UHGV virus genome: UHGV-1789446
DNA length: 11,100 nt
Source: a virus
Strand: one strand, 5' to 3'
A program made the position numbers and the translations under genes. The notes beneath the pieces were generated by a model, which saw only the letters and a program-made list of their open reading frames with translations, was not told the DNA's origin and did no database searches. Of the stretch, positions 1 to 11,100 are shown in pieces. Position 1 is the stretch's first letter. Each line of letters begins with the position of its first letter.

Positions 1-902
1 ATATCACCCAGAGCCCCGCCGTTTTCCGGCTTGCCGCCCATCAACTGAAAGGGGATGCGGTGCGCATCCAGCAGGTCAGCGGCGCTGGCTTTTTTGATAT
101 TAAAAAAATCGTCCTTCGTTGCCACTTCACTGAGCGGGATAATTTTAATGCCGTCGGCTTTCCCCTGTGGGGCATAGAGAAACAGGTTTTTAAAGTTGTT
201 GCGGCCTTTCGACTTGACCATGTTTTCGCGAAGCATTTCGATATCGTTGCGATCCTGCACGGCATCGGTGACGTACATGATGTATCCGGCATGTGCGCCG
301 TTTTCGTAATACTTGCGGCGGAACAGCGTGGCCGACTCATTCAGCCAGGCAGAGTTAAGGGCGCTGAGATATTCCGGCAGGCCGTACAGCTCCTGATTAA
401 TATCAGGCTCCAGCAGGTGAAACACGGAGCCGGGCGCGAAGGCTGTCGGCTCGTTGAAGGACGGCACCCACCAGTAAACATCCTCCTCCACGCCACGGCG
501 GGTATATTTTGCCGGTGAGGTTTCCAGTCTGATGACCTTACCGGTGGTGCTGTAACGCTTTTCCAGAAACGCATTACCGAACACCAGAAAATCCAGCACA
601 AAGCGGCTGAAATCCTGCTGGGAAAGCCACGGGTGCGGGATAAACGTTGAAGCCAGAATATTACGTTTGACGTAAATCGGTGAGCTGTGATGCACGGCAG
701 CACGCAGGCTTTTTGCCAGACCGGTAAAGCTGACCGGTGGCTCATACCATCTGCCGTTACTGATGCACTCGACGTAATCCAGAATGTCACGGCGGTCGAG
801 TACCGGCACCGGCTCACCAAAGGTGAATGCCTCCATTTTCGGGGCGCTGGCAGTCATTGTTTTCACCGCTGGCTGCGGTGTTTTCCCTTTTTTCTTACTC
901 AT
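1..902 (-). CDS. Q: Portal (capsid portal vertex) protein gpQ, 3' end truncated by the window edge (about 300 codons present)
   Basis: Minus-strand ATG at 902..900 with GGAG about 8 nt upstream; its A is shared with the TGA stop of gene P (904..902). I translated this frame by hand from 902 to position 1 and found it open (MSKKKGKTPQPAVKTMTASAPKMEAFTFGEPVPVLDRRDILDYVECISNGRWYEPP ... RRGVEEDVYWW ... RIPFQLMGGKPENGGALGDI). It is not in the ORF track because it has no stop inside the window. The sequence resembles P2 gpQ as I recall it, and the position after P on the leftward strand fits P2. The track's minus ORFs 341..820 and 41..340 are in a different frame. Confidence 0.88.
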   Translation of the reverse strand, partial: MSKKKGKTPQPAVKTMTASAPKMEAFTFGEPVPVLDRRDILDYVECISNGRWYEPPVSFTGLAKSLRAAVHHSSPIYVKRNILASTFIPHPWLSQQDFSRFVLDFLVFGNAFLEKRYSTTGKVIRLETSPAKYTRRGVEEDVYWWVPSFNEPTAFAPGSVFHLLEPDINQELYGLPEYLSALNSAWLNESATLFRRKYYENGAHAGYIMYVTDAVQDRNDIEMLRENMVKSKGRNNFKNLFLYAPQGKADGIKIIPLSEVATKDDFFNIKKASAADLLDAHRIPFQLMGGKPENGGALGD

Positions 903-2674
903 CAGTAAAACTCCAGAATGGTGGATGTCAGCGGGGTGCTGATACCGGCGGTGAGTGGCTCATTTAACAGGGCGTGCATGGTCGCCCAGGCGAGGTCGGC
1001 GTGGCTGGCTTCCTCGCTGCGGCTGGCCTCATAGGTGGCGCTGCGTCCGCTGCTGGTCATGGTCTTGCGGATAGCCATAAACGAGCTGGTGATGTCGGTG
1101 GCGCTGACGTCGTATTCCAGACAGCCACGGCGGATAACGTCTTTTGCCTTGAGCACCATTGCGGTTTTCATTTCCGGCGTGTAGCGGATATCGCGCGCGG
1201 CGGGATAGAACGAGCGCACGAGCTGGAACACGCCGACACCGAGGCCGGTGGCATCAATTCCGATGTATTCGACGTTGTATTTTTCGGTGAGTTTGCGGAT
1301 GGATTCCGCCTGGGTGGCAAAGTCCATGCCTTTCCACTGGTGACGCTCAAGTATTCTGAATTTGCCACCGGCCACCACCGGCGGTGCCAGCACCACGCAT
1401 CCGGCGCTGTCGCCACGGTGTGACGGGTCGTAACCAATCCATACCGGGCGGGAGCCGAACGGATTGGCGGCAAACGGCGCATAGTCTTCCCATTCTTCCA
1501 GCGTGTCGACCATGCAGCGTTGCAGCTCCTCGAACGGGAACACCGACGCCTTGTCGTCAACAAATTCACACATGAACAGGTTTTTAAAATCGTCGGCGCT
1601 GTTTTCACGTTTGAGCTGCTCAATGTCGAACAGCGTGCAGCCGCCTTTCAGGGCGTCCTCAATGGTGACAATCTGCCGCCACTGGCCGTCCGCACAGAGA
1701 AGCCCACCGGCAAGGGCGTTATGACTGACGTCGATTTCCACGCGTTCGGCGGCGCTGGCGCGTCCCCGGTTAAACAGTTCACCCGACCAGAACGGGTAGG
1801 CGTCGTGCGCCAGCGTGGACGGGGTGGAGAAATAGGTCGAGCGCAGGTGACTCTGTGAGGCCATACCTGATGCCACCTTACGCAGTACCTGAAAATTCGG
1901 GATCCAGAAAATCTCGTCGACGTACAGGTCGCCGTTATGGCTCTGCGCGGTGTTGGAGTTGGTGCCGAGAAAAATCAGTTTTGCGCCGTTATTGCCCAGG
2001 ACAATCGGGTCACCGGTCAGGTCAACGTCAACCAGCCGGGCAAAGGCGATGATGTATTCGCGGAACACATACGCCTGCGTTTTACTGGCCGACAGAAAAA
2101 TCTGGTTATGACCGGTTTTCAGGGCGCGCAGCAGCGCCTCGCGGGAAAAATAAAACGTCGCGCCAATCTGGCGGGATTTCAGGATATCGCGGATGCGGTG
2201 CTCAAGCCCGGCGCGATACCAGTGCAACTGATATTCGAAAGACTGCTCAAAGAAAATCTGCTCCAGCTTTTCGATGGCCTCGTCACTGAAAAAATTCTTT
2301 TTCGGTTTGCGACGCCCGCCTTTGTTGCGGTTAGCGATGTTCGGATTAAGGTCTGCCTCGTTGCCGGTCTGGCTGTAGCGGTTGACCCGTGCCAGTCGTT
2401 CAATCTGGCGTCCCAGCAGGTCAATTTCCTTGAAGTCACCGCCGGTTTTCTGCGGTTTGATGATGAGCTGGGTCAGCCGCGCTTCCAGACTCATTTCGAC
2501 ACGGCTGATGGGGGCAACGCTGTCCCAGCCGTCGCGCTGTTTCCAGCTCTGCACCGTCGGGCGTTTCATCTGCAACATGGCGGCAATCTGCGGCACGGAA
2601 AACCCCTGCCAGTACAGCAGCGCCGCCTGACGACGCGGGTCGTGTAAAAGAGTGGTGTCTGTGGTGATGGTCAT
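902..2674 (-). CDS. P: Terminase large (ATPase/nuclease) subunit gpP
   Basis: Track ORF 902..2704 (-), trimmed to the internal Met at 2674..2672 (MTITTDTTLLHD...), which has a GAGG-type SD 5-6 nt upstream on the minus strand and gives 590 aa. Motifs read from the translation: KSRQIGAT (deviant Walker A-like), GDLYVDE (Walker B-like hhhhDE), and a C-terminal acidic nuclease-like region (WIGYDPSHRGDSAG ... IGIDATGLG). Confidence 0.92.
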   Translation of the reverse strand: MTITTDTTLLHDPRRQAALLYWQGFSVPQIAAMLQMKRPTVQSWKQRDGWDSVAPISRVEMSLEARLTQLIIKPQKTGGDFKEIDLLGRQIERLARVNRYSQTGNEADLNPNIANRNKGGRRKPKKNFFSDEAIEKLEQIFFEQSFEYQLHWYRAGLEHRIRDILKSRQIGATFYFSREALLRALKTGHNQIFLSASKTQAYVFREYIIAFARLVDVDLTGDPIVLGNNGAKLIFLGTNSNTAQSHNGDLYVDEIFWIPNFQVLRKVASGMASQSHLRSTYFSTPSTLAHDAYPFWSGELFNRGRASAAERVEIDVSHNALAGGLLCADGQWRQIVTIEDALKGGCTLFDIEQLKRENSADDFKNLFMCEFVDDKASVFPFEELQRCMVDTLEEWEDYAPFAANPFGSRPVWIGYDPSHRGDSAGCVVLAPPVVAGGKFRILERHQWKGMDFATQAESIRKLTEKYNVEYIGIDATGLGVGVFQLVRSFYPAARDIRYTPEMKTAMVLKAKDVIRRGCLEYDVSATDITSSFMAIRKTMTSSGRSATYEASRSEEASHADLAWATMHALLNEPLTAGISTPLTSTILEFY

Positions 2675-2847
2675 GAATACCTCGCCGTGATGAATACACG
2701 GCAAGGCTACTGAGTCGCGCCCCGCGATTCGCTAAGGTGCTGTTGTGTCAGTGATAAGCCATCCGGGACTGATGGCGGAGGATGCGCATCGTCGGGAAAC
2801 TGATGCCGACATGTGACTCCTCTAATCACTATTCAGGACTCCTGACA
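2675..2847. promoter_or_regulatory. Divergent P/O intergenic region, expected to carry the leftward (P-Q) and rightward (O...) late promoters
   Basis: A 173-nt non-coding gap between divergently oriented start codons (P at 2674, O at 2848). In P2 this interval holds the Ogr-activated late promoters for both operons (established knowledge). I could not find a perfect TGT-N12-ACA dyad; the nearest are TGT(2744)-N12-CCA(2759) and TGT(2812)-N12-CAC(2827). A short direct repeat GACTCCT occurs at 2815..2821 and 2837..2843. Confidence 0.5.
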
Positions 2848-3702
2848 ATGGCAAAAAAAGTCTCAAAATTCTTTCGTATCGGCGTTGAGGGTGACACCTG
2901 TGACGGGCGTGTCATCAGTGCGCAGGATATTCAGGAAATGGCCGAAACCTTTGACCCGCGAGTCTATGGTTGCCGCATTAACCTGGAACATCTGCGCGGC
3001 ATCCTGCCTGACGGTATTTTTAAACGTTATGGCGATGTGGCCGAACTGAAGGCCGAAAAGATTGACGATGATTCGGCGCTGAAAGGCAAATGGGCGCTGT
3101 TTGCGAAAATCACCCCGACCGATGACCTTATCGCGATGAACAAGGCCGCGCAGAAGGTCTACACCTCAATGGAAATTCAGCCGAACTTTGCCAACACCGG
3201 CAAATGTTATCTGGTGGGTCTGGCCGTCACCGATGACCCGGCAAGCCTCGGCACGGAATACCTGGAATTCTGCCGCACGGCAAAACACAACCCCCTGAAC
3301 CGCTTCAAATTAAGCCCTGAAAACCTGATTTCAGTGGCAACGCCTGTTGAGCTGGAATTTGAAGACCTGCCTGAAACCGTGTTCACCGCCCTGACCGAAA
3401 AGGTGAAGTCCATTTTTGGCCGCAAACAGGCCAGCGATGATGCCCGTCTGAATGACGTGCATGAAGCGGTGACCGCTGTTGCTGAACATGTGCAGGAAAA
3501 ACTGAGCGCCACTGAGCAGCGCCTCGCTGAGATGGAAACCGCTTTTTCCGCACTTAAGCAGGATGTGACTGACAGGGCGGATGAAACCAGCCAGGCATTC
3601 ACCCGCCTGAAAAACAGTCTCGACCACACCGAAAGTCTGACCCAGCAGCGCCGCAGCAAGGCCACCGGCGGTGGCGGTGACGCCCTGATGACGAACTGCT
3701 GA
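2848..3702 (+). CDS. O: Capsid scaffolding protein gpO
   Basis: Track ORF 2782..3702, trimmed to the ATG at 2848 (MAKKVSKFFRIGVEGDTCDGR...) with AGGA 9 nt upstream, giving 284 aa. The C-terminal half is rich in A/E/Q/L, consistent with a helical scaffold region. Confidence 0.9.
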   Translation: MAKKVSKFFRIGVEGDTCDGRVISAQDIQEMAETFDPRVYGCRINLEHLRGILPDGIFKRYGDVAELKAEKIDDDSALKGKWALFAKITPTDDLIAMNKAAQKVYTSMEIQPNFANTGKCYLVGLAVTDDPASLGTEYLEFCRTAKHNPLNRFKLSPENLISVATPVELEFEDLPETVFTALTEKVKSIFGRKQASDDARLNDVHEAVTAVAEHVQEKLSATEQRLAEMETAFSALKQDVTDRADETSQAFTRLKNSLDHTESLTQQRRSKATGGGGDALMTNC

Positions 3703-3760
3703 CCGGCGTCAGTCAGTCCGGGAAAACCTTCACGATTAACCCTTAATTTCAGGAAAAACT

Positions 3761-4834
3761 ATGCGCCAGGAAACCCGCTTTAAATTTAATGCCTACCTGT
3801 CCCGTGTTGCCGAACTGAACGGCATCGACGCCGGTGATGTGTCGAAAAAATTCACCGTTGAACCGTCGGTCACCCAGACCCTGATGAACACCATGCAGGA
3901 GTCCTCTGACTTTCTGACCCGCATCAACATTGTGCCGGTCAGCGAAATGAAAGGGGAAAAAATTGGTATTGGTGTCACCGGCTCCATCGCCAGCACCACC
4001 GACACCGCCGGTGGCACCGAGCGTCAGCCGAAGGACTTCTCGAAGCTGGCGTCAAACAAGTACGAATGCGACCAGATTAACTTCGATTTTTATATCCGCT
4101 ACAAAACGCTGGACCTGTGGGCGCGTTATCAGGATTTCCAGCTCCGTGTCCGTAACGCCATTATCAAACGCCAGTCCCTTGATTTCATCATGGCCGGTTT
4201 TAACGGCGTGAGGCGTGCCGAAACCTCTGACCGCAGCAGTAATCCGATGCTACAGGATGTGGCGGTCGGCTGGCTGCAGAAATACCGCAATGAAGCCCCG
4301 GCGCGCGTGATGAGCAAGGTCACTGACGAGGAAGGTCACACGACCTCTGAGGTCATCCGCGTGGGTAAGGGCGGTGATTATGCCAGCCTTGACGCACTGG
4401 TGATGGATGCGACCAACAACCTGATTGAGCCGTGGTATCAGGAAGACCCTGACCTTGTGGTGATTGTGGGACGTCAGCTACTGGCGGACAAGTATTTTCC
4501 CATCGTCAACAAGGAGCAGGACAACAGCGAAATGCTGGCCGCTGACGTCATCATCAGCCAGAAACGCATCGGTAACCTGCCGGCGGTACGCGTCCCGTAC
4601 TTCCCGGCGGATGCGATGCTCATCACGAAGCTGGAAAACCTGTCCATCTACTACATGGATGACAGCCATCGCCGCGTGATTGAGGAAAACCCGAAACTCG
4701 ACCGCGTGGAGAACTACGAGTCAATGAACATTGATTACGTGGTGGAAGACTACGCCGCCGGTTGTCTGGTGGAAAAAATTAAGGTCGGTGATTTCTCCAC
4801 ACTGGCTAAAGCGACCGCAGAGCCGGGAGCGTAA
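3761..4834 (+). CDS. N: Major capsid protein gpN
   Basis: Track ORF 3761..4834 (357 aa), AGGAAA SD 5-10 nt upstream of the ATG. Position directly after the scaffold gene and recognised as P2 gpN-like (MRQETRFKFNAYLSRVAELNGIDAGDVSKKF...). Confidence 0.93.
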   Translation: MRQETRFKFNAYLSRVAELNGIDAGDVSKKFTVEPSVTQTLMNTMQESSDFLTRINIVPVSEMKGEKIGIGVTGSIASTTDTAGGTERQPKDFSKLASNKYECDQINFDFYIRYKTLDLWARYQDFQLRVRNAIIKRQSLDFIMAGFNGVRRAETSDRSSNPMLQDVAVGWLQKYRNEAPARVMSKVTDEEGHTTSEVIRVGKGGDYASLDALVMDATNNLIEPWYQEDPDLVVIVGRQLLADKYFPIVNKEQDNSEMLAADVIISQKRIGNLPAVRVPYFPADAMLITKLENLSIYYMDDSHRRVIEENPKLDRVENYESMNIDYVVEDYAAGCLVEKIKVGDFSTLAKATAEPGA

Positions 4835-4837
4835 CCG

Positions 4838-5581
4838 ATGACGAGTCCCGCACAGCGCCACATGATGCGGGTCTCGGCAGCGATGACCGCGCAGCGGGAA
4901 GCCGCCCCGCTGCGACATGCAACTGTCTATGAGCAGATGCTGGTCAAGCTGGCCGCAGACCAGCGCACACTGAAAGCGATTTATTCAAAAGAGCTGAAGG
5001 CCGCGAAAAAACGCGAACTGCTGCCGTTCTGGTTGCCGTGGGTGAACGGCGTGCTGGAGCAGGGCAAAGGTGCACAGGATGACATTCTGATGACGGTCAT
5101 GCTGTGGCGTCTGGATACCGGCGATATTGCCGGCGCGCTGGAGATTGCCCGTTATGCCCTGAAGTACGGTCTGACCATGCCGGGTAAACACCGCCGCACC
5201 CCGCCGTACATGTTCACCGAGGAGGTCGCACTCGCGGCCATGCGCGCTCACGCTGCCGGTGAGTCTGTGGATCCCCGCCTGCTGACGGACACCCTCGAAC
5301 TGACCGCCACGGCTGACATGCCTGATGAAGTGCGCGCAAAGCTGCACAAAATCACCGGTCTGTTTCTGCGTGACGGTGGTGATGCCGCAGGGGCGCTGGC
5401 GCACCTGCAACGTGCGACACAGCTCGACTGTCAGGCAGGCGTCAAAAAAGAGATTGAACGACTGGAGCGGGAGCTGAAACCGAAGCCGGAGCCGCAGCCA
5501 AAAGCGGCCACCCGCACTCCGCGTAAGACCCGGAGCGTGACACCGGCAAAACGTGGACGCCCGAAAAAGAAAGCCAGTTAA
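4838..5581 (+). CDS. M: Terminase small (endonuclease) subunit gpM
   Basis: Track ORF 4838..5581 (247 aa), GGGAG SD 8 nt upstream, start 3 nt after the N stop. Ends in a basic, Pro-rich tail (KPKPEPQPKAATRTPRKTRSVTPAKRGRPKKKAS). Confidence 0.9.
   Translation: MTSPAQRHMMRVSAAMTAQREAAPLRHATVYEQMLVKLAADQRTLKAIYSKELKAAKKRELLPFWLPWVNGVLEQGKGAQDDILMTVMLWRLDTGDIAGALEIARYALKYGLTMPGKHRRTPPYMFTEEVALAAMRAHAAGESVDPRLLTDTLELTATADMPDEVRAKLHKITGLFLRDGGDAAGALAHLQRATQLDCQAGVKKEIERLERELKPKPEPQPKAATRTPRKTRSVTPAKRGRPKKKAS
5549..5572 (+). other. AT-hook-like motif (KRGRPKKK) within the basic C-terminal tail of gpM
   Basis: Codons AAA CGT GGA CGC CCG AAA AAG AAA at 5549..5572 encode K-R-G-R-P-K-K-K; R-G-R-P flanked by Lys/Arg is the core of the AT-hook minor-groove binding motif. 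This sub-feature lies inside the M CDS. Confidence 0.4.
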
Positions 5582-5611
5582 CAACCGAATGCGCCCCGCG
5601 CCAGGGCGGCA

Positions 5612-5651
5612 CGCCGGTCAGTGAGGGTGAATCACCTGACACTGCACCGGC
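5612..5651. other. Imperfect GC-rich inverted repeat / potential RNA hairpin in the M-L spacer
   Basis: Read directly from the sequence: CGCCGGTCAGTG (5612..5623) pairs with CACTGCACCGGCG (5639..5651), 12 bp with one bulged C at 5644. It encloses an inner palindrome GGTGA-A-TCACC (5626..5636). A TTTT run at 5666..5669 lies about 15 nt downstream, which is not a classical terminator arrangement. Confidence 0.5.
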
Positions 5652-5680
5652 GTCCACCGCCCGACTTTTCAGAGGTAGTC

Positions 5681-6190
5681 ATGATGACGCTGATTATTCC
5701 GCGAAAGGAGGCTCCCGTGTCCGGTGAGGGTACGGTGGTCATCCCGCAACCGGCAGGCGACGAGCCGGTGATTAAAAACACGTTCTTTTTTCCCGATATC
5801 GACCCGAAGCGCGTCCGGGAACGTATGCGCCTTGAGCAGACCGTCGCCCCCGCCCGTCTGCGTGAGGCCATCAAGTCAGGCATGGCGGAGACGAATGCGG
5901 AGCTGTACGAGTACCGCGAACAGAAAATTGCCGCCGGTTTTACGCGTCTGGCGGACGTCCCGGCGGACGACATCGACGGTGAAAGCATCAAAGTTTTTTA
6001 CTACGAGCGCGCCGTGTGTGCGATGGCGACCGCGTCGCTTTATGAGCGTTATCGCGGCGTGGATGCCAGTGCGAAAGGCGACAAGAAGGCCGACAGCATT
6101 GACAGCACCATTGATGAGCTGTGGCGGGATATGCGCTGGGCAGTGGCGCGCATCCAGGACAAGCCGCGCTGCATCGTGAGTCAAATCTGA
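5681..6190 (+). CDS. L: Head completion / stabilization protein gpL
   Basis: Track ORF 5621..6190, trimmed to the ATG at 5681 (MMTLIIPRKEAPVSGEG...) with AGAGG 5 nt upstream, giving 169 aa. The upstream in-frame extension overlaps the intergenic hairpin and has no RBS. Confidence 0.88.
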   Translation: MMTLIIPRKEAPVSGEGTVVIPQPAGDEPVIKNTFFFPDIDPKRVRERMRLEQTVAPARLREAIKSGMAETNAELYEYREQKIAAGFTRLADVPADDIDGESIKVFYYERAVCAMATASLYERYRGVDASAKGDKKADSIDSTIDELWRDMRWAVARIQDKPRCIVSQI

Positions 6191-6393
6191 TGAAGACCTT
6201 TGCGCTACAGGGCGACACGCTCGACGCCATTTGTGTCCGGTATTACGGGCGCACTGAGGGCGTGGTTGAGACCGTGCTCGCCGCAAATCCGGGACTGGCT
6301 GAACTGGGTGCGGTGCTGCCACACGGCACCGCCGTCGAACTGCCCGACGTTCAGACCGCGCCCGTGGCTGAAACTGTCAATCTGTGGGAGTAA
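6190..6393 (+). CDS. X: Tail protein X (small LysM-like protein)
   Basis: Track ORF 6121..6393, trimmed to the ATG at 6190 (MKTFALQGDTLDAICVRYYG...), 67 aa. The start shares one nucleotide with the L stop (TGA 6188..6190 / ATG 6190..6192). Confidence 0.85.
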   Translation: MKTFALQGDTLDAICVRYYGRTEGVVETVLAANPGLAELGAVLPHGTAVELPDVQTAPVAETVNLWE

Positions 6394-6396
6394 CGC

Positions 6397-6678
6397 ATGA
6401 CAGCAGAAGAAAAAAGCGTCCTGTCGCTTTTCATGATTGGGGTGCTGATTGTTGTCGGCAAGGTGCTTGCCGGTGGTGAACCCATCACCCCGCGTCTGTT
6501 TATCGGGCGCATGTTGCTCGGTGGTTTTGTCTCGATGGTTGCCGGTGTTGTTCTGGTGCAGTTTCCTGACCTGTCACTGCCTGCGGTGTGCGGTATCGGC
6601 TCCATGCTGGGTATCGCCGGTTATCAGGTGATTGAGATTGCCATTCAGCGCCGCTTTAAGGGCAGGGGGAAACCGTAA
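6397..6678 (+). CDS. Y: Holin gpY
   Basis: Track ORF 6397..6678 (93 aa), GGAG SD 8 nt upstream. Hydrophobic segments (SVLSLFMIGVLIVVGKVLAGG; LLGGFVSMVAGVVLV; AVCGIGSMLGIAGY) with a charged C-terminus (RRFKGRGKP), and it sits immediately before the endolysin gene. Confidence 0.88.
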   Translation: MTAEEKSVLSLFMIGVLIVVGKVLAGGEPITPRLFIGRMLLGGFVSMVAGVVLVQFPDLSLPAVCGIGSMLGIAGYQVIEIAIQRRFKGRGKP

Positions 6679-7175
6679 TGCCGGTAATTAACACGCACCA
6701 GAATATCGCCGCCTTTCTCGACATGCTGGCCGTGTCCGAAGGGACGGCGAATCATCCGCTGACGAAAAACCGGGGCTATGACGTGATAGTCACCGGACTG
6801 GACGGGAAGCCGGAAATTTTCACCGACTACAGTGACCACCCGTTCGCGCATGGCCGACCGGCGAAGGTGTTTAACCGTCGCGGTGAAAAATCCACGGCCT
6901 CCGGTCGCTATCAGCAGCTTTACCTGTTCTGGCCGCATTACCGCAAACAGCTTGCCCTGCCGGATTTCAGTCCGTTGTCACAGGACAGACTTGCCATTCA
7001 GTTGATCCGCGAACGCGGTGCACTGGATGACATCCGGGCGGGACGCATTGAGCGCGCCATTTCACGCTGTCGCAATATCTGGGCGTCCCTGCCGGGTGCC
7101 GGTTACGGTCAGCGTGAGCATTCACTGGAAAAACTGGTCACCGTCTGGCGTACCGCTGGCGGCGTACCGGCTTAA
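6678..7175 (+). CDS. K: Endolysin gpK (phage lysozyme family)
   Basis: Track ORF 6678..7175 (165 aa). The start ATG overlaps the Y stop (TAATG at 6676..6680). The N-terminal region contains the LDMLAVSEGT segment, consistent with a lysozyme-type catalytic Glu. Confidence 0.9.
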   Translation: MPVINTHQNIAAFLDMLAVSEGTANHPLTKNRGYDVIVTGLDGKPEIFTDYSDHPFAHGRPAKVFNRRGEKSTASGRYQQLYLFWPHYRKQLALPDFSPLSQDRLAIQLIRERGALDDIRAGRIERAISRCRNIWASLPGAGYGQREHSLEKLVTVWRTAGGVPA

Positions 7176-7189
7176 ACGGAGTAAACACC

Positions 7190-7615
7190 ATGAAGAAATT
7201 ATCCCTTTCACTGATGCTGAACGTGTCGCTGGCGCTGATGCTGGCACTGTCCCTGATTTACCCGCAGAGCGTGGCCGTCAGTTTTGTCGCCACCTGGGCG
7301 ATTCTGGCGACGGTTATCTGTGTGGTTGCCGGTGGTGTCGGCGTGTATGCCACTGAGTATGTGCTGGAACGCTACGGGCGGGAGCTGCCGCCGGAATCGC
7401 TGGCCGTGAAGATTGTCACGTCGCTGTTTTTGCAGCCGGTGCCGTGGCGCAGACGGGCGGCGGCTCTGGTGGTGATGGTGGCGACGTTTATCTCGCTGGT
7501 CGCTGCCGGGTGGATTTTTACCGCGCTGATTTATCTTGTGGCGTCGCTGTTTTTCCGGCTGATACGTAAAGCCTGTCGTCAGCGTCTTGAGGGGCGGGAA
7601 CCATGTCAAAGCTGA
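7190..7615 (+). CDS. lysA: Lysis accessory membrane protein LysA
   Basis: Track ORF 7190..7615 (141 aa), GGAG SD 8 nt upstream. Several hydrophobic helices are evident. It sits between the endolysin and the spanin genes. Confidence 0.85.
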   Translation: MKKLSLSLMLNVSLALMLALSLIYPQSVAVSFVATWAILATVICVVAGGVGVYATEYVLERYGRELPPESLAVKIVTSLFLQPVPWRRRAAALVVMVATFISLVAAGWIFTALIYLVASLFFRLIRKACRQRLEGREPCQS

Positions 7616-8028
7616 TGATTGTGCTGGTTGTGTTGTTATCACTGGCGGTGGCCGGTCTGTTTCTGGTGAAACACAAAAATGCCAGCCTGCGCGCCTCGCT
7701 GGACAGGGCGAACAGCGTCGCCAGTGAACAGCAGACGACCATCACCATGCTGAAAAATCAGCTTCATGTTGCCATCACCAGGGCAGACAAAAACGAGCTG
7801 GCGCAGGTGGCACTGCGTCAGGAACTGGAGAACGCCGCGAAGCGTGAAGCACTGCGCGAGAAAACCATCACGAGGTTACTTAATGAGAACGAAGATTTTC
7901 GCCGCTGGTACGGTGCTGACCTGCCTGATGCTGTGCGCCGGTTGCACCAGCGTCCGGCCTGCACCGACGCCAGTGATTGTCGCCAACGCCTGCCCGAAAG
8001 TGAGCCTTTGCCCGATGCCGGGCAGTGA
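7603..8028 (+). CDS. lysB: Inner-membrane spanin component LysB (Rz-like)
   Basis: Track ORF 7603..8028 (141 aa), GAGGGG SD 8 nt upstream, overlapping the lysA 3' end by 13 nt. It has an N-terminal transmembrane segment (LMIVLVVLLSLAVAGLFLV) followed by a charged, helix-prone region (...ELAQVALRQELENAAKREALREK...). Confidence 0.85.
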   Translation: MSKLMIVLVVLLSLAVAGLFLVKHKNASLRASLDRANSVASEQQTTITMLKNQLHVAITRADKNELAQVALRQELENAAKREALREKTITRLLNENEDFRRWYGADLPDAVRRLHQRPACTDASDCRQRLPESEPLPDAGQ

Positions 8029-8173
8029 CCCGGAGACGAACGGCGATTTAAGTGCTGATATCCGGCAGCTTGAGAACGCGCTGGCACGCTGTGCCAGCCA
8101 GGTAAAAATGATTAAACACTGTCAGGACGAAAACGATGCTCAAACCCGACAGCCTGCGCAGGGCGCTGACTGA
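7883..8173 (+). CDS. lysC: Outer-membrane lipoprotein spanin component LysC (Rz1-like), starting inside lysB in the +1 frame
   Basis: Track ORF 7766..8173, trimmed to the ATG at 7883 with GAGG 7-8 nt upstream, giving 96 aa. The N-terminus looks like a lipoprotein signal with Cys residues (MRTKIFAAGTVLTCLMLCAGC...) and the mature part is Pro-rich. It starts within lysB and extends past the lysB stop into the 5' end of R. Confidence 0.8.
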   Translation: MRTKIFAAGTVLTCLMLCAGCTSVRPAPTPVIVANACPKVSLCPMPGSDPETNGDLSADIRQLENALARCASQVKMIKHCQDENDAQTRQPAQGAD

Positions 8174-8603
8174 TGCCGTCACGGTGCTGAAAACCAGCCC
8201 CGAGATGCTGCGGATATTCGTGGATAACGGGAGTATTGCCTCCACGCTGGCGACGTCGTTGTCATTCGAAAAGCGTTACACGCTCAATGTGATTGTGACC
8301 GACTTTACCGGTGATTTTGACCTGCTCATTGTGCCGGTGCTGGCGTGGCTGCGGGAAAATCAGCCCGACATCATGACCACCGACGAAGGCCAGAAAAAGG
8401 GCTTCACGTTTTATGCAGACATCAACAATGACAGCAGCTTTGATATCAGCATCAGCCTGATGCTGACCGAGCGCACGCTGGTCAGTGAGGTGGACGGCGC
8501 ACTGCATGTTAAGAATATCCCGGAACCCACGCCGCCGGAGCCGGTCACCCGCCCGGTGGAGCTTTATATCAATGGCGAACTGGTGAGCAAGTGGGATGAA
8601 TGA
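8136..8603 (+). CDS. R: Tail completion protein gpR
   Basis: Track ORF 8136..8603 (155 aa), AGGA SD 8 nt upstream. Its first 38 nt overlap the lysC 3' end in another frame. Confidence 0.88.
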   Translation: MLKPDSLRRALTDAVTVLKTSPEMLRIFVDNGSIASTLATSLSFEKRYTLNVIVTDFTGDFDLLIVPVLAWLRENQPDIMTTDEGQKKGFTFYADINNDSSFDISISLMLTERTLVSEVDGALHVKNIPEPTPPEPVTRPVELYINGELVSKWDE

Positions 8604-9048
8604 GTTTAAGCGTTTTGAAGACCGGCTGACCGGACTGATTGAATCGCTGTCACCGTCAGGGCGTCGGCGACTGAGCGCCGAACTGGCGAAACGTCTGCGG
8701 CAGAGTCAGCAGCGTCGGGTGATGGCTCAGAAAGCCCCGGACGGCACACCCTACGCGCCACGCCAGCAGCAGAGCGCCAGAAAAAAGACTGGTCGTGTTA
8801 AGCGAAAAATGTTTGCGAAACTTATCACCAGTCGTTTTTTGCATATCCGCGCCAGCCCGGAACAGGCATCAATGGAGTTTTACGGCGGGAAGTCACCGAA
8901 AATCGCCAGCGTGCATCAGTTCGGTCTGTCGGAAGAAACCCGGAAAGACGGTAAGAAAATTGATTATCCGGCGCGTCCTCTGCTCGGCTTTACCAGTGAG
9001 GATGTGCAGATGATTGAAGAGATTATCCTGGCTCCCCTCGACCGTTAG
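8596..9048 (+). CDS. S: Tail completion protein gpS
   Basis: Track ORF 8596..9048 (150 aa). The start overlaps the R 3' end by 8 nt (ATGAATGA). Confidence 0.88.
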   Translation: MNEFKRFEDRLTGLIESLSPSGRRRLSAELAKRLRQSQQRRVMAQKAPDGTPYAPRQQQSARKKTGRVKRKMFAKLITSRFLHIRASPEQASMEFYGGKSPKIASVHQFGLSEETRKDGKKIDYPARPLLGFTSEDVQMIEEIILAPLDR

Positions 9049-9080
9049 TTGTGCCATCCCTGACCCCTCATCGTCACATT

Positions 9081-9102
9081 GCCGCCGGTATGACCCGGCG
9101 GC
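9081..9102. other. Perfect 8-bp GC-rich inverted repeat (stem-loop) in the S-V spacer
   Basis: Read directly: GCCGCCGG (9081..9088), loop TATGAC (9089..9094), CCGGCGGC (9095..9102). It lies 33 nt after the S stop and 12 nt before the V ATG, with no U-tract after it. In P2 this spacer is where the V-operon late promoter is expected (established knowledge). Confidence 0.55.
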
Positions 9103-9114
9103 ATCCTTCCCGTT

Positions 9115-9750
9115 ATGAACACTCTCGCAAATATTCAGGAACTCGCGCGCGCACTGCGCAACATGATTCGCACCGGCCTTGTCGTCGAAACCGACCTTAA
9201 CGCCGGTCGCTGCCGTGTGCAGACCGGCGGCATGTGCACCGACTGGCTTCAGTGGCTGACCTGTCGTGCCGGGCGTTCGCGCACATGGTGGGCACCTTCC
9301 GTGGGGGAGCAGGTGCTGATTCTGGCCGTGGGCGGTGAACTCGACACGGCGTTCGTTCTGCCGGGGATTTATTCCGGCGATAACCCCGCGCCGTCTGCGT
9401 CGGCGGATGCCCTGCATATCCGTTTCCCTGACGGGGCGGTGATTGAGTATGAACCCGAAACCAGTGCACTCACGGTAAGCGGAATTAAAACGGCCAGCGT
9501 GACGGCTTCTGATTCTGTTACTGCCACGGTGCCGGTGGTCATGGTGAAAGCATCAACCCGCGTCACCCTGGACACACCGGAGGTGGTCTGCACCAACAGG
9601 CTGATTACCGGCACGCTGGAAGTGCAGAAGGGCGGGACGATGCGCGGCAACATTGAACACACCGGCGGTGAACTCTCATCAAACGGTAAGGTACTGCATA
9701 CCCATAAACACCCCGGCGACAGTGGCGGCACAACCGGGAGTCCTCTATGA
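9115..9750 (+). CDS. V: Baseplate central spike protein gpV
   Basis: Track ORF 9115..9750 (211 aa). The C-terminus carries a His-rich HTHKH segment (9697..9711) followed by PGDSGGTTG. No purine-rich SD is visible in the 12 nt before the ATG (ATCCTTCCCGTT). Confidence 0.9.
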   Translation: MNTLANIQELARALRNMIRTGLVVETDLNAGRCRVQTGGMCTDWLQWLTCRAGRSRTWWAPSVGEQVLILAVGGELDTAFVLPGIYSGDNPAPSASADALHIRFPDGAVIEYEPETSALTVSGIKTASVTASDSVTATVPVVMVKASTRVTLDTPEVVCTNRLITGTLEVQKGGTMRGNIEHTGGELSSNGKVLHTHKHPGDSGGTTGSPL

Positions 9751-10094
9751 CAGCGCGTTATCTTGGAATGAATCGCAGTGATGGCCTGACTGTCACTGAC
9801 CTTGAGCATATCAGCCAGAGTATCGGCGATATCCTGCGCACACCGGTCGGCTCACGGGTGATGCGTCGTGATTACGGCTCGTTGCTGGCGTCAATGATTG
9901 ACCAGCCGCAGACCCCGGCGCTTGAGTTGCAGATTAAAGTCGCCTGTTACATGGCAGTGCTGAAATGGGAACCCCGCGTCACCCTGTCATCCGTCACCAC
10001 GGCGCGCAGTTTTGACGGGCGAATGACGGTCACGTTAACCGGCCAGCACAACGACACCGGCCAGCCACTTTCGTTAACCATCCCTGTGAGTTGA
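9747..10094 (+). CDS. W: Baseplate wedge protein gpW (T4 gp25-like)
   Basis: Track ORF 9747..10094 (115 aa), GGGAG SD 6 nt upstream. ATGA start/stop overlap with V at 9747..9750. Confidence 0.88.
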   Translation: MTARYLGMNRSDGLTVTDLEHISQSIGDILRTPVGSRVMRRDYGSLLASMIDQPQTPALELQIKVACYMAVLKWEPRVTLSSVTTARSFDGRMTVTLTGQHNDTGQPLSLTIPVS

Positions 10095-10098
10095 AACC

Positions 10099-11007
10099 AT
10101 GCCGATTATCGACCTGAACCAGCTACCCGCACCGGATGTGGTCGAGGAGCTGGACTTTGAAACCATTCTTGCCGAACGCAAGGCGACACTGATTTCCCTT
10201 TACCCGGAAGACCAGCAGGAGGCGGTCGCCCGTACCCTGACGCTGGAATCTGAGCCTCTCGTCAAACTGCTGGAGGAAAATGCTTATCGTGAGCTTATCT
10301 GGCGTCAGCGTGTGAATGAGGCCGCACGGGCGGTGATGCTGGCCTGTGCCGCCGGTAATGACCTTGATGTGATTGGTGCCAATTACAACACCACGCGCCT
10401 GACTATCACCCCGGCAGATGATTCGACCATGCCGCCGACACCGGCAGTGATGGAATCTGACACCGATTATCGTCTGCGTATTCAGCAGGCGTTTGAGGGC
10501 TTAAGCGTCGCCGGGTCGGTGGGAGCCTATCAGTATCATGGTCGCAGTGCCGACGGGCGTGTCGCGGATATCTCTGTCACCAGTCCGTCTCCGGCCTGCG
10601 TCACCATCTCTGTGCTGTCACGTGAAAATAACGGTGTCGCATCCGAAGACCTGCTGGCCGTGGTGCGTAACGCCCTTAATGGCGAGGACGTCAGGCCGGT
10701 GGCCGACCGCGTGACCGTGCAGTCTGCCACCATTGTTGAATACCAGATAAACGCCACGCTTTACCTTTACCCTGGTCCCGAAAGCGAACCCATCCGCGCT
10801 GCTGCCGTGAAAAAACTGGAAGCGTACATCACGGCACAGCACCGGCTTGGGCGCGACATCCGTCTGTCTGCCATTTATGCCGCTTTGCATGTGGAAGGCG
10901 TGCAGCGTGTCGAACTGGCTGCACCGCTGGCCGACATCGTGCTCAACAATACGCAGGCGTCTTTCTGTACCGAATACAGCGTCGTGACCGGAGGCTCGGA
11001 TGAGTGA
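10099..11007 (+). CDS. J: Baseplate assembly protein gpJ (T4 gp6-like)
   Basis: Track ORF 10099..11007 (302 aa), beginning 4 nt after the W stop. Confidence 0.9.
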   Translation: MPIIDLNQLPAPDVVEELDFETILAERKATLISLYPEDQQEAVARTLTLESEPLVKLLEENAYRELIWRQRVNEAARAVMLACAAGNDLDVIGANYNTTRLTITPADDSTMPPTPAVMESDTDYRLRIQQAFEGLSVAGSVGAYQYHGRSADGRVADISVTSPSPACVTISVLSRENNGVASEDLLAVVRNALNGEDVRPVADRVTVQSATIVEYQINATLYLYPGPESEPIRAAAVKKLEAYITAQHRLGRDIRLSAIYAALHVEGVQRVELAAPLADIVLNNTQASFCTEYSVVTGGSDE

Positions 11008-11100
11008 TTCGCGACTGCTGCCGACCGGCTCATCACCGCTTGAAGTCGCCGCCGCAAAAGCCTGTGCGGAAATTGAAAAAACGCCGGTCAGTATTCGTGA
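11000..11100 (+). CDS. I: Baseplate protein gpI, 5' end only (truncated by the window edge)
   Basis: ATG at 11000 with GGAGG SD 5 nt upstream, overlapping the J 3' end by 8 nt. I translated it to the window end as MSDSRLLPTGSSPLEVAAAKACAEIEKTPVSIR with no stop. It follows J, as in P2. Confidence 0.8.
   Translation, partial: MSDSRLLPTGSSPLEVAAAKACAEIEKTPVSIR

Follow-up and report, generated by a model that had tools for sequence, protein, structure and literature searches.

The closest described counterpart of the locus analysed here is the V late promoter, pV, of phage P2. In the P2 record (AF063097), transcription of the V operon is annotated as starting at 10308, which is the first base of the V coding sequence, and activator-binding sites are annotated for pV (-69 to -42), for pO/pP and for pF. 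The consensus of such late promoters is a partial dyad of the TGT-N12-ACA type, centred approximately 55 bp 5' of the start point (PMC3931495). In the passage that cites Christie & Calendar 1985, Shell et al. 2015 (PMC4633059) place P2 among the few sources of leaderless genes in the E. coli system. By that passage, the leaderless mRNA of P2 gene V has been on record since 1985, hence no new biology is needed for a V start codon that lacks a Shine-Dalgarno (SD) sequence. The P2 S-V interval contains an annotated putative terminator of the O operon, followed by the non-essential orf30 on the opposite strand and then by the activator site. In P2-like phages, this interval is a recognised insertion site of horizontally acquired genes (PMC3091744; R18C, PMC6823313).

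Two further systems bear on how the O operon may end. Phage 186 (U32222), like the locus studied here, has a co-oriented junction of late operons at which a terminator is packed against the next activator-dependent promoter. The 186 terminator differs in lying outside the promoter: t45 is 10 nt 5' of the B-binding site of pJ, and there is room for it as a separate element because J has a 24-nt leader. A second type of operon end was reported by Dar & Sorek 2018 (PMC6061677), in which the 3' ends of transcripts terminated by Rho are marked and protected by stable stem-loops that lack a U-tract, the Rho utilisation (rut) site lying just downstream.

The window, an 11,100-nt stretch of the virus genome UHGV-1789446, represents the late region of a P2-like (Peduovirus) phage or prophage and has the gene order P, O, N, M, L, X, Y, K, lysA, lysB, R, S, V, W, J. 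Its S-V region is 96-99% identical to that of Wphi, L-413C, fiAA91-ss and many others. The S stop codon (TAG, 9046-9048) and the V start codon, both read from the sequence, leave a spacer of 66 nt, without the orf30 that P2 has at this position (Table 1). This compact junction is the common allele: 1,024 of 5,426 complete E. coli genomes contain 80% or more of a 191-nt probe that spans it. A previous sequence-only reading of the window had pointed out the 66-nt spacer and a perfect GC-rich stem within it; both are confirmed, and the stem is even 1 bp longer than was stated.

Table 1. Features of the S-V junction, in window coordinates; negative numbers count from the predicted start of V transcription.
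Feature	Position	Strand	Basis
Gene S (tail completion), last gene of the O late operon	8596..9048	+	ORF list; homology to the S genes of P2, Wphi and L-413C
Predicted Ogr-type activator-binding site of the V late promoter (-69..-42), overlapping the S stop codon	9046..9073	+	Register and homology to the AF063097 sites
C-rich, G-poor RNA flanking the hairpin, of rut-like composition	9054..9143	+	Composition alone
-35-like hexamer TTGCCG, 17 bp 5' of the -10-like hexamer, overlapping the 5' arm of the hairpin	9079..9084	+	Conserved TTG column
GC-rich hairpin: 5' arm 9080-9088, loop 9089-9094, 3' arm 9095-9103	9080..9103	+	Sequence and fold; kept in many relatives
-10-like hexamer CATCCT (-13..-8), its first two bases being the last two of the hairpin	9102..9107	+	Register of P2 CAATCT
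Pyrimidine-rich discriminator TCCCGTT, from the -10 element to the start point (the "SD-less" tract)	9108..9114	+	Purine-poor in relatives
Gene V (baseplate spike); A9115 is the predicted transcription start and the first base of the start codon	9115..9750	+	AF063097 annotation; homology

To compare the spacer with its P2 counterparts, the four P2 late promoters were placed in register by their annotated start sites, and the window by A9115. The motif GTTGTG falls at -67 in the window, at -67 in P2 pV, at -66 in pO and at -68 in pF. In the window, it forms the left half of the predicted activator site (9048-9053, with TGT at 9050-9052). The right half, CCC at 9065-9067, is degenerate, and this TGT-N12-CCC is centred near -56 from A9115; pO and pF of P2 have TGT-N12-CCA. 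The window CATCCT is in register with P2 CAATCT, as counted from the annotated P2 start. P2 pV therefore shares with the window the gene and operon served (V-W-J-...), GTTGT at -67, CA(A/T)(T/C)CT at -13 to -8, and an SD-less V whose ATG stands at the annotated P2 start. It differs in the entire sequence of the spacer, and its -35/-10 spacer is AT-rich and hairpin-free; the right half of the dyad is CCC in the window as against CAA/ACA. Since the geometry of pV is conserved in approximately 160 promoters, as set out below, the whole 66-nt spacer is predicted to be promoter, namely a complete and compact P2-type late promoter pV. A scan with consensus promoter and terminator models made no call in the spacer; such a scan is uninformative for activator-dependent promoters.

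An Ogr-type dyad had previously been sought near V without success. This holds for the perfect form, as a search for TGT-N12-ACA gives a single match, at 7658-7675 within lysB. It does not hold for the degenerate dyad described above, which stands in the P2 register and was overlooked because of its right half. The candidate that the sequence-only reading had offered instead, TGT...AGA at 9003-9020, can be set aside: it is S coding sequence that is also conserved in P2, whose pV lies 900 nt further on.

The register of these elements is maintained across relatives. The upstream regions of 238 V homologue loci (68-100% amino-acid identity), taken from bacterial genomes and viral contigs, comprise 162 distinct sequences, and 122 distinct promoter cores were aligned without gaps on the -10 element. 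TTGT is found at -66/-65 in 159 of the 162 distinct promoters. Among the 122 cores, the -10-like hexamer is CATCCT in 64, CATTCT in 27 and CATCAT in 10; a gap of 6 or 7 nt separates it from the ATG in 120, and TTG lies exactly 17 bp 5' of it in 98. The interval from -6 to -1 holds at most one purine in 133 of the 162 sequences, only 14/162 have an SD-like motif, and the V start codon is ATG at every locus where the start was inside the fetched DNA. These features suggest that a leaderless architecture is kept with near base-pair precision in P2-like prophages of many Enterobacterales.

In the window itself, an anti-SD search of the 20 nt 5' of the V ATG found no SD-like sequence, in agreement with the earlier description of this start. 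Positions 9103-9114 read ATCCTTCCCGTT; these 12 pyrimidine-rich nt are accounted for by the predicted -10 element and discriminator. The best anti-SD duplex within 20 nt of the ATG is the stem itself. The companion claim, that almost all other genes in the window have a clear SD, is roughly right: it stands for N, M, Y, K, lysA, lysB, R, W and O, and S, J and X have weak SDs. An unannotated V start elsewhere, close to an SD, had been named as a possible refutation; an earlier start is ruled out by an in-frame TGA at 9091-9093, in the hairpin loop. The loop also contains an ATG (9090), which was rejected as a gene start, since it is in another frame than V and belongs to a loop that is not conserved.

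From this arrangement, we infer that V transcription in the window starts at the ATG or within 1-3 nt of it. Given the pyrimidine tract before it, the A of the ATG would be the preferred purine for initiation; G9112 is an alternative that would leave a 3-nt leader. The sequence features typical of leaderless genes are present, with no SD, an AUG start and a -10 element approximately 7 nt 5' of the AUG, and the strict use of ATG at V is what leaderless translation requires. V would then lack an SD because its mRNA is leaderless or has a leader of at most 3 nt. As the V mRNA of P2 begins with its AUG, according to annotation and literature, the missing SD is a known property of gene V. The cI mRNA that phage lambda transcribes from PRM, which begins with its AUG, is the classic leaderless mRNA. 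Both V and lambda cI are thus phage genes with AUG-initial mRNA; lambda differs in promoter class and regulator and has no nested hairpin.

Nested in the predicted promoter, and spanning -35 to -12, is the hairpin. Its core stem, GCCGCCGG (9081-9088) paired with CCGGCGGC (9095-9102), is a perfect 8 bp, which the T9080-A9103 pair lengthens to 9 bp, and its loop is TATGAC. The RNA fold of 9049-9135 has a free energy of -23.1 kcal/mol (z = -3.07), and none of 200 shuffles was equally stable; the stem-loop, at -19.5 kcal/mol, starts about 30-31 nt past the S stop. Distinct perfect hairpins of 8 bp or more number four in the window, where dinucleotide shuffles lead one to expect approximately 1.4, and the S-V hairpin is the only intergenic one. 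Stems of at least 9 bp are expected 0.38 times per window, of which the spacer makes up 0.6%. An Rfam scan of 8700-9500 on both strands, with E values up to 10, gave only chance-level matches (E >= 2.9, far under the gathering scores) and no match on the hairpin itself. The fold is also stable on the minus strand. That reading was rejected, as there is no gene or T-tract on that strand and the G.U-type changes described below favour the plus strand.

The stem-loop is stable, GC-rich and located past the last gene of an operon, as an intrinsic terminator would be; the U-rich tract is missing. The tail after the stem, AUCCUUCCCGUU / TCCTTCCCGTTATGA, has a T score of 1.53, as compared with 4.23 and 4.33 for tQ and tV of P2. 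This agrees with the absence of a U-tract reported earlier and is too U-poor for a classical intrinsic terminator. Thus the window shares with the canonical type a GC-rich 9-bp stem, a 6-nt loop and a position at an operon end, and differs in having no U-tract. The element annotated in P2 as "putative rho-independent terminator for O operon" (AF063097 9397-9433) is likewise a strong hairpin approximately 30 nt past the S stop, at the end of the same operon. Its sequence is unrelated and the base of its stem is A/U-rich; it is located outside the promoter, where S and orf30 converge. A true terminator is found in the corresponding slot of Kosakonia-type relatives: the hairpin CGGACAG..CTGTCCG followed by T5 is of canonical form, and it overlaps a perfect TGT-N12-ACA.

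The hairpin is a real, conserved element. Pairing was assessed in a gapless, structure-independent alignment of 76 distinct promoters of the window's type. In the fixed register of the window stem, 85.2% of stem cells are paired, against 83.6% in shuffles, which pair nearly as well because the columns are conserved; controls with slid partners pair at 27-59%. Cells changed on both sides number 8, where 4.1 are expected, and 26 of 500 shuffles do as well or better. As measured in the fixed register, covariation is therefore weak.

The two arms are constrained to different degrees. The 3' arm, CCGGCGGCA, which abuts the -10 element, is near-invariant in the 76 distinct sequences, while the 5' arm drifts. 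This asymmetry may reflect a DNA-level promoter constraint on -20 to -12, next to the -10 element. Where only one side of a core-stem pair has changed, the substitution is mostly C to U, which retains a G.U pair on the plus strand, in 53 cells as compared with approximately 10 A.C cells.

Individual lineages show compensation in the inner stem, in L043, L030, L122/L222 and the L080 group. The stem is GCCGCTA/TAGCGGC in L043 and GCCGCTCAG/CTGGGCGGC in L030, and the stepwise path from C-G through U-G to U-A can be followed in L100/L122 and in L234/L222. Such lineage-specific compensation speaks for selection on the fold; the formal statistics given above cover the fixed register. In one group, made up of 14 distinct sequences, the stem stands in a shifted register, TGCCGTTC/GAACGGCA. 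Other lineages have non-homologous hairpins, which span -48 to -23 or -52 to -36. One of them, the 186-type hairpin (GGAGCCGCGCG..CGCGGCTCC), occupies about -48 to -23 of the promoter, and in L064 its GGAG/CTCC is exchanged for GCAG/CTGC. Hairpins of types B and C end 22-35 nt from the AUG. The experimentally studied pV of P2 and about 20 other clusters have no hairpin, yet keep GTTGT, the -10 element and their spacing. As the working P2 pV and these clusters do without it, the hairpin is not required for promoter function.

The presence of a hairpin was observed to follow the gene context. Promoters were grouped into 64 clusters at a threshold of at least 80% identity, with a strong fold defined as -12 kcal/mol or below and the co-oriented class defined by an ORF of at least 100 codons ending just upstream. 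Strong folds occur in 17 of 21 clusters with a co-oriented upstream ORF and in 9 of 29 with an opposite-strand neighbour (Fisher p = 6e-4, kinship ignored). With composition controlled, the median z is -2.39 in the co-oriented class and -0.17 in the opposite class (Mann-Whitney p = 7.5e-4, kinship ignored). In the first locus set, all 21 loci with S directly upstream have a hairpin. The association may have another source, in that AT-rich inserted accessory genes ("morons") could have imported AT-rich promoter alleles.

As it lies 5' of the start point, the hairpin would be outside the V mRNA, and the only polymerases to transcribe it would be those arriving from the upstream O operon, which ends R-S. 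We consider it somewhat more probable than the reverse that the hairpin is a 3'-end or terminator element of the O operon, nested in pV, a function that we infer from its position, conservation and context. The hairpin would then serve as the 3'-end structure of that operon. One possible mode is that of a weak intrinsic terminator. A likelier mode would be Rho-dependent termination downstream, in the V region, followed by trimming of the transcripts back to the U-tract-less stem-loop. On O-operon transcripts, the V region would be C-rich and untranslated, exposing it to Rho; the SD-less V start on read-through RNA should stay untranslated. In either mode, the hairpin would also limit read-through across pV. 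Here, the predicted leaderless V would let the promoter fill the whole spacer, so that there is no room for a separate terminator.

The base composition around the hairpin would suit the Rho-dependent mode. Positions 9049-9079 have a C/G ratio of 3.25 and positions 9104-9143 one of 2.4; windows of 78 nt at this place give 1.5-2.07, as compared with a median of 0.95 and a 95th percentile of 1.47 over the whole window. The locus thus resembles the type described by Dar & Sorek in its stable stem-loop 3' of the last gene, its lack of a U-rich tract and its C-rich, G-poor RNA just downstream. It differs in that the stem-loop overlaps core elements of the next promoter. The proposed link to Rho is drawn from base composition. 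An RNase processing site that ends the upstream operon had been among the earlier suggestions; the context and the C-rich flanks favour the operon-end part of it, and an RNase site is unnecessary. On the other side of the ledger, the 9 of 29 clusters that keep the hairpin despite an opposite-strand upstream neighbour count against an operon-end role.

The alternative that fares best is that the inverted repeat acts as promoter DNA, with RNA folding incidental. It could be a GC-rich -35/-10 spacer, an upstream -10 context that tunes the strength or activator dependence of pV, or a protein-bound dyad. The location of the hairpin, exactly between the -35-like and -10-like hexamers, fits this proposal, as do the near-invariant 3' arm beside the -10 element in 76 distinct sequences with a variable 5' arm, the weak covariation, and the same 9 of 29 clusters, which retain the hairpin without a co-oriented upstream gene. 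However, P2 pV and the roughly 20 hairpin-free clusters have the same promoter elements, and the unrelated hairpins at -48 to -23 or -52 to -36 misfit a fixed DNA contact. One-sided changes that keep G.U on the plus-strand RNA (53 against approximately 10 A.C), together with the inner-stem compensations, also point to the RNA. A role as promoter DNA is therefore unlikely, if a serious contender. The protein-binding dyad within the late promoter that the sequence-only reading had listed is accordingly right as to location, and binding is unsupported, given the non-homologous hairpins elsewhere and their absence from P2 pV.

A second alternative places the hairpin in RNA and assigns it to V instead of to the O operon. 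On read-through O-operon RNA, it would control internal translation of V, by way of an S1 or standby site or through ribosomes that terminate at S near the AUG. The stem ends 11 nt 5' of the AUG with a pyrimidine-rich tract between them, and the hairpin is associated with a co-oriented upstream gene, both of which this mechanism would accommodate. Against it, the 6-7-nt gap between the -10 element and the ATG, the strict ATG and the P2 start annotation all indicate leaderless V mRNA. In addition, the distance from hairpin to AUG is not conserved, as types B and C end 22-35 nt away, and there is no SD-like sequence 5' of the stem that folding could bring nearer. We regard translational control of this kind as improbable.

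Still less probable is that the repeat has no function and is a conserved by-product of the common descent of one promoter allele. The stem is mostly conserved and hardly covaries, and the data are dominated by close relatives, as such descent would produce. The fold z of about -3 argues otherwise, as do the recurrence of non-homologous hairpins in the same slot of approximately 60 nt in distant lineages and the tracking of context by the folds after control for composition.

Finally, it is very unlikely that the hairpin lies in the 5' UTR of the V mRNA as a stabiliser or translational control element, an earlier suggestion for which its place just 5' of an SD-less start and its significantly stable fold would speak: P2 transcription is annotated to start at the A of the ATG; the activator-site and -10 registers are fixed relative to the ATG in approximately 160 promoters, putting the predicted start 3' of the stem, a position that the sequence-only reading had itself listed among its grounds for refutation; the sequence 5' of the stem has no -10-like element at the proper spacing from GTTGT; Rfam gives no match; and the hairpin is missing in P2 and many relatives with an identical V start. 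With the hairpin outside the V mRNA, such a role for V-operon transcripts is unsupported.

What is new at this locus is that a putative operon-end hairpin is nested inside the promoter that follows, between its -35 and -10 elements; this is a modest refinement that involves no new mechanism. For annotation, the consequence is that pipelines need not seek another V start or ribosome-binding site. In the orf30-less junction, a stop codon, a predicted activator site, a putative operon-end hairpin, a -10 element and a start codon are accommodated in 66 nt, making the compact junction a natural example of how two co-oriented operons are separated. Relatives with genes inserted at the S-V site provide ready natural variants for terminator-promoter nesting. 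A bolder proposal, which we hold to be unlikely, joins the leaderless start without an SD and the hairpin without a U-tract into a single insulating module. V would be translated from pV-initiated RNA alone; on read-through RNA from the O operon, the 5' region of V would stay untranslated, Rho would load on the C-rich stretch and terminate transcription, and exonucleases would trim the RNA to the hairpin. These 24 bp would double as the -35/-10 spacer of the next promoter. If this were true, the ratio of head to tail expression would be Rho-dependent and open to modulation by Psu, the Rho antagonist of satellite phage P4.

Across the 76 distinct V promoters of the gapless alignment A1, the two arms of the S-V hairpin, the GC-rich stem nested in the promoter of gene V (pV), behave differently: the 3' arm CCGGCGGCA (A1 columns 24-32, window 9095-9103) is nearly invariant, unlike the 5' arm, which is variable. 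A constraint on RNA pairing alone would not account for such a difference between the arms. In addition, 98 of the 122 distinct V promoters carry a TTG (in the column of window 9079-9084) exactly 17 bp 5' of the -10-like hexamer. The usual description of P2 late promoters is that they have no -35 element, and pV of P2 itself does not have this TTG.

A direct overlap of regulatory elements is seen in the V promoters of Kosakonia and relatives, which carry a perfect TGT-N12-ACA, the Ogr-type activator dyad. Here, the ACA half of the dyad doubles as 5' arm in a canonical terminator (CGGACAG..CTGTCCG, then T5), with bases common to the activator site and the terminator. The sole perfect TGT-N12-ACA of the whole window lies in lysB and coincides with no known promoter; it is probably a chance occurrence.

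The scan that gave the S-V hairpin also detected a perfect hairpin in gene M. A further perfect hairpin, in lysB/lysC, corresponds to P2 8399-8417 by a constant 319-nt coordinate offset, and this P2 counterpart is annotated as "putative transcription attenuator; O operon". Like the S-V hairpin, the lysB/lysC hairpin has no U-tract.

Positions of sequence features, in window coordinates unless stated otherwise
Feature	Position	Strand	Location
Perfect 9-bp GC-rich hairpin, CGCAGCGGG-AAGCCGC-CCCGCTGCG	4890-4914		Gene M (terminase small subunit)
Perfect TGT-N12-ACA	7658-7675	Identical reading on either	lysB
Perfect 8-bp hairpin, GCTGGCAC-GCT-GTGCCAGC	8080-8098		lysB/lysC
Perfect 21-nt palindrome, TCAGCATCAG-C-CTGATGCTGA	8446-8466		Gene R
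174-codon ORF	8893-9417	Minus	Antisense over S-V junction
Perfect TGT-N12-ACA activator dyad with overlapping terminator	-65..-33 from V ATG		V-homologue loci L012-L014, L021-L026 (Kosakonia and relatives)

Two ORF calls require comment. The antisense ORF over the S-V junction is most likely a spurious call; two conserved genes overlap it. For gene O, the mechanical ORF list gives a start at 2782, which would fall upstream of the start site of pO, the promoter of the O operon. The constant 319-nt offset to P2 places the real start at 2848, a position preceded by CAGGA.

The S-V junction (window 9048/9049) is an insertion hot spot. In P2, this position holds orf30; in the P2-like phage R18C, it holds a 741-bp ORF that differs from orf30; and in dozens of relatives (loci among L006-L243, upstream of V) it holds unrelated inserts, mostly AT-rich. 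In the relatives inspected, the insert is positioned after the S stop codon and before the GTTGT of the V promoter.
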